Source of the DNA: Candidatus Hodarchaeota archaeon
GTDB lineage: Archaea > Asgardarchaeota > Heimdallarchaeia > Hodarchaeales > Hodarchaeaceae
Reading direction: 5' to 3'
DNA: 47,089 bases
Assembly: GCA_029856365.1 (NCBI GenBank)
Contig: JAHQWW010000020.1
Span: 1 to 47,089, forward strand
Every line of letters begins with the position of its first letter. Position 1 is the first letter of the stretch. Of the stretch, positions 1 to 47,089 are shown in pieces. The notes under the pieces were generated by a model. That model made no database searches. It saw only the letters and a list, made by a program, of their open reading frames with translations, and had not been told where the DNA came from. The position numbers and the translations under genes are program-made.

Positions 1-247
1 TTCCATCGAAGTTCGCTCCCAGAAATAATGCGCCTTCCTTATATGGGGGGCCAAAATTTGTTTTTGGAAAATTAGCAACAGATGCTACGACTATTGGATA
101 TTCCATTGGCTTTAATGGAGAAGGGAGAAGTTTTTCGATAACTTCATCTTTTGTGAACAACAATACAAGTAACACTTCTGCCTCATAATAAGCATATTCT
201 TTTTTCAAAAGTTATTGAACTTCTTCAGGTGTTTTAACAAAATTCAT
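1..247 (-). pseudogene. Acetoacetate decarboxylase-family gene, 5' part (runs off window), with an in-frame TAA at codon 12
   Basis: Manual translation from ATG at 247: MNFVKTPEEVQ*LLKKEYAYYEAEVLLVLLFTKDEVIEKLLPSPLKPMEYPIVVASVANFPKTNFGPPYKEGALFLGANFDG. LLPxPLKP...ANFPxTNFG..YxE matches ADC-like family N-termini. Strong GGAGGAG RBS at 254-260. Stop at 212-214. Confidence 0.65.
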
Positions 248-302
248 ATATTTCTCCTCCTTAACCATTTAAAATCAGATTTATGGTTTATAAATTCTTG
301 GT

Positions 303-1709
303 TGATGAGTAACTTCGACAAGCTTACCTTTTTAAACCTAACGTATTCATTCGTCACATTTTTCTCACCTGACCTTTAAAAAAGTTTTTCTCCAATCAAA
401 TAGCAATCTGGCCAGGGTTCCAGATCAGAATAACGTAAATCCTCTAGTAACAAAGTTAAATGATCTTGCCAGCGAGGGAATCCTAGCAATAACAAATAAT
501 AGACCAGAACAATCTGTAATAAAGTCACCAAGAGACAATGGGTCACGAAGCTCATCCAGGTTGTTCCCAAAGGCTGTTTAATTGTCGTCTGTTGTTTCAT
601 CCATTGAAACAGGGTTTCGATCCCCCAGCGTTCCGTTTGGAGCTGAAGAATTGTTAAGGGGTCTAAATCGAGGTTTCCAGTAAATACATCCCAAATTTTC
701 CCAGTTATAGGATCAGGGATGCCAATAATGCGACGCCACGGCTGATTATTACTCGAAGACCAGACCAGTAGTTCTAACGGTTCATTTTCGGATTTTGGAA
801 AATCAAGGATTTCTAGTTGGATTCCAATTAGGGTGCGATTCTTCCAAGGGATAGTCCAACCCCACCCTTGGCGATCCAACTCGTGAAAGCGTTCTTTTTT
901 CCAGTACCCCCGATCAAAGACCAAGAAAGGACGAGGATGATCAGTAAAAGAATTGAATGACAGCCAACTCGCTATTTCTTCTGTTTCATTCAATAAAACG
1001 TCAGCTACGGGAGATTCATGTTCATGACCTTGCGAAGGACCATAGTTGACAATGACTCCCTGAATTCCGTCTTGGACTGTGTGTAATCGAGCACTTGGAA
1101 GAGCTTTCTTTTCAGAAGCAACGTATCCCCAAGTAACATAAGGATAACGATCAGGAGAGAGCTTTAAACTAGTACAGTCTACCCGAAAAGGATAGTAACC
1201 ATGTTGTAGGAGGGTAAGCTGAGCATATGATGGCATAAAAGGGATTTTCTTCCGTGAAAGTGGAATTAACTGTTGATAGGTCTGGAATGTTCTCACTAAC
1301 ACTTCCTGAATCCGTTGGTCGGGAATTTTCCGTGAGTACTGTCCTTGAGTCGGCACGTTTCCGTTTAGACTACAAATGGCTTGCCAAAGGTGGTTTTGTT
1401 CGAATTGACGGACAAACTGTCTCACCTTATGGAATTTATGGATTTGCATGAGGAAAAAGCTTTTTATCCACTGTTCCGTGGTGAATTCTTTCCGATACTG
1501 GTCTGCGTCGGTCTCCTGAATGTGTTTCGTGAGAATACGGGTCAGATGAGTAGTTTTAAAAACTTGGACTGTCCGTGAGGGATAGTGACGGAGTCCGTTT
1601 TTTAACGCATGTATTTCTTGTTTAAGAGACATAGAAAGACATTTGACTCAGAAGTTAAATGCTTATGGGTCAGCTCCGTCATTACTCCCCGTATGTGACT
1701 TACTCATCA
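303..1709 (-). mobile_element. IS4-family insertion sequence (putative extent)
   Basis: The transposase ORF is bracketed by a perfect 10-bp inverted repeat, TGATGAGTAA (303-312) / TTACTCATCA (1700-1709). No target-site duplication was recognised. Confidence 0.6.
376..1632 (-). CDS. IS4-family DDE transposase
   Basis: Motifs RVDCTSL (D1), ARLHTV, HES, LVFDRGY (D2) and ERWGIETLFQWMKQ (YREK-like, catalytic E). Confidence 0.9.
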   Translation of the reverse strand: MSLKQEIHALKNGLRHYPSRTVQVFKTTHLTRILTKHIQETDADQYRKEFTTEQWIKSFFLMQIHKFHKVRQFVRQFEQNHLWQAICSLNGNVPTQGQYSRKIPDQRIQEVLVRTFQTYQQLIPLSRKKIPFMPSYAQLTLLQHGYYPFRVDCTSLKLSPDRYPYVTWGYVASEKKALPSARLHTVQDGIQGVIVNYGPSQGHEHESPVADVLLNETEEIASWLSFNSFTDHPRPFLVFDRGYWKKERFHELDRQGWGWTIPWKNRTLIGIQLEILDFPKSENEPLELLVWSSSNNQPWRRIIGIPDPITGKIWDVFTGNLDLDPLTILQLQTERWGIETLFQWMKQQTTIKQPLGTTWMSFVTHCLLVTLLQIVLVYYLLLLGFPRWQDHLTLLLEDLRYSDLEPWPDCYLIGEKLF

Positions 1710-1912
1710 TTCGAGTTATAAATTATTCTTTCTATTTATATAAATGAATTAGAATTGGAGACAAATTTTGATTCGAGGACCTTCTTTTCAAAAGTATTTC
1801 TTTGCAACAAAGTACCTTCATTGAATGTAAGTTACCAAATTACTAGCAAGAATTCTCGCTACTAATTATTAATTTTCAATAAAAATTAAGAATAGTTCTG
1901 AAGATACATTGG

Positions 1913-2185
1913 TTATATGTCGTTATTACGGCAAAAATCAAATATAACTAGCATTTTACGACATTTCTCTGTGTATATCATATTCCATAACTGCGACAAT
2001 CTGTTTCTCTCCTCATTTGTGATGAATTTATCTTTCCATGCTTCGTTATATTCATCTATGAAATCGTCAACCAGTTTTTTAGTTGTTGTGATAATAATGT
2101 TTTCCTTTTCTGCAATATAACCATCAAGAAGGGCTATATCAATTAAATCTTTAATGAATAATTCAGTTTTGGCTTTTTTATCAAG
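1913..2185 (-). pseudogene. Start-less relic of a small TerB-like helical protein
   Basis: A 91-codon open frame after a TAG: LDKKAKTELFIKDLIDIALLDGYIAEKENIII...EAWKDKFITNEERNRL. It has two A.xDGxIxxxE-like motifs typical of TerB-like helical hairpins and no usable 5' start codon. Confidence 0.35.
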
Positions 2186-2473
2186 CTAATTACTTGATTT
2201 ATCCGATTAAAGAAAAATTCGTTATCAATTTATAAGATGAGGTATCATTTAACATCCTTACTAAGTTCATTATCCTTAGAAATAGTTAATTTTTCATCAA
2301 AGAATTCTAATCTCTTATTCTCCCTTTTTTAATGATCAGATGAAAATAAACAGCTTCTATTAATTTTTTTAACCACTTCTTACATTAACTCTTTGTTAGA
2401 GTCTTAATAACACTTTTCTGCAACAAAAATATTTTATGTAAATGTTACCTTTAGAAGAATTGACATTTTTTCT

Positions 2474-5245
2474 TTGAGATGGTTATTTATGAAAATAAAC
2501 GTTGGAGTATTCTCATTAATATTTTTGGTATCCATTCTATCAACAAACTTCAATAATAATGCAATTTTACCTCACTGTTCTGATTTAACAGAAGATCCAT
2601 TATTTGAAAACAGATCTAGCATACAATCGATATCTGATTATGAAATTAGAATAAATGGGAATGAAAATTTCACAGCCAAAGCTTTATCTGAAGGTTGGCC
2701 TGGAAATGGATCACAATCCAATCCTTATCTGCTCTCAGGATTAAGTATAACTTACATACTAAGAATCTCTCATGTTAATTGCTATTTTATAGTGAGTGAT
2801 TCTTCAATGAATGCTCTCAGGTTTGATGATGTAAGGAATGGTCAAATAATACACAATGACTGTAATGAAATGTACTTATATAGTTCTTCTAAGAACCGTA
2901 TCATTAATAATACTATTGATTATCTTAGTTTCCACCAGTCTTTTGAAAATCATATCGTTAATAACACTCTTAGTGGCTTAATTGAATTCGACCAATCAAC
3001 TGATAATACAATAAAGGGAAATCAATTCACTGAAAAGGAAGGTGGATTACATTTCTACGGCCACGATCTTGATTCCTATATGCAAAGAGAAGTAATAAAT
3101 AATTCTATCAAAGGCAAATCAATTCTTTATTGGAAAAATAAGGTTAACGAATCAATTTCTTCTATAGACGTAGGACGACTTATCCTTGTCAATTGTAGTC
3201 GAATAAAGGTTACTAACATCAATCTAACAGGCTTATTTTGCCATTTTTGCGATCATATTGAAATCTTCAATATTATTCTAGAGGATCGCCTTTATTTAGT
3301 GTATTCATCCAGTTGTAACATTAGTAATATTAGCGGGGATATTGATTTAATACATTCAAACAATAATAGTGTGAGAAATAATTTTCTGGAGGAGTATTCA
3401 ATAGTAAGTTTATCCACTGATAATAGTTTCATTAATAACACTATCAATTGGTACTGGACCTATGAAAATTATGGTTCTTATAATCGTCATTATTATTATG
3501 GTTTCCCGTGGGGTTGGGAATATTTGGGCAGTGCAATTGAGGTTCATTCTTCTCATAATAATATCTTCGTTAATAATACCTTCCCCGGAAGGCATTATAG
3601 GGGAGCCATTTGGCTAAGCTTGTCTCATAACAACCTTATAACCCGTAATATTCTTCCGAAGGGTGGTGATTTTAAGTTAAGCTCTTCATTTAATAACACT
3701 CTTTCTCATAATATTTTGCTGGATATAATTAATGATCGTGGAAAGTTTATTTTTTTACGGAATTCTACAAAGAATAAGATTATCAGTAATAATCTCAGTA
3801 GTATTGAATTTTACGATTCTTCCCTTAATATTATTAAAGACAATCTCCTAAGGAGTGAAGTAGTCATTGGAGGAGCAACCATTGAATCGTATATACAAGC
3901 AGAAGTAATAAATAATTCTGTCAACGGCAAACCCCTTCTTTATTGCTATAGTAAAGTCAATGAAACTATTCCGGTAGGAGCAGGACAAATTCTCTTGATT
4001 AATTGCAGCATGATTTCCATCTCCAACCAGGTTGATTGTGGGATCTTTATTCATCATAGTCAACAACTTAAAATTCATAACAATTTTTTTAATTCCACCA
4101 ACAGTAGAATATTCTTGGAAAGTTCCCTTAACTGTATCATTACCAATAACACTATCAATGAAGGCGAGTTTCATGGAATTAGTTTGTCAGCCTCCACAAA
4201 CTGTAGTATTAGCAATAATAGCCTCATAACAAGAGGCCTCATATATTCATACTATCGTTATGGAATTATACTATATGAATCGTCCAATAATAATAATATT
4301 AACAACAATGAGATCAAGAATTTTAGTATTGGAATTTATCTCTGGGATGATTCGTCTAATAATCGTATCTTCGATAATACTCTCAGTAATAATGCGGGAG
4401 GAATCACTTTAGACGGGAATTCTAATAATGTAGTCTCCGATAATACTCTCAATAATAATGGGAACGGAATCGAGTTAAGTGGAGGTTCTAATAATATTAT
4501 CAAAAGAAATCTCATCCTGGAGAGTCGACGTTATGGCCTTGATATATCTGGATCAGTGAATAATATCATCTTTCTGAATAGTTTTATTAATAGTACGAGC
4601 TACCAGGCTGTCGAATGGGGAGGAGAAAACTATGAAGATAATACAATGGATAATTGGTTCTTTTACAATTACTGGTCTGATTGGACTGGTCCAGATGATA
4701 ATCATGATAATATTGTAGATGTACCATACATCATTGGCATTGGAGGTTATCCAACAGGTGATAAACCTCAATATAGTCAAGATTCTTATCCTTTATCTAT
4801 CTCCCCACATTCACAATTTCGTGTACTCATACCACCCAATCTTATGGTCCCAAATGGTCGAGAAATTATCAAGGAATCTGTTTCTATCAGCTGGTATCCT
4901 GCATACGACACCTTTGGTCATCCTGCTAGTTACACACTTTATTTCTCTAATGATTCTGGTAACAACTGGATTTTTTTAACTCAAGACCTTATTACAACAG
5001 AATTCTTATGGGACGTGTCTAAACTCCCTTCAGGGTCATTTTACATGATAAAAGTGGTTGCTAACTTTAAAGATGGAGCTTCTGTAAGTGATATCTCAGA
5101 TGAACCCTTTATTATTCTGAATACCTTTACAACTACAAGTACGACAACAAGTGTAGCAGCTTCCCCATTTTTTAATTTTTCACTGGTTTTATTGGTTGGA
5201 TTAATATTAGGAATGAGTCGAAAACTATTTAGGAGAAAAAAATGA
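2474..5245 (+). CDS. Cell-surface right-handed parallel beta-helix (NosD/CASH-type) protein with C-terminal Thr-rich linker and membrane anchor
   Basis: N-terminal signal sequence (start probably ATG 2489). Contains GWPGNGSQSNPY, many SxNNxIxNN repeats, NYWSDWTGPDxNxDxIVDxPY, an Fn3-like PNGREI...YFSNDSGNNW domain, then TTTSTTTS + TM + RKLFRRKK. Confidence 0.85.
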   Translation: MRWLFMKINVGVFSLIFLVSILSTNFNNNAILPHCSDLTEDPLFENRSSIQSISDYEIRINGNENFTAKALSEGWPGNGSQSNPYLLSGLSITYILRISHVNCYFIVSDSSMNALRFDDVRNGQIIHNDCNEMYLYSSSKNRIINNTIDYLSFHQSFENHIVNNTLSGLIEFDQSTDNTIKGNQFTEKEGGLHFYGHDLDSYMQREVINNSIKGKSILYWKNKVNESISSIDVGRLILVNCSRIKVTNINLTGLFCHFCDHIEIFNIILEDRLYLVYSSSCNISNISGDIDLIHSNNNSVRNNFLEEYSIVSLSTDNSFINNTINWYWTYENYGSYNRHYYYGFPWGWEYLGSAIEVHSSHNNIFVNNTFPGRHYRGAIWLSLSHNNLITRNILPKGGDFKLSSSFNNTLSHNILLDIINDRGKFIFLRNSTKNKIISNNLSSIEFYDSSLNIIKDNLLRSEVVIGGATIESYIQAEVINNSVNGKPLLYCYSKVNETIPVGAGQILLINCSMISISNQVDCGIFIHHSQQLKIHNNFFNSTNSRIFLESSLNCIITNNTINEGEFHGISLSASTNCSISNNSLITRGLIYSYYRYGIILYESSNNNNINNNEIKNFSIGIYLWDDSSNNRIFDNTLSNNAGGITLDGNSNNVVSDNTLNNNGNGIELSGGSNNIIKRNLILESRRYGLDISGSVNNIIFLNSFINSTSYQAVEWGGENYEDNTMDNWFFYNYWSDWTGPDDNHDNIVDVPYIIGIGGYPTGDKPQYSQDSYPLSISPHSQFRVLIPPNLMVPNGREIIKESVSISWYPAYDTFGHPASYTLYFSNDSGNNWIFLTQDLITTEFLWDVSKLPSGSFYMIKVVANFKDGASVSDISDEPFIILNTFTTTSTTTSVAASPFFNFSLVLLVGLILGMSRKLFRRKK

Positions 5246-5285
5246 TTAATTATAATTATTTAAACTCCAGAGAGGTATAAAGAGT

Positions 5286-6677
5286 ATGGAAATACAGCTG
5301 AATAAGCATTTCCTATTTATAATTCTCTTTTGTACATCATTTCTTTGGTACCCCATCGATTTTCAGTGTTGTGGGCTAAATCATAATAATTCTACTATTA
5401 TCAACACTGAATTGAATATTAATCGTGCTGTTCTATCTTATGATATCGGGCCATTTGGAGAATATTACTGTTCCTTTAATCTTGAAGCTCTTGGAAATAA
5501 CTTCACTGAAAATGGAAATTTAAGTGGAGAATTTAGACTTTATGGAAATACATTGAGCGATTTCGTATTGAGTGGTCCTGATTTCCTTATGGATCTAAGC
5601 CAAACTCATGTCGATAGTTATTCACTCATCTCTTTCTCTTCTGAAAATTTTACGATTCCCGAAGGAACTCCTTTCAATATTTCGGGTAGTTATTATGGTA
5701 AATTCACTTCTAATACCTCAAATCTATATTCTTTTGATTTAGGAGTTGATTGGGGATGTATGATTGGTTTTCAACGTGCTAGTATTAGATTCAGGGATCA
5801 ATATACTCTCATTACGCAAGGATTGAAACCTTCTTCAACCATTTCGATTAATTTAGGTGTTATTAAATTAATATGGAGTGAAACTAGTGTACAAGATTTT
5901 AACACTAAGCTCTTTTTAAGAAAGGAATCAAATGATTATTTAGAACTCTATGATTTATGGAATGCGACTTATGGGACCTATCGGGAAGTAATCATTCAAA
6001 ATGAGGAACTTTTCACGATTGAAGGGAATATAATCTGTCCAACATGGATTACCACAAATATTTCCTATTTTAAATTGGCATCAGCCCAAAAGATTTGCAT
6101 TCGTTGCGCAATTAACTCATTGGCCACTCCTGAGATGACTGGACATATTGAAATCATTATTAATCTCGAATCTACTATTGGTATTCAGAAGAGTATTAAG
6201 AAAATTCTTATTCCTGTCATTGTTATCCAGAACAAATCAACTAGACTATTTTCTCCATTTCTTGAAATCCTTACAATTATGACTGTAATTGCTCTTCTTG
6301 GAGTCATTATCTATAAAAAAGATAATCTTACGAATTTAAAAACAAAATCTAAGCAATACATAAACTATTTTCAAACTCGGAAATCCATTTCATCATATAA
6401 CAATGAATCCGCTATTATCCTTAATCCTGAGGAGAAAGATTTCCACTGGCAATCGATTCAAACTAAATGGGAAACTATTCTATCTGAAAACGAATTAAAA
6501 GTTATTGAAGTTTTGTATAGTGAAGGAATCATGAATCAAAAATCCTTAGCAGAGGAATTAGATCTTACTCCTATGTCCATCTCCCGAGTTGTCTCTCGAC
6601 TTGAAACAAAACGTCTCGTTACGAGGAAACAGTTAGGTATTTCAAAAATGATTAAATTAAAGAGGGATCATTTATGA
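5286..6677 (+). CDS. Membrane-tethered transcriptional regulator (extracellular domain, TM, C-terminal MarR-like wHTH)
   Basis: N-terminal hydrophobic signal, TM ILTIMTVIALLGVIIY, and C-terminal LSENELKVIEVL...MNQKSLAEELDLTPMSISRVVSRLETKRLVTRKQLG. Confidence 0.8.
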   Translation: MEIQLNKHFLFIILFCTSFLWYPIDFQCCGLNHNNSTIINTELNINRAVLSYDIGPFGEYYCSFNLEALGNNFTENGNLSGEFRLYGNTLSDFVLSGPDFLMDLSQTHVDSYSLISFSSENFTIPEGTPFNISGSYYGKFTSNTSNLYSFDLGVDWGCMIGFQRASIRFRDQYTLITQGLKPSSTISINLGVIKLIWSETSVQDFNTKLFLRKESNDYLELYDLWNATYGTYREVIIQNEELFTIEGNIICPTWITTNISYFKLASAQKICIRCAINSLATPEMTGHIEIIINLESTIGIQKSIKKILIPVIVIQNKSTRLFSPFLEILTIMTVIALLGVIIYKKDNLTNLKTKSKQYINYFQTRKSISSYNNESAIILNPEEKDFHWQSIQTKWETILSENELKVIEVLYSEGIMNQKSLAEELDLTPMSISRVVSRLETKRLVTRKQLGISKMIKLKRDHL

Positions 6678-6815
6678 TTTTTCACTATTTTTTATTAGTA
6701 TAGAAAATGTGTTTATTATTGTATGTAGTGATGTAGAAGGTCTTCAAACAATGATTTGACGACATTACTACAAATAATAATTAAAATAACAAAGTGGATT
6801 GATTATAATCTAGTT

Positions 6816-8879
6816 TCAAAAGCGACCTCGGTGTCTTGCTATCACTTTTAGAATCTGTTTTTTTCCCGCATCTGTCAGAACTAATGAATTGTCTTGCTTC
6901 TGGATTAATTTATTCTCAAAAAGAGAGTTAATTTGTTGATGTAGACTCTCTTGGTCATGAGAATAATTAATAGTGAAACTATCCCCCTGACTGTGGTACA
7001 ATGTAATAGGGCTGAATTTATGATCAAAAGCTGACTCTAACATGTTCAACTGATTTGTACCATTTAAGATTTGGTAAAGAACCCAATTTCCTAGCATATG
7101 ATCTTGGAAACTGCTGTATGATTTCCATACACCCAATTTATACTTTTCATAATCAATTGTTTCTCCCTGACTCACACTACGTAAATCTTGATATATCTCA
7201 TATGCGCCCTTCAGTATTATAAATCCAATAAAACATCCAACCAATCCGTCAAATATGTAAATTTGGTAATAGTCAGCCCCTATGGCAATAAGCACCAACA
7301 GTGCGTTTAAAACATGATTTTTACTATCTTCAGATTGCGCTAAAATGGCAAGGTTTTGATTAATATAGCCACTATATCGTTGATAAAGATAAAGGCAAAT
7401 ACAGAGAATAATAGAAAGAATGGCTATTGTAATTGCGAGCATTTCTTCTGCTAGGGCCACAGGATGTAGAATTCGATTAATACTTGAGAATACGACACCA
7501 ATTCCTGTAAAAACCATAAGCCCGACTAAAATATAGGTTGCTTGGGTTTCCTTTTTGATCTTCATAGATAACCCTACGATGATTGAGGATACCCCATCAA
7601 TTGCTGAATCTAATCCATCTCCCAGAAGACTAATGCTTCCAGTGATTACGAAGCCTATTAGTTTAAGAAACCCTAAAATTAAGTGTAATATGAGAGAAAA
7701 TATCGGGGATATCGCTGGCTTTGTTAATGAGAAGATAAATTGTAAAAACTGGATCATTTTCTTTACTGCATCATCAGCAGGCTGTTTTCCTTTCTCTGTT
7801 AATGAATAGATTCCTTCTTCTTTCTTAATAATTCCTTTCTTTTCCAGATGCGTTAATCCAATTTCATTCCACCATGTATGAGTAGGATTTCTAGCTTCTT
7901 CAAGAAACATTGGTGCCCCAAAAAACATCGCAATTCTACCATCTATATCTAAAATTTCATGGTAGCTATAAGCTCTCTCATTAAGAAACATGAGAACATG
8001 TCTGGTGTAGCGTCCTAGATTTATCCTGATTGCCTCTCCCATTATTATTATACCATATGACAGGGCAATTAACCCTTCAAAAAAAAATAAACCAAATAAT
8101 TCAGCGACAATAGGGAATAATGCTAATGCAGGAAGAAAAATATCACCCTTAACTTTTTTTGTATAAACCAATAGATTAAGACTGTTATTTACTGAGGAAG
8201 CAAACCGTAAATACAGAAATAATGATAACCCAATGAGTATTGCAACAGCAACATAGAGAAAAGAAAGTTCTAGATTTATACCTCCACCTGGATTTAGAAT
8301 CAGAAGAATTCCAGCTATGAAGAACGATGCTCCTGTGAGTATGTAGAAAACCTGAATGATTCGGATCAGGATGGTTTCATGCTTTACTTTAATAGCAAAA
8401 TTTACTACAGCTATTGTTAATATTCCAAAAATTGAGCTAAAACTATCAGAGAAGAATATTAAATTGCCTGTGTGTATGTATCCTATTATTTTAACTAGCC
8501 ATAAAACCAGAGATCCTGTTAATAAAATAAAAAAGGAAAGTCTACAATTTGCTAGGCCTCTTGTCCATGATTTGTAACGTTGGGTTCTTTTATGGGAAAG
8601 ATCAACTTTAGATTTACCTTTTTCGGTTAAATAATACATATAGTCTTTATTTGTCACTAATTCGTCTTCTTTGAGATATAACAGAGCTTTTTCGACTCTC
8701 AAGTCTACATTATGGAAATATCTTTGCTTATTTAACAGAAAAAAATCCCTTATACTATCAAAATCATGTGATTTTTGACCTAAAAATTCCAGAATTAACT
8801 TTCTTTCAGAATGATAAGTGAATTTAGAAGCTTTCAACCAAATATTATATAAAAAATTTCCCACGGTGTTCATTCCCAA
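6816..8879 (-). CDS. Cation diffusion facilitator (CDF)-family transporter, internally duplicated, with interspersed wHTH domains
   Basis: Second TMD has the CDF signature TGSISLLGDGLDSAIDG and AILAQSEDSKNHVLN. First TMD is a degenerate copy (TGNLIFFSDSFSS). Three wHTH wings: YYLTEKG, YSLTEKG, LVLTDAG. Confidence 0.75.
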   Translation of the reverse strand: MGMNTVGNFLYNIWLKASKFTYHSERKLILEFLGQKSHDFDSIRDFFLLNKQRYFHNVDLRVEKALLYLKEDELVTNKDYMYYLTEKGKSKVDLSHKRTQRYKSWTRGLANCRLSFFILLTGSLVLWLVKIIGYIHTGNLIFFSDSFSSIFGILTIAVVNFAIKVKHETILIRIIQVFYILTGASFFIAGILLILNPGGGINLELSFLYVAVAILIGLSLFLYLRFASSVNNSLNLLVYTKKVKGDIFLPALALFPIVAELFGLFFFEGLIALSYGIIIMGEAIRINLGRYTRHVLMFLNERAYSYHEILDIDGRIAMFFGAPMFLEEARNPTHTWWNEIGLTHLEKKGIIKKEEGIYSLTEKGKQPADDAVKKMIQFLQFIFSLTKPAISPIFSLILHLILGFLKLIGFVITGSISLLGDGLDSAIDGVSSIIVGLSMKIKKETQATYILVGLMVFTGIGVVFSSINRILHPVALAEEMLAITIAILSIILCICLYLYQRYSGYINQNLAILAQSEDSKNHVLNALLVLIAIGADYYQIYIFDGLVGCFIGFIILKGAYEIYQDLRSVSQGETIDYEKYKLGVWKSYSSFQDHMLGNWVLYQILNGTNQLNMLESAFDHKFSPITLYHSQGDSFTINYSHDQESLHQQINSLFENKLIQKQDNSLVLTDAGKKQILKVIARHRGRF

Positions 8880-9034
8880 GAATAAGTTCTGTTCATTTTC
8901 CCGAAATGGATTGTATAAAAGTTATCATTTAGGCAGAAAATAGTAGCAAAGAAAACAGATTTTAAATCACTAATAACTGTACATTGTCGAACCTATGTAA
9001 TAATCGAAAGGAAAAGCCAATCGATCATTTTTAG

Positions 9035-10510
9035 ATGATATCAGTGAAAAAACGAATAAATCAGAAAAAAGTGGAATTTGGTGATTTTCAAACCCCCATC
9101 GAATTAGCAGCAAAGATTGTCAATCATTTGAAAGAAATGAAGATCACCCCTGCTTCTATCATCGAACCAACATGTGGAACTGGCTCATTTATTATTGCGT
9201 CACTAAAATCATTTTCAGACGCAAAGATTCTCGGATTTGATGTTAATTCTAAATACATAAATTCTCTATCGGAACAATTAACGCAAGATAATACCTCAAA
9301 AAGAGTAGAACTTCACCAGGCAGACTTTTTCAAAACAGATTGGCAAGAAAAGATAAGAGAGCTTACTGAACCAGTGTTAATATTAGGAAATCCTCCATGG
9401 GTAACATCTTCAGGAATTAGTGTCTTAGGTGGAACTAATATTCCTGAAAAGTGTAATATTTATAGTTATCAAGGATTAGATACTAAAACTGGGAAAAGTA
9501 ATTTTGATATCTCTGAATGGATGATAATAGAGCTCTTAAAAGCTTTAAATGGACATTTAGGTACTCTTGCTATGCTTTGTAAAGTTACTGTTGCACGAAA
9601 AATATTGATGTATGCTAAAAAAGAAAAATTAATGGTTTTTTCTTCGAAAATACATCTTATTGATGCTAAAGAGTATTTTGACGCCTCTGTTGATGCGTGT
9701 TTATTCATCTGTAACTTAAGACCTGAATCACATAATTATTATTCTCAAGTTTATGAGAAATTTGATTCAACCAACCCAATTCAAGAAATTGGATATATTG
9801 ATGAAAGAATGGTAGCAAATATATCATTATATAAAAAGTGGAAACACTTACTTGGGGAAGGTACTTACGTTTGGCGTTCAGGGATCAAACATGATTGTGC
9901 AAGAGTGATGGAACTAAAAAGAAAAGAGAATAGATTTCTTAACGGATTTGGAACAAATGTTACTATTGAAGATGATTATATTTACCCAATGCTTAAAAGT
10001 TCTGATTTAGCTAATGACCGAACCAAGAATATTGAGCGATGGATGATTGTTACACAGAAGTCTATCGGAGAAGATACATCTACTATCCAACAGAAGGCTC
10101 CTTTAACATGGGAATATTTGGAGAAGAATGCACATCTTTTTGAGAATCGAGCAAGCAGCATATATTGGAATCGTCCTCAATATTCTATATTTGGTGTCGG
10201 AAGTTACACGTTCTCTCCTTGGAAGGTTGCGATTTCTGGTTTTTATAAAGATCTGAAATTCAGATTAATAGGCCCGTTTGAAAAAAAACCTGTTGTATTT
10301 GATGATACTTGTTACTTCATTCCAGCCAAATCGTTGGAGGAAGCATCAATGCTTCATTCTATATTGAATCATCCAATTGCACACGAATTCTATCATTCTT
10401 TCATCTATTGGGACGCAAAAAGACCAATCACAAAACAAATTCTACAACAACTAGATTTGAAAAAATTATGCCCTGAAATTGGTTATCCTAGACTTCTGGA
10501 TTTCAAGTGA
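9035..10510 (+). CDS. N6-adenine DNA methyltransferase (gamma-type motif order), orphan
   Basis: FGDFQTP, motif I IEPTCGTGSF, motif IV GNPPW and a C-terminal TRD-like region. No adjacent REase. Confidence 0.88.
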   Translation: MISVKKRINQKKVEFGDFQTPIELAAKIVNHLKEMKITPASIIEPTCGTGSFIIASLKSFSDAKILGFDVNSKYINSLSEQLTQDNTSKRVELHQADFFKTDWQEKIRELTEPVLILGNPPWVTSSGISVLGGTNIPEKCNIYSYQGLDTKTGKSNFDISEWMIIELLKALNGHLGTLAMLCKVTVARKILMYAKKEKLMVFSSKIHLIDAKEYFDASVDACLFICNLRPESHNYYSQVYEKFDSTNPIQEIGYIDERMVANISLYKKWKHLLGEGTYVWRSGIKHDCARVMELKRKENRFLNGFGTNVTIEDDYIYPMLKSSDLANDRTKNIERWMIVTQKSIGEDTSTIQQKAPLTWEYLEKNAHLFENRASSIYWNRPQYSIFGVGSYTFSPWKVAISGFYKDLKFRLIGPFEKKPVVFDDTCYFIPAKSLEEASMLHSILNHPIAHEFYHSFIYWDAKRPITKQILQQLDLKKLCPEIGYPRLLDFK

Positions 10511-10671
10511 AATTTGAACTCACAATTTCAGGGAATTCCACAGTGCCCTATTTGCATAGAGGTAGGGTGTTGATCATTGTGGATTGATCGCGCCTTTTCC
10601 AGAGAGTTGTCTTAGTATAGCAAGGTTCCTTTGTACATCTGAATGATGGATTTAATGCATGAATCACTGCC

Positions 10672-10917
10672 CTATAAGCGTTGTTTCTTGGAAGAGACTA
10701 GCATAATAGTTCCTGAAATTGATGTCGCGTTGAGTATCCCCATTAATAACAATAAGATCTCAAGTCTTACACCGGAACTACCCTCAAGAAAAAGACTTTG
10801 GAATAAAGCTAAAGAGAATAATAAAGCAAAAAAAAAGGAAATACCTGCTATCATCCATAAAATTGTCCCAAATGTTATAAAACCGTTATTACTATTACGT
10901 AGACTGAGTTGATCCAT
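10672..10917 (-). CDS. Small two-TM membrane protein
   Basis: Two hydrophobic segments and a GAGG RBS upstream. Confidence 0.45.
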   Translation of the reverse strand: MDQLSLRNSNNGFITFGTILWMIAGISFFFALLFSLALFQSLFLEGSSGVRLEILLLLMGILNATSISGTIMLVSSKKQRL

Positions 10918-11157
10918 TATTTTAACCTCAAAATAGATTCTATTAATAATTTACCTTTTTTACGACTTAAGAATTATAGTCACGTTCCATTGAAAAAGAT
11001 ACGCTACCTGTTTGTTCTCCAGCATTACCCCCTATTATCTTTTTCCTTTGCTGGAATTATCTAAACTGTTGACCATGAAATATAGCTTTTTGTCACAAGA
11101 GTTTGATGAAAAATCTTGTTTAAGGGAACTATAGAATTAAAGTGAAATGACCAAGAA

Positions 11158-11235
11158 TAGTTCATAAAATTCTTATAATGATCGAGGCGTTTTTTCTTTT
11201 ATGTCAGAAAAAGGCATAGAATTAATGATGAAATT
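11158..11235 (+). repeat. Copy 1 of a 78-bp direct repeat (promoter + first codons)
   Basis: Gapless match to 12531-12608 with 12 mismatches in 78 nt by manual alignment. Confidence 0.85.
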
Positions 11236-11599
11236 GATAAAAACCTTATTTCTTTCAGCTCTTCTTCCACTAATTATCATTCTATCTGGGTGTGTAGTGT
11301 TGAATGAATGTCCTCCAACATATGGTGTTGACATAGAAAAACTCGAAACAACTGATTCTATTTACATTAATGTAACGCGAAGTGAGTTGATCTCAGCTTC
11401 CACAATTGTTTCGCTATTAGATGAGTTGATCTCGAACGAGTCGTTAGACTCAATAATGATAGAACTGGATCGTCATGAATGGAATCAAACAGTAGAGTTA
11501 TTTGAACAATTATTTGATGAAGAGTTCAAGTATGATCCATGGGTAATTAGATATTATGAAAGGTTTTATCGGATTGAGTTTTGGATCATGGTTTGTTAG
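11201..11599 (+). CDS. Putative lipoprotein
   Basis: MMKLIKTLFLSALLPLIIILSGC: signal peptide with an LSGC lipobox. Confidence 0.6.
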   Translation: MSEKGIELMMKLIKTLFLSALLPLIIILSGCVVLNECPPTYGVDIEKLETTDSIYINVTRSELISASTIVSLLDELISNESLDSIMIELDRHEWNQTVELFEQLFDEEFKYDPWVIRYYERFYRIEFWIMVC

Positions 11600-11703
11600 G
11601 AGAGACTATGTGTAATAGTAGGTTTTTCCTGATAGATTTATTTTATATTTTCATGTCTTGTACTTCAGATATCCTTAGAAATTAGTTATTAATAGAGGAA
11701 ATT

Positions 11704-12420
11704 ATGATTTCTAATAATCGTGTTGAAACAACTCTTTTTTTACTTCAGTCTGTAGATGGGAAAATATCCACAGGGGATATAGATGAACGTGATCAGGAGG
11801 TAGATTTCCCTAAAATTAAAGGTATTAAAGAAGGTCTCTATCAATATTATGAGTTTTTATTAAAGACCGATAGACATGCTTTGATAACAGGAACTGTTTT
11901 GGCGAAGATTGGGGTCAATATTCGGAATGAGTTAGAGGATCATAAGGATGTTAACATGATTGTTATTGATAGAAAGCCTCATTTGACTAAGAAAGGAGTT
12001 AATAATTTACTTAAATCTTTTAATAAATTATTTCTGGTAACTAATAACAAAAATCATCCTGTTTTTGACTTAGAGAGTGAGAAAGAACTTGAAATAATTT
12101 ATTATCCAACTAATATTGATTTAAAAGATCTTTTAATAAAATTAAAACAGAATTATAACATCAATAGAGTTTCAATTCAATCGGGGGGGACATTAAATGC
12201 TTTATTTTTGAAACAAAAGCTGATAGATCACATTTCCCTAATTATTGCTCCTTGTTTAGTAGGGGGAAAAACTACTTCTACCTCAATTGACGGGAAAGCT
12301 CCTCGTACAATTGACGATTTATTAAATATTAAAGCTTTAACCCTTAAGAAATGTAAAACTCTAAAATACTCTTATTTACATCTTTATTATGATGTTATTA
12401 ACGATACAAGGCTTGATTAA
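11704..12420 (+). CDS. RibD C-terminal / dihydrofolate-reductase-like reductase
   Basis: QSVDGKIS and IQSGGTLNALFLKQKLIDHISLIIAPCLVGG. Confidence 0.85.
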   Translation: MISNNRVETTLFLLQSVDGKISTGDIDERDQEVDFPKIKGIKEGLYQYYEFLLKTDRHALITGTVLAKIGVNIRNELEDHKDVNMIVIDRKPHLTKKGVNNLLKSFNKLFLVTNNKNHPVFDLESEKELEIIYYPTNIDLKDLLIKLKQNYNINRVSIQSGGTLNALFLKQKLIDHISLIIAPCLVGGKTTSTSIDGKAPRTIDDLLNIKALTLKKCKTLKYSYLHLYYDVINDTRLD

Positions 12421-12530
12421 TCATTTATGCATTGATTTTCTAGCGTGTCTATTATCCCATTCCCAGATGTGTGATCCAAGCATTAAGAATAACTGTGTTT
12501 TGTATGGAATAATAGAAAGAGAAAAATAAT

Positions 12531-12608
12531 TAGATCATAAAATTCTTATAATTAATGATGTACTTTTTCTTTTATGTCAAAAAAAGCCATAGAATTAATG
12601 ATACAATT
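12531..12608 (+). repeat. Copy 2 of a 78-bp direct repeat (promoter + first codons)
   Basis: See copy 1. Encodes MSKKAIELM versus MSEKGIELM. Confidence 0.85.
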
Positions 12609-13557
12609 TTCAGATGACACTGGATTAACATCAAATAAACCCCAAAGGAGATATCTTTGGACCGATGGGTTCGCAGTCTGTAATTTATTGGGATTATACC
12701 AAATGACGAGGGAAAATAAGTTCAAAAACTTGGCTTTACGGTTAATTAACCAAGTTCACAAGACATTAGGCAAACATAGAGATGATGATGAAAGATCAGG
12801 GTGGTTGGGAAGCAAGGATCATCCAACAGAGAAGGGATTGAGAATAGGAAAACCTTTACCAGAGAGGAAGCCACATGAACCTTTTGATCCAAACCTCGAA
12901 TGGGATCGCGATGGCCAGTATTTCCATTATCTAACTAAGTGGATGCACGCTCTAAATAGGGGTTATCAAGTCGTTAAAGAAGAAAAATATCTCAGTTGGG
13001 CAGTAGATCTTGCAGAGGCTTCAACATTCTTCATTAGTAATAATAGGATGTTCTGGAAAATGAGTATTGACCTTTCTTATCCTCTCGTTCCCTCGATGGG
13101 GCAACATGATCCCGTTGATGGTTATGTCACCTTCCTAGAATTACAAACATTCACTGATGTAGATTTAGGAGGAACGCTAAAAAAATTAGAAAAATTGATA
13201 CAACAAGTTAATCTCATAACAACTGATCCTCTCGGTATTGGAGGGCTATTGTTTGATGCATATCGACTTAAACAGATGGATATAGATCCTGAAAAGAGAC
13301 AGATAATCATTAATGCCGCACAAAAAGGACTCGAATATTGTCGATTATCACATGATTTAGCATTTAGAGAACTTGGCTTAGCAATTGGAATACAAGCTGC
13401 AAAAAAAATGCTAGTTTTAAAGGAGTATTGGTCATTAATAGATGAAATTAATAATTATTGGCTTCAGAATAGTGATTGGACTGAACACAAGGATATTAAT
13501 AGGGTAATGTTAGCAACAAGCTTAGCACCAGATGGGTTTCTATCAATTTCAGAATAA
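12574..13557 (+). CDS. Conserved hypothetical protein, six-hairpin glycosidase-like (alpha/alpha barrel)
   Basis: RRYLWTDGFAVCN, GLRIGKPLPER, EWDRDGQYFHYLTKWMHAL, SMGQHDP, LAFRELGLAIG and HKDINRVMLATSL are motifs of a widespread uncharacterised family. Confidence 0.7.
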   Translation: MSKKAIELMIQFSDDTGLTSNKPQRRYLWTDGFAVCNLLGLYQMTRENKFKNLALRLINQVHKTLGKHRDDDERSGWLGSKDHPTEKGLRIGKPLPERKPHEPFDPNLEWDRDGQYFHYLTKWMHALNRGYQVVKEEKYLSWAVDLAEASTFFISNNRMFWKMSIDLSYPLVPSMGQHDPVDGYVTFLELQTFTDVDLGGTLKKLEKLIQQVNLITTDPLGIGGLLFDAYRLKQMDIDPEKRQIIINAAQKGLEYCRLSHDLAFRELGLAIGIQAAKKMLVLKEYWSLIDEINNYWLQNSDWTEHKDINRVMLATSLAPDGFLSISE

Positions 13558-13739
13558 TAATATGGGAAATGGGTGCATTCTACCCACTCATGGGAACTAG
13601 ATAGGTTAATAATAATTAATGATGGGGTCAAGGCAGATAAAATAATTCCTACAGAGAACCAGAGCGTTATTCCCCACCTCTGGAGTTAATCGGAGAGAAA
13701 ATATGAGATTGTAATTTCCATTCTTAAGTAATTTTATTC

Positions 13740-14645
13740 TTAATTGTCAGAAGTGTTTGATGTTCCATTAAGATATAATTGGGAGCCCACTCGAGCATCT
13801 CCAAAATAATCCGGATAATTAAATAGTATAAAATCCCTTATATCGTCACCACTGCAGTGTATCGGGTATATCTTTTGTAGCCCAAGTTTGAGAAGACTCT
13901 CAACTGTATTGCTAATGGTCCTTTCAGAAGCGGTTGCTAAGTGAAAGCCTCCAATCACCAAGTAAGGATCATAAGCATCTAACTCTTTTACTGCCTTAGT
14001 TACAATGTTTTCAACCCCAGGATGGCTACATCCAACAACAACTACCAAACCAAAATTTTTAACGTTAACTGCTAATGCTTGTTCGTATGGTGGTCCATTG
14101 AGCTGCCCAATTATTGCTATTCCTGGAAAAATGACTGTTGTGGCCTGATATTTCTTCACATCAAATCCTAGATTCGTTATCCTTTCTTCGCTTGATTGGG
14201 TCATATTCTCTGGAATACACACAGTTAAGTTTGGATTAGTCGTAGCTATGTAGGAAAAACCATCAATGTGATCCCCATGTTCATGGGATACCACTGCTAA
14301 ATCACAGGTAACGCTCAAATTTATACCCAAAGTTATTGAATTTTCCTTTAATGCTATTGGACTTGGCCCAGCATCAAATAAGATACTCACATTTTTTGTC
14401 TCAATAAACACACTTAAACCCCAAGGAGAGTGAAGTGAGACATTAGAATTGTTGTCAACTAAAACAGTAAGCTTAATATAATCAACATGACCCATCTCTA
14501 ACGGTTTAGGTGAATTTATACTGACTAATTGCTGAAATAAGACAACTGATACAAATATAACCGAAATTAAAATAAGAGAACCGATAATCTTTGAATTCCT
14601 CATTATAAACTTCTCCAGTTCAAATATGTTAAATGGCCTGATCAT
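13740..14645 (-). CDS. MBL-fold metallo-hydrolase (COG1237-like) with N-terminal membrane anchor
   Basis: WGLSVFI, ILFDAG, SHEHGDHIDG, VVGCSHPG, IGGFHL and PIHCSG. Confidence 0.88.
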   Translation of the reverse strand: MIRPFNIFELEKFIMRNSKIIGSLILISVIFVSVVLFQQLVSINSPKPLEMGHVDYIKLTVLVDNNSNVSLHSPWGLSVFIETKNVSILFDAGPSPIALKENSITLGINLSVTCDLAVVSHEHGDHIDGFSYIATTNPNLTVCIPENMTQSSEERITNLGFDVKKYQATTVIFPGIAIIGQLNGPPYEQALAVNVKNFGLVVVVGCSHPGVENIVTKAVKELDAYDPYLVIGGFHLATASERTISNTVESLLKLGLQKIYPIHCSGDDIRDFILFNYPDYFGDARVGSQLYLNGTSNTSDN

Positions 14646-15225
14646 ACTTTCTCAATATATCAGTCCTTGCTATCTATCACTATTCATGGATTCACAAGTT
14701 TTATGTCTTCATTACCAACAAAAGCTACTAAAAATTATTCCAAAGAGGGACAGAACCAAAGATTTAGGGGATATCTTTTAGATTTAGATCGATGCAAAAT
14801 ATCCTCTTTTTATCCATTTATTTTACGAAGCCATTCATATTTTGATTTCAAAGCATAATTTTCTGCTATTTGACAGATAATAAGTAATTAATACCTTCAT
14901 TAACTTTAACCGAACCGATGTGAAATTATCTTTCCAAATTATCAGATTAATTAGAATAACCATAATTTAATTAGTAAATCATCAACAACTTACTTTTTTC
15001 AATTAGTTAGATCTTAGAACAAAAAATAAAAAAATCTCAGGAAATAAGAAATGAAAGGGATTTTGGGATTATGAGTTCTTTAATAACTCCATTAATAGAA
15101 TCTAACCGTTCTAATGCTGCATTAGCTTTTTGGGTCTTTACATCTATTACTTTTTTATTGAGTTTCAAAAAAGTTCCTGATTTTTCTTCAATAACAACAC
15201 GGTAATCGATAGAGGTAACAAAGGA

Positions 15226-15483
15226 ATTGTGGTTGTCACTTATAATGGGGGCACTAGTCTGTCAGATATAAAAATATACATTAATTGTTTTGAAAGTTCT
15301 AATGATTTGTCGAGTGGGTCTTATTCAGGTATGTCTGATACCAATGCTAATCTTTACGTTGGAAGAAGAGGTGACACAAGTAACTATCAATTTGATTGAA
15401 AAATTGACAATGTGCGGTTCTTCAATGAGGAATTGTCCGCTTCCGAAGTTCTTCTCTTGTATGATATCGATACTTTGACCTAA
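15226..15483 (+). pseudogene. LamG/concanavalin A-like lectin domain relic
   Basis: Manual translation IVVVTYNGGTSLSDIKIYINCFE...NLYVGRRGDTSNYQFD*KIDNVRFFNEELSASEVLLLY. This matches the LamG-like C-terminal pattern (FxGxIDxVRxxNxxLSxxEV). TGA at 15397-15399 replaces the conserved Gly. No 5' part is present. Confidence 0.7.
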
Positions 15484-15599
15484 TCAATGGTAACTTCATG
15501 GTCTATTGCTTGACAGGCTGTTCCAAAGACGAGGTGTTCCAGATCAAACAAGGTTGCCTCTGTATTACCCGCGACTTCACCCTGCAAGGTGTGGGCGCG

Positions 15600-16008
15600 T
15601 GTCATCCTCCCTAACCACCCTTTCTTCCCCTTCTCTAACTCTCCTATCAATACTCAAAAAGTCATCGAAAATATACTCTGGCAAACTGTTTCCAGCTGAA
15701 TCCTATTTAAAATCTCAGAATCAACAGATAATGTTTCTTTCTGATCGAGCTCCACCTCAGAATGATGATTACCGATACTACCAAGAAAAAGAGGAAATTA
15801 GTTGCACAATGGATGATCGAGAAGAATTATACCGAACGACGCTAGCAAATAGTGAGTACTTGAAAATGGTGCAACTAGCCAATTTGAAAGAAATAAGTAC
15901 CCGTCAAAAATTATTTATAATTGAAAATAGTGATCATTAGTAACCTGAAAGAAGTACAGTTATCCAAGTGACCAAATAACCAGACTATTAGAAAAATTAG
16001 GTCTTTAG
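15600..16008 (+). pseudogene. Possible heavily decayed DDE transposase C-terminal relic
   Basis: Fragments across frames: SNSPINTQKVI / IYSGKLFPAESYLKSQ (YREK-like spacing) / LKMVQLANLKE / DQITRLLEKLGL*. Confidence 0.25.
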
Positions 16009-16054
16009 GTATCTGGAATGAAGACTTTAATCATTAAAAATAGCCTATCTTGGG

Positions 16055-17173
16055 ATGAGATCAATGCAGAAAAGCACTGAATCAAGAAATAAGACACCAA
16101 CAGAAGGTAGAACAGAAATCCCTCCAATAAATGTTCGTTCACTCGTTTTAGCGATTATGTTGTCGCTCATCTTTTCGCTAGGGGGATTATTTTTGATGGT
16201 GATAGTCCCTCAGGAATTAAATCGCTTTTTAGAAAATTACATCTCTGATCCATGGTATACTGATTCATCTGAGGAAGAACTCCAAGTACGGGCACAATAT
16301 GAGTCAGTGGTAGCTTTTCTTAGGCCCATAGGGTACCTTTCGTTCTGGTTAATGATTTCAATAATAATCCTTGGAGTAATCATTGAGCGGTACAAGCTGA
16401 GCTTTTTAGGATCATTAACCTTCTACCTTCCAATTTTTGGTCAATTTGCTGTAATGATGGGCCCTCAATATTTCTTTGCAGGCATTGGCGTGTCACGAAC
16501 CCTTTGGCTACCTGTTCTGGAGCAAGCCCCCGAACTCTTGAATCTAGGCGTGATATTTTACGTTCCACTATTGGTGATATTTTTACTGATTGTTCCTCCT
16601 CTTTTTTTCTTAATGAGTATTCTAGCTAAATCACTCTTGATACCTCCCCCGATAGGGAATGTATTGATTTATATGTTCCTTCTTTTTATTAGTGGAATAG
16701 GTTTTTTCATTTTTACATTTGCGGTGGTGACGTGGTTATATGGACGTTTTCAAGGCCGGAAGGTCATAGATTTTTGGATTTATCGTTATTCAAGACATCC
16801 ACAATATTTAGGCCTTATTATCTGGAACTATGGCCTGTTAATGTTATCATCATTTTCATTAATTTCCCATAGTGGCCTCTTCCCCCCCACCTTCCCTTTC
16901 CTCGTATTGTCTTTGGTAATCATTGGGATGGCTCTGAATGAAGAGAATACAATGATTCGACAACATACTGAGGAATATATTCCTTGGCGCGAGCGAACAT
17001 CTTTCCTAGTTCCTTTACCTCGAAGAATCAAATCATTTATTACATATCCTATGAGAAAGTTGATAAAAAAGGAGTGGCCTGAGAATAATAAAGACATTGT
17101 CGTGGTTCTACTAATTTATGGGGGTATTGTGGTCTTGTTGTCGGTTCCCCTTGTGAATTATTTCATCTGGTAG
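16055..17173 (+). CDS. Polytopic membrane protein, isoprenylcysteine carboxyl methyltransferase / DUF1295 family
   Basis: Multiple TMs, IYRYSRHPQYLG and EENTM...Y..W..RT..LVP. Confidence 0.8.
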   Translation: MRSMQKSTESRNKTPTEGRTEIPPINVRSLVLAIMLSLIFSLGGLFLMVIVPQELNRFLENYISDPWYTDSSEEELQVRAQYESVVAFLRPIGYLSFWLMISIIILGVIIERYKLSFLGSLTFYLPIFGQFAVMMGPQYFFAGIGVSRTLWLPVLEQAPELLNLGVIFYVPLLVIFLLIVPPLFFLMSILAKSLLIPPPIGNVLIYMFLLFISGIGFFIFTFAVVTWLYGRFQGRKVIDFWIYRYSRHPQYLGLIIWNYGLLMLSSFSLISHSGLFPPTFPFLVLSLVIIGMALNEENTMIRQHTEEYIPWRERTSFLVPLPRRIKSFITYPMRKLIKKEWPENNKDIVVVLLIYGGIVVLLSVPLVNYFIW

Positions 17174-17445
17174 TAGTGAAAACTTGGAGAGTTTGAGTGA
17201 TACTTCGAATGCCAATGCTCGTTTACGAATCCCAACGATTCCGCAGCAAACGCCCCCGAGTCCATAAATATTGGCTGACATTGTAAAATTTGTTTTAACA
17301 AAAAATCATCCCTCCGGATTAACCCTGACTCGAAGAATGAGAGTACCGATAAAAACACGGACTCCTTGAACCTCCACAAGGCGAATGGGGCCTCTTGCCA
17401 TTCAGGGTAGAATGGCAGGAAATGTTTGAAATAGAGCTGAAACAC
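17158..17445 (-). pseudogene. 3'-truncated tRNA-guanine transglycosylase (TGT/DpdA)-like gene
   Basis: IFMDSGAFAA resembles the DSG(G/A)F motif of TGT-fold enzymes. The ORF ends ~25 codons later, overlapping a convergent gene. Confidence 0.5.
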
Positions 17446-17716
17446 ATCTGATCAACTGGTGGTTTTGACTCCATACAGTGACCCAATGGTTCTCTCTCGC
17501 TTTTAAATTACCCCAAGACAGAGTGACTTTTTTTGAGTTTGAGAACCCCAATTCACTGGAAAGGGTGGCTTTTGAAGCACATTCCTCATCCCTCTTACTC
17601 TATGGTCACGAGAGAATTCCCACTTTAAAAAATGTGAACCAATCCCGATTTTATTCGATTTTTCGGAATGTTGTCAGATATTCTCGGTTGACTGTAATCT
17701 TATTTCGCAAATACTC

Positions 17717-18040
17717 CTACTCTATCTTATGTTTTTGAATGTCCGTTTCTAGCTTGGCAATCTCCTTTTCCCGTTGTTGATACTCCTCCATACCCGCTAA
17801 CTCTTCCCTCACCGCTGCACTTCGCATTGTTTCGTTGGTGAACTTCTTTTTCCCGAAAGCATCTAGTACTTCAAACACCTCGCGTGTCACCTGATCCATG
17901 ATGACCTGTTGTTCCCTCTGTAACCCTTCCACCGTTGAGATCGCCTCTAGCGTTGTCAGCTGTATAATCTTTAACTGTTCAATGTCCTTCATTATTCTGG
18001 TGTATAACTCTTCTTGTGCAGTCTTTTCCCCTTCTGCCAT
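17717..18040 (-). CDS. Small coiled-coil protein
   Basis: Glu/Gln/Lys-rich helical heptads and a GAGG RBS upstream. Confidence 0.65.
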   Translation of the reverse strand: MAEGEKTAQEELYTRIMKDIEQLKIIQLTTLEAISTVEGLQREQQVIMDQVTREVFEVLDAFGKKKFTNETMRSAAVREELAGMEEYQQREKEIAKLETDIQKHKIE

Positions 18041-18159
18041 TCGCTCTTTTCCTCTCCATTTTTCTTTTCTATGGCAAGTCCACTGATGTCCTTATGATGA
18101 TTTCCTCTTTGTGTTTAAAGAATAGATCAGATCCCCTATCTCTGTATTCTCCCTGTTTA

Positions 18160-19047
18160 TTATTTATGACTCATATCATTATAGATTGAGGGTGATAATG
18201 ACGTGGATTGACCAGGAGATTTGTGATCGGGGCTATCACTATCGGGAATATGCCCCAGTTTGGGGTATTTCGATCGAGTGTTCTCTTTCCACTTCCTAGA
18301 TAGATTTATCAGGAGCATTATTATGAAATAATATAGTTCTGCCCAGACTAACGCACCTATAAGGGCAAGAAGCATATTCCCACCTGTACGGAAGGTGAAT
18401 TCCACAAAAAGGCAGACGAATCCAAATACCATCCAATACATCAGGAAATCTGGAACCCATCCGTTGCGTACCATCGCATAAAACACTGTTTCAAAGTCCG
18501 TTCCATTAGGGATGATCACACTGAGCACCAATGAAAAGTACAAGTGAATAAAATAGCTAATAGCTGGATTAGCTTGAAGAAGAAACGGGAATATTAGTAT
18601 ATAGCCTATCAAGAACATGGCGAATGGTTTCCACGAAGCCATAGAAACTCGAATGTAGTCATCTAACCGAGTAGAAGAAAAATAGACATTTGAGCCATCC
18701 AGTTGTGAGTCCAATTCTAGACGGCAATATACTCCTAACTCAATCCGATCTACTTTGTTATCTGATGATTTACTAAGATAAGTCTGTTCATATGCTTGTT
18801 CCTCTTTTTGATCATTTTCTAATCCTCGGGCAGTATTTACCCGTATTATAAATCGTGATCTTTTAAAAGGACGTGTTAGGGCAGCAGCAATCCGACTAAG
18901 GAAAGGGATCAGATAGGAAAGAAGTCGTAACACAAAAAGGTTCACTAATACAAAAAGAATTGTTATTAGAGGATCGCTTATGTCAAATAAATTACAATAC
19001 CAGATAAAAATGAGGAACAGATCTGAGAGAAGTTCGAACAGGATCAT
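18160..19047 (-). CDS. Multi-pass membrane protein, hypothetical
   Basis: About six hydrophobic segments. The PNGTD motif is reminiscent of the PSxxD of DUF3267/M50-like proteins, but there is no HExxH. Confidence 0.7.
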   Translation of the reverse strand: MILFELLSDLFLIFIWYCNLFDISDPLITILFVLVNLFVLRLLSYLIPFLSRIAAALTRPFKRSRFIIRVNTARGLENDQKEEQAYEQTYLSKSSDNKVDRIELGVYCRLELDSQLDGSNVYFSSTRLDDYIRVSMASWKPFAMFLIGYILIFPFLLQANPAISYFIHLYFSLVLSVIIPNGTDFETVFYAMVRNGWVPDFLMYWMVFGFVCLFVEFTFRTGGNMLLALIGALVWAELYYFIIMLLINLSRKWKENTRSKYPKLGHIPDSDSPDHKSPGQSTSLSPSIYNDMSHK

Positions 19048-19113
19048 GGAGTTTCATCCATAAAACTATTAGGATCCTTCACTTAAATATACAGAATTAC
19101 TTTCTTTGATTTC

Positions 19114-19124
19114 AAATATATAAG
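19114..19124 (+). promoter_or_regulatory. TATA-box candidate for the Vps4-like gene
   Basis: AAATATATAAG lies ~25-30 nt upstream of ATG 19148 (leaderless spacing). A similar TATATAAG at 20437-20444 precedes ATG 20475. Confidence 0.4.
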
Positions 19125-19147
19125 AGGTATATACAAATCAGAATCAG

Positions 19148-20425
19148 ATGATCAGAATGAGTACATCAAATCAACCCCCTTCTACTATAATGACAGCACA
19201 TAGCTATTTTATGAAAGCAGAAGGAGAGCTTGATGCTAATAATATATTTGGGGCATTAGATTATTATAAGAAAGCGTCTGATCTCTTCACTACTGAATTA
19301 CAACACTCACCACAATTTCCTAACAAAGAAATCTGGGAAAAAGAGTTGGCCTTGATAGATCGTAAAATGAAAACGATTCAGCCCATACATTCCCTCTCCA
19401 CTTCAGAATCATCATCCTACTCATTTCATCCTTCAATGTATGAGGAGCTCATTCTAAGTATGCGCCATGTTTATCCAAAAACAGGAGTATGGAATCCAAA
19501 TATCATTGGGTTAGACTCTGTCAAACAGCTTCTTGATAGACTTTTGATACCATATACTCGGGAGGAGATATGGGAAGTAGATGAAAAACCACCTTTGAAG
19601 GCGTTATTATTTGGTGCTCCAGGATGTGGGAAAACACATCTGATAAAAGGTTTTGGGGAAAAAACAGGGTTACCCCTCTACGATATAGTTCCAGCGAAGG
19701 TGATCAGTAAATATATCGGTGAGAGTGAGAAAATTTTAACCTCCTTATTTAAAAAAGCTTATCTAGAGGAATCTGGGTGTATCTTGTTTTTTGATGAGTT
19801 TGATGCCCTTGTCGGTTCGACTCGTACGGATTCAGAGGCATTGGTACGGGTGAAGAAAGGATTATTAACCCTTATTGACGGATTTGACGTCCCAACCAAG
19901 AATAAAACCATTATTATCGCTCTTACCAATCGGCCAGATCTTTTAGGAGGTGCTATGATGAGACGGTTTGACTTACGGATTTATGTTCCTCCACCAGATT
20001 ATGATACGATCTATAACCTCCTAGAACATCTGTTAGGAAAATTGGGAATTGCTATTGATTTTACCTCACGAGAATGGCATCAGATCATTACTTCCTTTTT
20101 GGGATTCACTTTTAGTGAAATCTCGACCATTGTCCGAAGTCTGATCTGGAAATATTATGATAATTTTGTTGGGAGGAATTCGGCTGAAATTTTTCTTCGG
20201 CATAAACTGAAAGAGGCTATTGCTCAATTCACTCCCTATTTTGCGAATTTTGATTCGTTGGAACCTGCTACTTTTCGCTTTCTAGATCAAGCATATGGAT
20301 TTCCCCGAAGTAACCTCTCCCGATACTCATGGGAAACAAAATTAATGCAACTTAAACATAAACTAATACAATCCCATCCTAATCCCAATATTATTTACCG
20401 AAGAAAGCACAATAACCAACTTTGA
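19148..20425 (+). CDS. Vps4/CdvC-like AAA+ ATPase with N-terminal MIT domain
   Basis: MIT-like three-helix AHSYFMKAEGELDANNIFGALDYYKKASDLF. IIGLDSVK, Walker A GAPGCGKT, pore loop SKYIGESEK, Walker B ILFFDEFDAL and SRH TNRPDLLGGAMMRRFDLRIYVPPPD. Confidence 0.85.
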   Translation: MIRMSTSNQPPSTIMTAHSYFMKAEGELDANNIFGALDYYKKASDLFTTELQHSPQFPNKEIWEKELALIDRKMKTIQPIHSLSTSESSSYSFHPSMYEELILSMRHVYPKTGVWNPNIIGLDSVKQLLDRLLIPYTREEIWEVDEKPPLKALLFGAPGCGKTHLIKGFGEKTGLPLYDIVPAKVISKYIGESEKILTSLFKKAYLEESGCILFFDEFDALVGSTRTDSEALVRVKKGLLTLIDGFDVPTKNKTIIIALTNRPDLLGGAMMRRFDLRIYVPPPDYDTIYNLLEHLLGKLGIAIDFTSREWHQIITSFLGFTFSEISTIVRSLIWKYYDNFVGRNSAEIFLRHKLKEAIAQFTPYFANFDSLEPATFRFLDQAYGFPRSNLSRYSWETKLMQLKHKLIQSHPNPNIIYRRKHNNQL

Positions 20426-20474
20426 CATTTTTAGAGTATATAAGGTACTGGAGGCATATATAGAATAGAAAACG

Positions 20475-21140
20475 ATGAAGAACATTACCCATTATTATTT
20501 TGCTGTGGCAATAATATTGGTCGACATCTGGCTCTTGGATCCATTATCCTCTCTTGAAAAACTCCTGTTATTTCCTGTTGTGATTGGAGCTGGATCTTTA
20601 ACACTTCTACCAAATAAATTGGAAAAATGGCTTTGTATTGACCGAAAGACACGAACCTGCACCGAACGGTGTCGTCATCCGCTTACTCATCATCCTGTAC
20701 TCGTATTTGTACTCATCTGGATTTTTGGACTGATTCCTATAACCCCACCATATTTTCGGGTGTATCATCTTCTTGCGAAAATGATTCTCCTAGCCATTGG
20801 CTCTCATTTGGTACTTGATATGCTGACTCCAGAGGGCCTCCCTCTCGGACTTACCCCAACCGTGTTTTGTCAGGACGATACGAAAAATTACTCTTTCAAT
20901 GATATTACCAAACCCCGTATGCGATTGCGATTGTTTCAAGGGATTTTTTCAAGGGACAGTAGTAATGCTAATCGAAATATCATACTCACCAGTAAACTAA
21001 TTTTACTCGTATATTGTTTTGTATTAGTACTGGAAATTACCTATAATCCAGAAATATTGACCACTCTTTATCAAATCGTATTTGCACACTTAAATGGGTG
21101 GATTATGCTTGTGAAGGGAGAACTGAAACCATGGTTTTAA
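20475..21140 (+). CDS. YdjM-like (LexA-binding inner-membrane) metal-dependent hydrolase
   Basis: N-terminal TH, RHPLTHH and SHLVLDMLTPEGLP, with TM segments. Confidence 0.7.
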   Translation: MKNITHYYFAVAIILVDIWLLDPLSSLEKLLLFPVVIGAGSLTLLPNKLEKWLCIDRKTRTCTERCRHPLTHHPVLVFVLIWIFGLIPITPPYFRVYHLLAKMILLAIGSHLVLDMLTPEGLPLGLTPTVFCQDDTKNYSFNDITKPRMRLRLFQGIFSRDSSNANRNIILTSKLILLVYCFVLVLEITYNPEILTTLYQIVFAHLNGWIMLVKGELKPWF

Positions 21141-22147
21141 AGAGTGAGCATTTCAAGCAATATTTCACTTGGTTAGTTGTCGGGTTGCTTTATATTTTTT
21201 TGATCCATCCTTCTTCTGTCGAATGTGTCACAGCTTCTAGTATAGAAGCTAAATCGCACATTTTAGATCATGATTTACGATTAGCACGAGTGATTGAGGT
21301 AAATCAACAAATTATGACGATTAATCTTCAATCCTACCCTCTCTATCTTACTGAGTCGAGTTATATGACATTTGCACTATTTGAAGTTGAAAATGCAGGA
21401 GATGAGTTGAAAAAGATTACCATAATCCTGAGTGCTAGGGGGTATGAGTGGGAGGAACTCTTTCAGAGAAAAGAGGCTTTAGTTGATTATTGTTATGATT
21501 TTACGGAATTAACCGAGCTATATGTACCTTTGGAGGGAATTGATAACTTACCTCCACCCCTCACTCTACAAATATTTCTCATCCTTGAATATTATCCTCA
21601 ACTCAGTGACACTTCCGCACGATTTAGCCTTCTTAAAACCATATTGCGCCAAATCCGCTCTGTTCCCGAGTCTGATCTCTTAATCTTTCCTACAGAGTTT
21701 AATCTTAACTTCCCAAATCACACATATTCCTTTGAAACAGCTCACTTTATCTTAACTTCATATTATCTTACAAATATTACCGCTTCGGAACGACTCTCCG
21801 CTCTAATAGAACTAAAGACTGAAGTTTCTGTTAGAGTCCTTGAATCATCCGAAATAACACAAATTAACAATGCAGGTAATCTGACAAGCTTTCAAGTCGT
21901 CATGATCACCAACCTGACAAAACGAAGAGTTAGCCTTGAAGTCCAAGGAATGATTAGTGGCCACTCCTACGCTGTAACATTGAAACTTCATTCCACCGAG
22001 ATACAGCAGCAAAATCATTCTATTTTCCAAGGCAGTTTACCAGCTCATCCAATCCCCTCTTGGCTTATGATGCCCTTCTGGCTCATCTTTCTCTTTGGGG
22101 TTCCCATCATTTACCTCTTCAGGCAAGAGGATGAATCGATCAAATAA
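21131..22147 (+). CDS. Secreted/membrane-anchored beta-rich surface protein
   Basis: Likely start ATG 21131 overlaps the upstream stop (coupled). N-terminal signal/TM, beta-rich body, C-terminal TM WLMMPFWLIFLFGVPIIYLF. Confidence 0.7.
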   Translation: MVLKSEHFKQYFTWLVVGLLYIFLIHPSSVECVTASSIEAKSHILDHDLRLARVIEVNQQIMTINLQSYPLYLTESSYMTFALFEVENAGDELKKITIILSARGYEWEELFQRKEALVDYCYDFTELTELYVPLEGIDNLPPPLTLQIFLILEYYPQLSDTSARFSLLKTILRQIRSVPESDLLIFPTEFNLNFPNHTYSFETAHFILTSYYLTNITASERLSALIELKTEVSVRVLESSEITQINNAGNLTSFQVVMITNLTKRRVSLEVQGMISGHSYAVTLKLHSTEIQQQNHSIFQGSLPAHPIPSWLMMPFWLIFLFGVPIIYLFRQEDESIK

Positions 22148-25061
22148 ACGAAGAATCATGTCGCGTCGAAATGTAATAATATTCCAATTTATGCTACCAG
22201 GCATTTTTGTTATAGTAGGATACAATTATTTAAACACGATCCAGTATTCTGAGGGTTATGATATCCTCCGATTAGTCTTTCTTTCATTGATAGGAACTTT
22301 CTTAGGACAATACCTCTTCGATCAGATAGATCAACAAGAAAGAATTCTGAACATGTCTTATGAAGAAGAAGCCGAGCTTTATGGCTTTCTCAAACTCCCC
22401 AATGCATTATTTTTCGATTTCGGGTATAAATTGAGTACCATTTTTGGAATCCTCTTTTCTTCCACGACTAAAACTGATAATTATGCCCCTATTATAGAAT
22501 ATCAGACCCAATTTAATCTTAATCAGGGGGAATCACAGATTGGCACTTATTATCTCTGTTGTTATGAGATACCTATGGATCAAGATTGGCACTCTTCATC
22601 CAAACAACGCCAACAGCATCATATGGAGCAAATAAAGCAGCAAATTGCTAATACTCAACATGTTCTCCAGAAACAAATTCCGGGTGTAAAATTTCGTTTT
22701 CTTACCCGTTCCGAAATATTAGAAGAACATGGCTTTAATGGAGATAGTGGATGGGATGAACTCCTAGCTTCTGATTTTATCAATTTAGGGAAAGTGAAAG
22801 TAACAAGATACAATAACGACGTTCTTCTCATAACAAAAATCTCTCCCGATAATCCTAAAGTAAAAGAACAAGTACTCCTTTCAATTATTGGGGTAACAAC
22901 AGACCTCAAAGATAATTTCCACCTGCTTAATCGAGTTCCAGAGGGACATAACGGAGTCTCTACTTGGCGTTGGAATCGGGTGGAAGAGCAATACAAGAAA
23001 GGTTGGTTACATCCTCGGAAAATTTTCACCACACAAAATTATATCATCATTAAATCATCCCTTCAAGGAGCGGATTCTTTTTTCCAACAGACCTTGGATC
23101 AATTATATGAACAACTCCTTGAAACACGAAAGGATGTCCTCAGTTTTGTCAAGAATGGATTTAAATGTACTGATATTAAGAAAGAAGACTTGATGCGAGT
23201 CTTTCTTCACAAGAATCCTGTTGAAACGGGAAAGGGAAGAGTCAAGTATGATCAAGCATATCTTCGCGCTGTCACACAGCTAACCCGAGTTCCTGGCAGG
23301 ATGATCCCCATGTTACCCTACAGTACGGTTCCTGTTAATATCCCATTGGGTACCAACTTTATTAATCCAGAGAAAATCATAGGATTAAAAGAGTTATCGA
23401 AACTCATTGTCTATTGTGGATCAGATCAAGAACTTTTGACTGGCGCTTTACAACATTTTATTAAAACAATCTTAACACCTGAGAGAAAAATTATCATTAT
23501 TGATTTTAATAATGACCTTGGGAGTCTTGTTAATGTGCTTTCTCGGGGAAAAAAGGATAACACTCCTATCACACTTTTACAATTGGGACAAAACTTCTCG
23601 CTCAATATCTACGACGTCGAACCTCCTGCCCACATCTCCAACCGGAACAGCCAGACCGCTTATCAAATGAATACCGTCGTTCATATGCTGGCTTATGCTA
23701 GTAAAACAGATGTACTGGTAACGAATCTTGTACAACTTAGACATGCCATGATAGAGGTAGCTAAGAAGTTAAATCCTAAGGAGTCACACGAAGAGTTGTC
23801 CCTTCAAAAAATTACAGATTCTGAGGTCTTTTCTGACGTTTTTCGGACAACCGATCATCTTACCATGGAACGTCTTGGCAGAGAACTCGAGTATTATTCA
23901 GCATCCCCAGAACTTAATGATGGGAATAAATACTCTGATGTTATCAATAATCTTGGCCGGACTCCTGGGATTACGTTGATTCAATTTCCAACACAGACCT
24001 ACGTCCACAAGCGACTTGCATTTGTATTTCTACTTCAAAAATTGGCAGCTCGTTGTGATACGCAAACAATAGTTGTTGTAACCCATGCGTCAAAACTCTT
24101 CGGAAAAGAGAATGACAATCTTCAACAACGAATTTTTGAAGAATCCGTCAACCAACCTTACTCTAAGATTCTTCACTCAGGCTGTTTGGTACTTGCTACC
24201 CATTCCGTGACAACTTTGCACCCCGAAATACAAAAAGATATTACGACAGGAGTGTTTTTTAGGTTACTAAATGTTGAAGATCGGGACTGGCTTTCAGTTC
24301 GATATACTCTCGAAGCGAAACTTGCTGATGATGTTCCCAATGTATCTGCATTTCTCAAAAGTTTACAAGGGGAGGGACTATTATTTCGAGAGGATAATAT
24401 CCATACCTGTGATCATTTCGTTCCATTTACATTAGACCCTGTAGAATCCATACATAGGGGTGAGGATGAATCTCCTATTCCCTCTTTAGATCCGCTTTCT
24501 TTGGATGAAGTACAATTTACACTATTAATTACTGTTTTAGGTCACATTCAGAACCAAGCTGTTACCGAGCACACAATGCTTCAATATCTTCGTGATTTAG
24601 GCTATACAATCATTATGACAAATTGGGAGAATGTGTGTAGGTTTCCCTATGTTACCCTTTCCAGCAATGGAAACGATAGAATCCTTTCCATCACTGAAGA
24701 AGGGAAATCATATTACTCTTATATTAATACCCTTGTCCAGCAACTTCCTCCTCCTATAGCATTAGATTCACTTACCATTGATTCCACTCTAAAAGATCTA
24801 GGCGATCGTGTCAATCAATCATTCCAAAATAATCCTGTGGAACATCAACAACTCAAAAAAGTTATTGGGGAAGTAGCGGGCGCTCTTCTAAATGAATACC
24901 TGCGGATTCAGGGTATTACCGACTGGTGTCTTGTGAAGAAGTATGTAGATTTACTGGAAATCGAGGGGATTCACCCTAATCACCATTCTCAGCGATTTGC
25001 CCTATTAGAATTGTTGTATGCACAGATAGAAAATAACCTACAGGCAAAACCATCCTCATAA
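22131..25061 (+). CDS. Membrane-anchored HerA/FtsK/VirB4-like ATPase, catalytically degenerate, with C-terminal wHTH-like region
   Basis: Two N-terminal TMs. HerA-like strand order: LIVYCGSDQELLTG (eroded Walker A), KIIIIDFNND, FSLNIYD, IVVVTHASKLF (eroded Walker B DEAH), LVLATHS and FFRL...DRDWL. LSITEEGKSY wing. Start ATG 22131 or 22158. Confidence 0.6.
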   Translation: MNRSNKRRIMSRRNVIIFQFMLPGIFVIVGYNYLNTIQYSEGYDILRLVFLSLIGTFLGQYLFDQIDQQERILNMSYEEEAELYGFLKLPNALFFDFGYKLSTIFGILFSSTTKTDNYAPIIEYQTQFNLNQGESQIGTYYLCCYEIPMDQDWHSSSKQRQQHHMEQIKQQIANTQHVLQKQIPGVKFRFLTRSEILEEHGFNGDSGWDELLASDFINLGKVKVTRYNNDVLLITKISPDNPKVKEQVLLSIIGVTTDLKDNFHLLNRVPEGHNGVSTWRWNRVEEQYKKGWLHPRKIFTTQNYIIIKSSLQGADSFFQQTLDQLYEQLLETRKDVLSFVKNGFKCTDIKKEDLMRVFLHKNPVETGKGRVKYDQAYLRAVTQLTRVPGRMIPMLPYSTVPVNIPLGTNFINPEKIIGLKELSKLIVYCGSDQELLTGALQHFIKTILTPERKIIIIDFNNDLGSLVNVLSRGKKDNTPITLLQLGQNFSLNIYDVEPPAHISNRNSQTAYQMNTVVHMLAYASKTDVLVTNLVQLRHAMIEVAKKLNPKESHEELSLQKITDSEVFSDVFRTTDHLTMERLGRELEYYSASPELNDGNKYSDVINNLGRTPGITLIQFPTQTYVHKRLAFVFLLQKLAARCDTQTIVVVTHASKLFGKENDNLQQRIFEESVNQPYSKILHSGCLVLATHSVTTLHPEIQKDITTGVFFRLLNVEDRDWLSVRYTLEAKLADDVPNVSAFLKSLQGEGLLFREDNIHTCDHFVPFTLDPVESIHRGEDESPIPSLDPLSLDEVQFTLLITVLGHIQNQAVTEHTMLQYLRDLGYTIIMTNWENVCRFPYVTLSSNGNDRILSITEEGKSYYSYINTLVQQLPPPIALDSLTIDSTLKDLGDRVNQSFQNNPVEHQQLKKVIGEVAGALLNEYLRIQGITDWCLVKKYVDLLEIEGIHPNHHSQRFALLELLYAQIENNLQAKPSS

Positions 25062-25184
25062 GGTAGATTTTATCCCCTTTCATCCGCCTTTTTATCCATT
25101 AGAATTTTTGAATATAAATAGGTTTGATGAGAATAGTGAGTAGAACAGTTCAGGGGTTCCACCATCAACTGTTCATATATTTGA

Positions 25185-28100
25185 TTGAGGATGAAAATGG
25201 CCTTTGAGGAAGAAACTCATCAGCAGCAGGATGATGAAATCACACGGCTTCAAAAACAGAAGGAAAATGACCAATTCCAACGCGAGCTTGATGTGATCAT
25301 CACTCGTCTAGAAAATGAGCAATTTCAAAAGGAACTCGATGAGATCATTGAGCGACTTGAACAAAAGGCTCAAGAGCATCCATCTACTAAAGAAGAAATA
25401 TCATTGGATGAATCTGTGACAGAAAAGGAGAGGGAACTGCCAAATCCACTTGAAATTTTATCTCAAAGCTCAGAGGATCAACTGATCCTCCAAAAAGAAC
25501 ATGAAAAAGAGCAGCAAACACAAAACCAAGATTTAACAAAATCGGAAGATACAAAGAGGAATCAAGAGGGAGAGTTGCGACATGAATTAGATGTCTTGAC
25601 TGAGTGTCACGACCAACATTTCTCCAAATATGAAGAGAATACAGAAGGACAAGTTACTGAGGATCAAGTGTCTCAACGGATGCAGAGACAGAAATACGAA
25701 AAGACTGTTGAAGACTTGCGAGAGGGGGTTGAAATCACTTCTCAACAGCAATCATTAACTGAAAAAGAACCAACTCCGTATAAAGATGTCCAATCTATTT
25801 TTCATGAGGAAAAAACTGAAAAAGAGCTCTATAGAATAAAAGAAGAATCAGGATTGCCCTTACAAAGAACTCTTCTCAGAAAACGATCATACTGCATTGA
25901 TTTTGGCCCAACAATGATACCAAGGGTTGAAAAATTCGGTTTTACACAATCAACACCGATAACAGTAACTGTCCATGATAGGGATTCCAATAAAAGTGAA
26001 TCATACATAAGACGAATGGGAAAAATTACAGGAAAGAAACCAAACAGGAGTATGACATTCGCTTTGGGATCAGACATTGGAGATTTATATAAATTCGACA
26101 CAAAACAAAAAGTCCTTGCAAAAGTCATGAAAAATAAAATGGAGATTACATTAGAGAAAGAAAATTACAATTATAGGTTTATTATAACCCCAGGAATAGA
26201 CCAAAATCAGAAATATAGCATTTTAAGAGCTTATACACAAGTCTCAGATTATATTAATACTTTTTCTACTAAAGAAATCCCTGTACTGGAACGGTTTGGG
26301 TTTAAACCATCGAATAACGTATTATTTCATGTTTACCAGAAAACATCACACAAATTTCTTGAACAATCAGTAATTAGATTAGGTGAATCACGAAAAGTAG
26401 GTCAAAAAAGCTATCAATTAAAACTGGGTCTTCCTCAAACGACATTGAAACGTTTTAATTTTGGAAATTCAAGGCTAATTAAATTTACAATAACACCAAA
26501 TAAAATGGTTCTAACACAAGTCAAAAAAGATGATCCGCTGAAGGAAAGGCAAGAATATAATTATTATTTCACTATTACGCCTTTTAAAGAAAAAAAGATT
26601 GGAATTACCCAGCGGGGCCTTGAGAGAATAAACTACTATTATGCAGCCTACATTGGATATGAATTTGAACGATTAGGGCAAGAAATCCTGTCTTATCTCT
26701 TTCCAAAGGCTCAGATCTACAGACAACGAGAACATCTAGTCAAAATTAAAGGAAAAGAAAAAACAATTCGGCCTGATGCAACATTACTTGAGCATGGTAA
26801 GCCCATGACCTTTATTGATTTCAAAAAATCAATAGGAGCAATTCGGCCAAGAACTCTCAATTATCTAAGATATTTTCCAAAAAGTCGCTTAATAATCGGT
26901 GTCCTAGAAGAATTTGGTCATTCTTGGGGAAAAAAACATATAAAAAACAAACTGAACAAAATGGGATTGAATCAGACAGAGAAAAAAGAAATAATGACAC
27001 GAATCACCGTCTTACATAAGTCTGATATCGCAAGCAGGTTACCGAAGGAAAGAAAGAGGGAGTTTGAGACAAAAATCATGGAAATTCAAAATGAACTGCC
27101 GAAAGACAGGTTAGATGCGCTAAAAAAGGCGAAAAAATTAACTACCAAGATAATAGACAGATTGAGTGGTTTAGGATTACCCCAAGAAACAATTGGAAAA
27201 GTTAACAAGCCCACTCGGGGAATACTGCGCAGCTTACAAAGCCTTCTGATCTTAGAAAGGTTATTATCATCTGATTATGAAACAGTAAAGAGTTTAGCAG
27301 ATCACGATGAATTAAAGGATAAACGAATGGTTCAGCTGCGACTAAGACAACTAGAAAGGATCGGGATAGTGAGAGAAAGATATTTTAGAGTGGGATTATC
27401 GAATAGATATTACTATTATTATTTTGAGAAAAAACCACCTGAATTAACAGATATTCTAGAACCTCAAGCAGTAAATGGATTAAAAATACTAATGAAAAAT
27501 AACTATATTCCAAGGAAAGAGGTGAATGACAAAGTTTTACAAAGAATCATTGGTCCTCATTGGTTAACAGCGTTAAAAATATCTTCTATCATTAATGAAA
27601 AGAAAATTATAACGATGGAAGATTTAGCTTCTGAAGATAATATTAAAATTGAGTCTCATCATCAAGTCCTTTATTCTTTAAAAAAGATAGGAGTTGTCAA
27701 TTACTATCGAATCTTCAGAGAATTTAATGACCATAAAGTTGTTTACTTCTTTACTCATGATTTTCCAAATGGATTGACTCTTTTAGACCAAATAAAATAC
27801 TTGAAACCTTATCAGAAAACCATTTTGAATGAGTTTCAGAGAAATAATATAATAATCCCAGAACTTAATTCATTTAATGAATGGTTGGGAGATCATTGGC
27901 CAGTTGTATTAAGAGTCTATAATGTATTACTTACTAATGAAAATTTACCTCAATCAAATGGAACCAAAATACTCCATCTTTACGACTTAGTTCAGAGGAT
28001 GAAGGATTGTTCTTTTGGGATACGGAATGCACTAAACAAATTAGATGAGATTGGAGTATTAGATCGATATTCTTGGTTTGAAAAATCATTTTATTTTCAG

Positions 28101-28451
28101 TTTAAAGGTACTATACCAGTTCCTCTGACTGACAATCCCCTTCTTCCTATTGATATTAAAAAACCATTGAAAGCAATAGAGGAAATTACTAATATTCATT
28201 TTCAAGATCTAACTCATCTACGAGAAATTATGACGCGTCATTGGAAGAATTCATTAAGGATATACAAAATTCTATCAAAAATTGAGACTTCATACTCAAA
28301 AGGAATCAGTCGTGATAATCTTATAAAAACACTTAAACATAACAATATAATATTAAAAAATCTTACCAGATATATTAAACCTCTTAAGGACATGGGAGTA
28401 CTGTTTACATACAGGAATGGACAACAGATGTTCTATCAACTAAGATATTGA
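25185..28451 (+). CDS. Multidomain protein: acidic coiled N-terminus, duplicated beta-rich module, PD-(D/E)XK nuclease, four tandem wHTH repeats
   Basis: GYEFERLGQEIL...IRPDATL...FIDFKKS. Repeats LRQLERIGIV / LYSLKKIGVV / LNKLDEIGVL / IKPLKDMGVL and IIGPHW / WLGDHW / IMTRHW. Confidence 0.75.
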   Translation: MRMKMAFEEETHQQQDDEITRLQKQKENDQFQRELDVIITRLENEQFQKELDEIIERLEQKAQEHPSTKEEISLDESVTEKERELPNPLEILSQSSEDQLILQKEHEKEQQTQNQDLTKSEDTKRNQEGELRHELDVLTECHDQHFSKYEENTEGQVTEDQVSQRMQRQKYEKTVEDLREGVEITSQQQSLTEKEPTPYKDVQSIFHEEKTEKELYRIKEESGLPLQRTLLRKRSYCIDFGPTMIPRVEKFGFTQSTPITVTVHDRDSNKSESYIRRMGKITGKKPNRSMTFALGSDIGDLYKFDTKQKVLAKVMKNKMEITLEKENYNYRFIITPGIDQNQKYSILRAYTQVSDYINTFSTKEIPVLERFGFKPSNNVLFHVYQKTSHKFLEQSVIRLGESRKVGQKSYQLKLGLPQTTLKRFNFGNSRLIKFTITPNKMVLTQVKKDDPLKERQEYNYYFTITPFKEKKIGITQRGLERINYYYAAYIGYEFERLGQEILSYLFPKAQIYRQREHLVKIKGKEKTIRPDATLLEHGKPMTFIDFKKSIGAIRPRTLNYLRYFPKSRLIIGVLEEFGHSWGKKHIKNKLNKMGLNQTEKKEIMTRITVLHKSDIASRLPKERKREFETKIMEIQNELPKDRLDALKKAKKLTTKIIDRLSGLGLPQETIGKVNKPTRGILRSLQSLLILERLLSSDYETVKSLADHDELKDKRMVQLRLRQLERIGIVRERYFRVGLSNRYYYYYFEKKPPELTDILEPQAVNGLKILMKNNYIPRKEVNDKVLQRIIGPHWLTALKISSIINEKKIITMEDLASEDNIKIESHHQVLYSLKKIGVVNYYRIFREFNDHKVVYFFTHDFPNGLTLLDQIKYLKPYQKTILNEFQRNNIIIPELNSFNEWLGDHWPVVLRVYNVLLTNENLPQSNGTKILHLYDLVQRMKDCSFGIRNALNKLDEIGVLDRYSWFEKSFYFQFKGTIPVPLTDNPLLPIDIKKPLKAIEEITNIHFQDLTHLREIMTRHWKNSLRIYKILSKIETSYSKGISRDNLIKTLKHNNIILKNLTRYIKPLKDMGVLFTYRNGQQMFYQLRY
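25263..25358 (+). repeat. 2x48-bp coding tandem repeat (ENDQFQRELDVIITRL / ENEQFQKELDEIIERL)
   Basis: Visible directly in DNA and protein. Confidence 0.75.
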
Positions 28452-28548
28452 TTTATTCTATTATCTACATCTTTAAAGCTCGAAATGTATTTTTTCAAAG
28501 GTGAAAACTCTTTAAGTACATCTGAAAAGATATTTTTGGTGTGATTAT

Positions 28549-29694
28549 TTGTCAAAAGTCGCAGTTATCGAAACAATGCCCCAGAATATCATTGAAGATT
28601 ATTCTAAATTGCTAGATCTTATAGATTTCCATTCTATAATTAGAAAAGAATTGAAAACAATCATTAAAATAAATTTATCTTGGACACGATTTTACCCCGC
28701 ATGTTCTACCCCTCCATGGCAACTAGATGGGGTATTACAAAAATTAACCAAAGATGGATTCAAATCAGAAGATTTAATCCCCGTAGAAAACCAGACTGTC
28801 GTGACAAAACCATGGGAAGGCTTCTTTGAAAACAAACTCCTTAAAGTTTTAAGTAATTACAACACCCAGTTTCGTCCTCTTACCAATGAAAAATGGGTTA
28901 AATTTGATCCTAAGGGTGACGTTCCTTGGATGCGAGAATTATTCAAGGATAATATTATCATTCCAGAAGTGTTTATGAATAGCAATATTGTACATTTACC
29001 TACTTTGAAGGTGCATGGCCACACAGTCACAACGGGAGCGATCAAAAACGCTTTTGGAGGATTAATTCCGAAGTACCGTCACCATTCTCATCGAATAATT
29101 GATGGCATTTTAGTTGATTTATTAACAATCCAAAAAGAAATCCACCCAGGCATGTTAGCAGTGATGGATGGTACCGTTGCTGGAGATGGTGCTGGCCCTC
29201 GTGTAATGGAGCCCGTTTACACTAATCTTCTTCTTGCGAGTGAAGATCAAGTTGCTATTGATGCCCTTTCTGCCAAGATAATGGGTTTTGACCCCTTGAG
29301 TATAAAATACATCCAAATGGCTCATGACCAGGGCCTTGGTACTGGGGATGTTGATCAGATTGAGATAATTGGATTAGACTCCGAAGAAGTACAAAATATG
29401 AATTTTAATTTCAATGTGAAACGAAGTCTTGTGGTCCGGTGGGATCAAAGGTTACGAAATACTACTTATCGCTATCGTCCATTAAAACCCTTTCACTGGT
29501 TGTTTTTCCACACTCCAATCTTCAAACTGTTGATCGCAGGATCGAGCATATATCACGATTGGTTCTGGTATAGATTCATTGGAAAAAGAAAAATCGAGAT
29601 GTTCCAGCAGACAGACTGGGGTAAATTGTTTGATAGCTACAAATATGGTGAGAAAGAAGAATATCCAAAAATTAAAGACTGGAATCCCTATTGA
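28549..29694 (+). CDS. DUF362 domain protein
   Basis: IKINLSW, HLPTLKVHGHTVTTGAIKNAFG, VMDGTVAGDGAGP and ASEDQVAIDA. GGTGTGA RBS and TTG start. Confidence 0.88.
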   Translation: MSKVAVIETMPQNIIEDYSKLLDLIDFHSIIRKELKTIIKINLSWTRFYPACSTPPWQLDGVLQKLTKDGFKSEDLIPVENQTVVTKPWEGFFENKLLKVLSNYNTQFRPLTNEKWVKFDPKGDVPWMRELFKDNIIIPEVFMNSNIVHLPTLKVHGHTVTTGAIKNAFGGLIPKYRHHSHRIIDGILVDLLTIQKEIHPGMLAVMDGTVAGDGAGPRVMEPVYTNLLLASEDQVAIDALSAKIMGFDPLSIKYIQMAHDQGLGTGDVDQIEIIGLDSEEVQNMNFNFNVKRSLVVRWDQRLRNTTYRYRPLKPFHWLFFHTPIFKLLIAGSSIYHDWFWYRFIGKRKIEMFQQTDWGKLFDSYKYGEKEEYPKIKDWNPY

Positions 29695-29741
29695 TTTTAT
29701 GAGGTGAAAATAAAAGAGGGAGAGAAAAAAAGAGAACCAGC

Positions 29742-31109
29742 TTAAACCTGTATTTTCTTTGCTGAAGCATCCATCACTTCCTGCTCTGGGTAATAGCGGA
29801 AGATTATAAGTCCTATGATAGCACAGATTGCAGCGACAGGACCTATTAGTAATAATCCAAGTGTTCCATGGAATGGTTCTGTCGCAGAGTACGTTCCACC
29901 AAAAACTCCTAAAATAATTCCCATTATTTGGACAGCAAAACCACCTGCGAAACGGGTTATCAATCCTTGTGATGCAAAATGCATTGCTTCTCGTCGTGTA
30001 CCTGTAACCATTTCATCATAATCCGTGATATCAGATATGATCGAATCAGGAAGAATCAATAAGGGAGCTGCTGGAATACCCAGGACCAGTACTACAATAA
30101 GTGTATGGATCAGTTCAAAATCGGGAATTAACCCCACAGTCGCAAGGAATACAGTTATTATTGCAGCAGCAAACATTGCATAAGAAGCTGCTTTCTTTTT
30201 GCCCACTTTATTAATCCAATACATCGCTGGAGCTACTGCTATTATCGCAGTAATAACAAAGGCGCCTGGAAGAAAGGAGGATACTATGGTTTCTTCACCT
30301 TTATAGACCACATGTCTTCCGAAATCTGGCAGCATGGTTAACAGCATCGATTGAAACGCGGTCATAAATACTGTATAGCCAAGATAGGGTACAAAGGGTT
30401 TATTACTGAATGTTACTCTTAATGCTTCAATAATACCAAATGTTGGTGTTTCAGGGACTTCTGGTGGTTCTTTTATACCGAAAGCAGCAATATAGAAGCA
30501 AATTACAAACAATAAAGCGAGTATTATTGATACCATAAAAGCAAGGTCTTCGAGTAGTGCTCCGATTATGGCTCCAAGAATTGTACCTACGAGATAAAAC
30601 CCTTGACGATATGTAGAGATGCTAGTTCGTTCTTCAGGAGTGGGACATATTTCAGGTATAATTGATAAGTAAACACATACAGTCGCGGCATATGCACCAT
30701 TGTAGATTGCAACGAAAATTATCAGCCAAATTATTGGAAAAAATAACTCTGTTGAATTGGTGGGAACTAAGTATATTGCAATAAAACTCACAGCTATGAT
30801 GGGAGAGCCCAGGATTAGCCACGGTATTCGTCGTCCAAAACGTGATGAGACCATCTTATCCGACAACCATCCTGCTACTGGATTCATTATAGCTTGTATC
30901 CACCACCCGATTGCCAACGCTGTCCCAAGTAGAGTACTGATTATTGCCTCATTAGCTTCAAAAAAAGTTTGCTCAAAAACTACGTTTTTATAATAAAAGA
31001 ACGTAAAGACGGTAAAAACAGCACCAATCAATGCATTTCCGAAAGTAGCAACCGAGTATGCTAGCTTTTGGACGCGATTCGCGGAAAACATGGAAGAATA
31101 AGTCATCAT
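29742..31109 (-). CDS. MFS transporter, GPH/MelB-like sugar:cation symporter
   Basis: About 12 TMs, NPVAGWLSDK...RFGRRIPW and SDITDYDEMVTGTRREA. Confidence 0.9.
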   Translation of the reverse strand: MMTYSSMFSANRVQKLAYSVATFGNALIGAVFTVFTFFYYKNVVFEQTFFEANEAIISTLLGTALAIGWWIQAIMNPVAGWLSDKMVSSRFGRRIPWLILGSPIIAVSFIAIYLVPTNSTELFFPIIWLIIFVAIYNGAYAATVCVYLSIIPEICPTPEERTSISTYRQGFYLVGTILGAIIGALLEDLAFMVSIILALLFVICFYIAAFGIKEPPEVPETPTFGIIEALRVTFSNKPFVPYLGYTVFMTAFQSMLLTMLPDFGRHVVYKGEETIVSSFLPGAFVITAIIAVAPAMYWINKVGKKKAASYAMFAAAIITVFLATVGLIPDFELIHTLIVVLVLGIPAAPLLILPDSIISDITDYDEMVTGTRREAMHFASQGLITRFAGGFAVQIMGIILGVFGGTYSATEPFHGTLGLLLIGPVAAICAIIGLIIFRYYPEQEVMDASAKKIQV

Positions 31110-31342
31110 TTTTCACCTAGAGAAAATTAAGTCGAGTAAATCAAATTCTCTAAACCCAAATAAAAGGGTTATGTTCAAAATGTGTTCTTTTTATAGTGGA
31201 ACATTTTTATATAAAATTTGAACCTAGATACTTATCCAGTAGCAGGAATTTGGATTTTACTGGAATTTTCCCCAGTTATAGTGCTGTTAAAGAAACCCAT
31301 CTGGAACTTACTAGAAACCCTGGAGAAAGAATTTTGATCTCT

Positions 31343-32137
31343 TCAACTGATTTTTTCTAGGATTCTATCAGCGATGGGCTTAAAATACTCAAAAGCTTGG
31401 GATATCCCGTGATCTTCGTCAGCTCTGATATTGGGATCAAGAGGAATTTGCCCTAGAAGTTCTGTTCCAAATTCTTGGGCCATTTGAGTGCCTCCTCCTT
31501 CTCCAAATAGTGAGTGAGTTGCTCCACACGAAGGACAACTATAGGAAGACATATTTTCAATAATTCCGATGACTGGACGATCCATTTTACGTGACATAAC
31601 CAATGATTTACCTGTATCAAGAAGACTTACCTCTTGTGGGGTGGTGACAATCACGACTCCATCCATATCAGGAATCATCTGCATGATTGAAATAGCTTCG
31701 TCTCCTGTCCCTGGTGGCATGTCAAAAACTAATACCTCCAAATCCCCCCAATTAAAATCAGTTAGAAACTGTCTAAGGGCTTTAATCTTTAAAGGACCAC
31801 GCCAAACCACTGGAGTGGAAGGGGAGTCTAAAAAGAAGGCCATTGAAACTATCTTGACGCCCATAGGGCCTTTTATAGGGCTAAATTTTTTATCCTTGGG
31901 TGATTCCATCCTTTTCATCTCGACACCAAGGATCTTGGGGATGTTTGGCCCTGAGAAATCTAAATCTGCCACCCCAACTTTTCCTTTTGGAAACTTTTCT
32001 GCAAATGCCAATGCCAGATTGGCTGCAACAGTTGATTTTCCTACCCCACCTTTTCCAGAAAGGACGACAATTTTTCGTTTAACCTTTTTCATATGAGATT
32101 TGATCTCTTGTTCAAGTTGCTGTAAGTTTGATTGCAT
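31343..32137 (-). CDS. mrp: Mrp/NBP35 (ApbC) Fe-S cluster carrier ATPase
   Basis: SGKGGVGKST, DLDFSGPNIP, VVWRGP, DMPPGTGDE, VTTPQ and ENMSSYSCPSCG. Confidence 0.95.
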   Translation of the reverse strand: MQSNLQQLEQEIKSHMKKVKRKIVVLSGKGGVGKSTVAANLALAFAEKFPKGKVGVADLDFSGPNIPKILGVEMKRMESPKDKKFSPIKGPMGVKIVSMAFFLDSPSTPVVWRGPLKIKALRQFLTDFNWGDLEVLVFDMPPGTGDEAISIMQMIPDMDGVVIVTTPQEVSLLDTGKSLVMSRKMDRPVIGIIENMSSYSCPSCGATHSLFGEGGGTQMAQEFGTELLGQIPLDPNIRADEDHGISQAFEYFKPIADRILEKIS

Positions 32138-32518
32138 AGATGGTTCCTTCAGTAATTATTTAGTTTAATTCTAACGTTTTTTCCTGTTCAAATCACATTT
32201 GTTATTGAAAATAGGAATTGATGCATCAAACGGTAGATTAGCTTAGAGAATAAGAATATATGGTCTCTAATCAGCTGTAGTTGTGTTTTCTTCTTCTAAT
32301 CATCAAAAAAAGACAATTTTTTTGAGCCATTATAAGGGAATATATTACTCAGAGAATCTCAGTGTAATATCATAAGGAAGATTTTCCAATTTAATAGAAT
32401 TAAACAGATTATTTTATCAATAAAGACATGTTTTGGCGAATATTTTCCTTTAATTCGCCTTAGGCTATCTTATTTTTGATTTAATCTAAATCATACAAAG
32501 CTCAGATTGAAAAAATGC

Positions 32519-33958
32519 TTAAAAATATGTATCACTTAATTCAACACCCCATTTCGCATAATCAACCGAGCTTGCAATCTTGTAATACAATTTAATGTCA
32601 AAATCTCTCTTGATCAAATCAATTTTCCGAGCAAAGGCTTTAATCCAATAATTAGGCAATTTAAGGTAACCAAAATAATAATAAGGTGATTCTTCATCTT
32701 GATAATAGACATCACATCTTGGGAAGCTAAGGAAATGTTGAATCCATGGAATTGTATGATCTTCAGCGGAAACAAAGAAGAAAACTGTTAGATCTAGTCC
32801 AATATTGTAATATTGATTCATTTTAACTAATAGCTCTTCCTTACCGTATTCTTGAAGTCGTTTTGAAATTTCTGGCGCTGAAACTTCAATAGTATTGCTG
32901 AGTTGTCTGATACTTGTAAAACTCCCTTTAGTGGTAAGAAAATCAAGGATCCTAATGTCAGCAGGAGTAAGTGGTCGAAAGGGATTAAAAGAAGGTTTAA
33001 GAGAGAAAAGAATGTCAGGACTAGGAGAAATGAGGGTAATGTCTGCATTTCCGTGGAGAAATGGAGGAGGAGTGCGCCAGGTATCTTCTCCTTGAGACAA
33101 GCCAGTTAAATTCCATGAAGAAACTTTTGTTGTCAATGTTTGAGAGATTATAACTTCAAGATTGTCCTGAAGGGAATACATTTTTTTTGATTTTTTATAA
33201 GGGATCTGGACAACGCTGAATGTTCCTATTGTTAAATTAGTTGATAAGAGTAAATATTTCTCAAATTGTCTTGGGAAATTATTTGAATGTACAAACATAG
33301 TTGTTTCGTAGCCCAGTTTGCCCATATCCAAGAAATGAAGAGCATTGACCATTTGCAATAGACGGATAATATTCATACGTCGCAAAACGGTTCGAGGAGA
33401 GATATCCAAATGCTTTGCGAAATCCATTTGAGTTGGTTGTCTATAATACACTGGATTATGCTTTTCTAAACCCTGAAAAGCCTTTAGAAATGATATATAA
33501 AGATCATCAAGAGGTACCGTGAAATTTGATAAGATAGGGTAGAGAAATTCGAATAAGGCTTCCTTTTCTCCATTAATCTCTTTTGACAACAGCTTTTGTA
33601 TGTAAAATTCATAGAGTTGCTTATGGTGATAACATATTTCATAAGCAACTAATTTCAAAGGGAATAAATGACCTCCCCTTTTCCTCCACTTTATTACAAT
33701 AGAAGCATAGTCTTTGAGCCAACTTTCATTTAATTCTAGGCAATTATCCTCTTTAAATTTCTCAAAGAATGGAAGAATATGAGATTTTAGGATCTGTTTT
33801 GTTAAAACTAAAGTATCTTCTAAAGAAAAATTCTTAGCCTTTTCATGGATGTATAACCAGATGTTTAGAAAATCAAGTACAAATTCCTCTATTTTGTAGT
33901 CTTCGAGGTTTTGTCGGAAATTATCTAGAATTGGGGGAATTTGTTTAGGGAGAGGCAT
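32519..33958 (-). CDS. Large transcriptional regulator with two Lrp/AsnC-type HTH modules and an N-terminal helical domain
   Basis: PTQMDFAKHLDISPRTVLRRM...LDMGKLGY and LTPADIRILDFL...SIRQLSNTIEVSAPEISKRL...NIGL. Confidence 0.75.
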   Translation of the reverse strand: MPLPKQIPPILDNFRQNLEDYKIEEFVLDFLNIWLYIHEKAKNFSLEDTLVLTKQILKSHILPFFEKFKEDNCLELNESWLKDYASIVIKWRKRGGHLFPLKLVAYEICYHHKQLYEFYIQKLLSKEINGEKEALFEFLYPILSNFTVPLDDLYISFLKAFQGLEKHNPVYYRQPTQMDFAKHLDISPRTVLRRMNIIRLLQMVNALHFLDMGKLGYETTMFVHSNNFPRQFEKYLLLSTNLTIGTFSVVQIPYKKSKKMYSLQDNLEVIISQTLTTKVSSWNLTGLSQGEDTWRTPPPFLHGNADITLISPSPDILFSLKPSFNPFRPLTPADIRILDFLTTKGSFTSIRQLSNTIEVSAPEISKRLQEYGKEELLVKMNQYYNIGLDLTVFFFVSAEDHTIPWIQHFLSFPRCDVYYQDEESPYYYFGYLKLPNYWIKAFARKIDLIKRDFDIKLYYKIASSVDYAKWGVELSDTYF

Positions 33959-34019
33959 TTGATGCCGAAAAGAAGGGTAGTATCATTTAAAAACCTGTCT
34001 AGATAAGATCTTCGAATGT

Positions 34020-34049
34020 GCAAAAGAGTAAGATACTCGCTCATTTTGC
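34020..34049. promoter_or_regulatory. Imperfect palindrome, candidate operator between divergent regulator and peptide genes
   Basis: GCAAAA-GAGTA-AGA-TACTC-GCTCA-TTTTGC, followed by two AACCGA direct repeats. Confidence 0.35.
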
Positions 34050-34098
34050 CATAACCGAGAAAAAAAACCGAATAAAAGTATAAGGTGTGTAAAAAACA

Positions 34099-34251
34099 AT
34101 GAGAAAAATAAGAAATCGTGAAAAAAGAATTGATGTTGAATTAACGCTATTAAAACTACTCCCCTGGTTATTCCTGATATTACTATTCATTGCAGCATCG
34201 TCATTGGGAACTGCAGTCGTTGCTGGACCAGCTAGTACAATTATAGACTAA
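34099..34251 (+). CDS. 50-aa secreted prepeptide (not in the ORF track)
   Basis: MRKIRNREKRIDVELTLLKLLPWLFLILLFIAASSLGTAVVAGPASTIID*. AGGTG RBS upstream, basic n-region, hydrophobic h-region and an AVVA/G signal peptidase-like site. Confidence 0.65.
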   Translation: MRKIRNREKRIDVELTLLKLLPWLFLILLFIAASSLGTAVVAGPASTIID

Positions 34252-34742
34252 ATTCAAGGCTAGAAAACACAAAATTAACTAATCATTAGTTCTTTAATGT
34301 ACCATAATATAGGTCTCCCTACTTTACCCAAATTAAAGAAACCCGACAAAATCGACGAATGCCCTCATAGAAGTGGATATTCTCAAGATTAACCCAGAGA
34401 TTACCCCTCATGGCTCTTTCAGGTTATTTCAGCCCTTAATATACTACCGTAACCCTCCCAAGGTAATACGTGGCCTTTTTATGCCTCTCCACAACTCACA
34501 AAATGTGTTAGCAAAATGATTTATTGTCCAAGTGTTAATTAATTTTTCATACCAAGCGCCTTATTTTTTCTGTAACATAATTGTTTTTGTAATAATGGAG
34601 GGAGATGTTTCTCACATGTATTTTGTGCCCGTTTTTGTTATTTTTGAAATTTCATACCAAATTTTTTGATTAATATAGACATATTTTTTCGAATTATGTC
34701 CAAAACTAGTTACTTCCCAATATTTCAAGAGATGTTTTTCAT

Positions 34743-35060
34743 GTGTTATTCAAAGCAAAGTTTTCCAAAAACACATGGACGTTGTATAAAGTGCAAGTCA
34801 CAGACCGATTTGGCATTAAAAAATCATTAGATCGAGTATTTCAATTATTATTCATATCCACGAATCTCTTTTCTTCGTTTGAGCTTCAAGATAAAATCTG
34901 CCTGCTTCAAATAAACGAAAAGTACCAATTTTCTGACCCAGAACTCAAACAACTCCTCACATATTTCCTTGACTTAATCGAATATTTTTCTCATGAGAGG
35001 CTGCAAATGATCCAGGATCCTACAGATAGTTCTCGGTATGCGCTTACTGGAGGTTTTTGA
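34743..35060 (+). CDS. Hypothetical protein
   Basis: 105-codon ORF whose stop abuts the next gene's likely ATG (35062). Start is uncertain. Confidence 0.4.
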   Translation: MLFKAKFSKNTWTLYKVQVTDRFGIKKSLDRVFQLLFISTNLFSSFELQDKICLLQINEKYQFSDPELKQLLTYFLDLIEYFSHERLQMIQDPTDSSRYALTGGF

Positions 35061-35061
35061 T

Positions 35062-35526
35062 ATGTATTCAGAATTTGCATCAATTCGAAAAGTAGAACCA
35101 AGTCGTAAAAAAGTGGATCATAAATCTCTATTAGACCAACCATTCTTTCAATCTAATGAAACAAAAATAATAGAGGCAACAGAGAACGATATTCACCGCT
35201 TAGCAGATCGTGCCCTTTTGTTATTATCGTTTAAAGATACTTCTACCCAAAGCTTACGCTATGTCCTTAATGTACTTGGTATTCGCACCTTAGAAGAGAA
35301 AAGGAACATTTTACATGAAATTTATAGCTTAATTCGGGAAGGTATTGTATATGTCCCCCGAGGCCTCCCTCAATTGATCGATCAAGGTTCTCGTCTTGAC
35401 ATTAACAACTCTTTAGAAGCCGAAAGTATCGATCTATGCCTCCTTCGTCCCTATGAAGAATTAATTAGAGAAATTCAAAACGAAATAACAGAATTGAATA
35501 CTACCAAAGTTATCAAGAACCCATAA
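35062..35526 (+). CDS. Hypothetical wHTH-like protein, paralog A
   Basis: GGAGGT RBS before ATG 35062. About 57/100 identical residues, gapless, to 36031..36408. Confidence 0.75.
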   Translation: MYSEFASIRKVEPSRKKVDHKSLLDQPFFQSNETKIIEATENDIHRLADRALLLLSFKDTSTQSLRYVLNVLGIRTLEEKRNILHEIYSLIREGIVYVPRGLPQLIDQGSRLDINNSLEAESIDLCLLRPYEELIREIQNEITELNTTKVIKNP

Positions 35527-35557
35527 AAGACTTATCAGCTAATTAGATGGATGTAAA

Positions 35558-35995
35558 ATGATGATCCATAAAGATATTTCACCTAAAGATCGTCAAAAGC
35601 ACCGAGAAGTCGAACAACTAAAGGAATACCTGAAACTGGCAAATGGATCTTCAGAACAAGTTTTGATCGCCACTTGGCGATGTATAAAACATATGCAATC
35701 AGAACTCGAACTACCCTCCCAAACTCCTGTTGAAGAACTTGTAAAGCTTTATAAAAATTTGGAGGAGATTCGGAAGGTCTTTAATTACCATATCAACAGT
35801 TTTAGTCAATTAAATGAACTCTTACATGAAATTAAACTTGTTGGGGATAAATTAAACCTCCCAAATAACTGTTCAATAACTGATATCTTGTCTCAAATCA
35901 ATTCTGACTTGATTCCTTCCTTAGGGCTTAACGAAAATTCATTACTCAAGCAATTATTACTATTATACCTATCAAAGCAATTTCAAATCATATAA
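35558..35995 (+). CDS. Hypothetical helical protein
   Basis: ORF between the two paralogs, same strand, short spacers. Confidence 0.65.
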   Translation: MMIHKDISPKDRQKHREVEQLKEYLKLANGSSEQVLIATWRCIKHMQSELELPSQTPVEELVKLYKNLEEIRKVFNYHINSFSQLNELLHEIKLVGDKLNLPNNCSITDILSQINSDLIPSLGLNENSLLKQLLLLYLSKQFQII

Positions 35996-36030
35996 AGATT
36001 TATCATTGACATACAAAGGACTAGAGTCCA

Positions 36031-36408
36031 ATGAAAACGAAAAAAAACTGTTTGAATGAAATCGAAATAACTGAGGAAGAAAGGGCTCAATTAACGGATC
36101 GTGCTCTCATTCTATTATCCTTCAAGGACACAGAGAAACAAAACCTACAGATTCTGCTAAAGATCCTTGAGATACGAACATTACAAGAAAAGGAGATTAT
36201 CTTACGGGAAATTTTTCGACTTATTCAGGAGGGGATCGTCTATGTTCCACAGGGTTTAGCTAAATTAGTTGATGAAGGAACTCTTTACAATATCAATGAC
36301 CCTGAGAAGATCAGAAACATTGATTTATACCTTCTTTGTCCTTATGATCAACTTATTAAAGAAATTCAAGATGAGATCATCAAACTGAGAGCAAAATCAG
36401 GCTCATAG
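36031..36408 (+). CDS. Hypothetical wHTH-like protein, paralog B
   Basis: Shares DRALxLLSFKDT...IRTLxEK..IL.EI..LI.EGIVYVP.GL with paralog A. Confidence 0.75.
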   Translation: MKTKKNCLNEIEITEEERAQLTDRALILLSFKDTEKQNLQILLKILEIRTLQEKEIILREIFRLIQEGIVYVPQGLAKLVDEGTLYNINDPEKIRNIDLYLLCPYDQLIKEIQDEIIKLRAKSGS

Positions 36409-36549
36409 AAGTGATTTTTTTTATTTTTTCATATTCATTTGACCGATCGATACTGCACAAATCACATTGATTCTGCTTAGTTCCCTTTTTTCTGAATGAA
36501 AAAATGCTTTAAGAAGAAGATATTTTAATATATAAAAAGAGGTTAAACG

Positions 36550-38070
36550 ATGTTTTTCCCTTTCTCTCTTCAATCTGCCTCGAATTGGTTAGATTCTGTT
36601 CCTAATTATCTTCTAACTCTTCCAGAAGACTCAAAATATATTAATCATAAAGAATTTCATCATTATCTTGCTTCAACCTTGGAGGCTTTTTTTTCAGAAT
36701 CACCCTCAGAATTTCTTTCAACTATTCTTACAATTTTGAAAAAAGCCACGGAGGCCGGAAAGTATGTTATTCTGGAAACATTACATTTGGCAAGTGTTAT
36801 TTGGGAGAAACTGGCCCAATATGAAAAAATTCAACCAGTTTTAACTGAATTAGCATTATCTACTGATAAGCTTTACTCTAAAAGCGCAACTACTCTTTCA
36901 AGTAAACTGGAAGACATTCCCTTAACTCATGAAGAAGAAGAAACAGTTGAAGAAGCAATGTCTAAAAGAGAGGAAGTAGCAGCTTTTGATGAAGTAGTCC
37001 TTGATGACATCCTTGAAGGTGCTTTGGAAGAGCTTACATCAGAAAAACTAAAATTAGAAGTAACTCCTGAAATTGCAGAATCGACACCTTCATCAACCCC
37101 TCCCCCTAAACCTGCTTTAAAGGCACCACCTGGCCCTCCTGGCGGAGTTCCGCATCCATCTCGCCCTGTCGCTAGGGCTGCTCCCCCAATTCTCCAACCT
37201 GCTCCATCAACTCCCCCTACAGAAGCACCTCCACCAGTAACAACAGCGGCTCCTACTAAAGCAGCTGAAAATCTTGATATTCGTGGTGAGGAGATATCAA
37301 AAAAACGAAAAAAAGCAATAAAAGAAGAATTCAAGACTGAAATCGAAGAACCCACAGTCACTCCCAAAATATCTAAACCTGAAACTATTCATACTCATGT
37401 TCACTATTATTCTAGAATGAATCCCCGAAAAACCTATCCATTTACAGTAACTTTGTCGCAGATAGCGAAAAAGATTGCTGCTGATAAAAAACATTTCCTA
37501 TCGGGTGAGGAAGAAAAAGAAACTCGGGGAGAGTTTGAACTGCTTGATATTACTAAACGATTAGTTGTTGAACCATTACTGAGTGGATGTTTAGTACAAC
37601 CCACTTCTCAAATTATTGATCCAAGACCACAAAACCTCCCAAGAGTGCTAACATTCTTTATTACTCCGTTAGTAGAAGCAGGCTTCCGAACCACATCTCT
37701 CGAAGGATCCCTCTTTGTGAAAGATGAGAGAGGAATAGTTTTACTACGATTAGATCTCCCAGAATTAGCTGTTGCCAGTCATCGTGTCAGTCAAGTAGCA
37801 GCTTTGATAGGAACAATCGGAGGTGGGGCTATGCCAGCTGTCGACTCATTATTCGGTGTTAACCTTCAAGTAACAATGGCTGGTCAATTAGCATACCTTC
37901 TTCCACAACTTGCTAGATCTTTCGATATGATGTGGATGATAACTATTGCTCAAGTCCTTCTTTTTGTTGGCGCCATAGGTTGTGCAATTCTTTGGTGGTG
38001 GAAAAAAGGCCGAGCAAAAATAGTGAAAGTTGCTCCCGAACGTACTATGACCCTCCAGCTCAGTCAATGA
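36550..38070 (+). CDS. Proline-rich, C-terminally membrane-anchored protein
   Basis: Helical N-terminus, acidic and polyproline linker (PPPKP, PPGPPGG, PPT, PPPV), beta-rich domain and C-terminal TM followed by WWWKKGR. Confidence 0.75.
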   Translation: MFFPFSLQSASNWLDSVPNYLLTLPEDSKYINHKEFHHYLASTLEAFFSESPSEFLSTILTILKKATEAGKYVILETLHLASVIWEKLAQYEKIQPVLTELALSTDKLYSKSATTLSSKLEDIPLTHEEEETVEEAMSKREEVAAFDEVVLDDILEGALEELTSEKLKLEVTPEIAESTPSSTPPPKPALKAPPGPPGGVPHPSRPVARAAPPILQPAPSTPPTEAPPPVTTAAPTKAAENLDIRGEEISKKRKKAIKEEFKTEIEEPTVTPKISKPETIHTHVHYYSRMNPRKTYPFTVTLSQIAKKIAADKKHFLSGEEEKETRGEFELLDITKRLVVEPLLSGCLVQPTSQIIDPRPQNLPRVLTFFITPLVEAGFRTTSLEGSLFVKDERGIVLLRLDLPELAVASHRVSQVAALIGTIGGGAMPAVDSLFGVNLQVTMAGQLAYLLPQLARSFDMMWMITIAQVLLFVGAIGCAILWWWKKGRAKIVKVAPERTMTLQLSQ

Positions 38071-38137
38071 TCCAGTCCATGATTTATGCATAATCTTTCT
38101 ACTCAACGCTTAACTATATCCTTATGGAGATTTTTGA

Positions 38138-39388
38138 ATGCTCTCAACAGTGATTCGCTCATATCCTAATCAACGTACAATATCCTTGGGAATTGTTACT
38201 CATAGAGGGGCAGCTCATGATACACTTCCGGGTACCACCCAAGTTCTGTTACAAACCATGGCTAGGGGAACAATACAACATAATGAAATCGAAATCGCTA
38301 GATTGATTGATGGCACAGGTGGCTCACTGTTTTCTTCTACAGAAAAAGATTTCTCTATTATTGGTGCTCAAATACAACCAAAATATGCAATCCGAACTTT
38401 GGATCTTCTGTTCGAGATGATTTCGCACCCCACCTTAGAGGAAACACATTTCCTTATTGAAAAACAGAATTTAGTCCAGATTTTCCACCAGGTTCAATCA
38501 AATCCAATACGAAGGATGATGATTTTTGATGCGGATAAAGCCACTTTTGGAGAGAATCATCCCCTCGGCCGCTCTCAAATTGGAACACCTGAATCCTTAG
38601 AAAAACTCACGAAAGACGATCTGCAAAAAACTCATCATGAATTACTGATTAATCCGTGGGGATTTGCCGTGGGAGCGATTTCAGAAAGTCTCCATAAACA
38701 AATAGACCAGAAAATAACTAAATTTCTTTCTACCCAAAGCATAAAAGCTCAAAAACTTCAATCATTTCCTCAAAGAGACGTTCCACCAAATAATCTTTTG
38801 GCTTCATCTGCAAAGGAAGAGGGTAGTGTATATCTTTGTGTTAACATAATAACTGATGTAAGTCCGAGTACAATTGGCCTAGCACGTTTTACCAGTGCTC
38901 TCCTTGGAGAATCTTTTGGCTCCAGAATGTTCTCAATTCTGAGAGATCAAAAATCATTTGGTTACATTGCTGGATCGACTTTGAAGCTTTTAGATAAATC
39001 GTTAGTACTACGTTGCTATATGGAAACATCTCCAAAGAGGACAGAAGAAGCAATAAATTCGTTAGTGGAATTGCTTACCGATCTAAGTAGAGAGATTATG
39101 TCACAAGAAGAGTATAATACAACTCGTGATTTTATTTTAGGACAACTTGATTTATCTTTTGATGATTCCCGTTCAACAGCTTCTCGAATCATAAATAGGG
39201 GAGCCCACGGTCTTCCACCGAACATTGAATCAGGATATAAGGAAATTAAAGCAGTTTCTTCTGAGGGTATCAACTCTTGGTGGAAAAAGAATCTTCTTCG
39301 TCCTGAAAATGTTAGCTTAGCTATTGTTGGCGATATAAATCCCGCTCGGATTCAAGAAAGTTGGAAAAGAAATACTTATTCCGAATAA
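38138..39388 (+). CDS. M16B peptidase, non-catalytic subunit
   Basis: M16 fold motifs (GAAHD, RGT, HPLGR..GT.ESL, SRMFSILRDQKSFGY), but HxxEH is replaced by QVLLQ. Confidence 0.85.
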   Translation: MLSTVIRSYPNQRTISLGIVTHRGAAHDTLPGTTQVLLQTMARGTIQHNEIEIARLIDGTGGSLFSSTEKDFSIIGAQIQPKYAIRTLDLLFEMISHPTLEETHFLIEKQNLVQIFHQVQSNPIRRMMIFDADKATFGENHPLGRSQIGTPESLEKLTKDDLQKTHHELLINPWGFAVGAISESLHKQIDQKITKFLSTQSIKAQKLQSFPQRDVPPNNLLASSAKEEGSVYLCVNIITDVSPSTIGLARFTSALLGESFGSRMFSILRDQKSFGYIAGSTLKLLDKSLVLRCYMETSPKRTEEAINSLVELLTDLSREIMSQEEYNTTRDFILGQLDLSFDDSRSTASRIINRGAHGLPPNIESGYKEIKAVSSEGINSWWKKNLLRPENVSLAIVGDINPARIQESWKRNTYSE

Positions 39389-39401
39389 TGAGAGAATATC
39401 A

Positions 39402-40715
39402 ATGCTGAATGATCAATCTGAAATCGTAACCTTGGATAATAATCTTAGATTACAACTAGTATCGATTCCGGGTGGGAAAACGACTTTATTCGTGGTAGGT
39501 TTCCATGCAGGAGCAATGTATGAGGAAGGATTTGGCCCTGGATCAAATGATGGGATCAGTCATTTTATAGAACACATGTTCTTCAAAGGAACCCCTACAA
39601 GAACCACGAAGCAAGTAAACGAGGCGTTCACACGCTTGGGGGCTGATTTAAACGCAGGTACATCCTTTGATCATACAGCGTATTATGCAAAAGTCCCCAG
39701 TCGGAACTTACATAAAGCTGCAGAAATTTGGAAGGAATTGTTAGTTGATAAGACCATTGACCCAATAGAATTTAAAGCAGAGAAAGAAGTTATTTTACAA
39801 GAGATACAATTTCGTGCGGATATGCCAGAATTTGATACAAACCTTACAGTATGGAAAAAACATCTCATGGGTACAGCACTCGAACACAATATCCTTGGAA
39901 CACTTGATTCTGTAGCGGGTATTACCCCTGAAATGATGCTTGATTACATTGGGCGTCTGTATGCTTTTGATAATGCAATTGTAATTCTGGTCGGAGGTTT
40001 CGATTTAGAAGCAGAAAAACAATATTTAAGCTCTATTTTCAGTGACCCAATCGCTCAACCACGAAAGCACCCAATTTACCCACCAAATGTCGATTATCCT
40101 ACTCCAAAAAATGGTATGAGTAATATTTCCTTTTACAAAAAAGAACTCTCAAAACCCCTTTCTTATGTTGCTTTAGCTTGGACCTCTCCTGGCATTCGAT
40201 CAACAGATTTTTTCCCATTACTGTTACTAAATACATTCATTGGAAATTCACGCACTTCATTATTGTACAGGGAAGTAATTAGCAAAGGAATAGCCAGTGT
40301 TTGTCATTATGGATTTGAAGCTCTCTATGATGTTTCAATAGGTAATATTCTCTTTGTAACTCCTCCTGACAAGACAGAAGAAGTCTTTCAAAAGGTTATT
40401 GACCTAATGGTTACTGTTCGTGATCTCAAAATTTCCCCTCAAATCGCTACCGCGCTGAAAGAGGAAGTTTGGGGGTCCTATCTTTCTGAAATCGAGGATC
40501 CTAGTAATTATGGCATTGATCTTCTCCAAAAGTACATTAAATTCCACCAACCCCTCTCTGCAAATGAATTTCAGAAGAATATCTTTCAAATCAGCCCAGA
40601 AGATATTCAGAATGCAAAAGATAACTTACTAGAGAACTTCAACATAACAGTTTATGCTACTGGTACGGTTCCACAAAATTGGGAACCTCATTTCCCAAAA
40701 CATGGGCCCTGGTAA
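39402..40715 (+). CDS. M16B Zn-peptidase, catalytic subunit
   Basis: GISHFIEHMFFKGT, LNAGTSFDHT and EKEVILQE. Confidence 0.92.
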   Translation: MLNDQSEIVTLDNNLRLQLVSIPGGKTTLFVVGFHAGAMYEEGFGPGSNDGISHFIEHMFFKGTPTRTTKQVNEAFTRLGADLNAGTSFDHTAYYAKVPSRNLHKAAEIWKELLVDKTIDPIEFKAEKEVILQEIQFRADMPEFDTNLTVWKKHLMGTALEHNILGTLDSVAGITPEMMLDYIGRLYAFDNAIVILVGGFDLEAEKQYLSSIFSDPIAQPRKHPIYPPNVDYPTPKNGMSNISFYKKELSKPLSYVALAWTSPGIRSTDFFPLLLLNTFIGNSRTSLLYREVISKGIASVCHYGFEALYDVSIGNILFVTPPDKTEEVFQKVIDLMVTVRDLKISPQIATALKEEVWGSYLSEIEDPSNYGIDLLQKYIKFHQPLSANEFQKNIFQISPEDIQNAKDNLLENFNITVYATGTVPQNWEPHFPKHGPW

Positions 40716-40750
40716 CAATAACGAACGATATAAGGACAGAAGATGAGTAG

Positions 40751-41599
40751 ATGACTTTTACAACAGGCTTGACTATCCAAAAAATAAATGATATCCTTCC
40801 ATCGAAGTGGGTGGAAATAGCTTCAGCTATAGGACTACAGCACATTGAATTTGATCAGACAGTTTTTGAAGACATAGAGAACGTGATTCGTGTGTTGAAA
40901 GCACCTCAAACTGTAATTCATGCGCCTTATGTGGAAGACTACGGGATTGATCTTTCCTCAAACGATCAGATAGTCGATCAGTTTGTTAAAAACGTTATTG
41001 ATACTCAAGATGATTTACATACAATTGGAGTAGTAGTGCATCCCCCTACTGATGCTGGTGGTTCTTGGGAAATATTTTACAACAGGCTAGAGAAAATACC
41101 ATTCCCTTTACTTGAAAATATGCCATACCAATCGTGGGAGGATTTTCAGGAGTTTATAGAAAACACCAAAGCCAATGTTAGCAAGAAAATAGGAATGTGT
41201 TTCGACATTCCTCATTCATGGATTACAAATGGGGAAAAATTTTTAGAACTTCCTGAACCATGTTTGGAGTACTTACGAGCATCCTCAGGCTATATTCACA
41301 TCTCTGGAGGAACACGAGATGAAGATACACATTATCCGTTGTTAACAGAAGGGGATATGCCACTCAATCCAGTTAAAAACTTCTTAAATGACATTTCATT
41401 TTCTGGTACTGTCACAATGGAATTGGCTCCTCGATCTATTGACGATCTAGACAAAATCTTTAAGTCTTATATGCTTATGCTAAAGATTGCCCGAAAAAAT
41501 AAGCATAACTTCCAAGTGAAAATTAAGCGTCCTTTTATAATGCGAAAAGTTCGTAAATTAGCCAAGAAGAGTGGTTTAGGAAGTTTTAGCAAGAAATAA
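40751..41599 (+). CDS. Sugar-phosphate isomerase/epimerase (xylose isomerase-like / AP endonuclease 2 TIM barrel)
   Basis: IHAP, VVHP, LENMP, CFDIPH, IHISG, DTHYPL and TMEL. Confidence 0.85.
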   Translation: MTFTTGLTIQKINDILPSKWVEIASAIGLQHIEFDQTVFEDIENVIRVLKAPQTVIHAPYVEDYGIDLSSNDQIVDQFVKNVIDTQDDLHTIGVVVHPPTDAGGSWEIFYNRLEKIPFPLLENMPYQSWEDFQEFIENTKANVSKKIGMCFDIPHSWITNGEKFLELPEPCLEYLRASSGYIHISGGTRDEDTHYPLLTEGDMPLNPVKNFLNDISFSGTVTMELAPRSIDDLDKIFKSYMLMLKIARKNKHNFQVKIKRPFIMRKVRKLAKKSGLGSFSKK

Positions 41600-41723
41600 A
41601 ATAGTACATAATGGCAAAGTAAGTAGTTTAATTTATTTATTCTTTTTCTTATATGAAAATAACTCCGATTTTAGACAGGATCTATATCCTCCATTATTTC
41701 TTATATATTCAAGATGAAGATCT

Positions 41724-43382
41724 ATGAAAAATAAAAAATGGTGGCAAAAAGCAGTATTTTATCAGATATACCCCCGTTCATTCGCGGACAGCTCAAACAA
41801 TGGGATCGGTGATCTTCAAGGAATTATTAAACAATTAGACTATTTACAGGAGCTTGGGATTGATGCAATCTGGCTTTCACCTATTTTCCCCTCACCACAA
41901 GAAGATTATGGGTATGACGTCTCTGATTATGGAACGATTAACTCCGAATATGGTACAATGGCGGATTTTGATGAATTATTAGAGAAGACTCATTCTTTAG
42001 GGATTAAAATAATATTAGACATGGTATTGAACCATACTTCTGATCAGCATCCTTGGTTCCTTGAGGCACGAACAGATAGAGATAATCCTAAGCGTGAGTG
42101 GTATATCTGGAAAAATGGTAGAAATAAGAGAAAAAAGCCACCTAACAATTGGAAGTCTATTATTGGAGGATCAGCATGGGAATGGGACAAGAAAACACAA
42201 CAATTCTATCTACATCAATTTTTACCTTGTCAACCTGATCTTAATTGGCGTAACAACGAAGTTCAAGAAACCATGTTCAATTACTTACGCTTTTGGTTGG
42301 ATAAAGGCATAGATGGCTTTCGGTTAGATATTATCCATACTCTTTTCGAAGATAGTGGCTTTCGTGACAATCCACGAAGCTGGCGCCTCTTACCGTCAGC
42401 TAATTCCACCGCTTACCTATTTCAGAAACCAAAGTATACAAGTTTTCTCGGTGAAACAATTAATATGTGTACTCGCATTCGAAAACTTATTGATTCCTAT
42501 ACACCTGAAAGAATGCTTGTAGGGGAAGCGACAGGAGGCCCACGAATATTTCATTCTCTTTATGGTAAGGATAATGACGGTCTAAACCTTGTGTTCAATT
42601 ATAAATTTAGAGATCAACCATTTTCAGCTAAAAAGTTTAAAGAGACAATTCAAGAAACAGAAAACATCCTGAGCGAACCTTTATGGCCCTGTTATTTTTT
42701 TTCAAACCATGATAAAGCTCGTATGATCTCTCGATACAGGAATGATGAGAAAAAGTCAAAACTACTGTTATTCCTTCTCTTAACCTTACGAGGTACTCCT
42801 TTTATTTATTATGGAGAGGAACTTGGGATGCACCAAGTGAAAATTCCTAAGCAATCATTAAGAGATCCTATTGCAAATCTTCAAGTAATGCGTATTCCAA
42901 TAGGTAAGTTTTTCGGACGTGATGGGTGTCGTACTCCGATGCAATGGACAAGCTCCACTCGAAACGCTGGTTTTTCGTCAGATCCTAACACAGACCCTTG
43001 GTTACCAGTAGCAAAAAATTCACCAATTATCAATGTGGAAAAACAAAAAAACGACGGAAAGTCGATGTTGACCTTTTTTAAACGATTGATACAATTTCGT
43101 AAGACAAAGAGAGCTCTTACACAAGGTTCCCTTAAGTTTTTTCCTGTATCTAACAGGAATTGTCTTATTTTTGAACGTCGAGTAGAGACCGAGAGAATTC
43201 TAGTATTACTCAACTTTAATAAAAAGGGAATACAAATTTCCAATCCTTATCCCTCAGCTACCAAAGTATTTTCTACTTTAAATTTAGATATCTCATTAAA
43301 AACAGATAGATTGGTCTCACTTCATCCATTTGAAGGATTATTGCTAAGTTATAAAGGGAAAAACAATATATATGCGCAATAG
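41724..43382 (+). CDS. GH13 alpha-glucosidase / oligo-1,6-glucosidase
   Basis: YQIYPRSFAD, DMVLNHTSDQHPWF, QPDLNW, catalytic GFRLD / VGE / SNHD, and RDGCRTPMQW. Confidence 0.95.
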   Translation: MKNKKWWQKAVFYQIYPRSFADSSNNGIGDLQGIIKQLDYLQELGIDAIWLSPIFPSPQEDYGYDVSDYGTINSEYGTMADFDELLEKTHSLGIKIILDMVLNHTSDQHPWFLEARTDRDNPKREWYIWKNGRNKRKKPPNNWKSIIGGSAWEWDKKTQQFYLHQFLPCQPDLNWRNNEVQETMFNYLRFWLDKGIDGFRLDIIHTLFEDSGFRDNPRSWRLLPSANSTAYLFQKPKYTSFLGETINMCTRIRKLIDSYTPERMLVGEATGGPRIFHSLYGKDNDGLNLVFNYKFRDQPFSAKKFKETIQETENILSEPLWPCYFFSNHDKARMISRYRNDEKKSKLLLFLLLTLRGTPFIYYGEELGMHQVKIPKQSLRDPIANLQVMRIPIGKFFGRDGCRTPMQWTSSTRNAGFSSDPNTDPWLPVAKNSPIINVEKQKNDGKSMLTFFKRLIQFRKTKRALTQGSLKFFPVSNRNCLIFERRVETERILVLLNFNKKGIQISNPYPSATKVFSTLNLDISLKTDRLVSLHPFEGLLLSYKGKNNIYAQ

Positions 43383-43486
43383 AAAAGAATGGAAGGCTTA
43401 ATTACATTTTAAAAGGATAATAAGTTGTCATAACAAAAGCTGTTCTAAATATCAAAGTTTCTGTTAATACCTGTAGTAAAAACAAA

Positions 43487-44590
43487 CTATTTTTCGTTGA
43501 GGTTTAAATATCCACCATATTTTGCATGTATTGCACAGGTACCCTCATTACCTACCATGCAAGGACCCACGGGAGATTCAGGAGTACAAGCTTTGTTAAA
43601 AAGTGTACAATTTTCAGGATAAATTTTCCCTAGCATAACATCAGCACATCTACATCCTTTTGGTATGTCTCTAGAACTAGTTATTGGAATCTCCTCTTTT
43701 TCTCGAATATTGTATTGAGAAAATATGGGTGCTATTTCGAATCCTGATGATGGAATGACACCAATCCCTCTCCATTTTGCATCAATAATGGAATATGCTT
43801 TTTCCATTGCTGCTAAAGCAGTTTTATTTCCTTCTCGTGTAACTACTCGGGAGTAGAGGTTCTCTGTTTTAGAACGTGAGTGAATTAACTGTTGGAGAAT
43901 TGCTAAGATACCAAGCATCACATCAGCTGGTTCAAATCCTGCTACAACGATTGGAACATGATGTTCATCGCTTATAGGTTCATAAATACCGAAACCTGTT
44001 ATAGCAGATACATGTCCAGGTGCAATAAATCCGTCTACAGAAATATCGGGTTGTTCGATTAATACACTCATCGCAGGAGGTACAAGTCTATGAGAACTTA
44101 GAATGAAAAGATTAGAGGGAACCCGCTGATTTACAAGTTCAATAGCCACCGTTGGGGCTGTTGTTTCAAATCCAATAGCGAAAAAAGTTATTTTCTGCTG
44201 AGGATTATTCGTTGCTAGCTTAATCGAATCAAGAAAACTATAAACTACTCGAATATCAGCCCCTTCTGCTCTAGCAGAGAGAAGAGATCCCTGATTACTA
44301 GGAACTCGTGACATATCACCAAAAGTCGTTAAAGTGTACCCATTTTTCGCAAGCCAAATACTCTGTTCTATATCCTCATTAGGACAGACGCACACTGGGC
44401 AACCTGGGCCTGCGATTACCTCAATATTTGAAGGTAAAAGAGACCTAATACCCCAATGAGAGATGGTGTATTCATGAGTCCCGCAAACATGGCAAATCCG
44501 TATTTTACGATCAGCCAATTTATCTGCTAGTTTGTGAATTTTAGCTTTAATCTCCTCTATTATTCCAGGATCCTGAAATGATTTACTCAA
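43487..44590 (-). CDS. hypD: [NiFe]-hydrogenase maturation protein HypD
   Basis: VCGTHE, GPGCPVC, TFGDM, GFETTAP, PGHVS, GFEP and C-terminal Cys cluster GPCMV..EGTC. Confidence 0.97.
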   Translation of the reverse strand: MSKSFQDPGIIEEIKAKIHKLADKLADRKIRICHVCGTHEYTISHWGIRSLLPSNIEVIAGPGCPVCVCPNEDIEQSIWLAKNGYTLTTFGDMSRVPSNQGSLLSARAEGADIRVVYSFLDSIKLATNNPQQKITFFAIGFETTAPTVAIELVNQRVPSNLFILSSHRLVPPAMSVLIEQPDISVDGFIAPGHVSAITGFGIYEPISDEHHVPIVVAGFEPADVMLGILAILQQLIHSRSKTENLYSRVVTREGNKTALAAMEKAYSIIDAKWRGIGVIPSSGFEIAPIFSQYNIREKEEIPITSSRDIPKGCRCADVMLGKIYPENCTLFNKACTPESPVGPCMVGNEGTCAIHAKYGGYLNLNEK

Positions 44591-44689
44591 TTGATTTACT
44601 CCAATGAAAAAGGATAATAATGACAGGATCTACTTCTAATGGTTTATTTAAATTAATTTTCAGAAGAAAATAACAAACCGATATAGTTT

Positions 44690-46057
44690 CTAGAATTGTT
44701 CCAAATACTCTTGAAATTTAGTGTCTAGCTCTTCAACGGAGAATTGTGTGATTATTAGATCCTCATCTTTTTCATATTCAGGAAAACAACCTATAAGAAC
44801 TATCTCATCGTATTTTTCCGTAGTAATTATCGATTTTAAACTATTTTCATAAGAATCATGAAAGGCTTTATCCATAATCTCCAAAGGAGGAACAGTAACT
44901 AATAGTCTTTTCTTGGATGATGATAATGATATAAATGCGCCATGATTCTTTTGTAGAATACCTGTACTGAAATCCTTCTTTTTGTCAGCAAGAGCTTTAA
45001 TTGTTTTACCAGTAAGAGTTAAATGATTTTGATTTTTCTTCAAATTTTCTAATAATGGCCCCTTCCGTTCCTCTATACATCCTGCAAGCCACTTAATTGC
45101 TTCTCGAGGATTTCCGTGAGAATAGGCATAAGCTGATTCAATATCTGCTTTTTCTAAGGGCCATAAAGTATTCTGATCTGGTGGGAGTATCTCAAACTTT
45201 TGATGAAAATCATGCAACATTTGATTACAATAGTTTCGAATATCTTTTATCAAAAAACGCTTCAAAACAACTGGGGGTTCAATCCGACTTTGAACTGCTG
45301 TACTTGAAAGATCAAGGATTTTATCCCAGAGAGTAGCAAGACAGGCTAAGCATAAGATAAAATTTGAAGCCTCATTATGCATTTTTTTTAGAGTCTCAAG
45401 GAATTGAAGTTCTGATTCAGGGCCTAAGGCTATAAACAGAGATTCAAGTTCATCCACAAAAAAGATAATGGGCTTATCAATAATTTTTAAAATTACTTTG
45501 AGCGCAGCGAATGCTAATTCTTCATCATCCATTATTGTCCGTTTAAAGTTCGTTGTTTCTGCATCAATATCGAAACCTGTTAACCATTTCAAAGCCATTT
45601 TTGATTGTTTAGGATCTTTTAATGCAAAGAAGCCCTCAATCACAATATTACCCATGCCAGAATAATCAACAGCAGCATGTTCAACTTTTTGATACTTCTG
45701 TGTTAAGGCGTCAGATATGTACTCAAGAAGAGGTACTCCTCCTGCTTTAATTGTCTCAAAATAAAAGTGGGAATAAACTCGATTTGGATTAGTAGGAACA
45801 GGAATGTAGACTACATATGCATCTGTAATTGTTTCACGTAAGACCCAGTAGAAATGTGTCTTACCATAACCGGCTTCAGCTATTATGGGGAGGAGTACTG
45901 ATTTCCTTTTCTTTTTTCGAATAATTTCAAGAAATCGGATAACTTGTTTTAGGGCCTCTTTATTCGGACGATTCAGATTGAAAAACTCTGGAGTATCAGA
46001 ACGAGCTGTAAAATTATGGAATGGATTCTCTATAACTAATGAAGCCACATGAGTCAT
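44690..46057 (-). CDS. P-loop AAA-type ATPase (BrxD/RcaG-like)
   Basis: ENPF, Walker A AEAGYGKTH, LKWL.G, Walker B FFVDELESL, SRI and GNPRE. Confidence 0.75.
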   Translation of the reverse strand: MTHVASLVIENPFHNFTARSDTPEFFNLNRPNKEALKQVIRFLEIIRKKKRKSVLLPIIAEAGYGKTHFYWVLRETITDAYVVYIPVPTNPNRVYSHFYFETIKAGGVPLLEYISDALTQKYQKVEHAAVDYSGMGNIVIEGFFALKDPKQSKMALKWLTGFDIDAETTNFKRTIMDDEELAFAALKVILKIIDKPIIFFVDELESLFIALGPESELQFLETLKKMHNEASNFILCLACLATLWDKILDLSSTAVQSRIEPPVVLKRFLIKDIRNYCNQMLHDFHQKFEILPPDQNTLWPLEKADIESAYAYSHGNPREAIKWLAGCIEERKGPLLENLKKNQNHLTLTGKTIKALADKKKDFSTGILQKNHGAFISLSSSKKRLLVTVPPLEIMDKAFHDSYENSLKSIITTEKYDEIVLIGCFPEYEKDEDLIITQFSVEELDTKFQEYLEQF

Positions 46058-46063
46058 AATTAA

Positions 46064-46531
46064 TTACGCCTCAAACATCATGAAATAGAATACACCTGTA
46101 CCTGAGTTTGAATCAATGCCACCATGGACAGCGTGCGTTTTAGATAAAGCAGTTTGTAAGGTAATGACTCCTTTGTCATGTAAATCAAGCACTTTTTGAT
46201 TAAATAATGAATCAGGAATTCTTTTATCACTTAATATCCTACGAACATCAGGAATTCTCACAAGGGGTTTCATTGGGTTTGCAAGCTCACTATAGGCTTT
46301 TTTCAGGCAATTTAGAAATTCTTGATCTCCAATTGAAGTATTAGGATTCATCTCACGAGAAAGGTTTTTCTCACCATCAGAAGTAATCTGAAATACATTC
46401 TTGGTTCCACGCTTTATACGAACATACCCTTTATCGGCCAGTTCATGCAGCAAGGCTCTTTCAGCCTCAGTTCGTGCATAATATCCTGATTCACCAAGGA
46501 ATTGGAGAATTTGAAGGTAGGAAGTTTCCAT
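46064..46531 (-). CDS. Two-wHTH DNA-binding protein (RcaD-like C-terminus), coupled to the ATPase
   Basis: LADKGYV...FQITSDG wing and C-terminal LVRIPDVRR...FNQKVLDLHDKGVITL...GGI...GVFYFM. 6-bp gap to the ATPase. Confidence 0.65.
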   Translation of the reverse strand: METSYLQILQFLGESGYYARTEAERALLHELADKGYVRIKRGTKNVFQITSDGEKNLSREMNPNTSIGDQEFLNCLKKAYSELANPMKPLVRIPDVRRILSDKRIPDSLFNQKVLDLHDKGVITLQTALSKTHAVHGGIDSNSGTGVFYFMMFEA

Positions 46532-46709
46532 AATAATCGTCTTCTTGGCTTTAGCTTGTCAGTTTAAACATTGGTTTAAGAAATAGCTTTAGTTCAATTC
46601 AATTCAGGATGAAATCCTAATTTATCCAGTATTAGTCATCATTGAAGTTAAAAATATAGGTTGCTAACATCAGGGTATTATCAAGGATTCAATGAGGATA
46701 TAATTTAGG

Positions 46710-47089
46710 TCATTTTACAGGCAAATAAACGAAGAAAATTACGAAGAGGGGATTCTAAATTTCATAGAATCTCAGATGGAAATGTACCATTTCTTAACGG
46801 AATGGGACAGAAAGAAATTAAAGGATAGGGAAGATTTGTAAATATAATCTCTTTTTAATAGTAAACATCCTGTAATTCAAGAAACAAAGGGTGATTCCGC
46901 AATGATTCTTGATGATTTAACTAAAATAACTGAACTAGATACACAGAATATGTTTCAGATGGTATATAGTTGGGCTGAACTTGTTGAAGAGATACTTCAA
47001 TATTCCTTTGAGGTTCCAACTAAAGCAGAAGTGGGGAGATATACAATTTCATATGAAAGGATCAATCTTATTTCACAAATAGTGATCTG
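46710..47089 (+). pseudogene. Interrupted hypothetical reading frame running off the window
   Basis: One frame reads SFYRQINEENYEEGILNFIESQMEMYHFLTEWDRKKLKDREDL*I*SLFNSKHP...MILDDLTKITELD...SQIVI. Either a decayed gene or a new gene starting at ATG ~46902. Confidence 0.3.

Follow-up and report, generated by a model that had tools for sequence, protein, structure and literature searches.

What work does a Vps4-like ATPase do when it is encoded away from ESCRT-III, among membrane proteins, an ATPase without catalytic motifs and a nuclease? To our knowledge, Vps4 is known almost exclusively as the motor that disassembles ESCRT-III. The locus that raises this question comes from Candidatus Hodarchaeota archaeon (GTDB lineage Archaea; Asgardarchaeota; Heimdallarchaeia; Hodarchaeales; Hodarchaeaceae), and the window, the whole stretch of DNA analyzed, spans 47,089 nucleotides (GCA_029856365.1, contig JAHQWW010000020.1, positions 1 to 47,089, forward strand). 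Seven ORFs are present in the block 17717-28451, at the positions given in the original prediction. The plus strand encodes a 425-aa MIT-AAA+ ATPase (19148..20425), a 221-aa membrane protein of the YdjM family (20475..21140), a 338-aa protein (21131..22147; 349 aa from an upstream GTG), a 988-aa protein and a modular nuclease protein of about 1086-1088 aa (25191..28451). The overlaps reported between these genes are real, with ATG 21131 inside the YdjM gene that ends at 21140 and ATG 22131 inside the 338-aa gene that ends at 22147. The minus strand encodes a 295-aa membrane protein (18160..19047) and a 107-aa coiled-coil ORF (17717..18040). The latter was rejected as a member of the island, as its only counterpart is a frameshifted remnant in one genome (G007), and no profile confirmed the truncated TGT-like gene said to flank the block. 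At the borders of the island neither an integrase nor a duplicated end was apparent, and its GC content differs little from that of the flanks.

We found the block in 7/22 genomes of the genus and on four metagenome contigs. The gene set is syntenic in G000, G002, G003, G012, G017 (partial), G018 and G020 and on contigs L080, L081, L309 and that of P0003, so the synteny in other genomes that the original prediction had named as a check is present. The island relatives are 28-85% identical, with rearranged gene orders. Wherever an island has enough context, its AAA and pseudo-ATPase genes are linked; in L309 they are adjacent. The giant acidic nuclease gene is not directly downstream in G018, L080 and the P0003 contig.

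Two genes that stand apart in G002, G003, G012, G018 and G020 are fused in the 988-aa ORF. Its N-terminal part (22131..22760, plus strand), with two TM segments and a soluble domain, is a standalone gene of ~235 aa in most islands. Sequence searches with the family against PDB and Pfam gave no match, and the fold alone revealed relatives of the remainder (22767..25061, plus strand). A structure model covering residues 225-988 (pLDDT 82) matched VirB4 (4ag5; Z 26.6, rmsd 3.3, 333 aligned), DndH-C (Z 26.5), HerA (4d2i; Z 24.3; Foldseek E 2e-11), TrwB (1e9r; Z 21.0) and EccC/EssC (Z 12-14). The protein also includes a PadR-like winged helix (Z 10) and a helical tail, which every complete core copy has and three island copies (562-563 aa) lack. 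The Walker A Lys/Thr and the Walker B Asp-Glu are missing, in line with the dead HerA/VirB4-like ATPase that had been proposed. Moreover, the catalytic motifs are dead in 32/32 aligned homologs, and in distant relatives as well; the loss is family-wide and predates the link to the AAA protein. In a search of 399 genomes, with two candidates per genome scored, the family was found in 23 genomes within the order and in one outside it.

Part of the island is a paralogous copy drawn from a larger core cluster, which combines RadA, XPD, Hrq1 and surface-protein genes with membrane genes and the pseudo-ATPase, and whose RadA-gene-XPD order is preserved in distant relatives at about 14-17% identity. 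Five island genes have their paralogs among the membrane and pseudo-ATPase genes of this cluster, none of whose DNA enzymes was copied. For each membrane gene, the island copies group in a clade of their own (support 91-100; 100 for the 295-aa protein), and the N-terminal part of the 988-aa protein is homologous to the Hrq1-adjacent membrane gene of the core cluster (hhalign probability 93.6, E 2e-7). The joint copying of exactly five genes from so large a cluster makes the island a natural deletion experiment and points to the likely subunits of a membrane machine that is as yet uncharacterised.

A TM scan gave about six TM segments for the 295-aa protein, which falls into two paralog classes, island and core. 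The core copies contain HxxxH, VAxAP and PSxxD motifs reminiscent of M50-type peptidases (motif order judged by eye), and the histidines are lost from the island copy. Assignment to M50B/DUF3267 was not confirmed, with negative results in three tests and no profile match, and searches of Pfam, NCBIfam, PDB and Atlas gave no assignment for this protein. ESM Atlas feature searches with the 295-aa and 338-aa proteins returned sub-threshold leads only. The 221-aa protein belongs to YdjM (PF04307; E 3e-7; 30.5 bits, cut-off 29), has conserved His/Asp motifs and is a putative metal-dependent hydrolase. Coupling of the YdjM and pseudo-ATPase genes also occurs in a distant lineage (L248). The 338-aa protein, a family-less paralog of a core gene, has a hydrophobic helix at each terminus and is probably surface-exposed. 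Among the island genes we identified no VirB6-like channel, and no pilin-sized ORF (VirB2/CedA1-like) lies between them, where gaps are at most 129 bases.

The island also bears the rare promoter motif of the core cluster. Using a matrix trained on core genes of other genomes, we found the promoter-like motif (TTTYRRN + TATA) at 4/4 transcription units of the window's island: 5´ of the AAA gene (19110..19124, plus strand, score 17.2, the second best of 3301 genome ORFs), the YdjM operon (20430..20444, plus strand, score 14.3) and the nuclease gene (25106..25120, plus strand, score 11.3), and for the 295-aa gene (19082..19096, minus strand, score 9.5, the lowest of the four). Scores of at least 9 were obtained for 27/32 island units, and scores of at least 8 for 3.1% of genome ORFs; flanking genes reached at most 5.4.

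The AAA protein has a clear Pfam AAA match (E 8.5e-28), a MIT domain with a weak Pfam match under the cut-off (E 0.013) and its own C-terminal extension. The Walker A, Walker B, pore loop and Arg finger motifs are all intact, and judged from these motifs the protein is catalytically intact. Its top NCBIfam match is CdvC, at 122 bits against a cut-off of 650. In free quick trees the protein falls outside the Asgard Vps4 clade on a long branch; a tree constrained to group it with the Vps4 proteins of the order gained 8 log units over the free tree (p-AU 0.69). A position outside all Vps4 proteins was not upheld and likely reflects long-branch attraction, and the AAA protein probably arose by duplication of the Vps4 of its own genome and has since evolved fast. 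Snf7/ESCRT-III genes are absent from the window, as originally noted, and from every island; the two Snf7 genes and the housekeeping Vps4 of the same genome are on contig C32. With respect to the idea that the protein might nest within housekeeping Vps4 with ESCRT partners, the nesting, with the Vps4 of this order, may well hold, but the gene is a separate paralog and has no ESCRT neighbours. Three diverged Hodarchaeota Vps4 paralogs without ESCRT neighbours, and with no partner named, have been described (PMC10936438), and these probably are the AAA subfamily of the island.

Members of this subfamily are constantly partnered with the acidic nuclease protein rather than with the pseudo-ATPase. 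The island AAA ('B type') is sister to a 'C type' that accompanies the acidic protein alone: C-type AAA genes followed by a giant acidic gene were found in G000 (C36), G001, G004, G007 (twice), G016, G018 (twice) and L146, with membrane genes absent in cis and the promoter motif at 1/7 modules. MIT-only remnants of the C-type AAA are head-to-head with the core pseudo-ATPase gene in G000 and G011. Across the subfamily, the large partner protein combines an acidic head with a C-terminus that varies and is mostly PD-(D/E/Q)xK; several tips lack a clear nuclease motif. A proline-rich PxxPxYDF motif, which resembles the MIM2 consensus (PMC5840170), is present in 8/8 full-length proteins beside a C-type AAA and in 0/8 of the island type; the acidic head encoded in the window has no MIM2-like motif. 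A complex prediction for the window's MIT domain and acidic head gave a score of 0.00, with the partner poorly folded, and so speaks neither for nor against their contact. The head type tracks the AAA type, and the bodies are exchanged, such that exchangeable tips sit on conserved heads, as anticipated from the variable C-termini proposed for the last gene. Two small genes are candidate immunity genes for C-type tips of two families. One, of 220-232 aa, occurs exclusively next to its cognate tip (twice in G016, with an orphan tip, and in G018); the other, of 297-299 aa, accompanies tips of the second family, an orphan tip in G012 among them. We conclude that the island is a hybrid of two units, the copied membrane/pseudo-ATPase set and a MIT-AAA/acidic nuclease pair with exchangeable tips.

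The nuclease protein in the window comprises the acidic head (about residues 1-200), two beta-rich domains, a PD-(D/E)XK nuclease encoded at about nt 26650-27075 and several winged helices. The nuclease motif (P530-D531...D545-F546-K547) is invariant in the window, P0008, P0009 and P0011. A structure model (pLDDT 58 overall, 66-90 across the nuclease part) matched PD-(D/E)XK folds at Z 7.4-8.4 over 108-118 residues, Can1/Can2 and restriction enzymes among them, and winged helices at Z 8-9. As parts of this model, the two beta-rich domains gave no reported match. Motif and model lend moderate support to the PD-(D/E)XK identity. Head and body have separate histories; the window's body is 72% identical to that of P0009, which has a C-type head and a C-type AAA. 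Downstream is a DUF362 gene (28549..29694, plus strand), which window-type nucleases adjoin in 4/4 lineages with context. It was rejected as an immunity gene, being a host gene in 22/24 genomes and a marker of the site, and no dedicated immunity gene was found beside the window's nuclease. For other island nucleases, the adjoining host genes are tubulin-like, AcnX-like or HDAC-like.

The combination of an extra Vps4, membrane proteins and a tip-swapped nuclease suggests an undescribed route to deliver or unleash nucleases in inter-cell conflict. Our tentative reading, for which we claim somewhat less than even confidence, is an inducible nuclease-delivery island, in which the AAA protein threads the nuclease, by way of the acidic head, for delivery through the membrane module. 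The five proteins would form a membrane machine with the dead HerA/VirB4 protein as scaffold or receptor, and the AAA hexamer would hold the acidic head in the way that Vps4 holds ESCRT-III tails, threading the nuclease to this machine. The nuclease would then reach a contacted cell and cut non-self DNA, and the cue that induces the island would be the one that turns on recombination and envelope genes. In favour of this reading count the synteny of the gene set, the separate clades of the island membrane genes, the acidic giants that follow C-type AAA genes, the MIM2-like motif beside C-type AAAs, the kinship of the window's nuclease body with that of P0009, the toxin/immunity layout of C-type relatives, the promoter scores and the MIT-only remnants at core pseudo-ATPase genes. 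Against delivery stand the lack of an immunity gene for the window's nuclease, with a host gene as its neighbour, and the body of about 860 aa with many DNA-binding domains, because of which a site-specific enzyme fits better than a small toxin tip. Also unfavourable are the missing pilin-sized ORF and VirB6-like channel, the C-type modules with no membrane genes in cis and mostly no promoter motif, the three islands where no acidic giant follows directly, the window's head without a MIM2-like motif and the tips without a clear nuclease motif. The membrane module might instead be a second DNA-entry or cell-contact machine, with the nuclease caged by its acidic head acting as a DNA mimic, until the AAA protein uncages it and foreign DNA is cut or the infected cell is killed. 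This in-cell role, to which we give an appreciable chance while thinking it unlikely, needs neither signal peptide nor immunity gene and is consistent with the long DNA-binding arrays, the fold matches to Can1/Can2 and restriction enzymes, the promoter common to recombination genes and a core cluster in which membrane and repair genes accompany a HerA/VirB4 fold, as in Ced/Ted (PMC9905601). A type II methyltransferase that is encoded at 9035-10510 and neighbours DUF362 in other genomes also favours it, but this gene occurs without the nuclease too, no nuclease has a PADLOC match, and the orphan tips and cognate genes of the C-type relatives indicate exchange between cells.

The attachment to DUF362 could also reflect homing or drive, with a free-standing long-site endonuclease cutting empty alleles beside a conserved host gene during DNA exchange while the island rides along. 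Window-type nucleases remain at DUF362 in both orientations and whether an island, a C-type AAA or nothing is upstream; DUF362 has a large in-frame insertion in three genomes (an annotated intein in one), flanked by an 86-codon 5´ duplicate in L145; and the promoter motif would tie expression to the recombination regulon. We nevertheless regard this explanation as improbable, given that the intact AAA, the co-variation of head and AAA and the immunity-like genes are left unexplained, no target site was identified and plain vertical descent may account for residence at the same site. A little less probable still is the original prediction that the AAA protein became the motor of the membrane machine, for DNA or protein transport, once the VirB4-like ATPase had died. 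The linkage of the two genes across islands and the MIT remnants adjoining core pseudo-ATPase copies would fit, but the ATPase death is older than the link, and the replacement is doubtful because dead core copies persist in genomes where no AAA of this subfamily was detected (e.g., G005, G010, G013, G014, G015, G019 and G021) and an active HerA-like ATPase is present in 22/24 genomes, 6-15 kb from the core copy in three. Finally, two unrelated units could have been placed side by side once and co-inherited without joint function, since each exists alone, some islands lack the nuclease and decayed remnants are common (G007, G017). This seems very unlikely to us: the linkage outlasts inversions, fusions and moves among at least four chromosomal sites, ORFs are intact at 30-45% identity, and the island AAA and nuclease genes bear the core promoter that is mostly missing from C-type AAA genes.

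These loci offer a candidate substrate and a job for the partnerless Hodarchaeota Vps4 paralogs (PMC10936438). If inter-cell nuclease delivery under a recombination promoter is correct, the lineage nearest to eukaryotes would couple DNA exchange to kin discrimination. The AAA and nuclease parts are amenable to in vitro work, for which culture is not needed.

A comparison with PADLOC-DB 2.0 gave only generic AAA matches and NCBIfam no system match, and we found no description of such a system in a literature search that covered few subscription papers, which agrees with the view that the combination is new. The AAA protein is generically similar to IetA of IetAS (AAA + S8 protease), with a score far under the cut-off and no S8 protease nearby, and the island matches the HerA fold of Sir2-HerA and DUF4297-HerA, with Sir2 and DUF4297 absent and the HerA motifs dead. 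Type VII secretion employs EccC/EssC together with EccA, and type IV systems have coupling proteins. The island likewise has an FtsK/HerA-superfamily fold at the membrane and an accessory AAA+ ATPase, whereas no WXG100 substrates were seen, VirB4/HerA are the closer folds and the AAA is Vps4-derived. Vps4/CdvC acts on ESCRT-III through MIT-MIM docking and pore threading (PMC5840170, PMC10936438). The island AAA shares the MIT and single AAA domain with intact motifs, but has no ESCRT-III neighbour, falls far under the CdvC cut-off and has the acidic nuclease protein as its inferred substrate. As in polymorphic toxin systems, of which archaeal examples are known (PMC6393860), conserved heads are combined with exchangeable C-termini, and the C-type relatives add cognate downstream genes and orphan tip cassettes; unlike those systems, the bodies are very large and DNA-binding, the trafficking head is uncharacterised and the window's nuclease has no adjacent immunity gene. 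The Ced/Ted systems (PMC9905601) share with the island a HerA/VirB4-fold protein, a 6-TM protein and 2-TM proteins, and with its parent core cluster the linkage to recombination genes, with which that cluster appears co-regulated. Unlike CedB/TedB, however, the island's VirB4-fold protein lacks catalytic motifs. The island has no pilin-sized ORF and no demonstrated VirB6/CedA homology, and in it the DNA enzymes have been lost, whereas an unfoldase and a nuclease of variable type have been added.

The island in the window is a hybrid of two parents, a membrane and pseudo-ATPase subset of the core cluster that holds RadA, XPD and Hrq1, and a pair formed by an MIT-AAA gene and a gene for a large protein with an acidic head (acidic giant). 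All seven ORFs and both gene overlaps that had been called from the sequence were recovered at their predicted positions. The window's proteins have named relatives in Hodarchaeales and Ca. Heimdallarchaeota B3_Heim, which places the genome in this Asgard order. The 425-aa protein is indeed an MIT-AAA protein whose Walker A/B motifs, pore loop and Arg finger are all intact, and the 221-aa protein is YdjM. For the 988-aa protein, structural comparison supports the predicted HerA/VirB4 fold, followed by a winged helix, within residues 225-988 (VirB4 4ag5: Z 26.6, rmsd 3.3, 333 residues), and its ATPase is dead as proposed, Walker A and Walker B both being missing. The 1088-aa protein is predicted to combine an acidic head with a PD-(D/E)XK domain and winged helices, with moderate fold support (Z about 8) from a structure model that is poor in parts. 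No ESCRT-III gene lies beside the island AAA, again as predicted; two Snf7 genes and the housekeeping Vps4 sit on a different contig of this 4.2 Mb, 84% complete genome, G000, in which the window is contig C165, and the island was rejected as a housekeeping ESCRT locus. Two of the original calls were not sustained: the 95-codon ORF at 17158-17445 (DSGxF motif), taken as TGT-like, has no profile match and no homolog in its own genome or in the loci examined, and the 107-aa coiled-coil gene is absent from other islands. Also in the window are a DDE transposase at the left end (376-1632), a 78-bp direct repeat, 85% identical, that brackets two small genes (11158-11235 and 12531-12608), and a 372-aa PEMT/ICMT-like membrane gene (16055-17173), of which contigs C88 and C41 hold copies or fragments at 73-77% identity.

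The island is present in 7 of the 22 genomes of the genus, the window's included, and on four metagenome contigs. Its gene set recurs in genomes G002, G003, G012, G017 (partial), G018 and G020; in G012 it lies on several contigs, and the copy number is unsure because contamination there is 6%. The counterpart of the 988-aa ORF in most islands is two genes on opposite strands, which were rearranged and then joined in the window's lineage. A 621-aa JGI protein (P0012), the pseudo-ATPase C-terminus fused to the winged-helix end of a window-type nuclease, is a deletion junction that reveals the same adjacency in another genome. In G020 and G012, a nuclease gene of another, second type is immediately followed by a Tubulin/FtsZ-family gene (L023:14745-16118; L029:5782-6040).

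The pseudo-ATPase is found in 23 of the 24 genomes of the order, counting island copies where nothing else assembled; nearly all have an older second copy outside the island, and in most the 295-aa and 338-aa genes are likewise duplicated. Intact core clusters combine these three paralogs with Hrq1/MrfA, XPD, RadA, a RadB-like gene, a PD-(D/E)XK nuclease and a 1600-aa Ig-like surface protein, and the order RadA, pseudo-ATPase, XPD is kept in relatives at only 14-17% identity. Since the membrane gene adjoining Hrq1 is a homolog of the N-terminal stretch of the 988-aa ORF, five core genes have paralogs in the island, all of them for membrane proteins or the pseudo-ATPase and none for a DNA enzyme. 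The island copies group in clades of their own, and the five proteins probably make up a single membrane unit. In three island pseudo-ATPases the winged-helix tail, retained by complete core copies, is gone, which hints that DNA binding counts for less in the island. One core pseudo-ATPase lies head-to-head with an 87-aa MIT-only ORF (L055; G000 C41:2252-5325) that is nearest to C-type AAA heads and bears the promoter motif (score 18.2); G011 has a similar MIT-only remnant. A distant genome labelled Hermodarchaeota has YdjM, pseudo-ATPase and a 374-aa membrane gene in a compact overlapping operon without RadA and XPD (L248:7883-12254).

The second parent is represented by the C-type AAAs, sisters of the island (B) type, which they join at 99. 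C-type genes have no accompanying membrane genes, and directly 3´ lies an 860-1500-aa acidic-head, basic-tail protein; the pair occurs in at least seven genomes, the window's among them (contig C36). There, a 439-aa AAA (Arg finger RCF) precedes an 861-aa acidic protein that stops just past a PD motif and is apparently truncated (L185; G000 C36:26317-30547). Tails of the giants vary, many terminating in PD-(D/E/Q)xK motifs. A proline-rich MIM2-like motif (consensus from PMC5840170) is present in 8/8 full-length C-type partners versus 0/8 island-type partners. Bodies are exchanged between the B and C types, as the nuclease body in the window shares 72% identity with P0009, whose head and AAA are both C-type. 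Two tip families are tracked by downstream genes and orphan tip-plus-partner cassettes exist; toxin and immunity genes are laid out in this way. No immunity-like gene accompanies the nuclease in the window, its neighbour DUF362 being a host gene. Free trees put both AAA types on a long branch that lies outside the Asgard Vps4 proteins; constraining them with the order's own Vps4 improved the likelihood by 8 (p-AU 0.69), making a fast-evolving Vps4 duplicate the simplest reading. Three diverged Hodarchaeota Vps4 outliers have been reported, with no partner named (PMC10936438).

A promoter matrix, for which 20 core-gene sites of other genomes served as training set, gave the window's four transcription units scores of 17.2, 14.3, 11.3 and 9.5; no flanking gene scored above 5.4. 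Genome-wide (3301 ORFs), 1.2% reach 11 and 3.1% reach 8. Scores of at least 9 were obtained for 27 of 32 units across islands versus 1 of 7 C-type AAA genes, in genomes that are related and hence not independent samples. The whole island, with its nuclease, thus seems to come under the same programme as RadA and the envelope genes. A 493-aa ORF (G000 C128:11672-13153; score 17.1) is a possible further regulon member.

In the window, a type II DNA methyltransferase (9035-10510; PADLOC E 8e-172) is separated from DUF362 by 18 kb that may be accreted insertions, since the methyltransferase is directly 5´ of DUF362 in G005, G009 and G017. Three genomes have the DUF362 gene itself interrupted, in frame, by a large insertion (L146:6163-7372, with a Pfam intein match; G007:C28; G021:C152), and in L145 its 5´ 86 codons are duplicated upstream of the nuclease.

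What the analysis shows is the linkage of the genes, their folds, which motifs are intact and which dead, the co-variation of head and AAA, and the shared promoter; binding, complex formation, export and killing are inferred. In the reading we tentatively prefer, the AAA would grip the nuclease protein by its acidic head and thread it to the membrane unit, and the nuclease would be delivered into a contacted cell; that the island is a new export route is more doubtful. An in-cell filter, with the nuclease uncaged by the AAA, is somewhat unlikely, and a homing or drive role for a nuclease that resides at DUF362 is improbable. Slightly more so is the original prediction that the AAA replaces the motor of a dead VirB4-like machine, which is weakened because the pseudo-ATPase is dead family-wide, its core copies persist in genomes that yielded no such AAA, and 22 of 24 genomes have an active HerA-like gene. 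This 715-aa ATPase, with intact Walker motifs (G000 C41:19137-21284; L085:540-2684), is a candidate active partner of the pseudo-ATPase. Chance linkage of the units is very improbable.

Membership of the Ced/Ted systems (PMC9905601) was rejected: these have a catalytic VirB4, whereas the VirB4-fold protein of the island is dead, and the island has no pilin in cis and no gene assigned as channel. PADLOC and NCBIfam returned no system match, and among the papers searched none was on a hybrid of core-cluster paralogs with an AAA and acidic nuclease; the first reading had not recognised the combination either. Among known systems, the island in its working most resembles a polymorphic nuclease system, here with a putative trafficking route.

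Follow-up and report, generated by a model that had tools for sequence, protein, structure and literature searches.

A conserved small prepeptide gene divergent from a double-Lrp/AsnC regulator in Hodarchaeales: a candidate archaeal peptide-signalling cassette

In the Sec-dependent RRNPP and arbitrium systems of Bacillota and their phages (PlcR-PapR, NprR-NprX, Rap-Phr and AimR-AimP), a propeptide gene of ~40-50 codons adjoins the gene of a cytoplasmic receptor-regulator, and the propeptide carries an N-terminal export signal with its active part at the extreme C-terminus. RRNPP receptors contain a TPR-type peptide-binding domain, to which an XRE-type HTH is added in the DNA-binding members. 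The Rgg-SHP, ComR-ComS and PrgX-PrgQ pairs have TPR-type RRNPP regulators as well, and their peptides, mostly devoid of a classical Sec signal, are exported and processed by PptAB/Eep. Regulators of the Lrp/AsnC family, such as LrpA, FL11 and Ptr2, are single modules of ~150 aa; their assemblies are dimeric or octameric, and their ligands are free amino acids. A further group, the Alo systems of Paenibacillus, is lineage-restricted and comprises many peptide-receptor pairs per genome, the activity of which has been tested experimentally (PMC7425212). Cell-cell signalling in archaea is barely characterised; as its examples, a 2025 study names a carboxylated AHL of Methanosaeta and a small molecule, not yet identified, of Haloferax (PMC12240190). 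In the literature searched, we came across neither any archaeal case in which a gene-encoded peptide signals to a receptor in the cytoplasm nor the cassette presented here. Its hosts form one genus of the Hodarchaeales, which belong to the Asgard archaea and are the archaea placed closest to eukaryotes.

The cassette lies in a window of 47,089 nucleotides, by which we mean the whole stretch of DNA that was analysed. It combines a 50-codon prepeptide gene on the plus strand (34099-34251, from the ORF call and its homologs) with the gene of a 479-aa regulator on the minus strand (32519-33958) and the intergenic region that the two share. The genes stand head-to-head with their start codons 140 bp apart, and this arrangement, first described in an earlier note made from the sequence, is borne out by both the coordinates and the conservation. 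The same note had called the small ORF unannotated, which needs correction: NCBI MAG records carry its homologs as 'hypothetical protein', with locus tags adjoining those of the regulator. The source names of these public MAG records indicate Hodarchaeales. A search of positions 33900-34900 against Rfam gave no match at E ≤ 1. We regard the gene pair and its co-inheritance as solid, with very little room for doubt.

A profile search for the prepeptide across all 22 genomes of the genus returned 46 matches in 21 of them, with one to six per genome. The open frames of the homologs are all equally short at ~50 codons, and the stop falls at an identical position in an alignment of 49 unique sequences. 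A search for longer proteins containing the prepeptide found none, a result that the tool itself rates as weak evidence. The possibility that the ORF is merely the truncated 5′ end of a longer gene, raised in the earlier note, fails on this conserved stop and on the lack of a longer form among the hits. Comparison of six orthologs yields a pS of 0.43 and a pN of 0.10, corresponding to an overall pN/pS of 0.24. Taken together, the number and spread of the matches, the constant length and stop and the low pN/pS argue that the prepeptide gene is not a chance ORF.

The product is laid out as a basic n-region (residues 1-19), a hydrophobic core of 14 residues (20-33), a small-residue c-region (34-39, SSLGTA) and a variable tail that runs to residue 50. 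When the six orthologs are compared part by part, pN/pS is low in the N-terminus (0.12) and in the hydrophobic part (0.14) and rises to 0.62 over the final 13 residues. The C-terminal tail, taken as residues 38-50 (34210-34248, plus strand), is the fastest-evolving part of the prepeptide and the candidate for the released peptide; it ends in GPASTIID. At the other end of the product, the 19 N-terminal residues are strongly conserved throughout the main subfamily, in which R5, R7 and P22 are nearly invariant. This basic N-terminus is more conserved than an ordinary n-region requires, an observation that counts against reading the pair as a signalling cassette.

Comparison of the coordinates from the profile searches of both families places 42 of the 46 prepeptide matches divergent from a regulator match within about 0.5 kb. 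One of the other four is arranged in tandem, downstream of the regulator (G001:C1); one lies at a contig start and two have no regulator match on the same contig, and as these three are not judgeable for orientation, the divergent arrangement applies to at least 42. Searches of the loci around regulator homologs by tblastn and with a profile HMM of the prepeptide recover a divergent homolog of 48-52 residues, ~100-160 bp upstream of the regulator, at ~30 loci. The earlier note had suggested scanning the regulator homologs for similar small ORFs, and the scan extends the pattern a long way: homologs down to ~24% identity face a divergent ORF in which the leader is conserved and the C-terminal tail varies.

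Two distant regulator subfamilies, at ~32% and ~24% identity, likewise face a small ORF that has a signal-peptide-like start and a tail of 10-16 residues. In the ~32% subfamily, as few as two residues precede the hydrophobic core, the junction reads for example SQG, and the tail starts with [IV]ADP and ends Pro-rich. In the ORF of the ~24% subfamily, a hydrophobic core follows a basic N-terminus, the G/[IV]ADP junction is conserved, and the tail consists of 10-15 residues rich in proline. Common to all three subfamilies are a signal-peptide-like leader, a small-residue junction and a short tail, and the long basic N-terminus is therefore not the conserved part. Within each of the 14 genomes that hold two or more cassettes, the last 8 residues of the prepeptide are never identical between cassettes. 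Tails are sometimes common to orthologs of different species, as for the window's genome and G006. Some regulator paralogs occur without a peptide gene, namely tandem copies beside a complete pair and the second copy in the window's own genome (contig C109), next to which a peptide gene was searched for and not found.

The regulator, in which no TM segment is seen in the sequence, was dissected by Pfam, PDB profile searches and AF2. Its N-terminal domain (residues 1-165; 33464-33958, minus strand) is mostly helical and folds alone with a pLDDT of 86.6. Behind it follow, on the same strand, a first Lrp/AsnC module with a wHTH at residues 170-203 and a RAM-like domain at 204-285 (33104-33451), and a second with a wHTH at 329-375 and a RAM-like domain at 376-479 (32522-32974). 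A Pfam search with the single sequence places HTH_24 at residues 332-375 with 20.7 bits, below the cut-off. A profile of 26 regulator homologs run against PDB sequences matches Lrp/AsnC regulators in both modules, at residues 320-409 (E 1.3e-5) and at 163-226 (PH0061, E 7e-4). According to the profile and to the order of secondary structure in the AF2 model, the succession of a wHTH and a RAM-type beta-alpha-beta-beta-alpha-beta domain occurs twice in the chain.

The AF2 model of the whole regulator reaches a pLDDT of 88.7 and a pTM of 0.81. Over the whole chain, its fold matches NirDL best (4ch7 in Foldseek, E 4.9e-9; 4czc_A in VIA-align, Z 13.0 and rmsd 4.7 over 269 residues), with ordinary Lrp/AsnC regulators ranking next at Z 6-7 on residues 327-479 in VIA-align. 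Since profile matches are found in both halves and the fold matches are to NirDL and Lrp proteins, the modelled regulator is best described as a single-chain pseudo-dimer of two wHTH plus RAM-like modules. The two Lrp/AsnC-type HTH modules noticed earlier are thus upheld by the PDB profile search as well as by the fold. Both HTHs keep the usual recognition-helix pattern, and inspection of the RAM-like domains by eye noticed no motif of a canonical amino-acid pocket. No TPR family is among the Pfam matches of the regulator at E ≤ 1. The N-terminal domain, whose best PDB match when it is modelled by itself stays at Z 5.0, is lineage-specific and its fold is unrecognised.

All genomes sampled within the genus (21 of 21 in one search, 16 of 16 in another) encode full-length relatives of the regulator, in 1-12 copies. 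Beyond the genus, only weak partial matches to the Lrp modules and no full-length relative were found, both in a search that took in 19 additional genomes from the same order or class and in one of 250 Asgard genomes sampled evenly over the phylum. When identities are compared domain by domain, no domain is clearly faster or slower than the others, so that no specificity domain can be named. Accordingly, no domain of the regulator is seen to co-diverge with the tail, which is a further observation counting against a signalling role.

The intergenic region, for which 7 orthologous regions were aligned and ~30 paralogous ones were read, displays a recurrent order of elements: regulator ATG, 27 nt, a TATA-like box, a bipartite site, an A/T-rich TATA-like box, GGTG and prepeptide ATG. 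The TATA-like box of the regulator (33986-33993, minus strand), 27 nt from its ATG, is conserved among the 7 orthologs and between the genes of most paralogous cassettes. Its placement would imply a promoter element of the regulator gene and a leaderless or near-leaderless mRNA. It is followed by the bipartite operator-like site CTAGA-N7-TTCGAA (33999-34016, plus strand), which is conserved and intergenic-specific. The strict pattern CTAGA-N7-T[CT]CG[GA]A (that is, CTAGA-N7-TYCGRA) is found 11 times in 192 kb of related loci, always between a prepeptide gene and a regulator gene and in one orientation, and once in the 47-kb window, at this very position.

A PWM that includes the window's site scores it top in the 4.24-Mb genome. 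Built without that site, the PWM gives 8 matches of at least 19 bits in the same genome, against 0-1 of at least 18 bits in reversed and Markov controls. The other matches lie on contigs C123 (twice), C107, C78, C62 and C5, with one within an ORF on C194; inspection revealed no convincing small signal-peptide ORF beside them, and these extra operator-like sites may be further targets or relics. Between the genes of the ~32% and ~24% subfamilies the bipartite motif is lacking; it marks the main subfamily. Its half-sites are non-identical and ~13 bp apart, which would fit a protein with two non-identical HTHs, and we infer that 33999-34016 is a candidate binding site of the regulator next to its putative promoter.

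An inverted repeat, reported earlier as a palindrome between the genes, does lie at 34020-34049 (no strand assigned), in the window's ortholog group only, and its arms co-change in some orthologs. The repeat is imperfect, however, and in an inverted-repeat scan of 30 intergenic regions most of the best palindromes, the window's included, are no better than shuffles. After this comparison, the palindrome was replaced as the candidate regulatory site by the bipartite site, which is the conserved element. On the prepeptide side, a plus-strand segment (34070-34087) holds the A/T-rich TATA-like box (34070-34079) and GGTG (34084-34087), the latter 11 nt before the ATG. The layout 'AACGACTTTAAA ... 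GGTG ... ATG' recurs upstream of the prepeptide gene in paralogous cassettes, with GGTG 6-11 nt before the start. The box probably acts as the promoter of the prepeptide gene and GGTG as its Shine-Dalgarno sequence.

The neighbours in the window comprise an MFS transporter, an Mrp/NUBPL-type ATPase, small unassigned proteins and an M16 peptidase pair. Beyond the prepeptide gene lies a module on the plus strand (34791-36408) that recurs beside cassettes. It consists of family A, with ~90 aa and an end in GG-x (34791-35060), and family B, at 35038-35526 and 36031-36408; they are found beside cassettes in 7 and 13 loci, respectively. Neither family has a Pfam or PDB sequence match, and PDB sequence profiles gave nothing meaningful.

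A rule count over the 49-peptide alignment, which is a heuristic, finds the features of a Sec-type class I signal peptide, with a positive n-region, a hydrophobic h-region and small residues at -3/-1. The (-3,-1) rule holds after the G37 column in 42 of the 49 peptides and after the A39 column in 45. The cleavage AVVA/GPASTIID favoured in the earlier note is not conserved across the family: a cut after A42 suits the closest orthologs only, and the family-wide sites are those after G37 and A39. Because these are the rule-conforming sites, a mature peptide, if there is any, would more likely have 11-13 residues than eight, unless it is trimmed further. The genome contains an archaeal signal peptidase I gene (TIGR02228). 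PF00717 had also been tried as a model of this enzyme and gave no match; archaeal control genomes were equally silent, which identified it as the wrong family. Matches to the SBP_bac_5 (Opp/Dpp-type) family occur on 11 contigs of the genome, and cultured Hodarchaeales depend on peptides and express Opp/Dpp-type transporters (bioRxiv 10.1101/2025.02.26.640444).

The hydrophobic stretch of the window's prepeptide reaches 23 residues (residues 20-42), and judged from its length an uncleaved signal anchor is possible. Leader and tail are kept in the distant subfamilies, and therefore an exported peptide appears favoured over a membrane tether. The tails are of low complexity, rich in Gly, Pro and Ala and nearly poly-proline in one subfamily, a composition that is unusual for a specific ligand. 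These Gly/Pro/Ala-rich tails, the possibly uncleaved hydrophobic span and the regulator copies that stand without a peptide gene count against a signalling reading of the locus.

Complex prediction of the regulator with the whole prepeptide, each with its alignment, lends weak support to a physical interaction. The score is 0.60 (runs 0.60, 0.59 and 0.64) versus 0.00 for the best control; of 80 solved complexes 58 pass the mark applied, as do 2 of 110 mismatched pairs, and scores of 0.60 or less come from only 7 of those 80 solved complexes and from both of the passing mismatches. The contacts agree between runs to at least 74%, and the pLDDT of the partner is at least 61. Binding through the tail and binding through the N-terminus are inseparable here, because the prediction reported no interface.

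The best reading of the locus is a self-contained cassette of a signalling peptide and its receptor, to which we would give just under an even chance. The 50-aa product would be a Sec-type precursor, inserted N-in and cut near SSLG/TA by the archaeal type I signal peptidase. Such a cut would free a C-terminal peptide of ~11-13 residues, possibly trimmed towards GPASTIID. At a sufficient concentration the peptide could be taken up, most plausibly via one of the many Opp/Dpp-type transporters, and would then bind the cytoplasmic 479-aa regulator. The regulator, with its two Lrp/AsnC modules behind the N-terminal domain, is expected to read the asymmetric CTAGA-N7-TTCGAA element between its own TATA box and the promoter of the peptide gene. 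Peptide binding would alter, upwards or downwards, the transcription of both genes and of the few other promoters that carry the same site. Differing tails across cassettes would in this scheme act as separate channels.

The small protein might, however, never be released. As an uncleaved, N-in single-pass micro-protein, it could tether the regulator to the membrane, with its basic cytoplasmic N-terminus binding and releasing the regulator like an anti-regulator and its outer tail serving as a sensing or turnover handle. The N-terminal 19 residues, with their pN/pS of 0.12 and the nearly invariant R5, R7 and P22, are what such a role would lead one to expect, as is a hydrophobic stretch of up to 23 residues, and the weak pass in complex prediction, obtained with the whole prepeptide and with no interface, fits a tether equally well. 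Three features are harder to reconcile with it: the N-terminal extension is down to two residues in the ~32% subfamily, where leader and tail persist; the conserved small-residue junction obeys the cleavage rule; and a tether gives no reason for tails that differ within one genome. We consider it somewhat unlikely, if worth serious attention.

It is also conceivable, if a shade less probable and in our view plainly unlikely, that regulation runs one way only. The regulator would then be an ordinary metabolite-responsive Lrp protein, and the small gene its nearest target, the product being an exported effector peptide (for instance an antimicrobial, an adhesive or a modifier of the surface) that feeds nothing back. 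Indeed, a divergent layout with a shared operator shows co-regulation, not sensing, and Lrp/AsnC proteins usually bind amino acids. A strict one-to-one pairing maintained through three subfamilies to ~24% identity is, on the other hand, more than is usual for a target gene, and the weak complex pass also counts against one-way regulation, only slightly. Finally, NirDL as the best whole-chain fold match raises the prospect of an enzyme: the tandem Lrp-like protein would act like the sirohaem decarboxylase NirDL/AhbAB, or it would bind the leader as a scaffold and modify the peptide in a RiPP-like manner; a conserved leader with a variable core is a RiPP pattern, too. The sequence profiles nevertheless match bona fide Lrp/AsnC regulators and not NirDL, both HTHs retain their usual recognition-helix pattern, a specific DNA site accompanies the gene, and the neighbours examined are neither haem nor RiPP-tailoring genes, all of which renders an enzyme very improbable.

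Returning to the signalling cassette, its broadest form would have Hodarchaeales use secreted gene-encoded peptides whose receptors, single chains with a double Lrp unit, make up a new class; a genome would hold several mutually distinct channels (1-6), which might serve density sensing or kin discrimination. No earlier peptide system of a quorum-sensing type would then be known in archaea, and this one would have evolved independently of RRNPP; we put it forward tentatively, as a possibility clearly short of an even chance. If the cassette works as proposed, peptide-receptor signalling arose independently on an Lrp scaffold, and Lrp-type ligand sensing can reach beyond amino acids to peptides. 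Experiments could then directly address social behaviour or kin recognition in the lineage nearest eukaryotes, since peptides and a DNA site are defined and cultured relatives are at hand.

Among the known systems, the Sec-dependent RRNPP and arbitrium cassettes resemble the locus in layout. Here, too, a short propeptide gene adjoins that of a putative cytoplasmic receptor-regulator, and a predicted N-terminal export signal precedes a C-terminal candidate peptide. The likeness extends to a conserved leader with a variable mature end, several distinct pairs per genome and Opp as the expected return route. Because the small ORF recurs with a conserved leader and a variable tail and is no truncated gene, the parallel in layout, built from non-homologous parts, holds; the earlier proposal of a quorum-sensing-like analogue is thereby partly supported, its functional side being a candidate reading, and the octapeptide is not favoured by the family alignment. 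The receptor differs, however, in consisting of two Lrp/AsnC modules and an N-terminal domain of unrecognised fold, with no TPR array or XRE-type HTH identified, and the host is an Asgard archaeon. Since the receptor is positively assigned to Lrp/AsnC and a TPR domain is not recognised, we do not assign the cassette to the RRNPP families and claim no homology to them.

With Rgg-SHP, ComR-ComS and PrgX-PrgQ, the locus has in common a small peptide gene that is divergent from or adjacent to the regulator gene and an operator, here an operator-like site, in the shared intergenic region, which makes an auto-induction loop possible; it differs from them in the type of regulator and in its predicted Sec-type leader. 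Like the Alo systems, it represents a lineage-restricted multi-copy expansion approached by the same kind of genomic reasoning, whereas the Alo receptors are bacterial and of RRNPP type. Among solved proteins, NirDL/AhbAB alone was found to join two Lrp-like modules in a single chain. It is, however, an enzyme of haem d1 and alternative haem synthesis, shares an identity of only 12-14% and lacks the N-terminal domain, and the two have no gene context in common. In its building blocks the locus resembles the Lrp/AsnC family (LrpA, FL11, Ptr2), with a wHTH and a RAM-like alpha/beta domain per module and a candidate target site that adjoins TATA/BRE, a position known from archaeal activators and repressors of the Lrp type. 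In contrast to the single modules of that family, two modules are fused here behind a 165-aa domain and accompanied by a peptide gene. The regulator is hence an atypical Lrp/AsnC protein, set apart by its fused double module, its extra domain and its peptide-gene partner.

The inverted repeat GGCAT-TTG-ATGCC extends across the start codon of the double-Lrp/AsnC regulator REG (window 33954-33966) and is kept in seven of seven orthologs; this small element may have an autoregulatory role or may belong to a leaderless mRNA. The ~540 bp that separate the prepeptide from the neighboring family A gene (window 34252-34790) are only moderately conserved, at 72% in the closest relative, and contain neither a convincing ORF nor an Rfam match.

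Strong matches to the bipartite operator-like motif CTAGA-N7-TTCGAA, located between the prepeptide and REG genes, are also present elsewhere in the source genome, scoring 19-27 bits versus 0-1 matches expected at ≥18 bits. These additional sites lie at C123:4274, C123:4314, C107:14769, C78:4466, C62:3344 and C5:32191, and several of them adjoin a TATA-like box in the same arrangement as in the window. Their neighbors include a membrane protein gene and two ORFs, one lipoprotein-like and the other ABC-ATPase-like. The sites could represent a wider REG regulon or remnants of lost cassettes.

The cassettes are recurrently flanked by a two-gene module of families A and B, found in the window (34791-35060, 35038-35526 and 36031-36408) and at the REG loci L005, L017-L019, L021, L023, L033, L036 and L037. 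Family A proteins are ~90 aa long, share a conserved IQDP motif and end in GG plus one residue. Family B proteins (125-160 aa) combine an invariant LLLSFKD motif with a stretch that resembles a winged helix. Pfam and PDB sequences gave no match for either family. By its terminal GG, family A recalls ubiquitin-like modifiers.

Further downstream, the window encodes a 506-aa protein (36550-38070) with a long Pro/Ala-rich middle, a hydrophobic C-terminal segment and no Pfam match; a homolog also occurs near the cassette of the related genome G021 (L021). Two M16 (insulinase-type) peptidases are encoded as a pair at 38138-39388 and 39402-40715, 4 kb past the prepeptide and in its orientation; members of this family cleave small peptides.

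The divergent pairing of REG and peptide genes has exceptions. A genome search revealed a second REG-family gene in the source genome (C109:10772-12148; L002 1438-2901), with 26% identity, and a search upstream of it for a small ORF found none. In at least 14 other genomes the orthologs of this gene are preceded by such an ORF, and the peptide has either been lost here or is present as an undetected variant. At L055 (G001:C1:458500-460900), REG is followed by the peptide gene in the same orientation, the sole non-divergent case seen. Tandem arrays of two to four REG paralogs, in which a single copy has a peptide partner, occur at L033 (G020:C234), L036 (G001:C14) and L037 (G004:C14). By analogy, the peptide-less REG copies in these arrays recall the orphan receptors of bacterial peptide-signalling families.
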